From Promethearchaeia archaeon (GTDB lineage Archaea > Asgardarchaeota > Lokiarchaeia > Sigyniarchaeales > SOKP01), in NCBI GenBank assembly GCA_029856145.1, contig JAHQWK010000011.1, forward strand, positions 64,001 through 128,000: a stretch of DNA of 64,000 nucleotides, in the 5' to 3' direction. Shown here piece after piece: positions 1-64,000 of this stretch (positions are counted from its first letter, which is position 1; every line of letters starts with the position of its first letter). The position numbers were made by a program, and so were the translations under genes. The notes under the pieces were generated by a model that had not been told where the DNA came from, did no database searches, and worked only from the letters and a program-made list of their open reading frames with translations.

Positions 1-304
1 TATTCTTAATTTTGCTTTTATTTTCCGAGATATATGTTCTTATTGCGGGAGTCATCCTACTACTCCATATCGGGGTTCCTAGGATGATTAGATCATACAT
101 TTCTGGATTTTTTTGAACCTCTTCTATAACTGTAAGTTTCTCTCTTGTGGCAGCATATCCACTCTTGAGAAAACCAATAATAAAACCAGTTCTTTTCTTA
201 GTATCGATAATCTCCTCAGATTCACAATTTAAACCACTAGAAATTAATTTCGCAACTTTTTTGGTTCTACCTGTTCTTGAATAAAAAACAACTAATGATT
301 TCAT
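1..304 (-). CDS. Flavodoxin-family protein (3'-truncated by the window edge)
   Basis: Not in the ORF track. Manual translation from ATG at 304 gives MKSLVVFYSRTGRPKKVAKLI...YDLIILGTPIWSSRMTPAIRTYI, with the flavodoxin FMN-loop (YSRTG) and GTPIW motifs. The frame stays open to position 1. Confidence 0.85.
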   Translation of the reverse strand, partial: MKSLVVFYSRTGRTKKVAKLISSGLNCESEEIIDTKKRTGFIIGFLKSGYAATREKLTVIEEVQKNPEMYDLIILGTPIWSSRMTPAIRTYISENKSKIKN

Positions 305-503
305 AAAATATAATCCTAAATCTCATTAAATTAGAAAGATGTTATTAAGATTAATCTTCCAACAAAAATAAATATTGGTATCGAAGTTATTCCCTAATAT
401 TCCGAGAAACGATATCCCAGAAGATATGAAAAAGTTTTAATATCGACATTTGTTTGAATTAAAAATAATTAATATCTATTTGTAAGGATGAATTAAATTT
501 CAC

Positions 504-2459
504 ATGGAAGATATTTATAATAAAATCAGCAAAGGGAAAGCTGGTGAAAAAAGATTTTTTCTTGGTAATGAAGCAATTGTCCGTGGGGCTTTAGAAAGTG
601 GCGTTGATGTTTATACTTATTATCCGGGTACTCCTAGTTCTGAAGTTGGAGAAATCTTTATGGACATTTTTAAGAAAGTAGGAATGAAATGGGTGGAAAG
701 CAGCATTAATGAAAAAGTTGCGATAGAAGTTGCAGGTGCAGCATACGCTAGAGGTGCCACAACAATGGTCGGTATGAAAAATGTTGGGCTGAATGTTGCT
801 TCTGATCCTTTATTTGCTCTTGCCACTACACGCCCAAATAATAAGAATTCAGCGATGGTTATTTTAGTTGCTGATGACCCTCAACAGCATTCAAGTGCCG
901 TAGAAATGGATTCTCGAAATTATTTAAAAATTTTCAAAATACCCGCATTGGAACCGAGCAATCCTCAGGAGTGCTTAGAATTTACTAAAGAAGCATTTAA
1001 AATATCGAGAGAATTAAAACTACCAGTAATACTAAGGACTGTAACGATGGTTTCTCATGCTAGGAGTAACGTACGTATTGGAGAAATAAAACAATCAGAA
1101 ATTGAAAGTGAATTTGATTTATCCAAGGAGGTAAATGTCGCGTTAAGAATTTATTCTCTGGAGATGAAGAAAAATCACATTTATAATAGAATGAATCGAG
1201 CATTAGAATTATCTGAGAATAGTTCCTTAAATAGAATCGAAAATGGGAAAGCTAAAAATGAATATGAGTTAGGAATTATAACAAGCGGGGTGTCATACAG
1301 CTATGTACATGAAGCTTTAAATTTTCTTGAAATGGAGGCACCAACTCTTAAAATTGGTTTCATAAATCCACTTCCAGAGAAATTAATTGTAGAATTCATT
1401 AAACAATATAAAGAAGTATTTATTGTAGAAGAAAATGATGCATATCTTGAAACACAGGTTCTTGCCATGGCTCATAAAAACAGTCTTAAAGTGAAAATTC
1501 ATGGAAAAGATCCCTTTTCTTATTCAAAAGAAAAATCGTTATTACCTTTTGTAGGAGAATTAAATCCTACTAAAGTTGCGTTAGCATTAATGAAAATTAC
1601 TAGGTTAGAGCCAAAAATGGATTTTAAGCAGATTGATGAGAAAAAATATGATGTGATGGCAAGAAAACCTATTTTATGTGCGGGATGCCCCCATAGAACA
1701 ACTGGATATACATTACAAAAAGCTGTTAAAAAAATTAAATCTAGGACTGGAAAAAAAGTCTATTTTTACCAAGATATTGGATGTTATACTTTACTTGCGC
1801 TTCCCCCGTTTGATTTTGCTAATGTTAAATATTGCATGGGATCAAGTATAGCTTTAGCTCAAGGAGTTGCTCAAACAAGTGAAAGCCTAAATGTTGCGAT
1901 TATTGGAGATGGAACTTTTTATCACTCTGGAATTCCTGCGCTTTTAAATGGAATTTATAATAAAGCGCCAATTTTAGTATTAATATTAGATAATGGATGG
2001 ATCGGAATGACGGGGCAACAACCCAATCCAGGGAGTGATACTCGTTATTATAAAGAGGGATCTTATAAGAAGAATATAATTTTAGAAGAGTTGTTAGAAG
2101 GTACTGGAGCTCACGTCAATGTAATTAAGTATTATGAAAATAATGATGAGAATTATTTTACAAAACTAAAAGACTTAATTTATCAAATAGGACTAGATGT
2201 ATTAGAAAATAGAAATCTACATGTAATTGTTATAAAAAACGAATGCATTCAAAAAATTATTAAAAGACAAGCACCAGCAATAAGATATGTTGATAATGAA
2301 CTATGTAATAACTGTGGTATATGTTATTCTCAATTTTTATGCCCTGCTATTGATGAAAAGGAAAATGTTGCCTTTATTGATTCAAACATATGCTTAGGTT
2401 GTGGTATATGTGAAGAAATTTGCCCCAATAATGCTATTAATAGGGAGGAGCTAGAATGA
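504..2459 (+). CDS. iorA: Indolepyruvate:ferredoxin oxidoreductase alpha subunit
   Basis: LGNEAIVRGA, YPGTPSSE, NEKVA, MKNVGLNVASD, LCAGCPHR, DIGCY, TPP motif GDGTFYHSG...LDNG, and a C-terminal two-cluster ferredoxin domain (CNNCGIC...CP, CLGCGICEEICP). Confidence 0.95.
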   Translation: MEDIYNKISKGKAGEKRFFLGNEAIVRGALESGVDVYTYYPGTPSSEVGEIFMDIFKKVGMKWVESSINEKVAIEVAGAAYARGATTMVGMKNVGLNVASDPLFALATTRPNNKNSAMVILVADDPQQHSSAVEMDSRNYLKIFKIPALEPSNPQECLEFTKEAFKISRELKLPVILRTVTMVSHARSNVRIGEIKQSEIESEFDLSKEVNVALRIYSLEMKKNHIYNRMNRALELSENSSLNRIENGKAKNEYELGIITSGVSYSYVHEALNFLEMEAPTLKIGFINPLPEKLIVEFIKQYKEVFIVEENDAYLETQVLAMAHKNSLKVKIHGKDPFSYSKEKSLLPFVGELNPTKVALALMKITRLEPKMDFKQIDEKKYDVMARKPILCAGCPHRTTGYTLQKAVKKIKSRTGKKVYFYQDIGCYTLLALPPFDFANVKYCMGSSIALAQGVAQTSESLNVAIIGDGTFYHSGIPALLNGIYNKAPILVLILDNGWIGMTGQQPNPGSDTRYYKEGSYKKNIILEELLEGTGAHVNVIKYYENNDENYFTKLKDLIYQIGLDVLENRNLHVIVIKNECIQKIIKRQAPAIRYVDNELCNNCGICYSQFLCPAIDEKENVAFIDSNICLGCGICEEICPNNAINREELE

Positions 2460-3037
2460 GTTTAGATAATTATACTATAGTGATTAGCGGGTTAGGTGGA
2501 CAAGGATTAATAAGACTAATTCAGATTCTAGGAAACGCATTAATGATTAATGGGTATGAAGTAATAACTTCTGAGACTCATGGTCTTAGCCAGAGAGGTG
2601 GTAAAGTTACATGCTTTCTTCGCTTTGGAAGTAAGGTAAATGCCCCAATACCAATGATCGGAACAGCAGATATGATAATAGCTTTAGAAGAGAGTAGTAT
2701 TTTAGACGCGTTGAAATATGCTAAGCCTAATAAAAGTACTAAATTAGTAATATCTTCCTATGAAAAACAAATTCTGGGTATAGAATATCCTTCTCTAAAA
2801 TATATATTAGATATTCTTTTCGAAATTTCAAACAATATTTATATTTTACCGTTGACGGATATTGCTGTAAAGCACACTGGAAATATAAAAACTATGAATA
2901 GTGTGTTACTAGGATACATCTTAAAATTCTTACCATTAAACAAAAAGGATCTTGAGCAATTTCTATCATATAATTTCTCAGGAAAAACGTTAGAAATGAA
3001 CTTAAAAGCATTTAATGAAGGTCTTAAATTAAAATAA
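2456..3037 (+). CDS. iorB: Indolepyruvate:ferredoxin oxidoreductase beta subunit
   Basis: GLGGQG, SETHGLSQRGG and NLKAF motifs; ATGA overlap with iorA. Confidence 0.93.
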   Translation: MSLDNYTIVISGLGGQGLIRLIQILGNALMINGYEVITSETHGLSQRGGKVTCFLRFGSKVNAPIPMIGTADMIIALEESSILDALKYAKPNKSTKLVISSYEKQILGIEYPSLKYILDILFEISNNIYILPLTDIAVKHTGNIKTMNSVLLGYILKFLPLNKKDLEQFLSYNFSGKTLEMNLKAFNEGLKLK

Positions 3038-3152
3038 TTTTCTCCTTAAAACAATTAAAAAAATCGAATTAATTGACGAGTAAAAGTATAATAATCTTTT
3101 CATTTTTTTACAACATTAAAAATAATAAAAGAGGTAGTTTTGTTCTTTAGTT

Positions 3153-4526
3153 TTATAAGTTTTTCTGAATGTTTGAAATTTTTTTTTTCAATTTTTTGAT
3201 TCGAGATTCGTTTCCATTAAGATCCTGGACATCTTCTAGAATTTTTAATCCTTGTTGATAGTAATTAATTGCTTTAATGTAATCCTTTTTTTTCTCAGCT
3301 TTTTCTCCTACTTTTAAAGCATATTCTAGTTCCAATTCTTTAATCTTTTTATCAAGTTCTAAAATCATAAATGATATTCTCCCTACTTCCTCTTTATAAT
3401 CAAAACCTGATGCCAAGTAAAGAGCCATTTCACATTCTTTTTGTGCCTCTTTATAAGCTAATCCTTTTTCGGCAGTTTCAGCTTTTCGAATGAAAGAATT
3501 TAAAGATGATCTAACTTCTTCTTCACTCATATGCTTTGCTCTTTCTTTCAATTCATTTATTGCATCGTTATTAGTAATTATCGAAGAAATTAATTCATTA
3601 CTGGCTATTCTTACTGCTCGTGATTCTTGAAAATTACTAATTGTATCTTCAGCGGTTTCAATTGTAGTAGGGATAATAATTTTTTTTTCTATAAGTTTGT
3701 AGACTTCATAAAGTATCTTATTTGAGTCGATATGTACTATTTTTTGAACTTCATCAATTAAGTTGATAATAAAAAAGAATGCTTTTGAAGCTAACAATGC
3801 CTTTGCAAAATCTATTATTGCCTTTTGAATAGGATTTCTCTGAATTATTTCTAATTCGTTTGGTAATAATGTGTGGGTTAGAATCATGGGAAAAACTAGA
3901 TTAACATTAAATGTATCTATTATGAAATCGATGGTATCTTCGAAATGCATCATCCCTTTTCTTATGTGTGCTCCAATTTTATCTAGATATCTACTTTCAT
4001 AATCACTTAAAAACTCAGTTACAAGAATCTTCAAGCTATCAGAAGCTTTATGGTCCAAAACTAAACAGATTCGAATAAATTGGGCATTTTTAAGTAAAAT
4101 ATTGAATGTTTCGTATTGAAATTCATAAAATTGATGATTATTTCTATGATTTGAATTACCATTTGAAGTATTACTAGATTCTGAAAACGTAATATTTGCT
4201 TGGATAAATCCGGTTAATAATCCAGTATTTACGCCCGCTCCTGAAATCGGATAATCAACCAGAGCTAACCCAGATTCTTTAGCCATTAATAAAACATGTT
4301 TTATGTTCAAAACATCTAAAAATTTCTGCCATATTAGGTCTTGGAACATTTGAATACGTTTTTCTTCAGAATCAATAATCGTGAATTTCAAGTTATGATT
4401 AAGATTTAAACCAAATTTTTCAAGTTGAGCTTTAACACACTCTTTACAGAAATCTGGATATTTCTCACAATTATTTTTATCTAGTCCGCAATCAAATCCA
4501 ACAGGACTAATCTGAAAATAAACCAT
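3153..4526 (-). CDS. Soluble protein: Cys-rich N-terminus, longin/roadblock-like domain, helical/wHTH segment, C-terminal TPR-like repeats
   Basis: N-terminal C-x6-C-x6-CxxC. The segment VLLMAKESGLAL...LLTGFIQANITF...FQYETFNILL...IRICLVL resembles the cytoplasmic domain of 24271/26768. TPR-like ALKVGEKAEKKKDYIKAINYYQQGL. Confidence 0.6.
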   Translation of the reverse strand: MVYFQISPVGFDCGLDKNNCEKYPDFCKECVKAQLEKFGLNLNHNLKFTIIDSEEKRIQMFQDLIWQKFLDVLNIKHVLLMAKESGLALVDYPISGAGVNTGLLTGFIQANITFSESSNTSNGNSNHRNNHQFYEFQYETFNILLKNAQFIRICLVLDHKASDSLKILVTEFLSDYESRYLDKIGAHIRKGMMHFEDTIDFIIDTFNVNLVFPMILTHTLLPNELEIIQRNPIQKAIIDFAKALLASKAFFFIINLIDEVQKIVHIDSNKILYEVYKLIEKKIIIPTTIETAEDTISNFQESRAVRIASNELISSIITNNDAINELKERAKHMSEEEVRSSLNSFIRKAETAEKGLAYKEAQKECEMALYLASGFDYKEEVGRISFMILELDKKIKELELEYALKVGEKAEKKKDYIKAINYYQQGLKILEDVQDLNGNESRIKKLKKKISNIQKNL

Positions 4527-4855
4527 TTAAATCCTATAAACTTATGTTCTTAATACTGAATTGAAAGGAAGATTTTAAAAATATTTCTATTAATTTGTTC
4601 TTTTGTTCTATCCCCTCAATCAACTAATAATTTCAAAATTTTTTAACATTTTCAAAATATTAGATTCTGTGATGCTATAACGAAAAATTAAAAGAATGGT
4701 AAATATCTCAAATCTATACATATCAGAAATATTAAGTATTCAAATCAAAATTTAGGTACGAGAGCTTTTTTCTCCATAAGATTAAGAATAGGAATTGCAA
4801 ATTCTGGTCTAAAATCTTCTTCATAAAAAAAAGTTTGTTAAATTAAATATTCAAA

Positions 4856-5890
4856 TTAAATTTGATATCTTTGATTAATAACCGTTTGAAATTGTATATT
4901 TGAACGGGATTGTTCTTGATAACCCCCTCTTTTTGAAACTAAGTAGAATTGGGCTAAAGTATTCTTATGGACTAAAGTAATCCCTCGCCATTTATTATCG
5001 TCTGTATTAAATTCTACTATATTTCCAAGAGCTACTCCTTCTCTAGAAGAGAAATTAAATTTCATTCTTCCCAATATTTTTATAAGTTCTTCATGGTATT
5101 CAGTTACTTTATGTTGGGGTTTATCTTTAAATCTTAATGCTTCAATAGAAAAAGCTTTGAGTATATCATTGCTCATGGTATTCCATGCTTCAGGGTTTGC
5201 ATAAAACTCAATCCCTATAAATTCACCGTTAATGAATACTGCAATTCCACATTGATTTTCTACTTTTTTGAAGGATTTCACGAAATCTTCAGTTTCTTTT
5301 TCAGATTCTTTTGTAATTTCGAGATAACTCTGAGTAGGAGCCACAGCAAGGGCATAATTCATCTCGGCTCTATGAGATTGGATCTCGCTCCATACACCTC
5401 CTTGTCCTGCTGCAGAAATTGCTTCATAAGCAACATTAGGATGGAGTCTAGTATTTGAAGTTTTAAATCCACGTCCTTTAGTATAACTCCATCTTGATTG
5501 TTCTACACATTTAGCAGGGACAGTATATTTTTGTTTAAGGGTTCCAGGATTTTGGTTGATAATGTTTTGTTTTCCACCCACAGGTAGTAAAATTGGTTCC
5601 CATATTGTCCTATCCTGTTTACCACCGTGAACTGTCATTCCGAATGGAATTAATATTTGTTTATCGCTTTTATTTACGACTTCTAACTGGCCTACTGTAT
5701 CAGTTTCGAGGATCTCTATTAATTCTAATTCTTCTGCTTCTTTAATACTAATGAAATCGATAAATTTATCATCTTGTACAATAATAGGGATAACAGTCAT
5801 GTTTTTATAAACTTGAGGAGTATCTAATTTAAGAAAACTTAAAGGATTTTTAAATAAAGAATTTACAATTTGTACACTTTCATTTTTCAA
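4856..5890 (-). CDS. ARPP-1/DUF6569-like protein
   Basis: GGKQDRTI, VPAKCVEQSRW, QGGVWSEI and QCGIAVFING match the remembered DUF6569 pattern; TTG start. Confidence 0.7.
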   Translation of the reverse strand: MKNESVQIVNSLFKNPLSFLKLDTPQVYKNMTVIPIIVQDDKFIDFISIKEAEELELIEILETDTVGQLEVVNKSDKQILIPFGMTVHGGKQDRTIWEPILLPVGGKQNIINQNPGTLKQKYTVPAKCVEQSRWSYTKGRGFKTSNTRLHPNVAYEAISAAGQGGVWSEIQSHRAEMNYALAVAPTQSYLEITKESEKETEDFVKSFKKVENQCGIAVFINGEFIGIEFYANPEAWNTMSNDILKAFSIEALRFKDKPQHKVTEYHEELIKILGRMKFNFSSREGVALGNIVEFNTDDNKWRGITLVHKNTLAQFYLVSKRGGYQEQSRSNIQFQTVINQRYQI

Positions 5891-5892
5891 AC

Positions 5893-6327
5893 TTACTCAT
5901 CCTCCTTTTTATTATTTTTATTTTTTTCTTTTATACGTTCACTTTCTTCAGAAAGACTTTCTTCATAGAGTGGACTTATAAATTGATTTACAATATCTTT
6001 ACCATTTTCGGTAAGTTCCACCCCTTGAACGACCTTTAATTTTCCACTTTTACTTATTCCATTAATCCTCGTTCCCTTTCCCTTTGGTACTTCATCTTTA
6101 TTATATTCTACTCTATGAGTTTTTACAATTCCTCCTCGTTTTAATGCATTTAAGTGGTAATTAATACTTTGTTTCTGCATTCCCATATTTTTCGCAATTT
6201 CTATAGGTTGTTGAGGACTGTCAGAAAGTTGTCTTAAAATATTCGCTCTTACGGGGCTTCTAAATACAAGTCCAACTTTTTCAAATATTGGCTTTTTCTT
6301 TTCTTTTTTTTCTTCTTTTTTAGCCAT
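5893..6327 (-). CDS. ArsR-like winged-helix transcriptional regulator
   Basis: SPVRANILRQL...EIAKNMGMQKQSINYHLNALKRGGIV; 2-nt gap to the downstream gene. Confidence 0.85.
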   Translation of the reverse strand: MAKKEEKKEKKKPIFEKVGLVFRSPVRANILRQLSDSPQQPIEIAKNMGMQKQSINYHLNALKRGGIVKTHRVEYNKDEVPKGKGTRINGISKSGKLKVVQGVELTENGKDIVNQFISPLYEESLSEESERIKEKNKNNKKEDE

Positions 6328-6505
6328 ATCTCTTCACATCTAATTTGGAAAAATTTTTATGGTAAAAGAAATTATTTACTGTAAAAAAATAATAGTAAAT
6401 TGCTTATTTAAATATTAGGTTTTTTTGGTGAAATTCTTATTAAATCAAGTTTATAAATTGTAAGATCTAGAATATCATAGATCTAAAGTCTATTAAAAAA
6501 AACCT

Positions 6506-7345
6506 TTGAAAATGAAAGAATCAAACAATATCGGGCATTATGAAATTACTGAATTTCCAAAGCTGAGAATCCCTACTTTAGACTTTCTTTCATTAGGAGA
6601 AAATAAGCATTATGTTAAAGGTTTAGTTGAATTTGATGTAACAAATGGTAGAAACAAAATTCGGGAGCATAAGAAGAATACTGGTGAGAAAATATCCTTC
6701 ACAGCTTGGTTTCTGAAATGTATTGGACAAGCTGCGAGTGAATATAAGGAAGTACATTCTATGATGAGGGGAAAAAATAAAATCATCACATTTGAGGACG
6801 TTGATATCTCGATAACAGTTGAGAAAGAGGTTGATGGTGAGAAGACCCCAATGCCACTTGTTATCAGGAAAACGAATAAAAAGACTGTTAAGCAGATCAA
6901 TACCGAAATAAGAAAAGCACAATCTGAAGAAGTAAGTGAAGCTACAGTATTAGGAAGTCATTCTATGAAAGAAGATGTTAAAACTTATGTTTCTCTGCCA
7001 AGATTTATGAGGAAATTTATCTTAAAGAGGAGATTTAAAGACCCAATCAAAGTTAAACAAATTATGGGAACAATAGTGGTTACCTCTGTGGGTATGTTTG
7101 GAAAATTTCATGGATGGCCAATTCCTACCACTTATCATCCTCTAGCTTTTGGTATAGGAGGAATTACTAAAAAGCCAGGAGTGATTAAAGAAAAAATTGA
7201 AATTCGGGAATACTTAACTGTGACTGTTTTATTTAATCATGACGTTGTTGATGGAGCTCCCGCAACTCGATTCATTTCTCGATTGGGTGAATTAATAGAA
7301 AGTGAGTTTGGGCTCCTTAACTTAGAATCTTTTATTTTCTTTTAA
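6506..7345 (+). CDS. Stand-alone 2-oxoacid dehydrogenase E2-like acyltransferase catalytic domain (no lipoyl domain)
   Basis: ISFTAWFLKC, GTIVVTSVGMFG and catalytic NHDVVDGAPATRF (HxxxDG). The true start may be the ATG at 6512. Confidence 0.85.
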   Translation: MKMKESNNIGHYEITEFPKLRIPTLDFLSLGENKHYVKGLVEFDVTNGRNKIREHKKNTGEKISFTAWFLKCIGQAASEYKEVHSMMRGKNKIITFEDVDISITVEKEVDGEKTPMPLVIRKTNKKTVKQINTEIRKAQSEEVSEATVLGSHSMKEDVKTYVSLPRFMRKFILKRRFKDPIKVKQIMGTIVVTSVGMFGKFHGWPIPTTYHPLAFGIGGITKKPGVIKEKIEIREYLTVTVLFNHDVVDGAPATRFISRLGELIESEFGLLNLESFIFF

Positions 7346-7446
7346 TTTCTTTAGAAATTTAATGAGGTTTACTTCTAAACAAATTATAGAAGAAACAAGG
7401 TTTAATTTTTTTGTTAAATGAAAAAAAATTTGAGTAAATTATTTGA

Positions 7447-8436
7447 TTAAAAAGCTATATTTTGTCCAATTCCTTCTTTTAGGGCTCTATCATATACAAG
7501 TTTTCCAACAGCAACATCCTGAGCACTTATTCCCACAGATTTGAATACAGTAATTTCCGAATCAGAGGTACGTCCTGGTTTATTTCCAGTTATTATTTCA
7601 CCTATAGAAAAAATATCATTCTCAGTTATTATACCTTCATTAATAGGAATAATGTAATCTCCAGCTTCAGCCAAACAAGCTTCTTTTAATCCGGCTGTTA
7701 GTAGAGAAGCTCTTTTAATTATTATAGAATCCAATTCTCGCGCATCTGGTGCATGAGCACCAATAGAAGAGATATGAGTTCCTTCAACTACTTTATTTCC
7801 TGAAAAAAGAGGCGTTGTACTAGTAGTAGCTGCTACAACAATATCAGTATTAGAGAGGAGATCATCTCCTGATTCGACAATTTCAACATCTATTCCTAAT
7901 TCACTCTCAATTTCTTTTTTGAAATCTTTAGCAACATTCTTTTTTAAATCATAAACCTTACATTTTTCTAATTTTTTATCTAATCCCCAATATACTGCAG
8001 ATACTTGTTTTCTGGCTTGAACTCCAGCACTATAAATACCCAAAGTGGTACTATTTTTTCTTGCTATATATTTAACAGAAACCCCTGTAGCAGCACCAGT
8101 TCTCATAGCCGTAATAAGGCTTCCATCCATTATTCCCACAATATCACCAGTATTTATATCTTGTACCATAATTTTTGCTAAAACTGTAGGCATATTATAT
8201 TTTTCAGGATTTTGTTTATAGACAGATACAATTTTAGTAGCAAGAGCATTCATCTTACCTCCAATAATACCAGGCATTATTAATGTTAACCCTAGAGCGG
8301 GGTCTGTAAATGCTATTCTTTGAGGAACTATAGCATTTCCAAGAGTTAATTGTTTGTAGGCTTCTTCTACGTAGTTTAACGCATCGGGCATAGTTAATAG
8401 CTTAGCAACATCTTCCTTAGTTAATAATCTAACCAT
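7447..8436 (-). CDS. Ornithine cyclodeaminase/mu-crystallin family (archaeal alanine dehydrogenase-like)
   Basis: ITAMRTGAA, AGVQA, GTHISSIGA, RELD and ITVFKSVGISAQDVA. Confidence 0.9.
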   Translation of the reverse strand: MVRLLTKEDVAKLLTMPDALNYVEEAYKQLTLGNAIVPQRIAFTDPALGLTLIMPGIIGGKMNALATKIVSVYKQNPEKYNMPTVLAKIMVQDINTGDIVGIMDGSLITAMRTGAATGVSVKYIARKNSTTLGIYSAGVQARKQVSAVYWGLDKKLEKCKVYDLKKNVAKDFKKEIESELGIDVEIVESGDDLLSNTDIVVAATTSTTPLFSGNKVVEGTHISSIGAHAPDARELDSIIIKRASLLTAGLKEACLAEAGDYIIPINEGIITENDIFSIGEIITGNKPGRTSDSEITVFKSVGISAQDVAVGKLVYDRALKEGIGQNIAF

Positions 8437-8558
8437 TTTTATTTGTTCAACTCCAATTTAGTAATTCCTAAGATTTTGTATATAAAACTATAAAATTCAA
8501 ATGAATTAAAATATAATTATATCGTAGTTGAGAAAAATATTGAAAGTTTATTCCCATA

Positions 8559-8936
8559 ATGCCTGAATTTGAAAAAATAATGAAGAATTATGACCCCCCT
8601 GAAATAACTGGCAACTTCTTTGTTTTGAATAAAGATGAAGAGGTTTGGCTCGAAGGCTGGATCCAGATGGAACCGTCTTTAGAAGAATTTACTTCTCTAA
8701 TTCAAGAGGAAATTGAAGATTCATGGGGTTTAGAAAATGCTGAAATGTCAGATTACATAATTTTTCATATTGATCTTGAAGATAAAAACAATCTAAAAGA
8801 AATTAAGGATAATGAATATTATCAATGGGTAAGACAACACGAAGAGATTTTCATTGTATTGTTGCATAAAGAGATTAAATATCGGATAATAGAAAATATC
8901 CCAACTGTTTTTGAATGGTTCATGGGAACAATATAA
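8559..8936 (+). CDS. Hypothetical acidic protein
   Basis: 125-aa ATG ORF, co-oriented with and 15 nt upstream of the methyltransferase. Confidence 0.6.
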   Translation: MPEFEKIMKNYDPPEITGNFFVLNKDEEVWLEGWIQMEPSLEEFTSLIQEEIEDSWGLENAEMSDYIIFHIDLEDKNNLKEIKDNEYYQWVRQHEEIFIVLLHKEIKYRIIENIPTVFEWFMGTI

Positions 8937-8951
8937 ATATGGGTTATAGAT

Positions 8952-9698
8952 TTGAATTTCGTATATATTCTCTTGCTAATAATCGGAATTTTAATAATAT
9001 TAATTCTAATCTTTAGTTTACCTCGAAAGAAGAATTTAAGAAAACCTAGTTTTGAAGGCTTTGATAGTCCTGAGGTTGCAGCAGCATTTGAAAAAATGAC
9101 TAATTTTTTACCTTTTAAGATTCTACGAAGAAGAATATTATCTGAATTAAAAAAATATAATCTTAAAGGAAAATTAGTAGATTTAGGTTGTGGTTCGGGA
9201 AATTTAATCATTCAGATTGCCAATAACTTCCCTAATCTTGATTTAAAAGGAGTTGACATTTCTTCTGATGTATTAGAATTAGCTAAAAAAAGGGTATTAG
9301 AAAATAATTTAAATAAAAAGATAGAATTCAAAATCGGAAGTGCGGCAGATTTTCCTTTTTCAGATAATTCAATCGATTTCATCATAAGTACTCTTTCTCT
9401 TCATCACTGGCAAGAACCTACTAAAGCTTTAAGTGAAATTTTTCGTGTTCTGAAACAAAATGGTATTTTTTTAATTTTTGATTTTCGTAGAGATGCGAGA
9501 AAATTCTTTTATGGTTTATTAAAGTTTGTTACTAAAGTAGTTGTCCCCAAAGTTTTAAAGGAGATTAATGAACCTATAGGATCGTTACAAGCAGGATATA
9601 CTCCTACAGAAATAAGACGTATAATCTCTCAAACTTCTTTTGATAATATAGAGATTGATCTCTACTTAGCTTGGATGTTTATTAAGATGAAAAAATAA
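8952..9698 (+). CDS. Class I SAM-dependent methyltransferase with N-terminal membrane anchor
   Basis: LVDLGCGSG, GVDIS, FPFSDNSIDFIISTLSLHHW and EIFRVLKQNG; hydrophobic N-terminus. Confidence 0.9.
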   Translation: MNFVYILLLIIGILIILILIFSLPRKKNLRKPSFEGFDSPEVAAAFEKMTNFLPFKILRRRILSELKKYNLKGKLVDLGCGSGNLIIQIANNFPNLDLKGVDISSDVLELAKKRVLENNLNKKIEFKIGSAADFPFSDNSIDFIISTLSLHHWQEPTKALSEIFRVLKQNGIFLIFDFRRDARKFFYGLLKFVTKVVVPKVLKEINEPIGSLQAGYTPTEIRRIISQTSFDNIEIDLYLAWMFIKMKK

Positions 9699-9788
9699 AG
9701 ATAATTAAAAACTAAGGGAAATATTTATTTTCAATTTTTTTTCTGGGTATGTAATTTAAGATTTGACTCTTCTGATAAATATATGTGA

Positions 9789-10322
9789 TTAGCGGGATAA
9801 TTTATACATATATGATACTAATTTAAAAAAAAAGTCTTCCACATTAGTACCTGATTTAGCACTCGTTTCAAAGTATTCACATGCAGCTAAAAATTGTTTA
9901 CAATTCTCAGATTCTTCTTTTTCAATAACTCTATTTTCAGAGTTTAACAAATCCGCCTTATTTCCAACAAGTATACTAGAAAATCCATCTATAACTTTCT
10001 CTATTTCTTCTTTCCAGTTTGTAAGGTTTTCAAACGTTTTTTTATTGGTTAGATCGAAAACATAGACTATTCCTTTTGCTCCCTTATAAAATTCTTGTCT
10101 TACCCATTTAAAATGCTGCTGCCCCGCTAAATCCCATATCTGTAAAGTTATTAGGTTTTGAACGTTAGGAAGTTTGATACGTTTTACAAAGAAGTTAGAA
10201 CCAATAGTAGATGCTGTATTTGGGGTAAATCTTCTTTCTAAATATTGATGAAGCAGTGTAGTTTTACCTACGTTAAAATCACCGACAATACAAACCTTAT
10301 AAAAAGGAAATTTTAAACCCAT
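9789..10322 (-). CDS. Rab-like small GTPase
   Basis: G1 GDFNVGKT, G2 STIG, G3 WDLAGQ, G4 NKAD, G5 TSAK; RabF-like IGSNF, LQIW, FYKGA, YVFDLT. Confidence 0.93.
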   Translation of the reverse strand: MGLKFPFYKVCIVGDFNVGKTTLLHQYLERRFTPNTASTIGSNFFVKRIKLPNVQNLITLQIWDLAGQQHFKWVRQEFYKGAKGIVYVFDLTNKKTFENLTNWKEEIEKVIDGFSSILVGNKADLLNSENRVIEKEESENCKQFLAACEYFETSAKSGTNVEDFFFKLVSYMYKLSR

Positions 10323-10441
10323 TTTTTTATCTTATAATATTCTTATCTAAATATTAATGCGAAATTAATTTAATAAATTTATATTTCAAAATTTACCAAA
10401 TATTTACATTCTATATATACCTTAGAAATGCTCGGGAAAAA

Positions 10442-12508
10442 ATGAAATTACAGAAGGAAGGAATAGTCTATACACCTGAAAAAATAACAAACTTTATTGC
10501 TAAAACTACAATTGATAGATTTCTTATAGAAAAAATAAATAATAAGTTCTCAACGAAATTAGTAAATTTAGATATATTGTTTGAAAAATATATCCAAAAA
10601 GGAAATTATAAACAAATTTCCTTCGATCTCCCCATTACTAAGCATGACAGAGAGCAATTCGAATACATTTTTGAAGTCTTAAAAAATTTAACAGTTTTGG
10701 ATCCTGCTGTAGGGAGCGGACACTTTCTCATTGCCGCGTTAAAGGTTTTAGAGAAATATTTCCGCAACTTAAAGAGTTTAGAAATACTAGATTGGCCATA
10801 TTATAAAATTAGAAAACACATTATATCAAATACTTTATATGGTATCGATATTGAAACTGAAGCAATTAAAAATACGAAACAGAGATTGTTGCTAGCGCTT
10901 GCAAACTTAATTGAGGATATGAATGATGCTAATACTTTACAAAATGTTGATTCTAATTATAGAATAGGTAATGCATTAATTGGTTTTATCAGACAATCAG
11001 AAATCAGAAATCCTCATTTTACTGACATAATTGATTGCTTTTATAATGAAATTAAGAGTGTGTTTCAAACTCATAAGGATTTAAGGAAACTTGAATTAAG
11101 AGAAAATGAAAAAAAAGCGATGGTGCATGATTTAAAACCATTTCATTGGTTTTTAGAGTTTCCAGATGTTATAGCAAAAGGTGGTTTTGATATTATAATT
11201 GAAAACCCACCCTATATTTCTAATAGGCAACTAATTCCACTCGAGAAAGCAATATATGAAAAAAGATATAAGACACCAAAAGGCTTAATGAATACATTTG
11301 GAATCTTTATCGAACGGTCAATTGAATTATGCCATTCATCTTCAAGAATCAGTAATATTGTTCACAAAAACCTAATACGTTCAAATAATTATGATTTATT
11401 AAGGAAGTTCCTGCTACAATACACTACAATTGAAGAGATCATTGATTTAGGGGCTGGAGCTTTTCACTCTGTAACAGCTGAAACGGTAATTATAATACTA
11501 ACAATAAAACCACCTCCAAAAGACCATAAAATACTAATTAAAACCAAATTTCCTGATCAAAAATACTTTACACTTCAAGATGTATTGATAAAACAGGTAT
11601 CCCAAAAAACCTTTTTAGAACAGGAAAATTATAATATCAATTTAAACCTTCAATACAAGGAACTTGAAATTATAGATTTTATTAAAAAAAATAGGGATTG
11701 TGAGTTAATCAAATATTTTGAAGCAAAAACGTGTATAGCTACTGGTGATGATGAGAAATTTTTAACAGATCATAAAATAAATCATTTATATAAAAAAACT
11801 TTAAGAGGTAAGAATATCGGGCGTTTTTATATTGATTTTGATAATATGTATGTATTTTATGATTCTAAAGCGCTACATAGAGCTAGAGATGAAGCAATAT
11901 TTCTAAAACCTGAAAAATTGATAATGCAAACAATTAGTTCAAATCTTACTGTAGCTTATGATAACCAGAAATATTATCCCTTAAGTACTTGTATTGCTAT
12001 TATTCCAAAAATTAGTATTGAAAAAGAGGTTAGTATAAGATATCTTCTGCTATTAATGAATTCAAAATTAATGAATTTCTATTATGATTTTGTATTTAAC
12101 TTAGGAGCCCAATTAACGACAGAAATTTCTGTGAATAATATTAACCGTTTACCACTCAAATTACAAAATGATTATGAAATTTTTAACTATCTATCAGAAT
12201 CTATGTCCTATTTGAATAGAAACTTGAAATTGAGAGAGAAAAATAAAGGATATATATTATACTTAGATGATTTAATAAACATTCTAATTTATGAAACAAT
12301 TTTATCTGATAAATTTCAGACTGATGCCTTAAACATAGATCCAATAAATTTAATATCCCAATACTTAGTTAATGTTGATTCCGATTCGATTGAAGAAATT
12401 CAAAATTTTATTGAAAAATTGAAAAATGATAAAGAAATTAATAATCAGATAAGAATTATCAAACAACATCCTTGGGTTAAAATAATTGAAGAGAATTTCG
12501 AAAAATAA
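10442..12508 (+). CDS. N6-adenine DNA methyltransferase, Eco57I/TaqI-like, with C-terminal target-recognition domain
   Basis: YTP, motif I LDPAVGSGHF, YGIDI, FHWFLEFP, motif IV GFDIIIENPPY, LRGKNIGRF and RYLLLLMNSKLMNFYY. Confidence 0.9.
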   Translation: MKLQKEGIVYTPEKITNFIAKTTIDRFLIEKINNKFSTKLVNLDILFEKYIQKGNYKQISFDLPITKHDREQFEYIFEVLKNLTVLDPAVGSGHFLIAALKVLEKYFRNLKSLEILDWPYYKIRKHIISNTLYGIDIETEAIKNTKQRLLLALANLIEDMNDANTLQNVDSNYRIGNALIGFIRQSEIRNPHFTDIIDCFYNEIKSVFQTHKDLRKLELRENEKKAMVHDLKPFHWFLEFPDVIAKGGFDIIIENPPYISNRQLIPLEKAIYEKRYKTPKGLMNTFGIFIERSIELCHSSSRISNIVHKNLIRSNNYDLLRKFLLQYTTIEEIIDLGAGAFHSVTAETVIIILTIKPPPKDHKILIKTKFPDQKYFTLQDVLIKQVSQKTFLEQENYNINLNLQYKELEIIDFIKKNRDCELIKYFEAKTCIATGDDEKFLTDHKINHLYKKTLRGKNIGRFYIDFDNMYVFYDSKALHRARDEAIFLKPEKLIMQTISSNLTVAYDNQKYYPLSTCIAIIPKISIEKEVSIRYLLLLMNSKLMNFYYDFVFNLGAQLTTEISVNNINRLPLKLQNDYEIFNYLSESMSYLNRNLKLREKNKGYILYLDDLINILIYETILSDKFQTDALNIDPINLISQYLVNVDSDSIEEIQNFIEKLKNDKEINNQIRIIKQHPWVKIIEENFEK

Positions 12509-12586
12509 ATCATTCAATTTTTTTGTTTATCTAACAAAATAATAATTAAGATAATCTTTAGAATGTCTTAATATTATTCAACATAT

Positions 12587-13270
12587 ATGAAACCAATTTT
12601 ATCATTTGAAATCAGTATAGTATTTGACGACAAATGCCCTAAACCAGGATTTATACCCGGTTTTGGATTTTCTGCTTTAATATTTAACCACTTCACTGGT
12701 GAATTTTCCTTATTTGACACAGGTGGAAAAAGTAATGTTTTAATTCATAATATTAAAAAATTTAATGTTGATATTTCATCGATAAAGCATGTGATAATTT
12801 CTCATAATCATTATGACCATGCTAGAGGATTGGAAGGAATAATTCAAATTAATCCTAGTGTAAATATTTATGTTCCAATAAACGATTTGAAATCATTTTC
12901 TAGGAAGTTTCCTAATAGCCGCATTCATGGTATTTCTGAAATGATAGAAATTGAAAAAAACCTTGTAAGTTCAGGTCAAATTAAGGATTTTATTCCTGAG
13001 CAATCGGTTTTTCTAAAAACTAAAGAAAATGAATTAATTATATTAGTAGGATGCGCTCATCCTGGTTTAGAAAAATTTATCACGAAAGCTCAAAGTATTG
13101 CTAAGATTAAAGCAATAATTGGAGGATTTCACGGTTTTAGAAAATTATCATATTTAGAAGATATTGAGTTAATAGGAGCTTGTCATTGCTCAAGAAACAT
13201 AAATTTATTTAAAAAATCATTTCCAGGGCAATTTAAGCGTATTTGTCTTGGAGATAATTATTCTTTCTAA
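12587..13270 (+). CDS. Metallo-beta-lactamase-fold hydrolase (COG1237-like)
   Basis: GFSALI, LFDTG, SHNHYDH, EQS, GCAHPG, GGFHG and CHCS. Confidence 0.85.
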   Translation: MKPILSFEISIVFDDKCPKPGFIPGFGFSALIFNHFTGEFSLFDTGGKSNVLIHNIKKFNVDISSIKHVIISHNHYDHARGLEGIIQINPSVNIYVPINDLKSFSRKFPNSRIHGISEMIEIEKNLVSSGQIKDFIPEQSVFLKTKENELIILVGCAHPGLEKFITKAQSIAKIKAIIGGFHGFRKLSYLEDIELIGACHCSRNINLFKKSFPGQFKRICLGDNYSF

Positions 13271-13342
13271 AAGTGTTAAATCTATTTTTAATAGACATAA
13301 GGAAATCTATAATTGGTTTTGATAATTTAACTACGTGATTCT

Positions 13343-13837
13343 ATGTCAAAAAAAAATTCCTCATCTTTGAAATTAAAGCTAAAAATACAAATAAATAATT
13401 TAATCACTATTTATGAACAAAAGGCTGAATGTGGAATATTTTTTAAGCTTGATCCAGAAAAATCTCCTTTAGAGATTCTTGGTGTATTGGATTTTTTAAA
13501 AGATAGGATAAAGAAATGGGGGAATACAAATCTCTTCAGTTATCAAGGTAACTTATTTAGGAAGGGTCCTGTTCTTGTAGTTGGAGCTAGGCATTTAGAA
13601 GAAGCTATAAGTATAATAATTTATATGTATTTATCCAACATTGTGGACAATGAGCACGGAATTGATAATTTAATTGAAAAATTAGGATCATCTAGTGATC
13701 TTGAAGAGTTTTTAAGAAATCAAATTTCAAAAAACTTAGAGAAAGGATATCCAAATAATCCTGATTTGGAATCAAAATTAAGAGATCATATAGATGATAT
13801 AATGGATGATCTAAATGATAAAAATCTAAACTTATAA
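13343..13837 (+). CDS. Hypothetical protein
   Basis: 164-aa ATG ORF with normal composition; converges on the MFS gene with a 6-nt overlap. Confidence 0.65.
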   Translation: MSKKNSSSLKLKLKIQINNLITIYEQKAECGIFFKLDPEKSPLEILGVLDFLKDRIKKWGNTNLFSYQGNLFRKGPVLVVGARHLEEAISIIIYMYLSNIVDNEHGIDNLIEKLGSSSDLEEFLRNQISKNLEKGYPNNPDLESKLRDHIDDIMDDLNDKNLNL

Positions 13838-15112
13838 CTTCTCTGAATTGAATTCTTTTCTTTTAACATTTCGGGAAAATAATATAAGAAATATCAATAT
13901 GGTGGGCCCTAGAAATGTTAAAAACCAATGTATTCCGTATAGATATATTTCAATAACATATCCTGCGATTATTGGAGTTAAACCAAAACCCATTCCTACT
14001 ATAATTTCATTTATGGTGGAATATTTTGTTGTATTTTCTGCAGTTCCGTATTCAAGCATAATTTTCAAGCCAACTCCATGGATTAATCCTAAAAATAATC
14101 CGACTATTGCGGTTATTATTGAAATATACCAGATATTTCCCAAAAGGAAGAATGTAAATGCTACTATAGCCACCATAACAACGCTTATTAATGTAGCTAA
14201 TTTTCTTCTATATATATTCATAAAGTTTATCCATGTTAAACCAAAAAGTTGCATTATTTGTATCCCACATTGCACAAGATAAGTTAGATGAGAAAAATCA
14301 TCAGATAATAGGGCTTTTACAAGAATAGGATAACCAAAAATAAAAATAGATTTTGATATTGTTAAAAACATTATACTTATCCATGAAAAAAGTACAGGAT
14401 AGACAATCATAGGGGTTTTTGAGTTAACTACTAAATCCTCTTTAATATCTAAGTGAGAAAGGGGATCTTCTGATTGATAAATGACAATTTCTTTTGAGGT
14501 ATCGTGTTTTTTATCCTTTTTTAAAAGGAAACTTACAGGGATTAGTAGAAATGATAGTGTCCATGAAATTATCATAGCAAGAAAATCACTCCAAGTCAGT
14601 ACCCACAGAAAACCAACAAGAAGTCCGCCAATGAACCCCGAATTCCATGAGAGATTGAAAAAAGCAAAATTCTTTTTCGATTTTTCAAGACTACTTACTT
14701 TTTGCCATTTACTTAGTAGATTCAAGCAGTTCGGCCAAAAAAATCCCATTGTTAATCCTAGTAAAATCCTGCAAGTAATTAAGAACCAAGCCTCGGGATA
14801 AATTATTTGAAATCCAGTTAAAAATGGTGTTAAGATGGAAGTTAAAATAAGAGCATTTCTTATTCCTAAATATTTTTTAGTAATTATTTGACCTACGAGA
14901 GGAGCTACGATGTAGGTAAGAGCACCAGCTGAAGAGATAAAACCTAATGTACTCGCTTTAATACCTATATCATAATATAGATAATTCGACAAGGCTCTTT
15001 CAAAAATAGACACATAAAATAATCTTATAAAAGCAAGTAGAAATACTGGCCATGTTCGATAGTTTACCGATGCTTGATTTTGGTATGAAGGAGTTTTATT
15101 AGGGGTTTGCAT
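13832..15112 (-). CDS. MFS transporter
   Basis: About 12 hydrophobic segments in two halves; RILLGLTMGFFWP, FNLSWNSGFIGG and GFGLTPIIAG. Confidence 0.85.
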   Translation of the reverse strand: MQTPNKTPSYQNQASVNYRTWPVFLLAFIRLFYVSIFERALSNYLYYDIGIKASTLGFISSAGALTYIVAPLVGQIITKKYLGIRNALILTSILTPFLTGFQIIYPEAWFLITCRILLGLTMGFFWPNCLNLLSKWQKVSSLEKSKKNFAFFNLSWNSGFIGGLLVGFLWVLTWSDFLAMIISWTLSFLLIPVSFLLKKDKKHDTSKEIVIYQSEDPLSHLDIKEDLVVNSKTPMIVYPVLFSWISIMFLTISKSIFIFGYPILVKALLSDDFSHLTYLVQCGIQIMQLFGLTWINFMNIYRRKLATLISVVMVAIVAFTFFLLGNIWYISIITAIVGLFLGLIHGVGLKIMLEYGTAENTTKYSTINEIIVGMGFGLTPIIAGYVIEIYLYGIHWFLTFLGPTILIFLILFSRNVKRKEFNSEKL

Positions 15113-15247
15113 AATTATATCCCTTTCATTATCAAGTTAAAAATTAAAATTATGTTTTACTCAAATACTTTCTTAAAAATAGGTAGAAATAAATAAGAGG
15201 ATTGTTATTTCATATTTCTTACATTCTACTAGGGGATATTTGATCAT

Positions 15248-16024
15248 ATGAGAAATATAAAGTTAAAGGTAACTTTTTTTTTAGGTATCTTAACAATTAT
15301 AGCTTCAATTCAACCAGCTTTTGCATTAAACCAATATTCTGTAAACCCGGACGCACATTTTAGATGGAATGCTACAAAATATATCTTTATAAAAGATGGT
15401 TTAGGTCTGGGGAATGATCTTGAGTACACTCTTTCTTATTACTTGGAATTTAATTTCACAAATTGGGCTGGATTGACCGGAGCAGAATACCTAAATGGAA
15501 CAGTAAATAACAATGGGACTATTTATAACGGAGATTTAAGTCATGAAATATATTATGGGGGTACACCAGGACAAGATTGGGCTACAATAATTCTTAATAT
15601 TGGGGTAGCCACATATCCTGTATATATATATTTAATATGCAATACTGAAATAGAACAAACAACAAAACCCCAAATGCAAACGCTTGATAATAGTTCATGG
15701 ATCAATTTTAACGAACCTTCAACAAATAATTTTACACTTACTGGAACTTTTACCAGTGGTCCTGATGTTACAACTTATACAGGGAATATTGAGTTTAACT
15801 CAGATAAAGTTTTGAAATATGTGTTTGATGAAGTAGTGCAGGAATCTTCAGGTGAAACTGTCAGCATTACGCGATATATATGGAATCTCACATATACTCC
15901 CGGAACTGGGGGTGATCCAAACGGTATTCCTGGTTTTCCGCTTTATATGGTAATTGCTGCTGCTGCAATTGGTTTCATTTTAATTCTAAGAAAAAAAAGT
16001 CTAATTAGAATAAAATTAAAATAA
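15248..16024 (+). CDS. Secreted surface protein with Loki-CTERM-like sorting signal
   Basis: Signal peptide ending ...IQPAFA; many NxT/S sequons; C-terminal GIPGF, TM helix and RKK. Confidence 0.8.
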   Translation: MRNIKLKVTFFLGILTIIASIQPAFALNQYSVNPDAHFRWNATKYIFIKDGLGLGNDLEYTLSYYLEFNFTNWAGLTGAEYLNGTVNNNGTIYNGDLSHEIYYGGTPGQDWATIILNIGVATYPVYIYLICNTEIEQTTKPQMQTLDNSSWINFNEPSTNNFTLTGTFTSGPDVTTYTGNIEFNSDKVLKYVFDEVVQESSGETVSITRYIWNLTYTPGTGGDPNGIPGFPLYMVIAAAAIGFILILRKKSLIRIKLK

Positions 16025-16048
16025 ATTCTACTTATTTTTTTTAAATTT

Positions 16049-16672
16049 TTATTCTTCCCTTTTCCTCAATTTCGGTATAAACATCGGCACATTTTTCTTG
16101 TAATCCTCATATTCTTTACCAAATTCTTTAATGAGCTCTTTTTCTTCTTTCCATGAGATGAGAAAGTTTAATATTATTACAATTGGAGTCGCAATGAGAG
16201 AAAAGAATGAGGATAATAGAAAAGAAATTCCAATATGGGCTATCATACCGCCTAAATACTGGGGATGCCTTATTACCAAGTATAGCCCTGATGAGACGAT
16301 TGTTTCTGTTCTATGCGTTTCTGCTACTTTCAATGTTGTTTCTTTTACACTAGCAATTCCTAGCCATGCACCAATCATAATAAGGGGGACAGAAATTATA
16401 AGATGAATCACTGGAATTGATAAATTTATAATTGGAATAGTTAACACAACATTTTCTAAAAGTGGGATTGCAAAGATAGGTTGAGGTGAAAGCCACACTC
16501 CAAACCAAAACATAAAGAAGCCCCATCCTGAAATGAGACCAAAAATATCACCAATTTTAGTTCCCCTTTCCTTTCCATATTTCTTTTGGAGTTTTAAGTG
16601 TTCAACTGATAAAAAATGGAGAATTACCATTAAACACATGCCCATGATGGAAACAACAAACCAGATACACAT
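16049..16672 (-). CDS. Isoprenylcysteine carboxyl methyltransferase/PEMT-family membrane methyltransferase
   Basis: GLYLVIRHPQYLG and EEKELIKEFGKEYEDYKKNVPMFIP. Confidence 0.85.
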   Translation of the reverse strand: MCIWFVVSIMGMCLMVILHFLSVEHLKLQKKYGKERGTKIGDIFGLISGWGFFMFWFGVWLSPQPIFAIPLLENVVLTIPIINLSIPVIHLIISVPLIMIGAWLGIASVKETTLKVAETHRTETIVSSGLYLVIRHPQYLGGMIAHIGISFLLSSFFSLIATPIVIILNFLISWKEEKELIKEFGKEYEDYKKNVPMFIPKLRKREE

Positions 16673-16708
16673 TTTTCTTATTCTTATCTTAAAAAGACTA
16701 TAAATTTT

Positions 16709-17203
16709 TTAATCTTTTACAATATATCTTTGGATACAATGTTTATCTCCATGAGTAAGAATAGATGGTACTTCTATTTTCAGGTTAGGATTGTATCCCT
16801 TTAAAATAGCTTCATCAATATAATCACAGTAGATCTTACCATACTCTAGCTTATCCCAATCCTTGCATCCATCACAAAATACACACTCTCTTATTATAAG
16901 CTCCACATTACCATCTACTATATTAACCTTGTATTTTGTGGTTTCTCCAGCATCAAAAGTGCTGTAAATAAAATAATTCTTTAATGTTAACTCCTTTCCT
17001 AGTGATTTAACAATTTCTGCAATTTCATTCCCTCGTCTTTCTCCAAATTTTTTCACAGCATTAATAATGGTTTCTTTCCCACTCTCTCCAAATCGGGATG
17101 CAACCTCTTCTGTAAGCTTACAAAAAAGTCTAGCAAAAAAGTTAAATAAATTAATTTTGTATTTATCTCCAACTTCTCCCATTTCTTTAAGAGTATCCAT
17201 CAA
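16709..17203 (-). CDS. L-2-amino-thiazoline-4-carboxylate hydrolase-like (V4R/H-NOX-type fold) protein; may start at 17239
   Basis: AVKKFGERRG, ECVFCDGC, GKIYCDYIDEAILKGYNP and GDKHC. Confidence 0.75.
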   Translation of the reverse strand: MMDTLKEMGEVGDKYKINLFNFFARLFCKLTEEVASRFGESGKETIINAVKKFGERRGNEIAEIVKSLGKELTLKNYFIYSTFDAGETTKYKVNIVDGNVELIIRECVFCDGCKDWDKLEYGKIYCDYIDEAILKGYNPNLKIEVPSILTHGDKHCIQRYIVKD

Positions 17204-17374
17204 ATCTTCATTTGTAAAACCTTTAGATTCATTCGGAATTTTAAATCACACCTCGCTTTAAGATTTTATTTATATAGTGATTAGGATGATTGAAGAATAT
17301 ATAAATTATTTGATTAGAACCTTAAGGCTTTATTTTGAGACAATCCGATATAAAAGTGAAAATCAATTTGGTAA

Positions 17375-17382
17375 TTTATATA
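17375..17382 (+). promoter_or_regulatory. Candidate TATA box of the cold-shock gene
   Basis: TTTATATA about 63 nt upstream of the ATG at 17446. Confidence 0.4.
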
Positions 17383-17445
17383 GCATAAACTTATTAGAAA
17401 GAAATACTTAAAATTCATAATCCCAAATTTGTTTAGGTTGTCCCA

Positions 17446-17700
17446 ATGGGAAAAGGAACTGTAAAATGGTTTGATAAGAAAAAAGGCTATGGCTTTGTCA
17501 CGCCAGATGATGGATCTGCTGACATATTTGTTCATTATTCTGCTATAGAAGGTGAAACGGATGAATTTAAGGTCGTTTATGAGGGCGATATTGTCGAATA
17601 TGAGATTACAGAAGGAAAAAAAGGCCCACAAGCTAGTAATGTTAAAATAATTGAAAAAGGACCAAGAACAGATACACGTAGCCGAAGATCTTTTTATTAA
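17446..17700 (+). CDS. csp: Cold-shock domain protein (CspA family)
   Basis: GTVKWF, RNP1 KGYGFV, RNP2 IFVHYS and KGPQASNV. Confidence 0.95.
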
Positions 17701-17791
17701 TTAGTTATGTATTAATTAAAAAAAGAATAAATGGTATAAATACAAGGAATTTTGCAAGATATGAAATATATGAAATTGAGTTTTTGAACTT

Positions 17792-17833
17792 AGATTTAAT
17801 CGTATTTTAAATCTTACAGATTCCCTTTTTTTT
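17792..17833 (+). terminator. Hairpin plus T-tract between the convergent csp and RNase J-like genes
   Basis: AGATTTAA-N7-TTAAATCT followed by a long T run. Confidence 0.4.
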
Positions 17834-17850
17834 ATTTAACAAATTAACCA

Positions 17851-19371
17851 TTAAATTGTATATTTTTCATCATCTTTTAGAAGAACAGCATTATCAAAGT
17901 TTTTACTAAACCACTCAGGATTATCAGTATGTACGGGAATTATTATATCCGGATCTATTGTGCCGATTATTTTAACTAAATCTGATTTTGAAACATGCCC
18001 TGATGCATGGTATCCTTTCGTGAATTGTGGTTTTATCCGAGCACCTTCCTCAATAATTTCAAATCCAACAATCTTAAATTTGAAGAATTTAAGCCAATTA
18101 TACAATCTTATGAAGGGATACTCAGATTCTTCTTCAAAAGCTTCACTTGAAGAATAAATATAAGTTCCATTATAGGGCTTTATATCTAAAAGATTTTTTA
18201 TATCAAAAAGAGAAAAGCAAACTATGAATTTATCTGGATCTTTTGAGATCTCTTTTGGATCTATATAACTTATTTCTCTTTCTGAATTTTTAAGAAATTT
18301 TTCCCACCCTTTATTTATTGGCTTCAAATCTCTATAGACTCGCAAATCTTTTATTCTATCGATCTCATCAGCTTTTTCAAGTGCATTAAGTAAGTATGCA
18401 TCTCTTGGAGTTATAATAAGAGTTCTTCCTATTTTCTTTGCAATTGAGTTAAACATTTCAAGTCTCTCAAAATTTCGTGCCGTAAAATCTGCAATGATAA
18501 GTCCTTTTGCTTCTTCAGCAGTGCCTAAAGATTTTTCATATACTATATCTTCAGATTCATTAACATCTTCTCTTTTAGCTCTAGTTCCTTCAATTATTAG
18601 GATAGACGCATCTTTAGCTTTTTTAATAAACTCTTCACTTTTTTTCCCCTTTTTTCCATGAAGTCGAAAATCACCTGTATAAGCAATAGTTTTATCACCA
18701 GAAATAATATAGGCTGTTGCACCATAAATTGAGTGATCTACTTCAAAAGCTTTTATATCAAAATTAGAGGAGAAATCATTTAGGAGTGATAGAGACCCCT
18801 CAGTGAATTTTGTACGACTCTTAGTACTTAAATTTAGGAACTCCTTAAAGGCTTCAGAAAAAGATTCTGTACAAATAAAATCTCGACCATAATCTTTATA
18901 CCTTTCTGGTTTTAAAATTCGCTTATCCTCATTTAATACCTTAAGTGAATAATAAGCAACGTCAGATCCTAGCATTGCAGAAGAAGTATCTAGCATTGCT
19001 TTAAGTAGCATAATAGTAGAAGGTGACGCAATAATTGGATAATCTGTATTAAGTAATCCAATATTTCCACAATGATCCATATGTGCATGACTAAGAAGCA
19101 AAGCTTTCACATTCAAAGAAGGAAATGAAGATATACTGATATCCGTTGGGATTAAATCTTTTCGGTATATATTAAGTTTAGGGATTAGATTAAGTTGAAG
19201 TAGATCGTGAATACCTCTTGGCTTTCTTGGGGAAATAAATTCTTGAAAAAAATCTCCATATTTTTTAAAATTCATTCCAAAATCAAGAAAAAAGCCTTGA
19301 CCTTTTTCCTCTATATATATTTTATTTCCTCCAATTGTATCATTACCATCAAAAATCTGTATAGATGTCAT
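17851..19371 (-). CDS. Beta-CASP metallo-beta-lactamase, RNase J-like
   Basis: IGGNKI, LDFG, SHAHMDH, VDHS, YTGDFRLHG, IEGT, HASGH and IPVHT. Confidence 0.85.
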   Translation of the reverse strand: MTSIQIFDGNDTIGGNKIYIEEKGQGFFLDFGMNFKKYGDFFQEFISPRKPRGIHDLLQLNLIPKLNIYRKDLIPTDISISSFPSLNVKALLLSHAHMDHCGNIGLLNTDYPIIASPSTIMLLKAMLDTSSAMLGSDVAYYSLKVLNEDKRILKPERYKDYGRDFICTESFSEAFKEFLNLSTKSRTKFTEGSLSLLNDFSSNFDIKAFEVDHSIYGATAYIISGDKTIAYTGDFRLHGKKGKKSEEFIKKAKDASILIIEGTRAKREDVNESEDIVYEKSLGTAEEAKGLIIADFTARNFERLEMFNSIAKKIGRTLIITPRDAYLLNALEKADEIDRIKDLRVYRDLKPINKGWEKFLKNSEREISYIDPKEISKDPDKFIVCFSLFDIKNLLDIKPYNGTYIYSSSEAFEEESEYPFIRLYNWLKFFKFKIVGFEIIEEGARIKPQFTKGYHASGHVSKSDLVKIIGTIDPDIIIPVHTDNPEWFSKNFDNAVLLKDDEKYTI

Positions 19372-19545
19372 TATTATGGAGAATTTCTTTTACCTATTCT
19401 TTTATCATCTTTTCCATATTAAAAAGATTATAAAACTGATTGCTTTATCTACAATTTTATAGAAATTATATAAAGGTATTGTTCTTCTATTCTATTTATT
19501 AATTTAATTGACTTCTTATATAATTTTTACTAACTTTATGTGAAA

Positions 19546-20010
19546 TTATAATTTCAATTCATAAAATTTTGCATTCTCAAATGGATTATAACGATAAGGA
19601 GTAATTTCTTTAAATCCTAAAGCCAAATATAGAGTTATCGCCTCTTTCATAAAAGGTAATGTATCTAAACGCATATATTTATATCCAATTTCTTTTGCTT
19701 TATGGATGATTGCAGTTGATAAACCTTTTCCAATATTTTTTCTTCGATATTTTGGGCGAATATATAATCTTTTCATCTCACATACATCATCTTGGAATTT
19801 TCTTACAGCTACACATCCTACCAGTTTATCCTCATAATAAGCTAATAAAATACATCCTTCTGGCGGAGAATAATGCCCAGGTAATGTTTTTAATTCCTCC
19901 TTAAAATTTTGAAAGTTCAAATCAATACCTAAATAATTGGCATATTCAATGAAAAGCTTTTGGGTACGTTTAATTTGTTTTTCTGTTAATGCTTGTTTAA
20001 ATACTAACAT
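19546..20010 (-). CDS. GNAT N-acetyltransferase
   Basis: CEMKRLYIRPKYRRKNIGK, MRLDTLPFM and LYLALGF. Confidence 0.92.
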   Translation of the reverse strand: MLVFKQALTEKQIKRTQKLFIEYANYLGIDLNFQNFKEELKTLPGHYSPPEGCILLAYYEDKLVGCVAVRKFQDDVCEMKRLYIRPKYRRKNIGKGLSTAIIHKAKEIGYKYMRLDTLPFMKEAITLYLALGFKEITPYRYNPFENAKFYELKL

Positions 20011-20129
20011 CCTTAAAGTTTTTAATAACTTGGCTTGTAAACTCTTTTCAAATTTATTAATAATTACCTATAAGCTTCCTTTAAATTAAAAAAGAATACT
20101 TTAAATAAGAATTATCAATAGGTAAAACC

Positions 20130-21359
20130 ATGAATCACAATATCCAAAAAGATCCTATTAATTATTCAAAATGGCTTGAGTTTGTAATATTTTTACTATT
20201 TCTATTAGGCCCTTTAACTGGAAATATTATCAACGTCTTATTTGGGGTTCTTTCTTCTTATTTTCACGTCACACCTGATAATATCCTAATTGCGATTCCT
20301 GCTTTTATGTTCCCATTTGCTATAACACAACTTTTTTCTGGTGCAATTTCAGATATTAAAGGTAGAATCCCCGTATTAATTGTAGGGTTGATCTTATTTG
20401 CAATTGCTATGTTAACCGCAGCATTATCTTTTAACTTAGAGATGTATATAATTGCAAATATAATAGGAGGAATAGGTTTTGGTTTTATTAATCCTGTTCT
20501 TATAGCTTTAATGGCGGATATTGCATCTCCACCAGATCTAGCAAAAAAAATGGGATATTTGAGTGCAAGCGCAAATTTAGGAGTTGGATTAGGTCCATTA
20601 ATTGCATCTCAAATGATTTTAATTGGTTGGCAATCAATTTACATATTATTTATCGCAATAACTTGTTCTTGTTTGATTTATTTTTTCATTGCTAAAAGAC
20701 CTCCAAAAAAAATTTCAAAAGAGTCAGGAATAAGCACATTTTTGAAACAAATTTCTATTGAGTGGCGTCGTTTGGTAGTTTTCCTGATGATACTATCCGA
20801 TTTCCTCATAGCATATACATATATCGCAATAAACATCTGGACTTCAAAAACCTTGTCTCATGTAGTAAATGAGTCATTAATAGGATTAATTCTTGGCTTA
20901 GCGGGTGTTGGGGCAGCAATTACGGGAGTAATAACAGGTAGTATAACAAAAAGGAAAGGTGTGAAAATTCCGTTGATAACAGGCTTATCGATATTGTTCT
21001 GTTCATTGGGGATTCTATTAGTTATTGGAGATATTACTAATCCAGAAGTATTCATCTTTTTAGCTTTAGGTTGGATTCTAGCAGGATTTTCAGGAGGAAT
21101 CCTGTTTACAACAATAACCTATTATAGTCAAATATTATCCCCAGAAAGACGCGGTGTCTTAGCAGGGTCATTAACTGCAGGTTATTTCACAGGAATTGCA
21201 TTAGTTCCTACGACACTCGCACCATTCTCAAATGCATTTGGAATCAGTGGTGTTTATATAGCAATTTTAATAGCAACTGTGTTTTTCACCATTGTTACGA
21301 TTCTATTATATATTTTAGCTAAACGTATCATTCCAGAGAGAGGAAAAATCTTACACTAA
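20130..21359 (+). CDS. MFS transporter (DHA1-like)
   Basis: Motif A GAISDIKGRIPV; 12 TM segments; GVGLGPLIA. Confidence 0.9.
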   Translation: MNHNIQKDPINYSKWLEFVIFLLFLLGPLTGNIINVLFGVLSSYFHVTPDNILIAIPAFMFPFAITQLFSGAISDIKGRIPVLIVGLILFAIAMLTAALSFNLEMYIIANIIGGIGFGFINPVLIALMADIASPPDLAKKMGYLSASANLGVGLGPLIASQMILIGWQSIYILFIAITCSCLIYFFIAKRPPKKISKESGISTFLKQISIEWRRLVVFLMILSDFLIAYTYIAINIWTSKTLSHVVNESLIGLILGLAGVGAAITGVITGSITKRKGVKIPLITGLSILFCSLGILLVIGDITNPEVFIFLALGWILAGFSGGILFTTITYYSQILSPERRGVLAGSLTAGYFTGIALVPTTLAPFSNAFGISGVYIAILIATVFFTIVTILLYILAKRIIPERGKILH

Positions 21360-21428
21360 AAAGAATATTTTAAAGATATTTGGTTTTAAAACAAAGAATA
21401 AAGGAAAATATATTTTTTATTTAAATTT

Positions 21429-21755
21429 TCAAGATTTTATCATTATTAGCATCATTTTAAATTTTTCTATGGCCTTTAATGCATGTGGCTCATTAGCAGG
21501 CATAATAATCATTTGACCATTGTTTAATATGAATTTCTCGTTTGAAATCGTTATTTCGGCTTCTCCGTCAAAAACGTAAACTAGCGCATCAAATGGAGCT
21601 GTATGTTCACTTAAACCTTCTCCTTTATCAAAAGAAAACAAAGTAACGGTTCCAATATCTTTATTAATTAAAGCTCTACTAACAACTGATCCTTGTTGAT
21701 AATCAAGCAAGGATCCTAAATTTAAAATTTCTTTTTTGATAGTTTTGTCACTCAT
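21429..21755 (-). CDS. Cupin domain protein
   Basis: GSVVSR, LFSFDKGEGLSEHTAPFDA and MPANEPHAL. Confidence 0.92.
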   Translation of the reverse strand: MSDKTIKKEILNLGSLLDYQQGSVVSRALINKDIGTVTLFSFDKGEGLSEHTAPFDALVYVFDGEAEITISNEKFILNNGQMIIMPANEPHALKAIEKFKMMLIMIKS

Positions 21756-21903
21756 TTAATTCTCAATTTCTTTAATTTATTTAGTTATAAAAATATTAAA
21801 GAAGTTTTAAATTTAAAACTAAAGCCGAACATGTTAGAAGAAATAATTTTTAAGTATTAATTTTAGAAGAGTTTGAGAGTAATTTAGATTTTCATTGTGT
21901 AGT

Positions 21904-22353
21904 TTAGATTTCCATTGTTAATCTCCATTCTCTGCCACAACTTCCACACTTATATTTCTTTCCGTACATTCTCGGATAAGCAGATATCATATGTGTCCGA
22001 TCTAATATTTCATGAATAAGAGCTTTACTATTATTTCCGCATATTGGACATTCTCTCCTTGATATTCCTTCTACTATAGGTCCTTTTCCCATTTCAAGTG
22101 GAACTGTATCTTGAGAAAAAACCGAACTAGAAACAATTACTTCTTGTTCCAATCTAGGTATTTTTGTTTCATATTGAACTTCGGTTACTGGTATTTCCTT
22201 AATTGGTTCTCGTGGTCCTAAAAGTATTCTAATCTCCTCTTCTAATTCTACAACTCTCATTCTTAAGCTCTCATTCTCATTTCTTAATTCTTTAATTATA
22301 TTTTCAAATTCAATGAGAGTTGGGTCTTTTTTATTTATATTTTCTTGACTCAT
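21904..22353 (-). CDS. Coiled-coil plus C-terminal C4 zinc-ribbon protein
   Basis: Heptad region ELRNENESLRMRVVELEEEI; CPICGN...CGSCGREW. Confidence 0.75.
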   Translation of the reverse strand: MSQENINKKDPTLIEFENIIKELRNENESLRMRVVELEEEIRILLGPREPIKEIPVTEVQYETKIPRLEQEVIVSSSVFSQDTVPLEMGKGPIVEGISRRECPICGNNSKALIHEILDRTHMISAYPRMYGKKYKCGSCGREWRLTMEI

Positions 22354-22636
22354 CTTCCTATAATTTTATTTTTTAATTAAAAGAAAATTGTAAATGTTCT
22401 CTATCAATATAATAGAGTTAATATTAAAAAGCTTAAGGAATCCGAAATATTACAAAATAATTTGAAGAATGGTTTGAACTTAAATTCGTTGTTTCATAGT
22501 CAATAAAAATCATAAGTATTGCATATTTTGAGGCGTTAATCTTAGATAATAAAAGAGAAGTCAATAAACAAAAAAGATTTTTAAACTTATAATTTATTTA
22601 TTTCTATAAGTTAGACTCTTCTTTTGAGAGAGTGTT

Positions 22637-23482
22637 ATGCAATTATTTAGTATAAGTAATAAAGGAGAATTAATTAAGTTAGATAGATTATTTTTTGAAG
22701 AAAATGATGTATATCTCGTTGATGATGAGGAAAAGAATACAATTTATATTTGGGTAGGATTGGAGGTACCTCAATCAAAAAAAGATATTACCGCTGATAT
22801 CGCAAGAAAGATTGATAAAGATCGTGGTGGATCAGCAAAAATCCTTATCATGAAGCAAAAAAGAGAATACGGATCCTTTTTAGCTATGATGCACAATCTA
22901 GAGAAGGGGCTTATACCAGGTAAAACAATTGAGCGAAGACCAGAATTTGTATTTGAGACGCCCCCAGAGAGAATCAAATCTGTTGGGCTTAATGGAATTC
23001 CAGAAGAGAGAGAAATAAATATTGAAACAGAAATAACACAATGGTTTCAGCAAATTAAAGCTCATCGAAAGATTGAACCCCCAAAAAGACCACAAGAACC
23101 TACTGATACTGTTAAATTCATTAAGTTTGAACGACCTATAGTAAAAATAGAGGTTAAAAGTGAACCTCAGAAAGAAACAACGCCCAAACCACAAATTATT
23201 GAGGAAGAACCAGAAGAAATCCCTCTTAAAATCCAAATTCAAGAAGCAGCATATTATTTTTCTTTAAAAGGGTATAAATACGACGAGTTATGCTGGATTT
23301 TGGCTGAAAAAATTCAGAAGATAAATCTTGATATGCCATCTATTGAAGATATTAAACAAAAGGCTGAACAAGTATTCAATTCAAGCTGTACGTATGATGA
23401 ACTTTGTTGGTTAAATGCAGAAATGGATATCTTAACCAAAAAAAGCTTTCTTGAAAAGAAAAAGAAATCATTTGAATATTAA
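22637..23482 (+). CDS. Gelsolin-domain protein with Pro/Glu linker and C-terminal duplicated YDELCW helical domain (1DGelX-like)
   Basis: ENDVYLVDD...TIYIWVG...KKDITADIARKI...QKREYGSF is a gelsolin-type repeat; the C-terminal AAYY...YDELCW motif occurs twice. Confidence 0.8.
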   Translation: MQLFSISNKGELIKLDRLFFEENDVYLVDDEEKNTIYIWVGLEVPQSKKDITADIARKIDKDRGGSAKILIMKQKREYGSFLAMMHNLEKGLIPGKTIERRPEFVFETPPERIKSVGLNGIPEEREINIETEITQWFQQIKAHRKIEPPKRPQEPTDTVKFIKFERPIVKIEVKSEPQKETTPKPQIIEEEPEEIPLKIQIQEAAYYFSLKGYKYDELCWILAEKIQKINLDMPSIEDIKQKAEQVFNSSCTYDELCWLNAEMDILTKKSFLEKKKKSFEY

Positions 23483-23598
23483 AAATTGGAAAATGAATTC
23501 TTATTCATTTGGCCTAGCTAATTTTAAATTAACCAAGATTTTAAATACTATTTTTGATTTCTTATACAAAGTTCTAACAAAAATAATAGGTAATTTCA

Positions 23599-24186
23599 AT
23601 GGAAAATAGTAGTGAATTAAGTGATGAACAGTTTTGGAAGAAAAAAATAAAGGAACATTGGAAAATATTCGCCGTCATAATTAGTGCTGGAGTAGTTGCA
23701 GCTGTAGGGGCAATTTTAGTATTTTTATGGTTTATAAATATTTCTCCTATTGGTGATTATGGTACCGCATCAATTGATCTGTGGACCTTAGAAATGGTTG
23801 TTTTATTTATTATCTTTAGCATTTTATGGGAGTTATTATTCGTGGGGATACCAGCAGCATTATTTTTTGGTGTAGGAGGGTATATCTGTTGGCGTAGATT
23901 ACCAGCTGAAGAAAAACAAGAGTTTAAAGATAGAGAAAAGAAAAAGACTCATAGAGCTAGGAATGCAGGTGGTGGTGGCGGTGGGGGATTCTTTATGTTT
24001 ATTGCATATTGTATTTATATGGCAGTTCAAGGATTTTACAATGTTCCATTTGGAACTCAACCATATAGTTTTTGGATCTATTCGTGGTTCTTAACGTTTA
24101 TGTGGATTGTAATTGTACTCGGAACCCCTGCGTTAATCATCGTTATTATTGTATACTTTACTGTGTGGCGAAAGAAATCAGAATAA
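23599..24186 (+). CDS. Hypothetical 4-TM membrane protein with poly-Gly loop
   Basis: Four hydrophobic segments; NAGGGGGGGFF. Confidence 0.75.
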   Translation: MENSSELSDEQFWKKKIKEHWKIFAVIISAGVVAAVGAILVFLWFINISPIGDYGTASIDLWTLEMVVLFIIFSILWELLFVGIPAALFFGVGGYICWRRLPAEEKQEFKDREKKKTHRARNAGGGGGGGFFMFIAYCIYMAVQGFYNVPFGTQPYSFWIYSWFLTFMWIVIVLGTPALIIVIIVYFTVWRKKSE

Positions 24187-24270
24187 AACAATTTATTTTT
24201 TTTTTTATTTTTTAGAATCTTATTCTAGTAAATCAAGTTAAAAAGACTTGAATAATAAAGGATTAAAAGG

Positions 24271-26532
24271 CTAATTTTTTGGTTGGAAGACTTTTTTTTG
24301 TATTAAATTGAGAATTATTTCAGCTTCTTTTGTATAAAAACCCTTTCTTATAGAGAGTAGGTTAGTTACTATGAAATAATCTGTGTTTTTCTTTTTCATT
24401 ATGCTTTTGGCTCTATTCACCATTGATTTTTCGTCAGATTTTAGTTTGACATTTTGTTCGATTATTTGCAATGGGTATATCAATGATGTTTGTAAATGTC
24501 TTTCAAGCAACTCTCTGATCCCTAAGAATGAATTAGTATGTCCAGTGAATTTTTCAAATTGTGCTCTATATTTATTATCAATATCATATGATAACTCTTT
24601 AACTGATTCTAAGAAATCTTGAGAAGGATTTTCTTTCATAATTAGTAAAAGCCTGAAGCTTTTAAATTCTGACATTAAAATTTTAGATTTATGATATTCT
24701 AATTTAATTGTTTGGGATTGAGCATCAGCACCTGTAAGCTCAATTCCAAAAGTCCGAATTGCTTCTAAAAATCCTGTTATTAACGATGCATCAATAGATT
24801 TGCTCGCAAGAATTTGTTCATATACATTTAATCCTGAGTCCTTATGGATAATAATGAAATAGTCTAAGTTTAATACATCCATGTATTTATTGAATATTTT
24901 TTGTCTATGTGCTTCATGCTTCCTTCTAGTACTTTTAACCATTTTATATGTAGTAAAACTAAATACTGAGATAATTGCAATTATTCCAACGATTAAAACT
25001 ATTAGCATTGGATCTAAAGCAAATGGAATAATTATTTCAAATTCTTGAGTAATAACTCCTGCTGCTATTCCATTATACCAAAAGACATAAGCCTTATAAG
25101 TTCCAGCATGAGGATTGCTTGAAAGTTGATAATTAAGCAATATGTCATCTGTTTCGATTGATTCAATCTCATATATAATGTCTTCTTGAGCGGGAAATCC
25201 TAATGAATTAATTAACCTAAAAGTCAAATTACCCGGGTCTATTGGAGCAAGGACAGAAAATAGGATTTCTTGGCCAGGACCAAATTCTGTTGTTGGTACG
25301 TTTAGTGAAAGCATTATATTTGGAGAATTTGCAGTTATCCTCCAATTCGCACCCTCAAGGATAGTGTTGTTTGATATAAAAATAAAATGATTTGTTGTAT
25401 TTATAATAACTTGCGATGATATATCCTCCCACCCTACTCCTAAATCTCTAAATACACTTATGTTATACCAACCTAGAGGATAATTAAATTTGATTGAATA
25501 ATTAAAGAAAAATCTCTGGATATCAGGCTCAATAGTCCAGATATTTGCTAAATTCTCTTGTATTAACACATTTCCTGTTGAAATTAAGAAATTTTGTAAT
25601 TTTATATGATATTTTAAATTAAATAATAGCTCTATTGAACGATTATTGATAATAGGAACATAAAATATATCACTATTAGGAGATATATTTTTATTCAATG
25701 TGATACTTCCATTTTCACTAATTGGATATAAGGAACCATCAATATTCAGAGTCATATTTATTTCTTTAGGACTAAATGATCTATCAACTCTTTGAATTAG
25801 TTTATATAATAAAGGTTCTCCTTTTGTTTCAACATTCCATTTTGAACCATCATATTTAGATGTATGTAAATTTGAATGAACAGAATTAGAGTCATTATAA
25901 TACCAATAATATGCTGTTTTTTCTGCAGGGACTAATTGTGAACCATTTAATGTAAGGTAATACTGTCCCGGCGCCAAAGAAATTTCATTTTCAAAAGTCT
26001 GAAGATACCAATTTGGAATTGTAGAAATATTTATCAAGGTGGAGCCCATAATGTTAGAATTAGGAGTATTAGTAGCACCTTCAAAACCAGTTAATTGAAA
26101 AGATACTGGGATAGTTGGGGTTTGAATACTTCTATAACCTAATATGTAAGCACCAAAGAGAACTGTTGGTTCAGTAATATTCACTTGTACACCCCAACCC
26201 AAAAATGCATTTCCGATTGTTACTTTAGAACTACCATCACTAGAATCTTCAATAGTTTTAATTTCCTTACCTAGCCTAATATCTGTGAAATTCATCTCGA
26301 TATTAGTAATATTCCAGGATGCAGATGCTAGTGGAATGTCAATAGAACTTATATTTTTACTATAGTTAATTCCCTCTGAGAATTCAGTAATTAAAAAATC
26401 TGAACGTGGATTTAAGGTATCGCCATTAGTTTGAGCGTGTGAAAATTCTATAAGACTAGCGATATTTATAAACAGAAAAGAAGATATTATGACTAAAACA
26501 ATTAAATAATTTTGTTTAACAATTTTTCTCAT
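24271..26532 (-). CDS. Type I membrane protein: signal peptide, beta-rich glycosylated ectodomain, TM helix, cytoplasmic longin/roadblock-like plus wHTH-like domain (paralogue 1)
   Basis: Signal ending SHAQ; many NxS/T; TM LIVLIVGIIAIISVFSF; cytoplasmic IIIHKDSGLNVY...LITGFLEAIRTFG...IKLEY. Confidence 0.8.
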   Translation of the reverse strand: MRKIVKQNYLIVLVIISSFLFINIASLIEFSHAQTNGDTLNPRSDFLITEFSEGINYSKNISSIDIPLASASWNITNIEMNFTDIRLGKEIKTIEDSSDGSSKVTIGNAFLGWGVQVNITEPTVLFGAYILGYRSIQTPTIPVSFQLTGFEGATNTPNSNIMGSTLINISTIPNWYLQTFENEISLAPGQYYLTLNGSQLVPAEKTAYYWYYNDSNSVHSNLHTSKYDGSKWNVETKGEPLLYKLIQRVDRSFSPKEINMTLNIDGSLYPISENGSITLNKNISPNSDIFYVPIINNRSIELLFNLKYHIKLQNFLISTGNVLIQENLANIWTIEPDIQRFFFNYSIKFNYPLGWYNISVFRDLGVGWEDISSQVIINTTNHFIFISNNTILEGANWRITANSPNIMLSLNVPTTEFGPGQEILFSVLAPIDPGNLTFRLINSLGFPAQEDIIYEIESIETDDILLNYQLSSNPHAGTYKAYVFWYNGIAAGVITQEFEIIIPFALDPMLIVLIVGIIAIISVFSFTTYKMVKSTRRKHEAHRQKIFNKYMDVLNLDYFIIIHKDSGLNVYEQILASKSIDASLITGFLEAIRTFGIELTGADAQSQTIKLEYHKSKILMSEFKSFRLLLIMKENPSQDFLESVKELSYDIDNKYRAQFEKFTGHTNSFLGIRELLERHLQTSLIYPLQIIEQNVKLKSDEKSMVNRAKSIMKKKNTDYFIVTNLLSIRKGFYTKEAEIILNLIQKKVFQPKN

Positions 26533-26767
26533 ATCTATCCCCTAAAAGATATATTTAATTAATTAAATAACTATTTACTATGTTAATCACTATCTGATTA
26601 TTTAAAGTGTAATTCGAATTTTAAAATGACCAAAACATTTAGAAAAGAATTTTAATATAAGAATGGAACTGATTTATAACAGTAATAAAGATTTAATTTA
26701 AAAAGATTTTAGGTATAAAATTCTCCTATATCCTCAATCATTCAATAAAACAGAAATGTAATACATT

Positions 26768-29071
26768 TTATTCTATGATTTGAAAAATATTTTTATCAAT
26801 CAGATTAAAAATGAGCTCTAAATCTTTAGGGCTACATTCTCTTTCAAGTAATAAAGAGGATAAATAAAAAGAACTCGTATTATTTATTTTCATAAAAGAG
26901 ATTGCCTTATTAATCAATGCTCTTTCATTTGGACTTATTTTAACTTTTTCTAACTCTTCTATTTTTGTTAGCTTTAATGGATAAGTAAGTGAAGTACTAA
27001 GATGGTGTTTAAGCAGTTTGTCTATCGATTTAAAAGGATTAATATTTCCATTAAATTGATCAATATGCTCGCCATAATATTTATAGAGATCATAAGCCAA
27101 GTCTTCAAGTGAAAATAAGAAATTTGAGGATGGATGTTGTTTCATTATTAGAATGAGTCTTAGGTTTACAAATTCGGTCATAATTATAATTGAATCTTTG
27201 TATTCTAGCTTTATAGTTTGTGAACTATCTTCAATTTTGATCAATTCAATTCCAAAAGAATGAATTGCTTGTAAAAATCCCGAAATCATAGCAGCATCAA
27301 TTTCTTTTTCAGTAAATTTTTGCTGATAAAGATTTAAGCCGGACTTTTTATCTGAGACAATAATATAATCTAAATTCAAAACATCCATACATTTATTATA
27401 AAGTTTTTGACTTTCTTCAATTTTTCTAGTCCTATATTTCTTGATTCTTCGATAAGATAATATTCCCGTAGTTGTCCCTACAATTGCAATTATGATACCG
27501 ATAACAATCCAAATTGGATCTATAGTAAAAGGAACCGGAGGAACGTTAACTTCAAAGTCTTGAGATTGAACTCCTCCGTCTGTACTATTATTCCAGTAAA
27601 TTATTATAGTATAAGTACCTTCACGTGAATTTGATGGGATTATATATGAAAAAATAGTGTCTTCTGAAATAACGCCTCTTACTTCTATAGGCTCGTCATA
27701 TCCAAAACCTAATGAATTTATGAAATAAAATGTGAAATTACCTTCTAAACTAGGGGCATTAACAGAGAATTGTAATTCTTGTCCTGGTTCCCATTCCAAT
27801 TCTGGGAGATTTATATTAAAAAATATATTGGGTGAATTTGCATTTATCTTCCATTCAACTCCACCCAGTATGATATCATTTGGAATAATAAGTGTGCTTG
27901 CATTCATATTTATATTGGCAAAAGATGTAATATTTTCCCAAGATGGCCCTGATTTACGGTATAGTGATAAATTAAACCAATTTCTAGGAAAATTAAACTT
28001 TACATGATAAATAGATGAGATTCTATCAATTATTGGGTGTAATGCCCATTGACTATTAGTTTCTTTGATACTTGCAGAACCTATAGTTAAAAACTCATTA
28101 GTAAGACTAATAGAATAATTGTAATTAAAATTTAGGATAATAGATCTATTAATTTTTAGTGGAATCTCAAGAGTGATCTTATTAGAATAGTAAGAGAAAT
28201 TGGTTATTTCTAGAGTCCCTTTCCCTGTAACAGGTCCATTAATTACCTCATAATCCTCTCCATTAACTTCTGCTGTCAAATTTAGATCTTTAGGAAGGTA
28301 AGTTCTATCAACTCTTTGATTCAATTTACAGAGAAAACTTGAATTTATAAGACCAAAACTCCAGGAAGTTACATAAGATGATGTGTGTAAATATGGAATT
28401 TGAGGATCAAATTCATCGTTCTGCCAATAATATTTTGCTTGATCATCTGTAGACAGATTAGTACCATTCATAACTAATGTATAATTTCCAATTGGAAGGC
28501 TAATAGGAGCTGACCCTGACGAAAAATCTTGATAATACCAATCTAAAGTGGTAGATATATTCAAATCTATAGATTTATAAATTGTATTATTAGGACTTAA
28601 ATTTATATTATCAAATCCTTTAAGTTGGAATTTTATTATCTCGTTTGCCTGTGGAGTTTTATATCCCTTAATAAAAACACCAAATAATTCAACAACTTCC
28701 AAAATTTCAATTTGCATACTCAGAGCAAATGTTCTAAATACGGAATTTTTATTCCATACTTGTGCTAAGCCTGTTTCAGTGTCTTCAATACTTTTAATTT
28801 CTCTACCTAAATTTATATTGGAAAAATTAATTTTTATATTTGTTATTGTCCAATTCGGTTCAGGTAACTCAATATTTATTGAACTAACATTATCTTTTAT
28901 TCCTTTAATTTTTGAATATTCAAAAAAACTAAAATTAGAAGAAATTGAAAACAGTTCACCATTACTCTGAGCATGTGAAAGATAAATATCATTACTTGAA
29001 ATTAGAAAGATGCTTACAAAAAGTAACAGTCCAATGATGATTTTATTTTTTTTACCGATGTTTTTAAACAT
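26768..29071 (-). CDS. Type I membrane protein with the same architecture (paralogue 2)
   Basis: Colinear similarity with 24271..26532: SHAQ(S/T)NG, W(T/N)ITNI, LG(R/K)EIK(S/T)IED, QRVDR, W(K/R)I(N/T)ANSPNI, MDVLNLDY, SQTIKLEY. Confidence 0.8.
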   Translation of the reverse strand: MFKNIGKKNKIIIGLLLFVSIFLISSNDIYLSHAQSNGELFSISSNFSFFEYSKIKGIKDNVSSINIELPEPNWTITNIKINFSNINLGREIKSIEDTETGLAQVWNKNSVFRTFALSMQIEILEVVELFGVFIKGYKTPQANEIIKFQLKGFDNINLSPNNTIYKSIDLNISTTLDWYYQDFSSGSAPISLPIGNYTLVMNGTNLSTDDQAKYYWQNDEFDPQIPYLHTSSYVTSWSFGLINSSFLCKLNQRVDRTYLPKDLNLTAEVNGEDYEVINGPVTGKGTLEITNFSYYSNKITLEIPLKINRSIILNFNYNYSISLTNEFLTIGSASIKETNSQWALHPIIDRISSIYHVKFNFPRNWFNLSLYRKSGPSWENITSFANINMNASTLIIPNDIILGGVEWKINANSPNIFFNINLPELEWEPGQELQFSVNAPSLEGNFTFYFINSLGFGYDEPIEVRGVISEDTIFSYIIPSNSREGTYTIIIYWNNSTDGGVQSQDFEVNVPPVPFTIDPIWIVIGIIIAIVGTTTGILSYRRIKKYRTRKIEESQKLYNKCMDVLNLDYIIVSDKKSGLNLYQQKFTEKEIDAAMISGFLQAIHSFGIELIKIEDSSQTIKLEYKDSIIIMTEFVNLRLILIMKQHPSSNFLFSLEDLAYDLYKYYGEHIDQFNGNINPFKSIDKLLKHHLSTSLTYPLKLTKIEELEKVKISPNERALINKAISFMKINNTSSFYLSSLLLERECSPKDLELIFNLIDKNIFQIIE

Positions 29072-29229
29072 TAACCCTGAATTACCTGAATCTTATCTAA
29101 ATTTATAATAAAATTCTATTTATTTATATCTCCTCTTAATTTTGAGAGCTTATAAAATTGAATATTATAAAAAATTAAGACAAACGTATATAAAAAAATT
29201 TTAATTATTGAAGGGAATTATTTTTTTCA

Positions 29230-29600
29230 AGGGATGCTTTTAGGTTCATTGCGGAAACTAAAAACACAAATGGTTTTTGTAATTCTGTGTTTTCTTTTTT
29301 GGTTTCTTCAATAATCTTGTATAGTTTTAGTAACAAATCTTCTATAAGTTTCTCTCAATTTTAGATATTGTGATTCTGAAAGGAATATTATTGAATTGAA
29401 GAATTCTTTTTACTCAAGAATTTTATTTATAGTATCAGGAGCAACATCTAAATAAGATAAATTTTGGTAAAATTTATCATTGAGTGAAGACCACATATAT
29501 CATCCGTTATTTATATTATATCATCAATTCTCGATTCATCAGTAAGATGGTGTTTTTCTAAAACAAACCTATTTACATAATTCAATTCAAAATTTTCCAT
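29230..29600 (-). pseudogene. Degraded remnant resembling the N-terminus of an AlkZ/HTH_42-like protein
   Basis: ATG at 29600 gives MENFELNYVNRFVLEKHHLTDESRIDDII*ITDDICGLHS with an in-frame TAA at 29513-29511, then further stops and frameshifts. The family call is from memory and the 3' boundary is approximate. Confidence 0.5.
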
Positions 29601-29656
29601 GAACCATTAATTACTATGATTTTAGAGGACTTATTCAAAAAATAAGAATAAGAAAC

Positions 29657-30223
29657 TTAAGATTTAAGCTTTTTAAGCAAATAAGCAAAATTTTTACCTA
29701 AATTTTCAAATGTTCTAATACCTTCTTCATCATCTAATACTTCTCCTGGATTCCTCCCAATACCTACATTCCAATAAGATGATCCCACTACAAACATCTG
29801 CTTAATGAGAAAGAAGTAATTAATACTGGAAAATACATGATTTGCCCCTGCTCTCCTAACTGCCACAACTGCAGCACCAATTTTATGTTTTAAATGCCCT
29901 CCAGTAGCGTACCCGGCACGTTCTATTAAAGCTTTTGTACTAGTTGATAAATCTGAAAAATAAGTAGGTGAACCTATTATAATTCCATCAGCTTCAAGCA
30001 TCTTTTGAATGTATTCATTCATATTATCTCCTTCGATAGTACATCTTTGGTCGTCATTATCAATGCATTGATAACATGCAGTACAACCCTGCAATCTTTT
30101 GTTACCAATCCATATTATTTCGCACTCAATTCCTTCAGCTTCCAACTCCTCTACAACAATACTTAAGCAATGGTATGTGTTTCCCTTTTTTCTTGGACTG
30201 CCGTTAAATAATACAACCTTCAT
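29657..30223 (-). CDS. Iron-sulfur flavoprotein (Isf)/NADPH-dependent FMN reductase family
   Basis: NGSPRKKGNT, CTACYQC-x7-C, GSPTYF, RRAGA and GSSYWN. Confidence 0.92.
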   Translation of the reverse strand: MKVVLFNGSPRKKGNTYHCLSIVVEELEAEGIECEIIWIGNKRLQGCTACYQCIDNDDQRCTIEGDNMNEYIQKMLEADGIIIGSPTYFSDLSTSTKALIERAGYATGGHLKHKIGAAVVAVRRAGANHVFSSINYFFLIKQMFVVGSSYWNVGIGRNPGEVLDDEEGIRTFENLGKNFAYLLKKLKS

Positions 30224-30572
30224 TATTATAAACCTTTATAATTGTCAAATTATTTTTCAATAATTATATATAGCAATGTAATAATTTTTGTTTTCGGTAT
30301 TTAATGTTTTATAGTTTTTTATATCCTACTCTTACAAAATTTAAAATAAATTTCTAATAACTCTATCATTTCCACTATACAAAATCAATTTTAATCAAAA
30401 ATTACTTAATTTCATAGTATTTTCATTAATTCTTTTTGATTTAATATTTGATTTTCAACTATAATAATCAAGATTTTAATATTATCATCTATTTTGGAGA
30501 AATTTTTATATAGGGATTTGATAAAATATATATTAATTCTTAATGACTTATTACATAATTTAAAAGATAAAG

Positions 30573-30866
30573 GTGATTAAAATAAAAGATAAAGAAAGAA
30601 TTAAAATTAAAGATTTAAATATCAAAGTGGCACAAAAAATGTACGATATGTATCGAAATAATCCAGATCAAAAATTTTATGAAAAAGAATTTAAACGACT
30701 ATTAAATGATGAATTAAAAATTGAATATAATGATCTTAATGCTTTAATGAAATATATGTTAGAAAAAGATTATATTATTTCTTCTCAGGATAGTATGGAA
30801 TCATCCAGTTATTTTTTAGTAACAGCAAATTTAATAGATTTCGTAGAAAATCTACCGTCTTTCTAA
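30573..30866 (+). CDS. Hypothetical small protein, possible winged helix
   Basis: 97-aa GTG ORF; LNALMKYMLEKDYII...YFLVT resembles a wHTH wing. Confidence 0.5.
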   Translation: MIKIKDKERIKIKDLNIKVAQKMYDMYRNNPDQKFYEKEFKRLLNDELKIEYNDLNALMKYMLEKDYIISSQDSMESSSYFLVTANLIDFVENLPSF

Positions 30867-31132
30867 GATGGGTATGACTCAAGCTGACATAGGAGAAATG
30901 TTTAAATGATTCAATTCAGTACGATATTATTGTTTGATATTAATTTTGCTGGTCTCTAAATAGGTTAAATATTTGGAGATTAACCTTTTTCTAATTTCAG
31001 CGTCCATAATTAAATATTATATATAATTAATCATATTTAAAAATTATTATATGGCAGTCGATAATTTTTCAATAATTATTACAATGCTTTTAATTTTTAT
31101 AAAAAATTGTAAAGTTTAAGAGGATATTAAAT

Positions 31133-31699
31133 TTGGTGTTTTTTTATTGGTTTATTTGGATTGTTGGGATATTGATTTGCTTACTTGTTTATTTTCTATA
31201 CAAATTCAAAAAAATAGATAAATATTTTTGGTATTTATTTTGGTTTAGTTTTATTTTAGGTCTATGTTGGGAACTTCCATTGTCAATAGCAAATGAGATT
31301 AGTAATTTTCCCCCCGCAAGATTTATAATTCCAACTCCATTACCGGCACCTGTTTCAACTATTTTAATAATATTAACTCATAGTTTATGGGATGGAGGTT
31401 TATTCCTTTTAGGTGTTTGGTTTATACGATTAATATGTAAGAACCCAATTTTTGAGAAATTTAAACTAGGTGAATTCACTATATTGATTATTTATGGGCA
31501 AGTATCTGAATTGATTGTGGAGTTAACAAGTACCTTTAGTAATGCTTGGGAATATATCGTCTATTTGTGGAATCCCCTATTGTTCACTTTTAACGGACAT
31601 AATATTACATTATTGCCTCAATTAATTTGGTTAGCTGCTCCGATTGTTTTTTATTTTATCGCTCTCAAATTTAAATCAAGATATTTAATCTTGGAATAA
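31133..31699 (+). CDS. Hypothetical multi-pass membrane protein
   Basis: About 5 TM segments; LGLCWELP, HSLWDGGLF; GAGG SD before the TTG start. Confidence 0.75.
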   Translation: MVFFYWFIWIVGILICLLVYFLYKFKKIDKYFWYLFWFSFILGLCWELPLSIANEISNFPPARFIIPTPLPAPVSTILIILTHSLWDGGLFLLGVWFIRLICKNPIFEKFKLGEFTILIIYGQVSELIVELTSTFSNAWEYIVYLWNPLLFTFNGHNITLLPQLIWLAAPIVFYFIALKFKSRYLILE

Positions 31700-31770
31700 T
31701 TAGTTTTTGACCAAAATTATTTTAGAACTGAACCTCTTATTTTTTCATGTAAAAAGAGTTTTTTAAATCT

Positions 31771-33021
31771 ATGAATACTAACATGAAAATACACCCTGAA
31801 TTGCTTGCTCCTTGTCAAGATTGGAATTCATTAAAGATTGTAAGTGGACTAGCAGATGCTATATATTTTGGATTACAAAATTATAACATGCGAATAAAAG
31901 CTAGAAATTTTGACCGTAAAGATTTAAATAAAGTTGCTGAGTTTTGTCATAATCAAGACCCCCCAATGAAAGCATATTTAACCACAAATATTTTAATATA
32001 TGATAAGGAATTACAGGATTTAGAAAATCTGATATTAGAAGCAAAAGATTCTGAGATTGATGCTATTATTGCTCACGATCTTGCGGCTATTAGAATAGCA
32101 AAACGGAACAATATTAATTTTCATATATCAACACAGGCTAATGTTTCTAATATTGAAGCAGCTAAATTTTTTGAGGAATTAGGTGCTGAAAGGATCATCT
32201 TAGCTAGAGAATTATCTCTTCAACAGATTAGACTTATTAAACACCTCCTAACAAAGACTAAAATTGAGTGCTTTGTTCATGGTTCTATGTGTACTTCGAT
32301 TTCAGGACGATGTTATTTTTCTGCCACTGTCTGTGATGACGAAGAATATTCAGCAAACCGAGGAAACTGTATTCAACCATGCAGGAGAGAATGGAGAGTT
32401 ATAGATGACCAGAATAATGAATTCATTTATGATGGTCAGATGTTTTTGAATGCTAAGGATCTTTGCATGATTAAATATATCCCCGAATTAATTAATGCTA
32501 AAATAGATGCTTTTAAAATAGAAGGAAGAATGAAAGATCCACTATATGTTAAAACTGTAGTTGAGTGTTATAGAGAAGCAATAAATAGTTATTCTAATGG
32601 GACTTATAATAAAGAAAAGGTAAAAATTTGGCTTGAAAGGCTTTCAAGAGTGTTTAATCGTGGTTTCCATACTGGTTTTTATTTTCATAGACCTACTATA
32701 GAAGATATTGAATTAATGAAAAGGGGTAACCGTTCTCCTTATAAGAAACATTATTTAGGAAAAATCCTCGCATTTGATAAAAATAGTAAGTCTGCTAATG
32801 TTTTGCTTGAGAGCTTAGATATCCCGTTAAAAGTAGGTGATGAGATAATTATTGAGGGAACTACAACCTATATGATTGAAACTATAAAAACTATGATTTT
32901 CAAAGGAGAGAAAATAAAAAAAATTTCAAGAAAGAGATATTCTGACCCAGTTAGGTTCAATTTGCGCCTAAACAAAGAAGTTAAGCTTAACGATAAAATT
33001 TATATCATTTCAAAAACATAA
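31771..33021 (+). CDS. Peptidase U32 family Fe-S protein (TrhP/RlhA-like RNA hydroxylase)
   Basis: ELLAP, ADAIYFG, HISTQANVSN, LAREL, HGSMCTSISGRC, NRGNCIQPCR, DLCMI and KIEGRMK. Confidence 0.92.
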   Translation: MNTNMKIHPELLAPCQDWNSLKIVSGLADAIYFGLQNYNMRIKARNFDRKDLNKVAEFCHNQDPPMKAYLTTNILIYDKELQDLENLILEAKDSEIDAIIAHDLAAIRIAKRNNINFHISTQANVSNIEAAKFFEELGAERIILARELSLQQIRLIKHLLTKTKIECFVHGSMCTSISGRCYFSATVCDDEEYSANRGNCIQPCRREWRVIDDQNNEFIYDGQMFLNAKDLCMIKYIPELINAKIDAFKIEGRMKDPLYVKTVVECYREAINSYSNGTYNKEKVKIWLERLSRVFNRGFHTGFYFHRPTIEDIELMKRGNRSPYKKHYLGKILAFDKNSKSANVLLESLDIPLKVGDEIIIEGTTTYMIETIKTMIFKGEKIKKISRKRYSDPVRFNLRLNKEVKLNDKIYIISKT

Positions 33022-33060
33022 AAAAATGATTTTTTTAAAAGATTACATAAATATCGCATT

Positions 33061-33753
33061 ATGGTCTCAACATTAAAAATGCATTTTGAAGAAAAGAGAA
33101 AGCGACTGGTTGAAAGTCTCAAGGATAGAGGAATATTAACTAAACCAGAGGTAATTAGAGCAATGTTAATTGTTCTCAGACATAAATTTGTTCCGAAAGA
33201 TGCTGAATCAAGTGCATATATGGATTCTCCTCTCTCTATTGGACTAGGACAGACAATTAGCGCCCCGCATATGAATGCTATGATGTGTGAATACCTTGAA
33301 CTAAAAGAGGGGGATAAGATATTAGAAATTGGAACCGGTTCAGGCTACCACGCTGCTTTATGTGCGGAACTGGTTGCTCCAGAAGAATCACAAAATCCCG
33401 GTCATGTATTTACGATAGAACGTCATGAAGGATTAGTTAAAAATGCTAGAGAAAGTATTAAAAAAACCGGTTATGAAGCTAATGTTACAGTAATTCATGG
33501 AGATGGTACATTAGGACATCCTAAAGAAGCCCCTTATGACAAAATATTAGTAACTGCTGCGTCACCCTCAAAGATTCCCCTACCTTTGCGAGATCAATTA
33601 AAAGATGGCGGAATTCTTTGTATTCCTGCGGGATCAAAAAATTTTGGCCAAAATTTATATATTATCAAAAAACATAAAAATGAATTCAAAACAAAAAAAA
33701 TAACAGGTGTCCGTTTTGTCCCTCTTATTGGAAAATTTGGATTTGAATCCTAA
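33061..33753 (+). CDS. pcm: Protein-L-isoaspartate O-methyltransferase
   Basis: GQTISAPHM, LEIGTGSGYHAA, GDGTLG, APYDKILVTAA and RFVPL. Confidence 0.95.
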   Translation: MVSTLKMHFEEKRKRLVESLKDRGILTKPEVIRAMLIVLRHKFVPKDAESSAYMDSPLSIGLGQTISAPHMNAMMCEYLELKEGDKILEIGTGSGYHAALCAELVAPEESQNPGHVFTIERHEGLVKNARESIKKTGYEANVTVIHGDGTLGHPKEAPYDKILVTAASPSKIPLPLRDQLKDGGILCIPAGSKNFGQNLYIIKKHKNEFKTKKITGVRFVPLIGKFGFES

Positions 33754-33817
33754 AATAAAATAGTTGCAAAGAGAGATGCATAAAGAATTATAAAAATTTG
33801 ATACTTTAAGAAAAAGT

Positions 33818-33961
33818 CTATTTCTTAAGCTTTTTTCGAAGCTTTTCTTCCATTAGCTTTTGACGAACATCTTTAACATATTTATTGTTTTCAATCTTAT
33901 TTTTCAGCGTTTCTTTGTTATACGTCCAGCCATTTCGTTTTCCATTTCCGTTAGTTCCCAT
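33818..33961 (-). CDS. Small basic protein (47 aa), below the ORF-track cut-off
   Basis: ATG at 33961 to TAG at 33818: MGTNGNGKRNGWTYNKETLKNKIENNKYVKDVRQKLMEEKLRKKLKK. Confidence 0.6.
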   Translation of the reverse strand: MGTNGNGKRNGWTYNKETLKNKIENNKYVKDVRQKLMEEKLRKKLKK

Positions 33962-34093
33962 AAACGTCAAAACCAATGTGTATTTTTATGTTTTATTATT
34001 TTTATTAGGTCCTTAATATATTTAAAGATATATTATATCGACAAAATTCCTACGAATATCCACAAATTTCTAGACGATACATAAATATAAATA

Positions 34094-36268
34094 TTAGAAA
34101 ATTTTAAGCGTAAGATGAATTTCTAAGTTCTTATCAAGTTTGAAAAAAGGAACAACATTAATTCCTTGATAAATTTCTTTATAGCCCTCTTCTGTATAAG
34201 CGTATGCAATTATAGGAAATTTATTAAATTTGATTAAATCATTATTACTGGAAATATCAATATCTAAATTTAGATCATAAGATTCATCATAAGCTCTAAA
34301 ATGAGAACCTGTATATTGAAATGGCTCCAGAAATTTAATGTCTTTATCATCGTCAAAATCTCCTTGTTTGCTTTCCCATTGAAATTTAGTTGTGTCTCCA
34401 TTAAAGAAAAAAGGGATATCAATAGCCATATTTATATTTTTAACAATACGGTTTAAGATTCCTTCATTTTCAGGGATTTCATTGAAATTTATTCTTAAAG
34501 AGACTTTAATTTCACTATCTTCTACATATATATCTTTTGTAATTCGAACTGGGTTTCGATCATCAGAATCAGGGTCCTTTATGCTTCCTATTTTCTCCAT
34601 CTCGATGATTGCAATCTTTCCTTCTTTTTCAGTACTAGTAACTCTAAAGTTTTCATCAACAAAATTTCCAAACTCATAATATTGATCTGCTTGAAGTTGT
34701 TCAAGTGTTATTTCATCATTTAAAAATCTAAGCCGTAATAAGTTCTTTTTGAACCTATCAACTAAAACTTCTTCTGTAGCGAGTTTTTTACTCTCATGAT
34801 AAGCTTCTGGCCATCTAGTTAAAGTATTTAATAGGTTATAGGATTTAGGTTTGTAGTCTAATTCAAAAATAGTACCACCATCACTAGGATTAATGTATAC
34901 ATTAAATATATCAGATTCAATTAAATATTCTGTTTTACTATCTTTAAGAAAATCAATTGGTGTTATGTAAATATAGGATTTCAGTTTTGGATTAATTAAT
35001 AAGTTTATTTCATCGAGTATTTTCTCAGCATTTATTAAATGTGTATAAACTGAAAACCTTAAAAACTGTAAATAAACTCCCCCGAATAAACCATGCCAAT
35101 AACAATCATTGCATTGAGCTTTATAGATCTCATCCCAGGCTTCAGCTATTTTTTTTAAGATTACAGAAATTAGTTGTTCATTTTGAACGTTTAATAAGTT
35201 TTCTTCAGTGTTAACGAGTTTATTTCTTACATAAAGCATCTTCTTATGCATATTATTAGATTCTGGATATTTTATTAGGAAATATCTCCAAAATCCTCCA
35301 CGGAGGAATTGATATGTCTCCTTCTTTTCTTCATCCTCTCTCAATGACTTTCGGATTGTCTTAAAATTCTTTCGAATTTCGGTAGGTAAAACCCATTCTT
35401 CCATTTTATCATAACTCGCAGTTGGAAGATATACCAAACTTTTAGCCGGAAACTTGGCCATATATTCAGAAAGGGTTAATGATTTAATCCATGTGTTATT
35501 TCTAATTTGTTCTAAAAATGCTGGAATAAAAGGTTTTCCATTATCTCCCTCATGATGCCCTTGACCTTCCACATAGCAAATTTTGTGTGTAGTTCCCCAA
35601 ACACCCATTTTTTCCGCATCAGATATGAGTAAAACGCACCTATCACCTTTTTCGTTGGCAGCATTTTTCAAATAGTCGATTGACATATATGTGGGCTTCC
35701 AAGGGGTTAAGTACCTTAATTCTTCATTGATAGGAAATATTCTTAGAGTTTTTCCTTCATCTTCTGTAATATAGGAATAGAACGTATCTTCTTCAGTAAT
35801 CCCTGTGGATCTAAAATGATTATCATCAAGGATAACATATTTTAATCCTACATCATTCAAAAATGAAGGATAATTTGGTTCCCATACTCTTTCTGATAAC
35901 CAAGCACCTTTCACATCAAGCTCAAATTCTTTTTTTATTAGATCAGATAATTTCTTCATTTGAGCTATTTTATCGCGATACGGGATAATAGCAAATATTC
36001 GTTCATAATAACCCCCTCCAATAATCTCTATTTGTCCTCTTTTTGCCATAATTTTTAATTTCTCTATGAAATTGGGTTTATTTTTTAAAAGCCATTCCAA
36101 TAAATTGCCTGAAAAATGAAGTGTTATTTTAATATCAGCAAATTTGAAAATATTATCAATAAGGGGTTCATATGATTTATTATAGACATCTTCAAATACC
36201 CACGGGAAGTTATCAACTGGTTGATGGAAGTGAAAGACAATTGGGAGGCAAATGGTTTTTTCAGTCAT
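34094..36268 (-). CDS. GH57 alpha-amylase/4-alpha-glucanotransferase
   Basis: HFHQP, LHFSGNLLEWL, WLSERVWEP (nucleophile Glu), DAEKMGVW, YLPTASY, KYPESN and AQCNDCYWHGLFGGVY. Confidence 0.93.
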   Translation of the reverse strand: MTEKTICLPIVFHFHQPVDNFPWVFEDVYNKSYEPLIDNIFKFADIKITLHFSGNLLEWLLKNKPNFIEKLKIMAKRGQIEIIGGGYYERIFAIIPYRDKIAQMKKLSDLIKKEFELDVKGAWLSERVWEPNYPSFLNDVGLKYVILDDNHFRSTGITEEDTFYSYITEDEGKTLRIFPINEELRYLTPWKPTYMSIDYLKNAANEKGDRCVLLISDAEKMGVWGTTHKICYVEGQGHHEGDNGKPFIPAFLEQIRNNTWIKSLTLSEYMAKFPAKSLVYLPTASYDKMEEWVLPTEIRKNFKTIRKSLREDEEKKETYQFLRGGFWRYFLIKYPESNNMHKKMLYVRNKLVNTEENLLNVQNEQLISVILKKIAEAWDEIYKAQCNDCYWHGLFGGVYLQFLRFSVYTHLINAEKILDEINLLINPKLKSYIYITPIDFLKDSKTEYLIESDIFNVYINPSDGGTIFELDYKPKSYNLLNTLTRWPEAYHESKKLATEEVLVDRFKKNLLRLRFLNDEITLEQLQADQYYEFGNFVDENFRVTSTEKEGKIAIIEMEKIGSIKDPDSDDRNPVRITKDIYVEDSEIKVSLRINFNEIPENEGILNRIVKNINMAIDIPFFFNGDTTKFQWESKQGDFDDDKDIKFLEPFQYTGSHFRAYDESYDLNLDIDISSNNDLIKFNKFPIIAYAYTEEGYKEIYQGINVVPFFKLDKNLEIHLTLKIF

Positions 36269-36358
36269 TTCTCTGTATTTACTTTTTTTATTTTAAATAT
36301 ATGTAAAAATTTTTACCTATAAAACATAACTAATTATATTATTGAAAATTGAAAATTA

Positions 36359-38089
36359 TTGATTTTTATGATAAATTATTTTGATAAAAATGTGATTCAA
36401 GGAGTTTATAATTCAAATGAGTTCAAAGGTTGGCTTCTTTCAAGAAGATGGTTCGGAGATAAATCAGCTTTATCAAATTTAGAGTTTGATATTCAAGTAC
36501 AATATTTTGAAATTATCGCAGGAAGAATTTTTCTAACAATTATTGAAGTAAAAACACCTAATTATTCTAAAACTTATTTTCTTCCCTTAATCTATTATGA
36601 AAAAGTCGAAGATTTTTTAAATTCCAGTGAAAAAACACATTCTAATATATTAAAACTCACTGAAAACACATTTAGTAAAAAATTAGCTATTACTCTCGAA
36701 AATAAACAGAAAGTTATTACACTCAATTTTGTGGAAGCGGAGCTTTGCCTTTTTTTCTGGAAGAAAATGTTATTTGATGCTAGGATCTCTGAAAAATTCC
36801 CTTCATTAAATTTAGAATTATCTCTTTATACTAAACAGTTTGAAGATGAAATAAACATGAAAAAAGTACAGAATTTAATTGAAGCAGGGATATACCCAGA
36901 TCGATATGAACTTTCAATTAATCAATTAGGAGGAGGAAATACAACTAATATCTTATTTTCATTAAATATATCTAATAAAAGAGATCCAGACCAAAAACCT
37001 ATCTCTTATGTTTTAAAATCTTATAAAGATTATTCTGTAAGCTTAGAACCATCAATTTTATTTGTTTTAGTAAAAAATAAGTTTCCAAACACTCCGAAAA
37101 TATATGGAACAATTAAAGTACGAGATAAAGAAACTATTGGAATACTTGAAAACGTTCCCAATATTGGAAATTTAGGTGATATATACTGGACTGAACTCAA
37201 TAATATGATTACTACGGTATTTAAAGATGGTGATGAGGACTATTCTAAGTTTAGTGACAAATCAAATACCTCTCAATTAATTAAAGAAAATTGCATTGAA
37301 ACCTTAAAAGTATCTGTAGAAATTGGAAACTATATTAAAAGTTTACATAAATCCTTAATTCTGCCTGAAAAAGAAGAATATAGTTTAGAATCAGTAGATA
37401 GTAAAATTTTTCTTAAAAATTATTCAGATAGATTAAATTCTATGATTTCAGATTTACTAACCAATATGAATGAACAACCAGAAAGTGCTTTCTTCAATTT
37501 ACCGAAAATAAGTTCAATTCTTATAGATATTAAAGATATTATCGAAAGATTTCGTTCCGAATTTAAGCAACTAAAAATTAAAATTCAACCAGTTCATCAA
37601 GATTTACACATGGAACAAATTCTATATAACATAGTAGATGGTCAATATAATTATTATTTTATAGATTTCGAGGGTGACCCACAACTTTCATTGGAAGAAA
37701 AAAAGGGAAAGTTTCCAGTAGAAAAAGACTTAGCTTCATTTTTAAGAGCTTTGAGTTATATCAAGTTTAACACTTTACTTATTTTTATTGAGCAAAAAAT
37801 AATTCGAAAAGATAAGTATGAAGTACCTGAAGAAATTCTATACAATCTTTACTTCAGAAGAGCTGCTAGACCTTTAAAAAAAATTCTTGATAGCGTTCTT
37901 AATGTTCTTAATATATGGGAATTAAAACTAATAGGAAAAATATTGAAAGATTTAGACGTAGACTATGTACTAATTACATATTTCTATATTGAAAGAGCTT
38001 TGTATGAATTAAATTATGAAATTTTATTCAGACCAAATAAAATAATTATTCCTATTTTAGGATTAAAAGAAATAGTTGATAAAAGTTAA
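36359..38089 (+). CDS. Maltokinase (Mak/Pep2)-like kinase
   Basis: WLLSRRWFGDK, HQDLHMEQIL, IDFEGDP, KDLASFLRALSY and ERALYELNYEILFRP. Confidence 0.82.
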   Translation: MIFMINYFDKNVIQGVYNSNEFKGWLLSRRWFGDKSALSNLEFDIQVQYFEIIAGRIFLTIIEVKTPNYSKTYFLPLIYYEKVEDFLNSSEKTHSNILKLTENTFSKKLAITLENKQKVITLNFVEAELCLFFWKKMLFDARISEKFPSLNLELSLYTKQFEDEINMKKVQNLIEAGIYPDRYELSINQLGGGNTTNILFSLNISNKRDPDQKPISYVLKSYKDYSVSLEPSILFVLVKNKFPNTPKIYGTIKVRDKETIGILENVPNIGNLGDIYWTELNNMITTVFKDGDEDYSKFSDKSNTSQLIKENCIETLKVSVEIGNYIKSLHKSLILPEKEEYSLESVDSKIFLKNYSDRLNSMISDLLTNMNEQPESAFFNLPKISSILIDIKDIIERFRSEFKQLKIKIQPVHQDLHMEQILYNIVDGQYNYYFIDFEGDPQLSLEEKKGKFPVEKDLASFLRALSYIKFNTLLIFIEQKIIRKDKYEVPEEILYNLYFRRAARPLKKILDSVLNVLNIWELKLIGKILKDLDVDYVLITYFYIERALYELNYEILFRPNKIIIPILGLKEIVDKS

Positions 38090-38109
38090 ATCATACTTTA
38101 CTATTCTTT

Positions 38110-38721
38110 TTACTCAGATTCTTCTTCAGGTATTTTGGCAAATTCAAAGCAATAATGGGTTGAAGATCGGATTTGTGGATTGATATTCTTGGTATATTGT
38201 GCTCTTAAACTTTTATTATTATCTATTGCTTCTTCTGTAAACCTCGTGTCGTACTCATATTTTAGCTCATAATTAACTAATTTATATACAAATGCTTCAA
38301 TGAATTTTTTTGGTCCAAATTTTTTAGAAAACCAAATATAGTTCTCATCATCAATTAGTTTAGAGAAAAAACCTAAATGTTCGCATAAATCTAATTTATA
38401 CCCGATATTATCAAGGTTACCTTGTATTGTAGCAATATCATTAATAAAACGGGCAGTTTTAACACCTAATTCCATTTGTTCAATCTCATTTAACCCTTCA
38501 ATAAGTTTCCTTAAAAGGCTTTTTTTCATTATTATTAAATCTCTATCATTAACTGATTTAATTGTATTGTTTTGAGTGACAACATATCTTGACATGTCAA
38601 GATATTTGCGAATAAAATCTGCTTTTGAAATACCTAACTTAGAACGTATTTTTTCAATATATTGATTTAATTCTTCTTCGATTCTAACTGTTATAACTGT
38701 TGTAGGTTTTTTTTCTGGCAA
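38110..38721 (-). CDS. Ribbon-helix-helix (CopG-like) regulator with C-terminal V4R-like region
   Basis: VITVRIEEEL...LGISKADFIRKYL; strong SD AAGGAGG (38737-38731) before the TTG start. Confidence 0.75.
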   Translation of the reverse strand: MPEKKPTTVITVRIEEELNQYIEKIRSKLGISKADFIRKYLDMSRYVVTQNNTIKSVNDRDLIIMKKSLLRKLIEGLNEIEQMELGVKTARFINDIATIQGNLDNIGYKLDLCEHLGFFSKLIDDENYIWFSKKFGPKKFIEAFVYKLVNYELKYEYDTRFTEEAIDNNKSLRAQYTKNINPQIRSSTHYCFEFAKIPEEESE

Positions 38722-38740
38722 TAGTTAAATCCTCCTTGAA

Positions 38741-38798
38741 TGTAATATTTGTATTTATTTGATATCATTTGTAATAGAAGTAATTATAGTATATAAAT
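38741..38798. promoter_or_regulatory. GTAAT-like array with 9-10 bp spacing plus minus-strand TATA (candidate RHH operator)
   Basis: GTAAT 38742, GTATT 38751, GATAT 38761, GTAAT 38771, GTAAT 38780, GTATA 38789; TTTATATA on the minus strand. Confidence 0.45.
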
Positions 38799-39386
38799 GA
38801 TTGTTTTTTACATTTTTAGGAAAAAATTATAAAAAAATACACATGCATATAATGTATTTTAAACTAGTAGGATAACTTTTAATATGAAAATCTCTTTAGT
38901 TTTGATTTTTAATGAAGATATAATAAAGATTTTCAATTTAATTTAGAATTAATTCTAGGATTTAATTTTGTATTGAATTCCCCATCATATTATGTGATTT
39001 TTAATATTTTCAAGTTAAAGTTTAACAATAATTTCTCAATAGGGTTATTTCCTTGAAATCTCACAGTTTTAATATGTATATATAATTCATCAAAAATCAT
39101 TCTAGAATAGATAAAAGTTGAAGATTATGTGAAGTGGGAATTTTATGGTACGTTTAATAAGTTTTATGTATTTATTTAATAGAATTTAATAATTTTACTG
39201 CTAGCGTTTTAACTATAATTTATAGCCAAATCTTATAATTAGAGCATAAAATGGCTCTCATTCTAAGATTCATTCATATTTTGATTGTTTAAAGATTATA
39301 GAAAGATGTAATTTTATTAAAAGAATGCTTTATTAAATAAACATTCCTAAAATTAAAAACAAGTTATATATGATTTCAATGTCAAT

Positions 39387-39422
39387 TGTAATTATTGTAA
39401 TAATTAGTAATCGTTGAATACA
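39387..39422. promoter_or_regulatory. Second GTAAT array upstream of the ArsR gene
   Basis: GTAAT at 39388, 39397 and 39407; TGTAATACA at 39481. Confidence 0.4.
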
Positions 39423-39525
39423 AACGAATTATGAATTTTTGCTGTATAAGATATATATACGGTGAATTATATAGTTTTCTTGTAATACAAAAGTAAAAAT
39501 TTTATTAAGGGTTGGATAGACAGTT

Positions 39526-39855
39526 ATGGAAATTACACAAACCGGTATTTTGGAAGTCAATTTGCAAAATAAATCTGAATCTATATCTATAGAATCAGAT
39601 GAACAAATTGAGAAAATTGTTAAAGCTCTGTCCTCGCGAACAAGACGTCAAATACTTCGTCATATTCAAGAAGAGCCAATGGATGTGTCAAATATTGCAG
39701 CTAGTTTAGATATGACAGAAGCCAATATATCTGCCCAAATAAAAAAACTTGAGGAAGCTGGTTTAATTGAGTGCTCTTACTCGTCTGGTAACCATGGGGT
39801 CAGGAAGATTAGTAATTTAAAATTCAATAAACTTGTTATTAAATTTTCATCTTAA
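39526..39855 (+). CDS. ArsR-family HTH regulator
   Basis: KALSSRTRRQIL...VSNIAASLDMTEANISAQIKKLEEAGLI. Confidence 0.9.
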   Translation: MEITQTGILEVNLQNKSESISIESDEQIEKIVKALSSRTRRQILRHIQEEPMDVSNIAASLDMTEANISAQIKKLEEAGLIECSYSSGNHGVRKISNLKFNKLVIKFSS

Positions 39856-39875
39856 AGATTTTTTAAAAAGAATTT

Positions 39876-41453
39876 TTAACCAGTAGTTTTTACTGGTTCT
39901 TTTGTTTTTTTAGTCAGAGCAATTGTCTCTAATTTTTTATCAAAAGTTCCATGTTTTTCAGTTAATTTATTTGGTATTCCATGTTTCATTATATCTTTCA
40001 TTTCATCGGAGATAATATCTTGTGTCATTCCCATTGAATGAAGCATATCTAATCCGCTAACAATCACTGTTTTAGCAAATCGAGGTATATTTCGCGTCAT
40101 CCAATTGAATTTCCCAAATGGATTAATGTATCTTTTTACGAGCATTCGAAGCCAACCCTTACTAAGATAATAAGCAGAATATGCTTCACCAACTAATCGA
40201 TACATTTCATTAGTAGTTAGTTGTTCTGTACGCATCATTGGATGAAACAAATCATAATGCTTATAATTATTACTAGTAATCATATTTTTTTCTAACATTT
40301 CATTGTAGAAATCTGTTCCCGGAAATGCGGTAATAGGTGTAAATTGGATACAGGTTAGATTAAGTGATTTAGCAAATTGAATATTTTGTCTTACCATTGT
40401 TTTGGTTTCACCTGGATATCCAATAATTACACCTCCAAATATCGAAATTCCATGATCTTGAAGTGATGAAACCACCTTTCTTACCATATCTGGAGTAGTA
40501 TTTTTTTTATTCATAGCATCAAGGCTTTGTTGATGCACTGATTCAATACCAAGAAATACTTGTCTCATTCCCGCTTTATGCATTAAATCAACTAACCAAG
40601 GATTTCGATATAATGAATCTACTCGCGATTGGCAGGAAAAAAGCATTTTGTTTGGAACCCCTGATCGAATCATAGTTTCAAGTATTTTCTTTGTCCGCTT
40701 TATTTTAATAGTAAAATTATCTTCACAGAAAAAAATAAAATCGTTTTTCCAATCTATATCATAAATTTCTTGCATAATCCTTTTGATAGATTTTGTTCGA
40801 TAAGTTATGTGGTTATTTGGATTTCTCCACATTTTTATAATGCAACAGAATTTACAATTATGTGGACAACCTCGTGAAGTTTCAAGTTGAGCAACTCTAG
40901 CACCTAAATAAACATATTTTTTATCATCTAATAAATCTCTTCGAGGCATGGGAAAATTATCTAAGTCAGGTTCTAACGTTCGATCCTTGTTATGAAGGAC
41001 TCGTCCTTCGTTATTTTTATACGAAACTCCATCAATATCTTTTAGTGATGTATTAGCTTTGTTTCCATCGAGATAATCTATTAGTTCACGAAATGTGTGT
41101 TCTCCTTCGCCCCTAACAGCATAATCTATTGCAGGATGCTTTGCTACATATTCAGGAACTAATGTTGGCTGGTATCCACCAATTATCGTCGTACAACCAA
41201 GATCTTTTGCCATTTGTGCTACTTCAAATGCCTGAGAGATTTGAGGCGTCATACTTGTGAGAGCTAAGATGTCACTCTGATTCAATAATGAACGGAATCT
41301 TTTTTCATTATACTTATGAACTTTAAAATCAAATAATTTTGCGTCATGTTCTGGAACCATGGCTGCAATTGAGATTAAGCTTAATGGAGGTCCTTTAATT
41401 ATCGCATCAAGTCCAGAACTAAGTCGTGCAGGATTAACATATAAAATTTTCAT
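39876..41453 (-). CDS. Cobalamin-binding (class B) radical SAM enzyme
   Basis: PPLSL, IIGGYQPT, VRGEGE, ETSRGCPHNCKFC, EDNF, GIES, IIGYPGET and TAFPGT. Confidence 0.92.
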   Translation of the reverse strand: MKILYVNPARLSSGLDAIIKGPPLSLISIAAMVPEHDAKLFDFKVHKYNEKRFRSLLNQSDILALTSMTPQISQAFEVAQMAKDLGCTTIIGGYQPTLVPEYVAKHPAIDYAVRGEGEHTFRELIDYLDGNKANTSLKDIDGVSYKNNEGRVLHNKDRTLEPDLDNFPMPRRDLLDDKKYVYLGARVAQLETSRGCPHNCKFCCIIKMWRNPNNHITYRTKSIKRIMQEIYDIDWKNDFIFFCEDNFTIKIKRTKKILETMIRSGVPNKMLFSCQSRVDSLYRNPWLVDLMHKAGMRQVFLGIESVHQQSLDAMNKKNTTPDMVRKVVSSLQDHGISIFGGVIIGYPGETKTMVRQNIQFAKSLNLTCIQFTPITAFPGTDFYNEMLEKNMITSNNYKHYDLFHPMMRTEQLTTNEMYRLVGEAYSAYYLSKGWLRMLVKRYINPFGKFNWMTRNIPRFAKTVIVSGLDMLHSMGMTQDIISDEMKDIMKHGIPNKLTEKHGTFDKKLETIALTKKTKEPVKTTG

Positions 41454-41692
41454 AATTTTTTCTTACCTAAATATTTCTCTTATCTTCATAGTTTTTTTAA
41501 GGAGAGTGCTTAACTTTATCTAACTTATAATTTTTAATTATAGTTGAATAATAGAAGAAGCCTTGAGAGCTTATCAGTTCATTCTCACCATATTAAACTA
41601 TTTTATTATTTAATATTATGAAATCTTATTAAACTTTGTTATTTCTACATAGTTTAAAACATAAAAAGAATCAAATTTAGGCACTTAGGATT

Positions 41693-42832
41693 TTATTTGA
41701 AGTAAGAAATAAGAGTATTTTTTATCATTTCAAAATGACCTAAATGCGTTTTAGAAAGAGTTTCAAGTACTTCTATAATTCCTACTTTTTCAATCCTTTC
41801 AGTAATTTTGTAATAAGGAGATTCTTTCAATTTTTTCACTAATGCTTTATTTTTCTCAAGATTTCCTAATAAGTATTCTATTGGATTTAATTCGTGAGTT
41901 CCTAGCATTGCTTGAATGATTGCAATGAGCATTGTATCAAAAGTGGTACGAAGAATTATTTCTTGATCAAACTCTGAAGATATCGGAAACAGATAAGATT
42001 TAAGCATAGAGATAGATTCTTTAAATAGGTCTAAAGATTCATTTCCTAATTGTTTAATTCGCTCATTATAAGCTCGATTCTCGGATGCTCTTAAACATAA
42101 AGCGGTTACAGTTTGATATTCTGCAACAAAATGAATGAATCTTGCTTTCACGTTAAGATATGTATCTTTTGATTCTTCCTCATCTATAAAATTATCTAAG
42201 TCATCCAAAGCTTTTCTAAAGTATGAAGCAATATCGGAGAATTTTTTAGCAGAATCTTCGAATTCTCCACTTGACAATAAATTTAATGCTCCTTTTTCTT
42301 CTAATTCATAAAGCTCATCAAATTTGTGTATTTTCATAACCGCTTTTAATATTAATCGCTTTCCCTCATCTTTTTTAATTTTTGAACGCTCAAATGCTTG
42401 TCCTGCTTTTAGAAGAAGTATTGAAGATAAATTAATATACTCCTCAGGATCTGTCTCATAGAAATAATCTGAAGCTTTTTGCCATGATTCTCCTGCAGTC
42501 TCCCAATCATGCATATTAAAAGATACATTTCCTAATTGTATTAATAATTTAGCGGAAACTTCATTAAGTTTTAATTCTTCAGTTTTTCTAATTATTGATT
42601 TCAATCTATAAACAGCTTGAATATTATTTTTAAATCTCGAGATTATTTGAGCAATTCTGATGTATAATTCATCTAATTTAAGATAACTACCAAGATCAAG
42701 GTAGATTGAGGCTGCTTTTTCATAAATTTGGATTGCTTCTTTTCCTTTCCCACGATCAGCAAGGGTTTCTGCTTGGTCTATTAATCTTATAGCCTCCAAC
42801 TCTTTCTCATCATTATCGATATTATTGATCAT
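41693..42832 (-). CDS. All-helical TPR/alpha-SNAP-like protein
   Basis: EAIQIYEKAASIY, AGESWQKASDYF, LLKAGQAF and SAKKFSDIASYF repeats. Confidence 0.65.
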   Translation of the reverse strand: MINNIDNDEKELEAIRLIDQAETLADRGKGKEAIQIYEKAASIYLDLGSYLKLDELYIRIAQIISRFKNNIQAVYRLKSIIRKTEELKLNEVSAKLLIQLGNVSFNMHDWETAGESWQKASDYFYETDPEEYINLSSILLLKAGQAFERSKIKKDEGKRLILKAVMKIHKFDELYELEEKGALNLLSSGEFEDSAKKFSDIASYFRKALDDLDNFIDEEESKDTYLNVKARFIHFVAEYQTVTALCLRASENRAYNERIKQLGNESLDLFKESISMLKSYLFPISSEFDQEIILRTTFDTMLIAIIQAMLGTHELNPIEYLLGNLEKNKALVKKLKESPYYKITERIEKVGIIEVLETLSKTHLGHFEMIKNTLISYFK

Positions 42833-43003
42833 TGTTTTTTCTCCCTAACAACTAGCAATTTGTAAATATATGGTTTATTTAAAATTTCAATACAATTTAC
42901 TTAGACTTAATTAAGATATTAAAATCTTAGTATTAATAGCTTTTTATAAAAAAAATTTTTATTTCTTTATATCTTTGCATTAAAATGTTAACACATCGTT
43001 CTA

Positions 43004-43888
43004 TTAAAATTGTTTAAAGAGCTTTATATTTCTACTTTTTAATATATCTCTAAATTCTATTGATTGATAAGCAGATGCAAATGATTCTTGGGCATCCTCA
43101 ATTGCGCCATAAAAAATAAAGTTCGAAAACCACGTTACTATGAACATTATACTAGCTCTTCGGTATCGGGTATGAAATTTGATATTTAAACGCGGTGAAG
43201 AAAATTGAAAAAGAAAAAGGTTGGCCGCCGTTCCAACTGGAAGTCTCAATGATGTACTAATTAATTGTTGAGTCTCTAATATATGAGCTAAACTTTCTAA
43301 ATTTACAACTCCTCCATCAATCCATATTCTTTCAACACCTATATCTTTTAACCCATCAATTATATTCACATTATTAGGTTGATTTTTATCTGTAAGATAT
43401 GTATATCTTTGGTTAGAAGTCATGTTTTCTGAACCAAGAATTAGTATTACAACAGATTTTATTTTGAATTTCCGTATTACTTCTACTTCTTTCTTATTTT
43501 TCAGATTTGAAATTGTATTATATATATATTGTTCTGTTGTAATTCCATTTTCTTTAAGATACTCAATTCCTGCTATTCTTGATTCAAGATTTCCTCCTAA
43601 TATGAAGGGAGGGTTAAAATGATCTAAATAAAATTCTAAATATTTTATCATTGATTTAGGAGTTGTAGCGGAAATTTCTATTAAATTGGGAATTTTATAT
43701 TTTTCTGATAATGATTGATGTGTTTCGATGCGTTTGATTGCTTTTTGAGTGCTAAAAACTTCTGGATTTTTCCGGTCTACAATAGTTTCATTCTGATAAA
43801 AAATTGTACCAATTAGAACGGGTGGTAAATCAAATTGTCCTCTTCCTAATTTTATATTCCCATAAGTATAATATTCAGCATCATCCAT
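43004..43888 (-). CDS. MtrH-like (pterin-binding methyltransferase) protein, divergent
   Basis: PPVLIGTIFY, RIAGIEY, IYNTI, LPVG and IFYGAIEDA resemble MtrH. Confidence 0.75.
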   Translation of the reverse strand: MDDAEYYTYGNIKLGRGQFDLPPVLIGTIFYQNETIVDRKNPEVFSTQKAIKRIETHQSLSEKYKIPNLIEISATTPKSMIKYLEFYLDHFNPPFILGGNLESRIAGIEYLKENGITTEQYIYNTISNLKNKKEVEVIRKFKIKSVVILILGSENMTSNQRYTYLTDKNQPNNVNIIDGLKDIGVERIWIDGGVVNLESLAHILETQQLISTSLRLPVGTAANLFLFQFSSPRLNIKFHTRYRRASIMFIVTWFSNFIFYGAIEDAQESFASAYQSIEFRDILKSRNIKLFKQF

Positions 43889-44017
43889 TTTGAGATCAAC
43901 AAATAAATTTTATACTAATAATAGGAATAAAAAACTATTTAATCTGCTTACTTTTTCAATAGAAAGATATGTTTTCTATATTTTTTCTAACATCACTAAT
44001 GTAACAAGATTATATGT

Positions 44018-44332
44018 TTGAAGACTATTAATTATTTAAAAATTAAATTAACTCGAAATTATAGAGAAAATATGATTAAAATGGATGATGAAAACATATC
44101 ACAAGTTAATGTTGCAGCATATTATCTTGCACAAAAAGGCTACACTTATGACAAACTCTGCTGGATGTTAGCACAAAGACAGTTACTCATTCAAAGGGAC
44201 CCAGCTTATAATCAGGAAGGAAGGATAAGAGAAAAAGCTGCTGAAATATTTTATTCTGACCCAACCTATGATATTTTGTGCTACTTAATTTCAGAAATAG
44301 ATATTGCGATGAAATTAAGTAAGAAACAGTGA
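44018..44332 (+). CDS. Stand-alone copy of the YDxLCW helical domain found C-terminal in the gelsolin protein (likely start at ATG 44072 or 44081)
   Basis: AAYYLAQKGYTYDKLCWMLAQ...IREKAAEIF...YDILCYLISEIDI aligns with the C-terminus of 22637..23482. Confidence 0.8.
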   Translation: MKTINYLKIKLTRNYRENMIKMDDENISQVNVAAYYLAQKGYTYDKLCWMLAQRQLLIQRDPAYNQEGRIREKAAEIFYSDPTYDILCYLISEIDIAMKLSKKQ

Positions 44333-44365
44333 TTTATTCGCTTTGTAAGATTCTGGTTAAAAAAT

Positions 44366-45571
44366 TTAATAAAGATGAAGTTTCGATTCACAGGTGCGAC
44401 AATGGCTTTCTTTTAATTTCTTAAAACAATCCTCGTGATAAAGAGCATTACATTGAAGATTACCACATTGTACTGCGGCCTGACCTTTCTCAAAGATTAA
44501 ATGGCAAACAGGACATGCATTAAAAAGGGCTTCCTCTCCAAGTAACCCAACATCTTGAATATATTTAGCTGGCATGATTTCAGGTTTTTTAGCTGTTTCT
44601 TCTTTAAAACCCTTTGTAAGAGTACGTAATTTTTGAATTTGAGTGACTTCTATAGGGATTCTTAACAGATAAAAGCAATGAGGGCATCTAGCAGTACCAG
44701 ATCTTTTTACTTTATGATTTTTTTGGGAATCTGCCCATGCAGCTAAACAATGAATATGAAAAGGTGTAGTACAATTAGGGCAATACCTCCCTGTAACATA
44801 AAAAGAGCCCTTTGTATAGGGATTTTTATCAGAAAAACAAATCGAACATTTCTTAAAATCAACTTCTCCTCTTATTTGTTTTGAACGTTGTTCTTGATCT
44901 TTTGTTAGGTCTTGAACTCTTAATAAATCCGCTGCAATTTTTCTAAGAAACGCTGGGTTTTCTATAAGAGCTTCTTTCCCAGCCCCATACTTTTTATAAT
45001 TATCATCTGCAATTTCTTGTGCTGATCTAATTAATGACTCATGATCATTATTATAAAAGTATCTACCACCTGTGATATCACTTATTTTCTTTAGTATATT
45101 ATCTCGTCTTGTATTTCCAAGACCAAAAGTATCAATTCTGATATTTAAACCTTGAGCAAGACGTGCCATTTTTAAAGGATCAACAGCAGACTTCATATAA
45201 TTTCCATCAGAAATCAAAACTATTCTTGGAGTTTTAGCACCAATTTTACGTAATTCAGCGATTAAAGTTTTAATCGATAAAGCTAATGCATCACCCATCG
45301 CAGAATAACCTCCACAATGTAAGGAACTCAAGGCTTTATTGATGTTATCTCCGAAACTAGCGGTTGTAAAGTCTATCATCTTTTTTGGTTTGTCAGAATA
45401 TTTTATTAACGCAAAAGCACTTAAACTATCTAGATTGGATCTTTCCCTTATCAAAGTTTTAGCCGCGGAAATACAACAAGCTAATCGGTTAGGACTGAAA
45501 TCCTTTCTATACATCGACCTTGACGTATCTATACATATGACGAGATTCTCTGGAATTCTATTGTCTGACAT
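44366..45571 (-). CDS. vWA domain plus two C4HC3 RING-variant/PHD-like zinc fingers
   Basis: MIDAS DTSRS, KDFSPNRL, LISDG and GGRYF; CSIC..CPNC..HIHC..W..CPHC and CPVC..CGNLQC..HEDC..CRTC. Confidence 0.85.
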   Translation of the reverse strand: MSDNRIPENLVICIDTSRSMYRKDFSPNRLACCISAAKTLIRERSNLDSLSAFALIKYSDKPKKMIDFTTASFGDNINKALSSLHCGGYSAMGDALALSIKTLIAELRKIGAKTPRIVLISDGNYMKSAVDPLKMARLAQGLNIRIDTFGLGNTRRDNILKKISDITGGRYFYNNDHESLIRSAQEIADDNYKKYGAGKEALIENPAFLRKIAADLLRVQDLTKDQEQRSKQIRGEVDFKKCSICFSDKNPYTKGSFYVTGRYCPNCTTPFHIHCLAAWADSQKNHKVKRSGTARCPHCFYLLRIPIEVTQIQKLRTLTKGFKEETAKKPEIMPAKYIQDVGLLGEEALFNACPVCHLIFEKGQAAVQCGNLQCNALYHEDCFKKLKESHCRTCESKLHLY

Positions 45572-45790
45572 TTTAATTAAAGTATTTGCCGTGTCTATTT
45601 TTTAATGTGTAGCAAATGATCTTTTTGATTCACTCTTTTTTTAAATGTTTATTAATAACTAATTAATTAATACTGCTTCAATTAGATAAAGTTTATTTTT
45701 ACAAAAAAAAATAATATTTAATAAGACCTATATTACTATTAAAATTAAGAATATTAGTAAAAAGAAAATTGATATTAAATTTGATGCGTA

Positions 45791-46999
45791 ATGTCAGAAA
45801 ATAGTAGTAAAAATGTAGCTATTAAAGATTTCTTTAAAAGAAATGTTCTAATAAATGAACTTGAAGAAGTTTTAAGATTTAAACTGGATTCACTAATAGG
45901 TGTTGATAAAATTAGTTCTGATCATTTAGTTAATGAAGGAATAAAAACTATTGACGATTTAGCTAATTTATCTGTCTCAAATCTGCCTGAAATAAAAGAA
46001 ATCCTCCCAAATATGCTACTAAAATGGGTAAAAATTGCTAAAGTTATCCAAAAGAATGTACAAGAACAACTTCGTCGACATAAAAAGATCCTGATGATAG
46101 GACTCGATTCAGCAGGCAAGACATCTATCCTAGCTGTAGTTCAAGATAAGTTTTCTATCATAAAGTCATTGTTACCAACGAGAGGCGTCAAAAGAGAGAA
46201 ACTGGACTTTTTCGGTTATCCAATAGTCTCGTGGGATTTAGGCGGGCAAGTACAATACAGAGAGAAACTTTACTTTAATAGACCTGAACTTTTCTTTACA
46301 GAGGCAGATATAATGTTGTATGTTGTCGACTCGCAGGATCCAGATAGAATTCCTGAGGCTGCTAACTATTTTCGAGAGGTTTTAAAGGTATTAAAAGATT
46401 TACATGAGAAACCTGAACTCTTGATTGTTTTAAGCAAAAGTGATCAAGATATACGTAAAACACTACAATGGCAACAAAATGTCACAAGCGTAAAAAACAA
46501 GTTTAACAGTATTGTCGCCGATTATGAAGATTTTGTTGTCGATTATTGCGATACAACAGTGTTTCAAAGAGAAACTATAATGCAAATGTTCAGTATTGCA
46601 TTAAAGAAAGTTTCTGATACTTCTGAAATAATCGAACACATCCTTGAAGAGTTTACACATCAAGTAGAAGCAAAAGCATCAAGCTTAGTATCAATGGATG
46701 GATTAATTTTCGGTAGTTACACAGGTTCCGATACAGATGAAATGCTTATAAATAATACAGCTTTATTACTTCAAACGCTTTCAAACTTTTATAATTCGAT
46801 AGGGTTAATTAGAGAAAAGTCAATAAAACTAGAGTTACCTCTTAATGGGTTCACAATTCGGGGCGAAAAATTATTTGAGTATTCTGAATTGCAGATCCCC
46901 GTATATTTATGGATGCTTTCTCAAAATCCAGAATTATTAGAGGGCAAAATTGATTATTTCAGAGAACAACTGCTTCCGTTGATAAACCTTTTTCTATAA
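45791..46999 (+). CDS. Arf/Rag-like small GTPase with N-terminal HhH domain and C-terminal roadblock-like domain
   Basis: LIGVD...LVNEGIKTIDDLA (HhH); GLDSAGKT, PTRG, WDLGGQ, YVVDS, SKSD; C-terminal ASSLVSMDGLIFGS. Confidence 0.85.
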   Translation: MSENSSKNVAIKDFFKRNVLINELEEVLRFKLDSLIGVDKISSDHLVNEGIKTIDDLANLSVSNLPEIKEILPNMLLKWVKIAKVIQKNVQEQLRRHKKILMIGLDSAGKTSILAVVQDKFSIIKSLLPTRGVKREKLDFFGYPIVSWDLGGQVQYREKLYFNRPELFFTEADIMLYVVDSQDPDRIPEAANYFREVLKVLKDLHEKPELLIVLSKSDQDIRKTLQWQQNVTSVKNKFNSIVADYEDFVVDYCDTTVFQRETIMQMFSIALKKVSDTSEIIEHILEEFTHQVEAKASSLVSMDGLIFGSYTGSDTDEMLINNTALLLQTLSNFYNSIGLIREKSIKLELPLNGFTIRGEKLFEYSELQIPVYLWMLSQNPELLEGKIDYFREQLLPLINLFL

Positions 47000-47037
47000 A
47001 TTTCTTTATCTTTTTTGGATGTATAATCCAGTAAAAC

Positions 47038-47256
47038 TTAATTCAATTCCAATTCTTTATTTGCTGTAAGTAAAAACTCATTACATTTATCTAGCATTTT
47101 AATGGCATTATCTAATTTTACCACCACAGATTCTAAACCTTTTTCTTTAGCAATGTTTCGCCATTTTAAGAAACTTTCTTTATGTGAATCATTATGATCT
47201 GCCCAATGTTTACATAATTTTGATAATTTTAAAATATCTTTATCCAGTTTATCCAA
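47038..47256 (-). CDS. Small helical His-containing protein (HWxxHNxxH), possible Ni/metal-binding accessory protein
   Basis: KHWADHNDSHKESFLKW; lies directly downstream of cdhA on the same strand. Confidence 0.65.
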   Translation of the reverse strand: MDKLDKDILKLSKLCKHWADHNDSHKESFLKWRNIAKEKGLESVVVKLDNAIKMLDKCNEFLLTANKELELN

Positions 47257-47562
47257 AATGTCTCACATCTTTAATATTGATCTGATTTTGTAATGAAAAT
47301 AAGCTTTACACATTAACTTTTGGTTTTTCTATTTAATTAGATTTAAATAATAATATCTAATTATTGATTACTCTTATTAAATTAGAATTGAAAGATTATA
47401 CAAGAAATTGTAGACTTTGATGTTGAAGTAAAAGCTTGTAATTTTTTTTTAGAAAGATTAAGGGATTTAACTAAGTAATAAGTTAAAAATTTGAATATTT
47501 CTAGAAATTAAAATAAATCAGTAAATAAATAATTATAAAATAAATAAAAAAAGATAAATAAA

Positions 47563-49911
47563 TTAAGTTCGACACAATCTTTTTAAGAGTGTAGGATCCA
47601 CGATTTCTTTTGGCTTCCAGCCTCTTTCTTTTAGAAATTCCTGAATTTCATCTTTCATATTAATTGGGATATCTGCTTCGACTCGAACAAATTTTTCTAA
47701 ATCGTTTGGAAATTGGACACCTTTGTATTTTCTCTCTAAGTCAATCCAATGAGAAAGTTTAATCATTCTTCCTTTAGAGTTATCTGCTGGTCTCAAACAT
47801 AATTTAGCAACAAGGCAGATCGCTTGTTCAATAGATTCGGCAGTAGTTAATAGATGTTCTGGACCTGGACCAACTAGATGATCGGCAGTTCCATCTCTAG
47901 CATTATATACTTTCCAAGTATCTTCATCATCAGACCTTCCAATATACATACGCCTATATTCTGCTGAATGAGGACCACAAACCGCAGGAACTCCTACTCC
48001 GTTAGCCATGCTCGCGATACTCGCGGCTTTCTGGCTCATCGCACCCCACGCAACACCGACTGCACCTACACGATTAAGAACATAATCGGCAATCTCTTCA
48101 AAATTTCCCCTTAAAGGGCGCCTTGCGAATATATTAGCGACTTTTAAAGCTGCTCCAGTGATATGCGGATTAGAGACGCATGAACCAACATTAATTAAGC
48201 CACCTCTGTCAAAATCTCCGGGGAATCGGTCGTAAAGTGTTTTACCCTCTTCATCCTTGACTAATCCAATATCCATCGCTCCGCAACCAGAAACTACAAC
48301 GATATAATTCCTTACACAAAATTCTTCTGCCATTAAGTATAATTCTTGAATATCTTTAGCATAATTAGCACATCCTATAATTGCGACAATACCGGGTATT
48401 TCTCCTAACACAATAGGAGCCCCAACATTGCGGATTTCTGTGTCCATAATTGGACCGCGACCAGATCTACAATTATATTTTTCATTCCGAATTTTTTCTC
48501 TTCCCGCATACATGATTAAAGTTAAAGGAGATACTTCCTTCATACAATCGGCTTCACACCTACCACAATCCAAACAAGAATCATATACTTCTTCTAATAA
48601 TGAAAAATCACCATCCTTTACCATTGCCACACCTTCAACAATTGGTAAATCGTTTGGACAATTCCTCTGGCAATTGCCACAACCATTACAATTCATTGCC
48701 ATATCAATACAGCCTTGCTCATCAGGAACGGCGCTTTTAGCTTTTCTTATAGGTTTGACTTTAATAGCCGTTTCAACCGCAACTTTTCCTGCCTTTATTG
48801 GATCTAGGATTAATACCCCATCCATTTTGCCACTAACTAAATCTTCTATTATTTCTTCAGCAGGATCATTAGTTCGATCAGGTAATCCGCCCATAATTTT
48901 TTCATTTGTAGCAATAAACGGAGCATTTACTAGTTTTGCTTGCTCGTGGGCGCGAAGATTAACGCATTGTTCATCAACCATTACGACATCGGCTAGCCCA
49001 GAGCGAATGTAAAACATCTGACGGGAGAGAGAACCAACGATTTTAGCACCAGAATAGTATCTAGTTAGATCTAATGCAGTACAACAAATTGCACCTACAT
49101 CTACTTTGCTATCTAAGTTATTTTCTCTCATGTAATCAACAAGTTCTACACCGGGGGCAACATTATGACCTATCATTAGAATTGTTGCTTTATTTTCAGC
49201 ATCCATCGTGCCCATTCCTAATTCTACTATTGGAACATCTGGATCACCCATTGGAAATCCATATGCTGCAATCTGGACTGCATCAGAAATCTCCATTCCT
49301 ACTGAATCTGCTAGACCTGCTAAAAAGCTTTTAGCCTCATAGTCTAAATAATTTGACTCTTGACCCGTGTGACCCGCGGCTAAGAGATGCGTGATAGTGC
49401 TTTGTACCCACTCCATCGCAGTCTCTAAATCCTCAAGGGTCTCAGGTTTCATTCCCACTACTAATCGAGTATGTGGCATCTCTACAGCGATATTGTTTCC
49501 AAAATTAATGGGTACATTGCCATATTTCTCTTTGAGCCAATGTAGTAGATGATCACCATGAGCCGAGTGACACGCTGCACCTATACAACAGGCAATCTCC
49601 ACTATTTTTGCGCATGCACCTTCTATGTTAATACCACACGCTCCTGTTCGCCCTTTGGAAAGGTTACATTTCCCGTATGTACATAGACAACACATATCAC
49701 AGATCGGCATGTAAAACGGTTTGTACCTTTCCATCATTTTAAAAAACCATGATCGCAGCGTAGGTATATGAGGCGAGGCTGTCGGTCCAAGTGGTTCCCA
49801 TTCAGTTTCATCTCCATATGATATTTTCCCAGTAGTAAGTTCAAATCCTTTAATTGTACCGAGAGGGCCTTTATACTCATCTATTTTGATTTTAGCTCCT
49901 CTTTTTTCCAT
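47563..49911 (-). CDS. cdhA: CO dehydrogenase/acetyl-CoA synthase complex alpha subunit (archaeal ACDS CODH)
   Basis: CDMCCLCTYGKC, GAACHSAH, IGHN, ICCT, DEQC, CNGCGNCQRNCP, CLDCGRCEADC, GSCVSN, WGAMSQKA and DPT. Confidence 0.96.
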   Translation of the reverse strand: MEKRGAKIKIDEYKGPLGTIKGFELTTGKISYGDETEWEPLGPTASPHIPTLRSWFFKMMERYKPFYMPICDMCCLCTYGKCNLSKGRTGACGINIEGACAKIVEIACCIGAACHSAHGDHLLHWLKEKYGNVPINFGNNIAVEMPHTRLVVGMKPETLEDLETAMEWVQSTITHLLAAGHTGQESNYLDYEAKSFLAGLADSVGMEISDAVQIAAYGFPMGDPDVPIVELGMGTMDAENKATILMIGHNVAPGVELVDYMRENNLDSKVDVGAICCTALDLTRYYSGAKIVGSLSRQMFYIRSGLADVVMVDEQCVNLRAHEQAKLVNAPFIATNEKIMGGLPDRTNDPAEEIIEDLVSGKMDGVLILDPIKAGKVAVETAIKVKPIRKAKSAVPDEQGCIDMAMNCNGCGNCQRNCPNDLPIVEGVAMVKDGDFSLLEEVYDSCLDCGRCEADCMKEVSPLTLIMYAGREKIRNEKYNCRSGRGPIMDTEIRNVGAPIVLGEIPGIVAIIGCANYAKDIQELYLMAEEFCVRNYIVVVSGCGAMDIGLVKDEEGKTLYDRFPGDFDRGGLINVGSCVSNPHITGAALKVANIFARRPLRGNFEEIADYVLNRVGAVGVAWGAMSQKAASIASMANGVGVPAVCGPHSAEYRRMYIGRSDDEDTWKVYNARDGTADHLVGPGPEHLLTTAESIEQAICLVAKLCLRPADNSKGRMIKLSHWIDLERKYKGVQFPNDLEKFVRVEADIPINMKDEIQEFLKERGWKPKEIVDPTLLKRLCRT

Positions 49912-50103
49912 ATTTCAATTCACATTATTTTTAATTTGATTTTATATTGATTTTATGATATTTGAATATAATTAGAGTTATGGTAGATTTTATTTTAATT
50001 ATTATATTCCAAAACTCAAATTGTAATCTATATTAATTGAAAAAAGTGTGAAATTTCACTCAAATAATTTTTATCAGAAAAAGAATTAAAATTAGAATCC
50101 AGT

Positions 50104-50691
50104 TTAAAGAGTAGATAAGAAATCTGATACTGATTCTTTTGAATCTATTAATTTGTCATCTAATGTCTCTCCAATTAGGTCAAATTTGAATACGCATCTT
50201 TTATGCCCTAACAGGACACACTCAATTTCTTCAACATCGACATCAATTTTTAGCGTCTCAAACATGCCACTAAAGAGTCCTTGATAAAGCAAGCATAAGT
50301 TTTTTGCCATTATATTGTCTTTTTCCTCAGATGATAATGAATCTATTACTGTAATTAAGATGCTATTTTTTTTAAAATACCCTGTTATTTCTCCAAATCC
50401 CATAAGTTCTAATGCTTCAAGGTTCCCAAGAACGACTTCTTTTCTTGTTGCTATAGGCTCTGAGCTCCAATCTTTATTAGAGAAGAACTTTTCTACATAG
50501 TTTCGTCCAATAGTTTTACCGACCCAAACAAGGATATCATCTGCGTTAGTACCAGCAAAATCTGAGAATTCAATTAAATCAATTGGTCTTAGCATCAACA
50601 AACGTAAATCTTTCTTTTTATCACCGAAATATAATTGACCTGTTTTCTCGTCAATCATAATTTGTAAATCTTTTTTGAGTCTTTTAGACAT
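50104..50691 (-). CDS. V4R (TRAPPC3/Bet3-related fold) domain protein
   Basis: RLLML, GKTIG, MGFGEI, CLLYQGLFSG and EIECVLLGHKRCVF. Confidence 0.85.
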   Translation of the reverse strand: MSKRLKKDLQIMIDEKTGQLYFGDKKKDLRLLMLRPIDLIEFSDFAGTNADDILVWVGKTIGRNYVEKFFSNKDWSSEPIATRKEVVLGNLEALELMGFGEITGYFKKNSILITVIDSLSSEEKDNIMAKNLCLLYQGLFSGMFETLKIDVDVEEIECVLLGHKRCVFKFDLIGETLDDKLIDSKESVSDFLSTL

Positions 50692-50853
50692 TGATTATCC
50701 CTAATTTGTTATCTAAAGAGAATTATTAAGTTTTTATTTCATATAATAGAAATTTAAACGGCTAGATATTTAAATTTAATGTTTAATACATCAAATCCTA
50801 ATCTTTTATCAAATTTGAGTATTTTTTAAGTCATATCGCATTAATAATAAAAA

Positions 50854-51852
50854 TTAAGAAGAAATTAAATCAAAAATCTCTGGTATTATATTATCGATAT
50901 TAAGATTAGTTTTTACTGAAGTTAATAAGAAATTCCATTTTCTATTTTTTATATTTTTGAAATTATAGAAATTAAAAAGTTCTTTTTCTAAGTTTTGAAC
51001 TTGACTGTCATAGTCTTCTTTAGAACATTTGATTAAATCAATTTTATTACCTAATATGAGCAATGGGATGCCCTCTAATTCATCTTTATTTATTACGTTC
51101 CAGAATTCGCTGCTTGATTCCTCAAATCTTCTCTGATTAGCAATATCAATCATATAGATAATAAGATTTGAATCTTGAAGCCCTATTAACCATTTTGGTC
51201 GAAATGATTTCTGTCCGGGCATATCCCATATTGCTAATAGCCCTTTTTCTTCTACTGGGATATATTCAATATTAAATTTCCTAGTTGGAGTAAAATAATT
51301 CTCGTTAAATTCTCCTGTTTTTAATCTTCTAACTAAGCTAGATTTTCCAACTTCATCAATTCCAAATAGGAAAACTTTAAAAAATGTTTCTCTTTGAAAA
51401 TAATAATCAATTTCGTAAGGTTTCTCAATTACTTCATCACCGAACCTTCGAATATCAATAAACATAGAAATTAATAAATTATCAACTTCCATTTCATCAT
51501 CGAAGGAATATCCATTACCGTTATTCAATAATTCATTTAATAATTCTTTAAATATTTCCTTATAGTCATAAGGATTATCTTCATTATCAAAAATTAAACC
51601 TAAGATAATTTTACCATTGATACAACAAGTATATAAATTTAATTCATTGAGGAATTGAGCAATAGGCTCATTAATTGCAAATTGCTTCAAATTTAATTGT
51701 TGAGAGCATTCTTCTTTATCATGTTCTTTTATAATATTATTAACAAGTATTTTATCTTTGATACTAATAATTTCATGAGGATAACTATAGATATTAAGAT
51801 CTTCCAAATCTTGGATTTTATTTCCTTTAAATAAAAAGATGTTATATAACAA
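50854..51852 (-). CDS. Arf/Rag-like small GTPase with N-terminal longin-like domain
   Basis: GIDEVGKS, PTRKF, WDMPGQ, NKID and TSVKT; N-terminal GKIILGLIFDNEDNPYDY. Confidence 0.85.
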   Translation of the reverse strand: MLYNIFLFKGNKIQDLEDLNIYSYPHEIISIKDKILVNNIIKEHDKEECSQQLNLKQFAINEPIAQFLNELNLYTCCINGKIILGLIFDNEDNPYDYKEIFKELLNELLNNGNGYSFDDEMEVDNLLISMFIDIRRFGDEVIEKPYEIDYYFQRETFFKVFLFGIDEVGKSSLVRRLKTGEFNENYFTPTRKFNIEYIPVEEKGLLAIWDMPGQKSFRPKWLIGLQDSNLIIYMIDIANQRRFEESSSEFWNVINKDELEGIPLLILGNKIDLIKCSKEDYDSQVQNLEKELFNFYNFKNIKNRKWNFLLTSVKTNLNIDNIIPEIFDLISS

Positions 51853-52034
51853 TTATATTTCCAGAATTCTTAATTCCTATATGTTTGAAAATAAAAATAA
51901 CTTAAAAAACGTTTGGAATCTTGCTGATTTTATATCCTTTTAAAGTTTTCGGTTTAAATTATAAAAGACAATCACTCTTTTGGTATTTATAAAAGAAACT
52001 AGAAATAAATCTGTTAAAAGTGAATTAATTAAAA

Positions 52035-53501
52035 TTAGTCTTCTTTTGCTTCCCTATTATCCTCTGAAGGTTCTTCTTTTATTTCTTCAATAGATTCCTC
52101 CATTGGCTCTTCAATAAGTTCCTCCGCTGACTCTTCAATAAGTTCCTCCGTTGACTCTTCAACTGATTCTGGGGTAGGTTTCTCACTTGGTTCTGGTTCT
52201 GGTTTAACACCTACAGGAGTTTCACAAACGGGACATTGAATCCATCCGGGTCTTAAACTGTATCCACATTTAACACATTCTTTAAGACTTTCGTCTACTT
52301 TCCATTCTGGTATATCTAACCCCCCTTGTCTCTTCTTTGTTAACTCCTGTAATTCGTCTTCAGTCCAAACTTCCATTCCCTCAGGTAAACCAGTTCCTCG
52401 CTCAGTAGAGAATTTAGATAATTCCTCCTCTGTCCAGCTAGGCATGTCTGGCTGAGAAGCCATTCTTTTTTGTGCTTCTTCTGCTAGTTCTTCAGCAGTC
52501 CAAGATTTGAGTTCTTGACCTCCAGGAGTTCTAACTGTACCCGGTTGTTGAGTTGCTGCTTGTGCAGGCGTTTGAGGTAGTTGGGAGGGAACATTGCAAC
52601 ATTCAGCAGAAAATCGTAAAAGAGCTTCAAAACACCTTGAATATTTATTCGGTTCTTTGCCTTCGCCTGTTACTAATATTAAAGTAGTTTTATCTGCAGG
52701 TTGAGGTATTGCAATACTAAAGACAGCAATATCTGAAGCAATTCGTTCTGAATCAATACCAGAAGTGATTCCTTCCATTGAATTCATTAATTCGTTATCT
52801 TTCATTAAGAAATCACAAATTGGATCACCATGTCTTTGATAACTTTCATGATATTTTGCGAGATGGTTTTGTGTCATTGTAGAATCTAAAGAATTAATAA
52901 TTGCACTAACATAAGAATAAATTTGAGTTTTTGGACCCTTTATAGAATCCTCGAGTTTATAACCGCCTAAATCAAGTGCTCCCATTACAGGAGCGAATAA
53001 TGGTTTCTCATTTTGCATTTTTCCAAATATTGTTGCTCTCGAAAGGATACATTTGATTTCTCCATAGAATGCAATAGTATTATCTAAAAACTCTATTTTC
53101 TTATCAAATACTATACGAGGAACAGTCCGAAACAAAACATCAACCCAAGGCATCTCTTTTATAGGAATTATGGCTACACATGTTTTTTCGATTAATTCTT
53201 TTAACTTTTTGATATAATTTTTTAATTCTTTCTTTATATCATCGTATTCTTCATTTCCTAATTCCTCATTTGCTTTCTTCTCGAGTTCTTTAAATTTTTC
53301 CTCATTTACTTTTAAGTTTCCCCCAAAAGATTTAATTTCTCCTACAATATTATCTTTCATAATTGTAGTTGCTTTCTCAATCACTTCTTTCTGAAAATTT
53401 GAAAGTTCTTGTTCTTCACTAGAGACTAAGTATTCAGCGGGATCAAATTCTAACTTGTTTACAAATACTTGAAAAAGCTTTTTTAAAACAGTATCAGACA
53501 T
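52035..53501 (-). CDS. Hypothetical protein with three WT(A/E)(E/D)EL repeats, double CxxC zinc ribbon and acidic repeat tail
   Basis: SWTAEEL, SWTEEEL and VWTEDEL; CVKC...CPVC; EESxEELI tail. Confidence 0.75.
   Translation of the reverse strand: MSDTVLKKLFQVFVNKLEFDPAEYLVSSEEQELSNFQKEVIEKATTIMKDNIVGEIKSFGGNLKVNEEKFKELEKKANEELGNEEYDDIKKELKNYIKKLKELIEKTCVAIIPIKEMPWVDVLFRTVPRIVFDKKIEFLDNTIAFYGEIKCILSRATIFGKMQNEKPLFAPVMGALDLGGYKLEDSIKGPKTQIYSYVSAIINSLDSTMTQNHLAKYHESYQRHGDPICDFLMKDNELMNSMEGITSGIDSERIASDIAVFSIAIPQPADKTTLILVTGEGKEPNKYSRCFEALLRFSAECCNVPSQLPQTPAQAATQQPGTVRTPGGQELKSWTAEELAEEAQKRMASQPDMPSWTEEELSKFSTERGTGLPEGMEVWTEDELQELTKKRQGGLDIPEWKVDESLKECVKCGYSLRPGWIQCPVCETPVGVKPEPEPSEKPTPESVEESTEELIEESAEELIEEPMEESIEEIKEEPSEDNREAKED
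52083..52169. repeat. 24-bp (2x12) coding tandem repeat
   Basis: CTCTTCAATAAGTTCCTCCG(C/T)TGA at 52107 and 52131, with degenerate flanking units. Confidence 0.85.
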
Positions 53502-53646
53502 TTTCTTTCCCTTTTTTTCTGTTAATAATTTTGAATAAAAGATATTTATAATTATAGCAACGAAATGTATATAAAAATTTATTTGAATTACGCATAATAT
53601 ATAGGAAATAAAGATTAAGTGTTTTAATAAACTAATTCAAAGAATT

Positions 53647-54678
53647 ATGAGTGAATCAGATAAGAATTTCATTATATGTTTTATATCTACTATACCTAAA
53701 CATGTAAGAGAATATCTAGTTGAAAATTTGAAAAAAATAAATAATGTAAGGATTATATTTCGAAAAGATTCTTCAGAAGAAGAATTATTAAAACTTGTTC
53801 CATCAGCAGATATGTTGATTGGTTGGCGTCCTTCCAATAAGATTCTAAAAAATGCCACTAAGCTTAAATTATTTATCAATCCAGGAGCGGGAGTTCATCA
53901 TCTTTTGCAACTCTTTCATGAAATAAATAAAGAAAGGAAAGTTATTCTTATTAATGGTCATGGAAACTCTTATTTTGTAGCTCAACACACAGTTGCACTT
54001 TTATTGGCTCTAATGAATAAAATTATTCCTCATCATGAATGGATGCGACAAGGAAGATGGAGGACTGGAGATGAGGATGCCGCATCAATTCCGTTAAGAT
54101 TTAAAAAGGTGGGATTACTTGGATATGGAGCAATAAATCAACAAGTTCACTGTTTCTTAAGTGGTTTCGATGTTGAATTTTGTATTTTAAGAAAGCACTG
54201 GGAAAAACAAAAGGATCATCTACTTACAAAGATAAAAAGTTACAAAATCTCACAGCTTAATGAATTTCTTAAAGATATTGATATCCTCATAATTGCTGTA
54301 CCTGTAACTTCATTAACAAAGAAAATGATTGGGAAAACTGAATTAGAACTTTTGGGGCCAAAGGGGTTAATAATAAATGTTAGTAGAGGGGAAATTATTG
54401 ATGAAGAAAGTTTATTCAATGCTTTACAAGAAAATCATATACAAGGTGCTGCGATTGACGTATGGTATAACTATACTCCAGAAAGCAATAAAGAAGGAAA
54501 AAAATTTCCTTATCATTTTCCCTTCCATACCCTTGATAATATTATATTATCACCACATAGAGGTTATTCCCCTTTTAATGATTTATTAAGATGGAATGAA
54601 GTGATTGAGAATATTTCTCGAATGGCTCAGGGGCGTCAAGATTTTATTAATACAGTAAATCTGGAAGAGGAATATTAA
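53647..54678 (+). CDS. D-2-hydroxyacid dehydrogenase family
   Basis: GAGV, VAQH, GLLGYGAI, INVSRG, GAAIDVWY and SPHRG. Confidence 0.92.
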   Translation: MSESDKNFIICFISTIPKHVREYLVENLKKINNVRIIFRKDSSEEELLKLVPSADMLIGWRPSNKILKNATKLKLFINPGAGVHHLLQLFHEINKERKVILINGHGNSYFVAQHTVALLLALMNKIIPHHEWMRQGRWRTGDEDAASIPLRFKKVGLLGYGAINQQVHCFLSGFDVEFCILRKHWEKQKDHLLTKIKSYKISQLNEFLKDIDILIIAVPVTSLTKKMIGKTELELLGPKGLIINVSRGEIIDEESLFNALQENHIQGAAIDVWYNYTPESNKEGKKFPYHFPFHTLDNIILSPHRGYSPFNDLLRWNEVIENISRMAQGRQDFINTVNLEEEY

Positions 54679-55157
54679 AAAAAAATATTTTCATTTTAAA
54701 ATTCTCAAAACTTAACAAATTTTGTTATGAAATATATTTTCTCAAACATTTGGTTATTTAAATTGAAAAATTGTTTATGATTATTTAGATAAGTAAACAA
54801 TTTTGCTAGTTATAAGATTTTTTTATGGATACTTTCAACTTTAAAAGAAACTCAATATAAAATTGTTCATACATCTTTATATAATAATAAAAACTTCGAA
54901 AATATCCTTAAATTTGAGGAGTATAGAAACATTTTAAAAATTAATACATTAATATACTATTTGGAATATTTAATACATGACAAAATAGTATCTCTCTAAA
55001 TATATTAATCCGATAAAAATAAACATTTATATATTAATGTGTAATAAAATAAATTATAAAAAAAGTTGTGGTTTAAGGCGATAGTTTTAAAAAAAGGTTT
55101 AGTCAATTTGCCGATTTTTGAATTTGGCATATTTATGAAAAAATATAGTGGGTTAAA

Positions 55158-55448
55158 ATGAAAATTGTAACTGTTAACATTCCTGAATCCTATATCGATA
55201 GTATAGAAAAATTAGTGGGGGGAAATGGGCTATATCCATCTAGATCCGAGTTAATTAGAGTAGCTGTTCGAGATTTTCTTATCAGAGAACTAAAAATGGC
55301 CAACAATTTGGCTAAATATAAAGAGGCTGAAATTGAAGAATTCGATGATGAAAATTATGTAAGAGTACCAATCAAGCGATTAAATGAAAAAGATGAACCA
55401 GTTCGTGAATTTAAAACGTATAAGATTATCAAACGATTAGAATATTAA
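55158..55448 (+). CDS. Ribbon-helix-helix (CopG/MetJ) regulator
   Basis: MKIVTVNIPESYIDSIEKLV...YPSRSELIRVAVRDFL. Confidence 0.92.
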   Translation: MKIVTVNIPESYIDSIEKLVGGNGLYPSRSELIRVAVRDFLIRELKMANNLAKYKEAEIEEFDDENYVRVPIKRLNEKDEPVREFKTYKIIKRLEY

Positions 55449-55672
55449 ATTTTTTTATAATATACTCTTTATAAATTAGGTATAAGTTGGTTAGAAAAAG
55501 TTTTTTCCTTTTTTTTATTTTTTTTTGAGTATCTAAACACTCTCTAAATTCCTCAATTAAGTAAAAAATAAATACAATTAAAATAATCTTAATAAATCTA
55601 ATGTAAAAAAGATTCGAGGTAGTTTTTATTTCTAATAAATTAGAAAGCCAAGATCATTATGCGCCTAAATTC

Positions 55673-56905
55673 ATGGAATGGGGTATAATTAATAAAGAAA
55701 ATTTTGAGAATAAAACTACTTACGATGTTCCAATTAAGAGATGGGACCCTCTATCAACAGTAAGCATACGAACTGAGGATTTTGGTTTAAGAAAAGGGAA
55801 ACCAAGATATTATGGGCATTATTCTTATATTTCTCCAATTAGGGGAAAACGACCTAAAGGATTTAAGACAATAGAAGAAGAAAAGCATCTCTATGATTGT
55901 TCAAAAAAAATTGTTGGTAAATATAATGATGTATTTTCCTCAGTAATTGAAGGAAAAATAGTATATGATGATTGGGGTATGCCATTAGGAAATGGATTTA
56001 CAATTATTATTTCCGAAGATGAAAAAAGACGGGATAATCCCTTCTCAGAAGCACCACATCGAATAGATAAAATTTCAGATAAATCTAAAGCACTAACGTT
56101 AATAAATAGATATCCTTCGATGGCAAGAGTAGTAGATCCGGATATAGATAAGCATATTCAGCAAAATCTTCCTTCTCATTTGAAATTATCAAAAGGAATA
56201 AATTTAGTTAGCATTTCAAGAAGTTTCTATCCTTCTTTATGCTTTAATTTAATACCACATGGAGTTTTAGCAGGTATTTTTCTGTCAATGAGAGCAGCAA
56301 TTCTATATTGTATTGAAGAAGCTATTAATAGGGATTATTATGATATTCCTGTTATGCCATTTTTTAATATTGGAACTAAAGTTGGAGGATCCCAACCTAG
56401 AATACATAGTCAAGTTTATATCGATTTAAATATGGATGGTCATGGAAGTAGATTAGAAGGATATCTTGAAGCATTTAAAGAAATGGGGAGTAAATGTCAT
56501 CTATGTCAAACCACTCATGGGGGAACAGATAGGATTATATTAGAAACTGAATTCTGGACTTTTTACAATACTGGAAGTCCTGTAAGAAATTATCATATAA
56601 GATTTCATCCAAATGAACATTTAAGAAGATTTGCCCAATTAAAAGTTAACCAGATTGAAGATTTAGCAAAGTCTCTAAAAATTATTTTTCAAGCATTAGA
56701 CGATATTGAAATTGATAGAAACCGTAATATTTTATTTAATTGTTGTCCATATGGTTATGATGCTGATTTTCATATGTTTGCGGATATTATTCCACATGAA
56801 GTAATTGGTGGAGCTGAGATGGCTGATGATATGCGAGTTGCAAGAAAATTACCTCACGTTGCAGCAGAAGAAATTAGAAATTCGCTGAAGAAATATCTTG
56901 ATTGA
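55673..56905 (+). CDS. GalT/HIT-superfamily nucleotidyltransferase-like protein
   Basis: RWDPL, NPF, NRYP, FNIGTKVGGSQPRIHSQ (HxHxQ-like), CHLC and HMFADIIP. Confidence 0.75.
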   Translation: MEWGIINKENFENKTTYDVPIKRWDPLSTVSIRTEDFGLRKGKPRYYGHYSYISPIRGKRPKGFKTIEEEKHLYDCSKKIVGKYNDVFSSVIEGKIVYDDWGMPLGNGFTIIISEDEKRRDNPFSEAPHRIDKISDKSKALTLINRYPSMARVVDPDIDKHIQQNLPSHLKLSKGINLVSISRSFYPSLCFNLIPHGVLAGIFLSMRAAILYCIEEAINRDYYDIPVMPFFNIGTKVGGSQPRIHSQVYIDLNMDGHGSRLEGYLEAFKEMGSKCHLCQTTHGGTDRIILETEFWTFYNTGSPVRNYHIRFHPNEHLRRFAQLKVNQIEDLAKSLKIIFQALDDIEIDRNRNILFNCCPYGYDADFHMFADIIPHEVIGGAEMADDMRVARKLPHVAAEEIRNSLKKYLD

Positions 56906-57007
56906 GCATTTTACTTTCTAATGCCATAACCTTTATAATTCAAATTGAATTAGATTTATATCTATTAAATATGTTACATATTTGAAAATTTCCATGAGGT
57001 ACCAATA

Positions 57008-58156
57008 TTGAGAGAATGGTCTGCTATAATCTTGGCAGGTGGTAAAGGCAAACGGTTAATGCCTTTAACTTCACAAGTTCCAAAACCTCTAGTTAAGGTT
57101 ACAAATGTTCCTATGGTCGATTATGCGATTGCACATTTATTGTATGCTAATATAAAACATATTATTATAGCATTAGCATATATGGGTAAAGAAATGAAAG
57201 AATACATCAAAAAAACATGGACAAAAGACAAATTGGGAGACGTGGAATTAGAATGTGAGATTCAAGAGAGTAGAGGTACCGCAGATGCGTATAGGCTTTT
57301 AACCGATCAAATAGACTCTGAAAAAATTGTAGTTTCAATGGCAGATATTGTAACAAACCTTCCAATGAAACGTTTCATGGAATTTCACTCTGAAAAAGGG
57401 GGATTAGCTACTATTTCAATGAAAACTATTGCCAGTCATATATCTCAATATGGTGTAGTACTATTAGATGATAATAGGAAGATTTACCTTTTTTTAGAAA
57501 AACCTGCACCGATGGAATTATATTTAAGCAGTATGTCTCAACGAGAAGATCTTTTTTTACATACAAATGTTGCCAACACAGGTATATACTGTTTTAAAAA
57601 AGAAATTGGAGATATCCTTCATGAAACAGGTTTAATGGATTTTGGTGGCGAAGTCTTTCCCTATTTGCTTGAAAACAAATATGATTTATTTGGGTTTGTT
57701 GAGGATTATTATTGGATGGATGCAGGAAATTCTACTACCTATTTATGGGCGAATTGGGATCTTTTACGTAAATATGCATGGCCAATTTTACCCAAAGGAG
57801 TTGATTATGATGGAATTTATATAGAGGGTGTAATAAATTCTGGACAAAATATCGTAATCGAGAAACCAACTTGTTTTGGGGAATTTGTTCAATTAGAGAA
57901 TCGTGTAAAGATCAAAGAATTAACATCTATTGGAAATAATGTAACAATCGGAGAAGATACTATAATAGAGAAGAGTGCAATATGGGATGAAATTAAAATT
58001 GGTGCTGGATGTATTATAACAGAAAGTATAATTTGTAATAATTGTGAAATCGGAGATAATGTAGTTTTAGAGAGAGCGATTATTGCACCAAATTGTAAGA
58101 TCAGTAGTAACTCTCAAATCAGAGATAAAACAATAGAGCTTGGAAGAGAAATATAA
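57008..58156 (+). CDS. NDP-sugar pyrophosphorylase (M1P-guanylyltransferase/GlgC-like) with left-handed beta-helix C-terminus
   Basis: ILAGGKGKRLMPLT...PKPL, GTAD, YGVV, FLEKP, NTGIY, DFGGEVFP, YWMDAG and hexapeptide repeats. Confidence 0.9.
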   Translation: MREWSAIILAGGKGKRLMPLTSQVPKPLVKVTNVPMVDYAIAHLLYANIKHIIIALAYMGKEMKEYIKKTWTKDKLGDVELECEIQESRGTADAYRLLTDQIDSEKIVVSMADIVTNLPMKRFMEFHSEKGGLATISMKTIASHISQYGVVLLDDNRKIYLFLEKPAPMELYLSSMSQREDLFLHTNVANTGIYCFKKEIGDILHETGLMDFGGEVFPYLLENKYDLFGFVEDYYWMDAGNSTTYLWANWDLLRKYAWPILPKGVDYDGIYIEGVINSGQNIVIEKPTCFGEFVQLENRVKIKELTSIGNNVTIGEDTIIEKSAIWDEIKIGAGCIITESIICNNCEIGDNVVLERAIIAPNCKISSNSQIRDKTIELGREI

Positions 58157-58196
58157 ATTTTATTGATATTATTAATAAAATGAAAGATAATCCATA

Positions 58197-59912
58197 TTAC
58201 TTTTTAGCAAAAGGTTCAAGGTCTAATGCTTCAAATATATCATCTAAAGCTTCAATTGTTCCTAAAAAGTGCCATTCCCCTTCATCAACGTTTTGTCCGG
58301 TTGCATACTTACTTGCCATATTATATAACCTGATGAAATTTTCATAATGTAAGGCTATTCTATTTTCTGCATAATCTCTAGCACTCCAAGTTGTTATTAG
58401 AAATTGCCAATCACTACTTTGTAAGAGTAAGAGTTCTCGTACCATCTGTTTAAGAATTTTGAGTAAATTTGGATCGCTTGAATTTTTATATTTTGCGATG
58501 ATCTCTTCGCTCTTTGCTTCACATTCATATATTCTCTCCCATGTCCAAGTCGTCCACTCATTTAACCACACCCAATGAGAACTGGCTTGCCCCCATGATC
58601 CCTCAATCACAGAAACAACCTTATTAGGTGGGTTCTTTTCTAAATGTATTCTTGTGTTCGTCAATTCTACTTCAGGATCATCCTCTACCCACCGAAGAAC
58701 TCTGGCTAACCACCAGTTTCCCTCAAACCACCAATGGCCAAACAGCTCTGCATCATATGGCGACACGACAATACCATTTCTTCCATTTTTATCTTTGTAA
58801 TCTCGTAAAATATCTTTAATAAGATTTAGATAATGACCCGCATTTTCATCTAGTTTCCCAGGTATGTCCTCTGGCCAATAAAGCATTTTTTTCCCTAAAT
58901 CTAATTTCGCTTCTGTAACTTTCCAATATCGGAGACCTCCCGGATAGTGTTTCTTATGGAAATCAAGATACTCGGCACAGCCGGGATACCCATGCTCTCC
59001 GCTCCATACCACAATCCCTGTTTTTTCATCCCTAGTAAAAAAACCAACAGGTGCGGGGGTAGATGGATCAGTAGAAACTAAATATGGCTCATATTGAGAT
59101 TTTTCAAAAGATGTTGGAATTTCTTCATATTGAGAAGAAAATTGTTTCCAGAGTTCCGCAAGTAAAGGAAATCGAGCTGCATAAACACCCTGAGATTTTC
59201 CTCCTAAAAGTAAGGCTGTATCAATAAAGAAATATTTCAAACCATTTTTAGCAAGAAAATATTCTACACCAGGTCTTTCATACTCCTCATCTGTAATTGG
59301 ATTTTTCCATCGATATGCAGGACGATATCCACATTCGGGTAACCATGCACCAGTAGGAGCTCTCCCAAAATGAAGTTTATAATTATCAACTGCAGTTTTA
59401 AATTGGGCATCAATAGATGAATCTTTAGAAAGCAATGGAGCATATCCATGAGTTGCCCCACAAGTGATGATATCAACAAGCCCCATATCTTGTAGATTTT
59501 TATATGCTCCCACGATGTCTTTATTGTATCTATTTAAGAAATTGTCTCTAACTCGGTCATAGAACTCCTGCCACCACTTTGTTAATTTGATTCGTCCATC
59601 TTTATATTTATTTTCTGTAAAATCCTCAAAATCATATAAAGCAGCATTGTATTTTTCTTCCAAATATCCTAAAAAGCCATCAACAAATTTAGGATTACGA
59701 AGCATTTCACATAATACTGGTGTAAGACCAATGGTAAGTTTTGGATGATATCCATCATCAATGAGTTTATATAATTCTATTAAAAGGGGGATATATGTTT
59801 CTGCAGCCGCTTCATTAACCCAATCCATCCCATGCGGCCACACGCCATGGCCCAATACCCACGGGAGGTGACTATGCAAAACTAAACAGAATGAACCCAA
59901 TATTTCAGTCAT
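58197..59912 (-). CDS. GH57 1,4-alpha-glucan branching enzyme
   Basis: VLHSHLPWV, ETYIPL, ATHGY, WLPECGY, YDAELFGHWWFEG, SWG and RELLLLQSSDWQF. Confidence 0.93.
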   Translation of the reverse strand: MTEILGSFCLVLHSHLPWVLGHGVWPHGMDWVNEAAAETYIPLLIELYKLIDDGYHPKLTIGLTPVLCEMLRNPKFVDGFLGYLEEKYNAALYDFEDFTENKYKDGRIKLTKWWQEFYDRVRDNFLNRYNKDIVGAYKNLQDMGLVDIITCGATHGYAPLLSKDSSIDAQFKTAVDNYKLHFGRAPTGAWLPECGYRPAYRWKNPITDEEYERPGVEYFLAKNGLKYFFIDTALLLGGKSQGVYAARFPLLAELWKQFSSQYEEIPTSFEKSQYEPYLVSTDPSTPAPVGFFTRDEKTGIVVWSGEHGYPGCAEYLDFHKKHYPGGLRYWKVTEAKLDLGKKMLYWPEDIPGKLDENAGHYLNLIKDILRDYKDKNGRNGIVVSPYDAELFGHWWFEGNWWLARVLRWVEDDPEVELTNTRIHLEKNPPNKVVSVIEGSWGQASSHWVWLNEWTTWTWERIYECEAKSEEIIAKYKNSSDPNLLKILKQMVRELLLLQSSDWQFLITTWSARDYAENRIALHYENFIRLYNMASKYATGQNVDEGEWHFLGTIEALDDIFEALDLEPFAKK

Positions 59913-60103
59913 AATTCTATATTATCTCTAATGAAAGTTAAATTAATCGAAATTTGCTATTGTTATATAATTTTTCAATTCTTAAATATTAAAGAGAATC
60001 TTAAATATTCAAAAATCGTTAAAGTTATATATTCTTATTTAGCTTTTTATCATATATAATATCCAATTGAAACGTTATCGATATTTTAAAGAAGTAGTTC
60101 TTA

Positions 60104-61492
60104 ATGATTCATAATCCAATAGAAGACCTTAACGAGTTAAAAAAAAACGGTAGGATTATAGGTAAAGCAAACTATGTGTTTACACCGGAGATTTCAAGCT
60201 TAATAGGATCAATTCATGGTAGTTTATTCAAACAAGGAGAATCAGTTGTTATGGGGAGAGACTATCATAATGACAGTCGGATGTTGAAAAGAGCATACAC
60301 CTCAGGTATGATGTCTACTGGAATAAATCTTTTAAACCTTTCAGATTGCACGCTTCCCTTATTGCAATTTACAATAAGGCGATTTGGAGCGAGTGGTGGT
60401 TTTTATTTCTCAGGAGGGCATTTATTTAGTGAAGATGTAGGAATTCGTTTCTTAGATGCAGGAGGAATTGAATTAGCACAATCAGAACTTCAAAGAATAA
60501 TTGAATCTTACAACAACTATCCTCAACAAGTAAGAAGAGTTGATCCTAATGAAATAGGACAAATAACAGCAATACCTCAAACTGCTGATATTTATATTAA
60601 ATCCCTTCAACAATTTGTTAATAAAAAAAAGATAAAAGAGGCGAAATTAAAGATTGTAGTAGATTGTTCTTATGGTCCAACGGGAAAAATAACTCCCCTT
60701 TTAATTAATGATATTGGTGTTGAAGTAATTGCCTTAAATACTCATTACCGCGAAAGATCTTCAAGTCCCGTACCTAGCATTAATACTATACGAAATACAG
60801 CAGACATCGTGAAAGCATCAAATAGCCATCTTGGTGTTTGTTTTGATGTAGATGGCTCAAGAATATTAATAATAGATGAAAATGGGTTGGAAATAACCTA
60901 TGAAGATTTATTAATGCTTTTTATTACCTTTGATAAAAGAATTCAAAAATCTAAAGGGAGCACAATTATTACCACCCCATCAATTTCTCCTGTTGTAAGA
61001 GAATTTATTGAAGATAGTAATTTCCCCATAAAGCAGGTAGAAAATTATCCTGGGGAGATTTCAAGACAAATAAGAGAAGAAAGAGCATGTTTTGCTGCTG
61101 CAGATACATTGAAGTTTTATTTCAGTGAGTATGCTCCCTTTTCTGATGGTAACTTCATTCTACTCAAGGTTCTTGAAATCATGACTGCTCAAAATGATCT
61201 CATTAGCTCGTTATCCAGAGGATTTCCAAAAGGTATAAAGATTAATAAAACAATATCCGTTTCCTCAGATTTAATTAATAATATTCACAATCGCTTAAGA
61301 GAATTAGCAGAACAAAACGGATATAGATATCATGATATAATAAATGAACTGAAGATCATTGGAGATGATGCATACATCATTATAAAAGTTGCACTATATA
61401 GAAATGCAATTCTTCTTTCTGCTGAATCAGAGGATAAAGACAAGGCACAAGAAATGATCCTTAATATGGAAAAGATAATTTCCAAACTTTAA
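60104..61492 (+). CDS. Phosphohexomutase (PGM/PMM)-fold protein with degenerate catalytic motifs
   Basis: GRD..SRMLKRA, KIVVDCSYG and GVCFDVDGSR; the TASHNP loop is replaced by SGGHLF and the GEES loop by AADT. Confidence 0.8.
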   Translation: MIHNPIEDLNELKKNGRIIGKANYVFTPEISSLIGSIHGSLFKQGESVVMGRDYHNDSRMLKRAYTSGMMSTGINLLNLSDCTLPLLQFTIRRFGASGGFYFSGGHLFSEDVGIRFLDAGGIELAQSELQRIIESYNNYPQQVRRVDPNEIGQITAIPQTADIYIKSLQQFVNKKKIKEAKLKIVVDCSYGPTGKITPLLINDIGVEVIALNTHYRERSSSPVPSINTIRNTADIVKASNSHLGVCFDVDGSRILIIDENGLEITYEDLLMLFITFDKRIQKSKGSTIITTPSISPVVREFIEDSNFPIKQVENYPGEISRQIREERACFAAADTLKFYFSEYAPFSDGNFILLKVLEIMTAQNDLISSLSRGFPKGIKINKTISVSSDLINNIHNRLRELAEQNGYRYHDIINELKIIGDDAYIIIKVALYRNAILLSAESEDKDKAQEMILNMEKIISKL

Positions 61493-61551
61493 AACTTTCA
61501 CTCCTAGATGATATTACATAAGTTTATCATCAAAAGTATGATTCTAATCAA

Positions 61552-61605
61552 AATTATTTTAAAACCTTTCTAATTAATTTTATATTAAGAAATTTTAAAA
61601 TAATT
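61552..61605. promoter_or_regulatory. 13-bp inverted repeats flanking a 28-bp core that is inverted relative to the second copy
   Basis: AATTATTTTAAAA (61552-61564) and TTTTAAAATAATT (61593-61605); core 61565-61592 is the exact reverse complement of 62870-62897. Confidence 0.85.
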
Positions 61606-61728
61606 AATCCAGTTATTTTGAATTCATGTTAATAACAGCGATAGATTAAAAAGGCAAAGATAATAATCCCTATAGCGTCGTAGAAGTAATTAAAAAAATT
61701 ATTAAACTTTGGAAAATAAATAAAAATA

Positions 61729-62754
61729 ATGAGCTTGCTAAGTTACATTTTCAAAAGAATACTGATAACAATACCAGTAATATTTGGAGTGTTAACTATA
61801 ACCTTTATACTTTCTAGATCAATGCCGGGAGATCCAGTGATGATACTACTAACTCAGGCGCAAATAAGAATTACACCGGAGATTTATAATGCAATGGTAC
61901 GTGAATTAGGACTTAATCTCCCTATTCATTTACAATATTTTAGATATATAGCTGATATATTTACAGGAAATTGGGGTGAATCTGTTAGTGTTGCTCGCGG
62001 ATCAGACGTTTGGGAATTAATCATTTATAGATTACCTAAAACAATGGACCTTGCTTTTTTTTCAATGCTCATTGCCTCATTTATAGGAATTAAAATAGGA
62101 ATTATTTCAGCAACTCATAGGAATAAAACCAGAGACACCATTTTTAGAAGTTTGGGCATTATAGGAGTTGCTTTTCCCGTATTTGTATTAGGAATGCTTC
62201 TGCAATATTTTTTATCATATCAACTGCACTTATTTCCAGCAACTTACTATAAAAGTATAGAATATAGAGATCCTCCTTTTATAACAGGTTTCTATATGAT
62301 TGATGCACTTTTAACAGGGGAACTCTATAAAATACCAGATTATTTATATCATTTAGCTATGCCTGTATTTTGTTTATCGTTTGTTACTCTTGCGGGAATT
62401 ATAAGACAAACTCGTTCTAGCATGTTAGATGTTTTACAACAAGATTATATAAGAACCGCAAGAGCAAAAGGATGTAGTGAAAAAGGTGTTATTAAAGGTC
62501 ATGCATTAAAAAATGCAATGATTCCGACTGTTACTGTTATCGGATTAAGTTTTGCTACAACATTATCTGGAGCAGTTATTTTAGAATCTACTTTTGGTTT
62601 ACGTGGAATAGGTTTATTATTAATTGATGCTACATTGGGGCTTGATTATTGGCTAATAAACGCATGTATGGTTGTCTTAGCATTTATTTTTATAATTACT
62701 ACTTTGGTAATAGATATCTTATATGGATTTATAGATCCAAGAGTAAGATTTTAA
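61729..62754 (+). CDS. dppB: Peptide/nickel ABC transporter permease (DppB/OppB family), copy 1
   Basis: MPGDPV, LGLNLP..QY, GNWGES, EAA loop RSSMLDVLQQDYIRTARAKG and IDPRVRF. Confidence 0.92.
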   Translation: MSLLSYIFKRILITIPVIFGVLTITFILSRSMPGDPVMILLTQAQIRITPEIYNAMVRELGLNLPIHLQYFRYIADIFTGNWGESVSVARGSDVWELIIYRLPKTMDLAFFSMLIASFIGIKIGIISATHRNKTRDTIFRSLGIIGVAFPVFVLGMLLQYFLSYQLHLFPATYYKSIEYRDPPFITGFYMIDALLTGELYKIPDYLYHLAMPVFCLSFVTLAGIIRQTRSSMLDVLQQDYIRTARAKGCSEKGVIKGHALKNAMIPTVTVIGLSFATTLSGAVILESTFGLRGIGLLLIDATLGLDYWLINACMVVLAFIFIITTLVIDILYGFIDPRVRF

Positions 62755-62890
62755 GTCTAATCTCCGAAGAAGGATAATTAATTTCAGCTCAAACTTAATT
62801 GATATAGTTCTCGATGATAATATAAAAGATTATTACAATACCAGCATTCTAATCTAAATTATTTTTAAATTTCTTAATATAAAATTAATT

Positions 62891-62905
62891 AGAAAGGTTT
62901 AAATA
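62891..62905 (+). promoter_or_regulatory. BRE-TATA promoter of dppB copy 2
   Basis: AGAAAGG followed by TTTAAATA matches the archaeal BRE/TATA consensus; 24 nt before the uORF ATG at 62930. Confidence 0.6.
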
Positions 62906-63031
62906 TAATTATCCAGATATTTTGAATAAATGCTAATAGCAGCGATAGATTAAAAAGGCAAAGATAGTAATCCCTATAGCGTCGTAGAAGTTATTAAAAA
63001 ATTATTAAACTTTGAAAAATAAATAAAAATA

Positions 63032-64000
63032 ATGAGCTTGCTAAGTTACATTTTCAAAAGAATACTAGCGACTATTCCTGTAATATTTGGAGTTTTAACA
63101 ATAACTTTTTTCCTTTCTAGATTGATGCCAGGAGATCCAGTGATGCAATTATTATTACAAGCACAAATAAGACAGGATACTTGGATGTATCGTCAAATTG
63201 TAAATCAATTAGGACTTAATCTCCCTCTTCATTTACAATATTTAAAATATTTAATCGATATTTTTACAGGAAATTGGGGTGAATCTATTGTTTATGCTGT
63301 AGGATCAGACGTTTGGGATTTAATCATTTTTAGATTACCTAAAACAATTGACCTTACATTTTTTTCAATAATCATTGCCTCATTTGTAGGAATTAAAATA
63401 GGAACTATTTCAGCAACTCATAGGAATAAAATCAGAGATACTGTTTTTAGAAGTTTGGGCATTATAGGAGTTGCTTTTCCCGTATTTGTATTAGGAATGA
63501 TTCTGCAATATTTTTTATCATTTCAACTGAAATTATTTCCAATGACTAATTATAAAACTATAGCATATAAGGATCCTCCTTTTGTAACAGGTTTCTATAT
63601 GATTGATGCATTATTAGCAGGGGAACTCTATAAAATACCAGATTATTTATATCATTTAGCTCTGCCTGTATTTTGTTTATCGTTTGTTACTCTTGCGGGA
63701 ATTATAAGACAAACTCGTTCTAGCATGTTAGATGTTTTACAACAAGATTATATAAGAACCGCAAGAGCAAAAGGATGTAGAGAAAAAAAAGTTATTAAAA
63801 AACATGCATTAAAAAATGCAATGATTCCGACTGTTACTGTTATCGGATTAAATTTTGCTAGCTTATTATCTGGAGCAGTTATTTTAGAATCTACTTTTGG
63901 TTTACCTGGAATAGGTTTATTATTAGTTGAAGCTACACTCTATAGAGATTATTGGTTATTAATCTCATGTATGGTTGTAATAGCATTTATTTACATTTTT
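63032..64000 (+). CDS. dppB: DppB/OppB-family ABC permease, copy 2 (3'-truncated by the window edge)
   Basis: Not in the ORF track. ATG at 63032 gives MSLLSYIFKRILATIPVIFG...MPGDPV...RSSMLDVLQQDYIRTARAKG, colinear with copy 1. Confidence 0.92.
   Translation, partial: MSLLSYIFKRILATIPVIFGVLTITFFLSRLMPGDPVMQLLLQAQIRQDTWMYRQIVNQLGLNLPLHLQYLKYLIDIFTGNWGESIVYAVGSDVWDLIIFRLPKTIDLTFFSIIIASFVGIKIGTISATHRNKIRDTVFRSLGIIGVAFPVFVLGMILQYFLSFQLKLFPMTNYKTIAYKDPPFVTGFYMIDALLAGELYKIPDYLYHLALPVFCLSFVTLAGIIRQTRSSMLDVLQQDYIRTARAKGCREKKVIKKHALKNAMIPTVTVIGLNFASLLSGAVILESTFGLPGIGLLLVEATLYRDYWLLISCMVVIAFIYIF

Follow-up and report, generated by a model that had tools for sequence, protein, structure and literature searches.

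In SRα (SRX longin)-SRβ and in Ragulator-Rag, a longin or roadblock surface ties a small GTPase to the membrane; the transmembrane (TM) anchor of SR sits on the GTPase, and in Ragulator the lipidated scaffold does the anchoring. The longin fold is also common to TRAPPC1/C4 (Bet5/Trs23, synbindin), Mon1-Ccz1, BLOC-3 and Intu-Fuzzy, and Levine et al. (2013, PMC3747258) place the dimer interface of longins on α1/β3 and their GTPase site on the α1 face. These longin-pair platforms are soluble, and comprise several longins or extra catalytic subunits. Asgard genomes encode approx. 90-110 small GTPases but lack the machinery by which eukaryotes anchor them to lipid (PMC4917890, PMC10933270). The Asgard longin/roadblock proteins of Tran et al. 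(2024, PMC10933270) are soluble or GTPase-fused, with no TM form mentioned, and GTPase-longin operons are reported there to be rare in MK-D1. In Liu et al. (10.1101/2020.10.19.343400), Asgard 'NPRL2-like longins' are joined to input domains, namely two-component domains. The gene pair described here, A/B, also joins a longin to a putative input domain; in contrast, this is a type I ectodomain of approx. 470 residues, placed with one longin on a single-pass protein, and, unlike in SR and Ragulator, the longin itself is TM-anchored and carries an outside domain. No description of ectodomain-TM-longin proteins was found in the open-access text that was searched.

The window (the whole stretch of 64,000 nucleotides analysed, from a Promethearchaeia archaeon) holds this pair with the following features.

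24271..26532, minus strand: paralogue A (P0001), 753 aa, single-pass protein of the cell surface (type I) whose cytoplasmic module comprises a longin and a winged-helix-like tail
26434..26532, minus strand: A signal peptide, residues 1-33, cleavage predicted between S-H-A and Q from hydropathy and the homologue pattern
25786..26271, minus strand: A jelly-roll head, exchangeable and lectin/CBM-like, residues 88-249 (VIA, head/tail incongruence)
25018..25320, minus strand: A membrane-proximal Ig/macroglobulin-like domain, residues 405-505 (VIA)
24943..25011, minus strand: A TM helix, approx. residues 508-530; a basic helix next to the membrane comes after it, 531-554
24475..24870, minus strand: A longin, between the basic helix and the winged-helix-like tail (structure model, fold searches, conservation)
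24274..24474, minus strand: A winged-helix-like tail, residues 687-753, conserved in core hydrophobics only
26768..29071, minus strand: paralogue B (P0002), 767 aa, A-like architecture, immediately upstream of A but from an old subclade of its own
27524..28969, minus strand: B ectodomain, residues 35-516, 21 sequons
27449..27517, minus strand: B TM helix, approx. residues 519-541 (hydropathy, homologues)
26771..27376, minus strand: B longin (566-697) and winged-helix-like tail (698-767), by alignment to A, clade consensus and Atlas model

The original prediction described two colinear paralogues of approx. 760 aa with a signal peptide, a sequon-rich β ectodomain of approx. 480 aa and one TM helix; this was confirmed (ectodomains of 471 aa in A and 482 aa in B), and the motifs quoted there occur in both proteins. 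The colinear ORFs are separated by 235 nt, and their products share 40% identity across 769 columns (E 7e-171). In both, the N-terminal hydrophobic segment ends in S-H-A followed by Q, and most of the homologues listed have A or G followed by Q; the basic helix after the TM helix has a net charge of +5, and of 121 informative homologues, 118 have a TM helix ahead of the cytoplasmic module. N-x-S/T sequons number 17 in A and 21 in B, versus 7.8 and 8.8 in shuffles (p approx. 0.001 or less). With an N-terminal signal, a single TM helix, a positive-inside tail and sequons outside, A and B have the features of type I membrane glycoproteins, and are probably secreted, N-glycosylated single-pass surface proteins, as judged from their sequences. 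N-glycosylation by AglB has been demonstrated in Loki, though it is infrequent in MK-D1 (PMC11284389). The cytoplasmic part had also been described as more conserved than the ectodomain, which is true of the longin core (52% versus 40%), whereas the winged-helix tail is less conserved (35%).

The ectodomains, all-β by prediction, consist of a lectin-like jelly-roll head, a stalk and an Ig-like domain. VIA matched the A head with the phi812 baseplate (9euf; Z 15.9, rmsd 2.4, 153 aligned) and with Cwp84 and its lectin-like domain (4ci7; Z 12.7), and the Ig/macroglobulin-like domain of A with C3 (Z 11.5) and the MG domains of α2-macroglobulin (Z 11.2-11.4), at an rmsd of approx. 2. Head and tail phylogenies are incongruent (AU p 1.15e-5): the paralogues swap heads independently of tails, and the B head clusters with heads borne elsewhere by A-type tails. 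This shuffling, as expected of a receptor with a variable sensor and a constant output, supports the receptor-like design proposed earlier.

The cytoplasmic longin-type fold, which had been left to be checked by fold search, is supported by a structure model and two fold searches. The AlphaFold model of the A module has a pLDDT of 86, and DSSP assigns to it E26-33, E39-44, H52-64, E77-83, E86-93, E96-102, H108-130 and H142-155. With this module, Foldseek returned 16 matches at E 0.001 or better, every one of them longin/roadblock, and the best fold matches were synbindin (Z 11.4), Sec22 (Z 10.5), sedlin (E 1e-4) and AP mu/sigma (AP2 mu, Z 9.9), the VIA alignments to these solved longins (Z 11.4, 10.5 and 9.9) spanning 116-123 residues at an rmsd of approx. 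3. As modelled, both the secondary-structure order and the whole-domain match are those of a longin domain. A Roadblock/LC7 identity (MglB, LAMTOR) was rejected, as the module has two C-terminal helices and not the permuted order with a single C-terminal helix; roadblocks cover only model residues 20-130, approximately, in VIA (Z 6.6-8.3), compared with 25-156 for longins (Z up to 11.4). Pfam and PDB sequence searches with both proteins and their alignments gave nothing credible, weak PCNA and Wzt matches being set aside, and no solved structure matching the longin and winged helix together was found, a result that excludes no family. The most conserved longin segment is α1 (0.73 versus 0.41-0.60), and β3 is conserved as well; the clade consensus gives the α1 face of B clade-specific changes. 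The α1 motif is common to approx. 54 longin-like domains of this genome, where an iterative profile also detected longins of this type fused N-terminally to six GTPases.

The module has the same fold as the Loki Roadblock-Longin protein 8yqg (Z 9.5, rmsd 3.8, 134 aligned), and its order of longin and winged helix is that of NPRL2/NPRL3 in GATOR1. NPRL2/FLCN (uDENN) longins bear an arginine finger in a long β4-β5 loop and an F..GP motif at β1-β2. Neither was found in the A/B module, whose β4-β5 is modelled as a 2-residue hairpin and whose β1-β2 reads K-x-S-G-L; a conserved arginine, R627, opens β5 and marks the longin plus winged-helix subfamily (7 of 54 domains). The NPRL2 match reaches Z 7.3 only, over the longin, and PMC3747258 gives NPRL2/FLCN two or more C-terminal winged helices, whereas A/B have one.

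The coupling of A/B to small GTPases has only indirect support. The GTPases at 9789, 45791 and 50854 are genuine small GTPases, but they lie 13.9, 16.7 and 21.8 kb from the pair, which is a chance distance in a genome with approx. 92 of them: 44-50% of long genes are equally close to a GTPase and 23% of 64-kb windows contain at least three. A family-wide enrichment was also rejected (9 of 74 loci with a GTPase within 3 kb, versus 16% for any long gene). The indirect support comes from a sister subfamily (clade support 100/99; 28 rows, some loci counted twice) with a co-directional operon that encodes, in this order, the receptor, an Arf/Rag-like GTPase (180-190 aa) and a free longin (130-150 aa). 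The gaps in this operon do not exceed approx. 100 nt, and it occurs in three genera (9 genomes), but represents a single evolutionary event. At one such locus, L100, the receptor tail is at 8001-8693, the GTPase at 8730-9272 and the longin at 9294-9686. Most of these GTPases start few residues ahead of the P-loop strand and show no evident anchor to the membrane. One sister branch (approx. 13 genomes) has lost the GTPase and retains the receptor followed by the longin, and the GTPase-longin pair also occurs without a receptor. The α1-β3-β4 consensus of clade A is close to that of this GTPase-linked clade. Neither the free longin of the operon nor a GTPase closely orthologous to the operon's was found in this genome (41% at best for the GTPase); the three window GTPases rank 10th, 14th and 28th in this genome against the operon's GTPase, and the best candidate partner here is G000:C9:26109-26657. 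Separately, an MglA-like GTPase lies upstream of another subclade (4 loci).

We give an even chance to A/B being platforms that hold a longin at the membrane for a small GTPase and carry a variable head that binds glycans. We infer that the exchangeable lectin-like head on its β stalk would bind a ligand outside the cell, which is most likely to be a glycan or a surface polymer. The longin, kept at the membrane, would pair through α1/β3 with another longin, be it that of the adjacent paralogue, that of a second copy of the same protein or a free one. A soluble Arf/Rag-like small GTPase would dock on the pair, and would be localised or switched when the ligand binds or the proteins cluster, so passing a signal across the membrane. 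Like the longin-pair platforms, A/B show conserved α1/β3, and their sister genes lie beside genes for a small GTPase and another longin; any exchange-factor (GEF) activity of A/B is hypothetical. Regarding the proposed heterodimer of the two paralogues, the A/B gene order is old and conserved; nevertheless, genomes carry 0-5 copies of the family, some a single one, and an obligate A:B heterodimer is doubtful. The predicted A+B cytoplasmic complex scored 0.30 against a mark of 0.32, without controls, and was counted neither way. The 329-aa ORF at 7447-8436, considered as a paralogue remnant, reads as ornithine cyclodeaminase/alanine dehydrogenase; a relative (G010) has a third paralogue at the matching site.

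A longin fold does not imply a GTPase, because many of the top matches are SNARE or adaptor longins (Sec22, VAMP7, AP sigma/mu), and it is conceivable, though rather unlikely, that A/B are adhesins or lectins whose longin, as in AP sigma/mu or the SNAREs, is a GTPase-independent adaptor that connects them with the machinery of sorting, ESCRT or actin. Most loci have no GTPase nearby, and a gelsolin-domain gene (22637-23482) is conserved near A/B loci (22 within 5 kb), but this proximity may be mere synteny of close relatives, and the sister operon retains the GTPase and free longin across three genera. Despite the high fold similarity, A/B lack a SNARE motif and have the longin C-terminal to the TM helix, the opposite order to longin SNAREs.

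A structural coat or adhesion glycoprotein without signal output, in which the inner module merely oligomerises or anchors the protein and head variation reflects virus escape or substrate range, is less probable still. It agrees with the heavy sequon load, the absence of a catalytic domain, the exchangeable heads, the dispensability of the family (absent from several complete genomes) and the irregular, membrane-anchored densities, instead of an S-layer, described in a study of the Loki surface (10.1101/2025.07.22.663070). Nevertheless, orthologues differ less in the tail than in the ectodomain, and the tail has fixed clade-specific surfaces, both of which indicate specific partners, and the sister clade has its operon linkage.

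The winged-helix-like character of the C-terminal tail, also predicted originally, is supported by the structure model and fold searches. A single domain of 67 residues terminates A, with a topology that fits a winged helix in a model that includes the longin; the best match, 2dfi, is middling (Z 7.0, rmsd 2.8, 61 aligned), and the resemblance is to the insert domain of methionine aminopeptidase, which is not DNA-binding. No Pfam HTH match is common to the 80 family members, and DNA-contacting residues of the would-be recognition helix are not conserved in the alignment, where conservation is limited to hydrophobics of the core and a few Lys/Glu. A membrane-tethered or protease-released transcription regulator, modelled on ToxR/CadC or the Clostridium RsgI sensors, with a head sensing a (sulfated) glycan and a winged helix controlling catabolic genes, would be favoured by this tail, by a soluble relative in this genome with a TrmB-like wHTH after the longin, and by sulfatase and alkyl-sulfatase genes within 5 kb of 39/153 and 30/153 family members, but is improbable given the helix without conserved polar or basic residues, the tail charge (-7 to +11 across the family, 0 in B), the aminopeptidase likeness and a neighbouring sulfatase for which no homologue was found in this genome.

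As to its wider meaning, the cytoplasmic module is nearly pan-Asgard, and the 'proto-eukaryotic' label given to the system is unsupported because the A/B-type ectodomain occurs almost exclusively in one Loki family. We know of no eukaryotic receptor of ectodomain-TM-longin architecture, and an Asgard invention is more likely than an ancestor of such a receptor. Since sister genes share operons with a GTPase, the outside-to-inside link is testable, if still unproven, and the sister clade's three-gene operon points to a cognate GTPase and a partner longin. The TM-anchored longin with a variable head is a candidate answer to how Asgard GTPases reach membranes or receive outside input. Should A/B be ligand-gated receptors, which we regard as unlikely, with the exchangeable lectin head controlling a longin heterodimer that serves an Arf/Rag-like GTPase as exchange factor or as GAP platform, they would constitute a kinase-free, single-pass receptor-to-small-GTPase pathway in Asgard archaea, of a type undescribed in prokaryotes or eukaryotes.

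The two adjacent open reading frames are as originally predicted, 235 nt apart in contig C11 (64001-128000) of a host genome of 3.55 Mb, and their products are 40% identical from end to end.

24271-26532, minus strand, A (P0001), 753 aa
26768-29071, minus strand, B (P0002), 767 aa

Each protein starts with a hydrophobic segment with S-H-A|Q at its end, followed by a sequon-rich ectodomain (17 and 21 sequons versus 7.8 and 8.8 in shuffled sequences), a single transmembrane (TM) helix, a basic juxtamembrane helix and a cytoplasmic module. Pfam and PDB sequence searches with A and B gave no credible match for either. It had been proposed that the cytoplasmic part is more conserved than the ectodomain (40% identity between A and B); this is correct for the longin core (52%) but not for the last 63 residues (35%), therefore the conserved part is the core and not the entire tail.

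The cytoplasmic domain had been described as longin/roadblock-like; on the evidence of its structural model it is a longin, since longins outrank roadblocks in fold searches. The 16 Foldseek matches at E 0.001 or better were all longin/roadblock chains, with sedlin and AP2 sigma at the top. In the exhaustive search (VIA) the best match was synbindin (Z 11.4, rmsd 2.9, 118 residues aligned), followed by the longins Sec22 (Z 10.5), AP2 mu (9.9), VAMP7 (9.8) and the Loki longin 8yqg (9.5), whereas roadblocks ranked lower (Z 8.3 or less) with shorter alignments. Conservation is highest in alpha1 (0.73 versus 0.41-0.60).

The small GTPases at 9789, 45791 and 50854, to which A and B were predicted to be coupled, are real members of this family; however, their distances from the pair (13.9, 16.7 and 21.8 kb) match chance: the host genome has about 92 small GTPases, 44-50% of its long genes have one as near, and three or more occur in 23% of 64-kb windows. 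A family-wide GTPase neighbourhood was also rejected (9 of 74 loci with a GTPase within 3 kb, versus a baseline of 16%). One supported sister clade (100/99) departs from this picture, since its gene is followed on the same strand, with gaps of about 100 nt or less, by those of an Arf/Rag-like GTPase (180-190 aa) and a free longin (130-150 aa), in 9 genomes of three genera. In one branch of this clade the GTPase was lost but putative receptor and longin were kept together in about 13 genomes, which suggests, from gene order, that the free longin is the closer partner of the receptor. The operon represents a single event; the GTPase-longin pair also occurs without the receptor, and the free longin is absent from the host genome. 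The alpha1-beta3-beta4 consensus of clade A, the subclade of A, is almost the same as that of the sister clade. Against the operon GTPase, the closest host GTPase is encoded at C9:26109-26657 (41% identical, 180 bits versus 128 for the next), and the three GTPases of the window rank 10th, 14th and 28th. In another subclade (L097:5143-8672, L046:5538-9550, L154 and L149) an MglA-like GTPase gene lies upstream on the same strand, no more than 100-190 nt off, and at two loci a 125-aa helical/PCI-like gene is also upstream; at L199 and L216 (genomes G305 and G338) the GTPase-longin pair is repeated in tandem behind the receptor gene.

The most likely reading, of moderate confidence, is a lectin-like surface protein with a membrane-anchored longin that, together with a second longin, would dock a soluble Arf/Rag-like GTPase. 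The proposal applies the rule, given in PMC3747258, by which longin pairs build GTPase platforms through alpha1/beta3. The anchored longin of A or B would pair with a second one. As to the original prediction of a heterodimer, A and B fall in two old subclades, a clade-B gene lies directly upstream of the clade-A gene in all 18 informative loci, related subclades are paired in parallel fashion at the same locus of another genome group, and in clade B the alpha1 face carries fixed changes. An obligate pair is made doubtful by nine cases of B alone at this locus, one genome with B-B-A, and single copies in several genomes that are 97-99% complete. A preferred A:B dimer is judged less likely than not.

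An adaptor to sorting or actin machinery, independent of a GTPase, is a less probable explanation. Genes for a gelsolin-domain protein and a 195-aa membrane protein are conserved beside the A/B loci, which is possibly plain synteny. Downstream of the pair they form part of a conserved block (21904-24186: coiled-coil/Zn-ribbon, gelsolin-domain and 195-aa protein, the last with a poly-Gly run), and in 32 of 153 loci the 195-aa gene lies immediately next to the family member in convergent orientation. Of 153 family members, 39 have a sulfatase gene within 5 kb and 30 an alkyl-sulfatase gene, a hint of sulfated ligands; no homologue of the neighbouring sulfatase was found in the host genome. In the relative G010 (L056:6170-8464) a third receptor paralogue takes the place of the ornithine cyclodeaminase-like gene at 7447-8436 (minus strand), about 1 kb away from the gene that corresponds to the GTPase 9789-10322.

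In the ectodomain model, which is all-beta (pLDDT 94), a jelly-roll head and a stalk are followed, next to the membrane, by an Ig/macroglobulin-like domain (Z about 11). For the head (residues 88-249) the matches were a domain of a phage baseplate (Z 15.9), Cwp84 including the lectin-like domain (Z 12.7) and PHR/CBM domains; from this fold, the head may bind glycans. Longins 84-86% identical to that of B sit on heads mostly only 36-41% identical to its own, and the head of B is 67-71% identical to heads borne by tails only 46-53% identical. In the tail tree, nine proteins picked for the identity of their longins cluster together (89/87, not starred); the head tree rejects this group (AU p 1.15e-5) and joins the head of B to heads of A-type tails (98/96). 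Judged from these comparisons, the head behaves as a cassette exchanged apart from the tail. Receptors or adhesins are expected to combine a variable outer head with a constant inner module. A structural coat or adhesin without signalling is an unlikely reading.

The predicted wHTH-like tail matches, with a middling score (Z 7.0, 61 aligned), the insert domain of methionine aminopeptidase, which has a winged-helix fold. A membrane-tethered transcription regulator is the least likely alternative. Only core residues of the winged-helix-like tail are kept, with a charge that ranges from -7 to +11. The conserved R627, at the start of beta5 after a two-residue hairpin, marks the seven longin plus winged-helix proteins of the host genome; its position differs from that of the FLCN or NPRL2 arginine finger. 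A soluble 457-aa protein (3153-4526, minus strand; paralogue C22:76270-77658) carries this module with the same D/R/P signature, between an N-terminal Cys cluster and a TPR-like helical tail.

Of 301 genomes in the phylum, 284 match the cytoplasmic profile; 1286 cluster representatives reach E 0.001 or better, and a TM helix stands directly ahead of the module in 118 of 121 informative top hits, 31 of which carry another ectodomain. The ectodomain family is narrow: within one family it occurs in 49 of 68 genomes, a neighbouring family gave one strong match, and matches beyond were marginal; full-length copies also occur in another family belonging to the same order. Copy number is 0-5 per genome, and in several 100%-complete genomes none was found. 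A member on a 4-kb contig of an actinobacterium-labelled MAG (L109) falls within the Loki sequences and has probably been binned wrongly. Atlas structure searches gave longin-like domains in OmpA-family proteins of bacteria and in a DUF11 protein from Thermoplasmatota (TM about 0.5-0.67), which are leads only and caution against labelling every such fusion eukaryote-like. About 54 related longin domains are encoded in the host genome; five or six of them belong to single-pass surface proteins, six to polytopic membrane proteins, and six lie N-terminal to GTPases. The polytopic proteins (6-10 TM; C9:309812-312091, C3:216873-219321, C22:70024-71325 and C4:2507-4723 among them; two pairs in tandem) end in an A/B-type longin and mostly lie 0.1-7 kb from a small GTPase. 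Three bigger single-pass proteins of 1104-1553 aa (C21:8873-12187, with a stand-alone Arf-like GTPase 2.8 kb away; C24:31885-36546; C13:100000-103590) join unrelated ectodomains to the longin plus winged-helix tail of A and B.

Asgard longins and their fusions to GTPases and two-component domains are already known (10.1101/2020.10.19.343400, PMC10933270 and PMC4917890). No description of ectodomain-TM-longin proteins was found in the openly accessible text searched; added here are the head-swap test, the chance baseline for the window GTPases, the clade-level operon mapping and a named candidate GTPase. A and B are not members of any named longin complex, but likely work as these do.

Follow-up and report, generated by a model that had tools for sequence, protein, structure and literature searches.

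A micro-inversion of probable template-switch origin upstream of two tandem dppB genes in a Promethearchaeia archaeon

The upstream regions of two tandem dppB genes of a Promethearchaeia archaeon contain the same 28-bp core in opposite orientations. This difference is most likely a fixed micro-inversion that belongs to a known mutational class and arose when replication switched template at a quasi-palindrome, which is AT-rich and able to form a hairpin. The inversion is located in a 64,000-nucleotide stretch (hereafter the window) of contig JAHQWK010000011.1. The genome under study is designated G000, while G and L numbers denote related genomes or loci and metagenome contigs.

Structure and setting of the inverted element

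The gene order in this part of the window is pgm-like, dppB1, dppB2, a gene for a 222-aa membrane protein, and radA. Among named relatives, the closest mostly carry the label Promethearchaeota (Lokiarchaeia). The genes and intergenic segments adjoining the element are as follows:

60104–61492 (+): PGM/PMM-like gene, whose 3' intergenic DNA is the putative donor of the shared upstream block
61504–61551 (+): native post-pgm intergenic DNA, 35/41 identical to the same place in L070/L071 (a dppB-free relative)
61729–62754 (+): dppB/oppB-type ABC permease, copy 1, 341 aa
62810–62856 (+): diverged copy of the post-pgm DNA, pointing to movement of the upstream block from locus 1 to locus 2
63032–64000 (+): dppB/oppB-type ABC permease, copy 2, 341 aa, with its end 57 bp past the window

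The PGM/PMM-like protein (60104–61492) scored far under every curated phosphomutase cut-off. The dppB genes (61729–64000) have no dppC, dppA or ATPase neighbours. In most relatives dppB is absent at this place (49 of the 59 genome loci, with a similar picture in metagenomes), and one to three copies are present in a small clade comprising G016, G028, G006 and L068/L069. Close relatives thus have between 0 and 3 dppB genes at this place, and L070/L071 seem to have lost dppB.

Both copies of the element consist of a core placed between two 13-bp arms:

61552–61564: left arm of copy 1, 13-bp inverted repeat
61565–61592 (+): 28-bp core of copy 1, orientation A
61593–61605: right arm of copy 1, a perfect match to the left arm
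62857–62869: left arm of copy 2
62870–62897 (−): 28-bp core of copy 2, orientation B
62898–62910: right arm of copy 2, matching at 12/13 positions in this genome and perfectly (13/13) in strain L052

An earlier interpretation made from the window alone (the sequence-only reading) had described the two cores as exact reverse complements between direct flanks, and this was confirmed at the same coordinates. The cores are identical at 28/28 positions when one of them is inverted vs. 12/28 in direct alignment, and the flanks of both copies are direct (35/47 identical on the left and 113/121 on the right). With arm bases included, the exact in-place inverted match between the copies extends to 34 bp. 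When 4000 diverged copies were simulated with point changes only, the longest in-place inverted match was 11 bp, which argues against a chance likeness. A survey of 123 paralogous alignments of the genome, covering 83.6 kb, gave no other in-place micro-inversion, and the element itself has only two copies in this genome.

The intergenic DNA of this genome is 78% AT, and 13-bp inverted repeats occur in it at chance level (6 observed vs. 6.3 in shuffles). The core of copy 1 is partly palindromic, which lengthens the hairpin to 22 pairs; the folding energy of this single-strand structure is −10.7 kcal/mol (z about −3.5). No differences were found between the two copies of the 28-bp core, and the flanks differ by 7–25%. 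The unchanged core is a mild hint of constraint or recency, given that such identity would arise by chance in about 5–10% of cases at 8–10% divergence. An Rfam search gave no match. Two other identities of the element were considered and rejected: (i) a MITE or small mobile element, on the grounds that there are only two copies and that their flanks are homologous, and (ii) a dif-like recombination site, which has an 11-6-11 shape, compared to 13-28-13 here.

Core orientation in other assemblies

The orientation of the core was followed in contigs encoding the same proteins taken from other assemblies, which represent the majority state only, with minority alleles dropped. Orientation A was found at locus 1 in 16/16 same-species samples, and orientation B at locus 2 in 13/13; these are assembled contigs, mostly from one accession series (10–11 samples per locus, one of which may be the genome's own source). 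The flipped state was therefore observed in 0/29 locus-by-sample observations, giving a rough 95% upper bound of 10% for samples that are not independent. A second strain type showed the same states, as seen in L052 (98.4% identical) at locus 2 and in L054 at locus 1. At the assembly level, the orientation is fixed in the sampled populations.

The sequence-only reading had left a choice between an invertible BRE switch tuning promoter strength by phase variation and a fixed, hairpin-mediated template-switch inversion. The second is favoured by the single orientation per locus and by a compensatory arm pair in L052 (described below), while the same uniformity of all assemblies, together with a conserved box about 105 bp further downstream, speaks against the first. 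A search of relatives for the repeat and the core orientation likewise turned out against a switch, since the inverted element is missing from the five related species examined. An outgroup comparison for the ancestral orientation of the core gave a split result (G016, 52 v 47; G006, 41 v 36; G028, 49 v 57; L068, 27 v 25).

Chimeric dppB genes were observed in assemblies L035, L039, L041, L049, L051, L055, L044 and L054, either with a central 18-SNP block swapped or with the copy 1 upstream region fused to the copy 2 gene. The breaks fall where about 50 bp or more of sequence is identical, so that assembler errors are the probable cause; genuine gene conversion or deletion may be the cause instead.

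These chimeras, in genes so close to the element, are what could be held in favour of an assembly artefact, which had been named as the explanation to be expected if the two copies were not jointly spanned. However, contigs from nine samples span both copies, and an artefact of this kind is therefore discounted. Their NODE_ and k141_ name styles probably represent two assemblers, and each element has the same sequence in contigs from many samples. With the simulated maximum of 11 bp standing against the 34 bp found, the probability that the element is an assembly artefact or a chance likeness of AT-rich DNA is close to nil.

An invertible promoter driven by a recombinase (an inverton), of the kind known from Bacteroides and from the fim and hin switches, would account for inverted repeats around intergenic DNA in front of a membrane transporter gene, and 12 putative archaeal invertons have been reported from 42 datasets (PMC10028968). 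Nevertheless, no flipped state was present among the same-species contigs, the arm sequences differ between the two copies, the TATA itself is outside the inverted part, and a spacer of only 28 bp would not allow the looping needed for synapsis (following the argument of PMC8755829). Searches of the 97%-complete G000 assembly for tyrosine, serine and IS110-type recombinases (PF00589, PF00239, PF07508 and PF01548) gave no match. It should be noted that this absence is weak evidence: a XerA-like gene, missing from the G000 assembly, is present in 51/53 genus relatives, and with such a near-universal distribution it is probably just unassembled here. On balance, we consider an inverton extremely unlikely.

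Flipping could also recur in populations by template switching, with no recombinase involved, and yield heritable expression variants in a form of slow phase variation. Spacer flips at perfect repeats do recur in yeast (PMC8604942), copy 1 and L052 copy 2 both have perfect arms, and minority alleles would be hidden by the assemblies. On the other hand, the 29 observations (from non-independent samples) include no flipped state, one copy 2 arm shows decay in this genome, and the element is not conserved outside the species. Recurrent flipping is thus given little credence.

History and promoters of the dppB genes

In trees of the 5' part and the 3' part of dppB, the copies cluster by position (100/100 and 100/98, respectively), whereas in the tree of the middle part the two G000 genes cluster together (94/94). 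The identity of the G000 pair is 87%, compared to 72–74% for the G016 and G028 pairs. Because the trees group the genes by position at the ends and by genome in the middle, and the identity of the G000 pair is higher, dppB1 and dppB2 are old paralogues common to related Promethearchaeota that have been partly homogenised in this lineage.

The interval preceding dppB2 measures 277 bp in G000 vs. 110 bp in relatives, and the extra DNA includes a copy of the native post-pgm sequence, matching L070/L071. We therefore infer that locus 1 was the source of the upstream block now present at locus 2, and that gene conversion or unequal exchange transferred it. The core flip would have happened during or after this transfer of the promoter block to gene 2. 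The sequence-only reading had considered an inversion that diversified expression after duplication; the history found here differs, as the two genes are old paralogues and their common promoter stems from a gene conversion that came later.

The arms of copy 2 in L052 form a perfect 13-bp repeat, separated from the perfect arms of copy 1 by one compensatory pair (A-T vs. T-A). Such a pair could result if a single point change was followed by a single template switch, with inversion of the spacer and recopying of the arm. Two further features are those of known microinversions: the 13-bp arms directly abut the edges of the inversion, exceeding about 9 bp in length, and they are homogenised within copy 1 and within L052 copy 2. 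Arm homogenisation combined with spacer inversion has been described as the outcome of intermolecular template switching, at arms >9 bp (PMC8604942). Polymerase template switching and microhomology break repair have both been offered as mechanisms (PMC8755829), and sequence alone separates them incompletely.

A template-switch origin would involve the following steps. The starting point is the two dppB genes, old paralogues common to related Promethearchaeota. In this lineage about 225 bp of upstream DNA was then transferred from locus 1 to locus 2, and the middle of the dppB genes was homogenised; the trees and the homology show these changes, and gene conversion is their probable mechanism. 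In one of the copies, the polymerase may have jumped between the 13-bp arms and copied the 28-bp spacer backwards, which would have made the arms match and left behind the inverted core and the compensatory arm pair. The inverted state would finally have reached the fixation seen at the assembly level in the sampled populations. Transcription would proceed mainly from a conserved −30 box, and the flip is likely to be neutral or close to neutral, because this box, the presumed main start, is the same in both copies. The box and a second conserved block are positioned as follows:

61608–61621: near-palindromic 14-bp block, copy 1
61692–61706 (+): A-run and TTATTAAA, a BRE/TATA-like box with its start at −30 from the dppB1 ATG
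62912–62925: near-palindromic 14-bp block, copy 2
62996–63009 (+): A-run and TTATTAAA, the same box as in copy 1, with its start at −30 from the dppB2 ATG

The core is placed at −164 to −137 from the ATG, and the −30 box about 105 bp downstream of it. An A-run followed by a TATA-like 8-mer near −30 is kept in all dppB genes at the locus, in five species. Genome-wide, TATA-like 8-mers show a peak at −30 (36 vs. a background of 13.6). The −30 box is probably a leaderless promoter, and a leaderless start fits the lack of a Shine-Dalgarno motif in the dppB genes; Lokiarchaea seldom carry this motif (PMC12993045). A promoter matrix fitted by EM yielded no sharp motif and gave many AT-rich sites similar ranks.

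The 14-bp block upstream of the first dppB is conserved in five species (seen in the window, L032, L033, L034 and L068) amid diverged surroundings; it forms a perfect palindrome in G028 and a 6-6-6 palindrome in G006. As a genome-wide motif, the 14-bp palindrome was not found (0 observed vs. 1.75 expected). Located just after the arm, the block is a candidate operator or regulator site. A 7-codon ORF precedes both dppB genes (61626–61649 and 62930–62953). This ORF probably arose incidentally when the promoter was converted, given that its ATG is changed to ACG in L054 and the ORF is absent in four species (G016, G028, G006 and L068).

A distal TATA candidate, a TATA-like run at −136 in copy 1 and −134 in copy 2, belongs to the right arm and not to the flipped core. 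If it served as a promoter, a fixed inversion could still be functional, changing the BRE so that the paralogues are expressed at different levels. The occurrence of the run in both copies is consistent with such a role, as are the unchanged core, the conserved near-palindrome at 61608–61621, located where one would expect a start site and a repressor, and the start of the 7-codon ORF about 32 nt past the run. However, the run has no fixed position in relatives and is altered in strain L052, and about 10% of random distal 54-mers carry a run of this kind. The small ORF, lost or absent as described above, adds to the case against it, and the second and third dppB copies of relatives have no distal region, yet keep the −30 box. 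A fixed but functional flip is accordingly judged unlikely. The altered TATA of the sister strain also tells against the idea that the BRE-TATA of copy 2 is part of a switch. That a hairpin flip recurs at low frequency, with no recombinase, and swaps the BRE of a distal promoter, giving heritable expression variants of two peptide-transporter subunits, seems highly doubtful.

Significance and comparison with known systems

The locus provides a clean natural example of template-switch mutagenesis and gene conversion in Asgard archaea. A non-exhaustive literature search found no earlier case of an archaeal template-switch micro-inversion. The value of this example is modest, because the mechanism is known across life. 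If flipping with a change in transcription were true, it would constitute a small recombinase-free expression switch in archaeal relatives of eukaryotes, worth real attention. Such a switch would not be the first in archaea, since putative archaeal invertons have already been reported (PMC10028968).

Bacterial invertons (PhaseFinder; PhaVa, PMC10028968; DeepInverton, PMC11602134) show both orientations at one locus in reads; they usually comprise tens to hundreds of bases, are recombinase-driven, and carry the promoter inside the segment. Like them, the element described here is an intergenic segment located upstream of a cell-envelope gene and bounded by short inverted repeats (PMC10028968, PMC11602134). 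It differs in that the conserved −30 box is outside the inverted segment and only one orientation per locus is present in assemblies.

In yeast, spacer inversion takes place at arms >9 bp, and in REG2 it is combined with arm perfection (Abraham and Hazkani-Covo 2021, PMC8604942). The same combination, at arms above this length, is seen here. However, the yeast cases are coding, with 2–5 bp spacers, and some are recurrent, whereas the present spacer is 28 bp long and non-coding, with no recurrence in assembled contigs.

Human-chimpanzee microinversions are exact, 17–33 nt in length, and abut inverted repeats (Potapova, Kondrashov, Mirkin 2022, PMC8755829). The authors of that study attribute those with long perfect arms to template switching, and argue that spacers so short cannot be looped by site-specific recombination. 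The archaeal inversion differs in its host, an Asgard archaeon, and in separating two paralogous upstream regions of one genome, not two species. In its form it resembles the ape microinversions, being an exact reverse complement within the 17–33 nt range, with perfect or near-perfect repeats at its edges.
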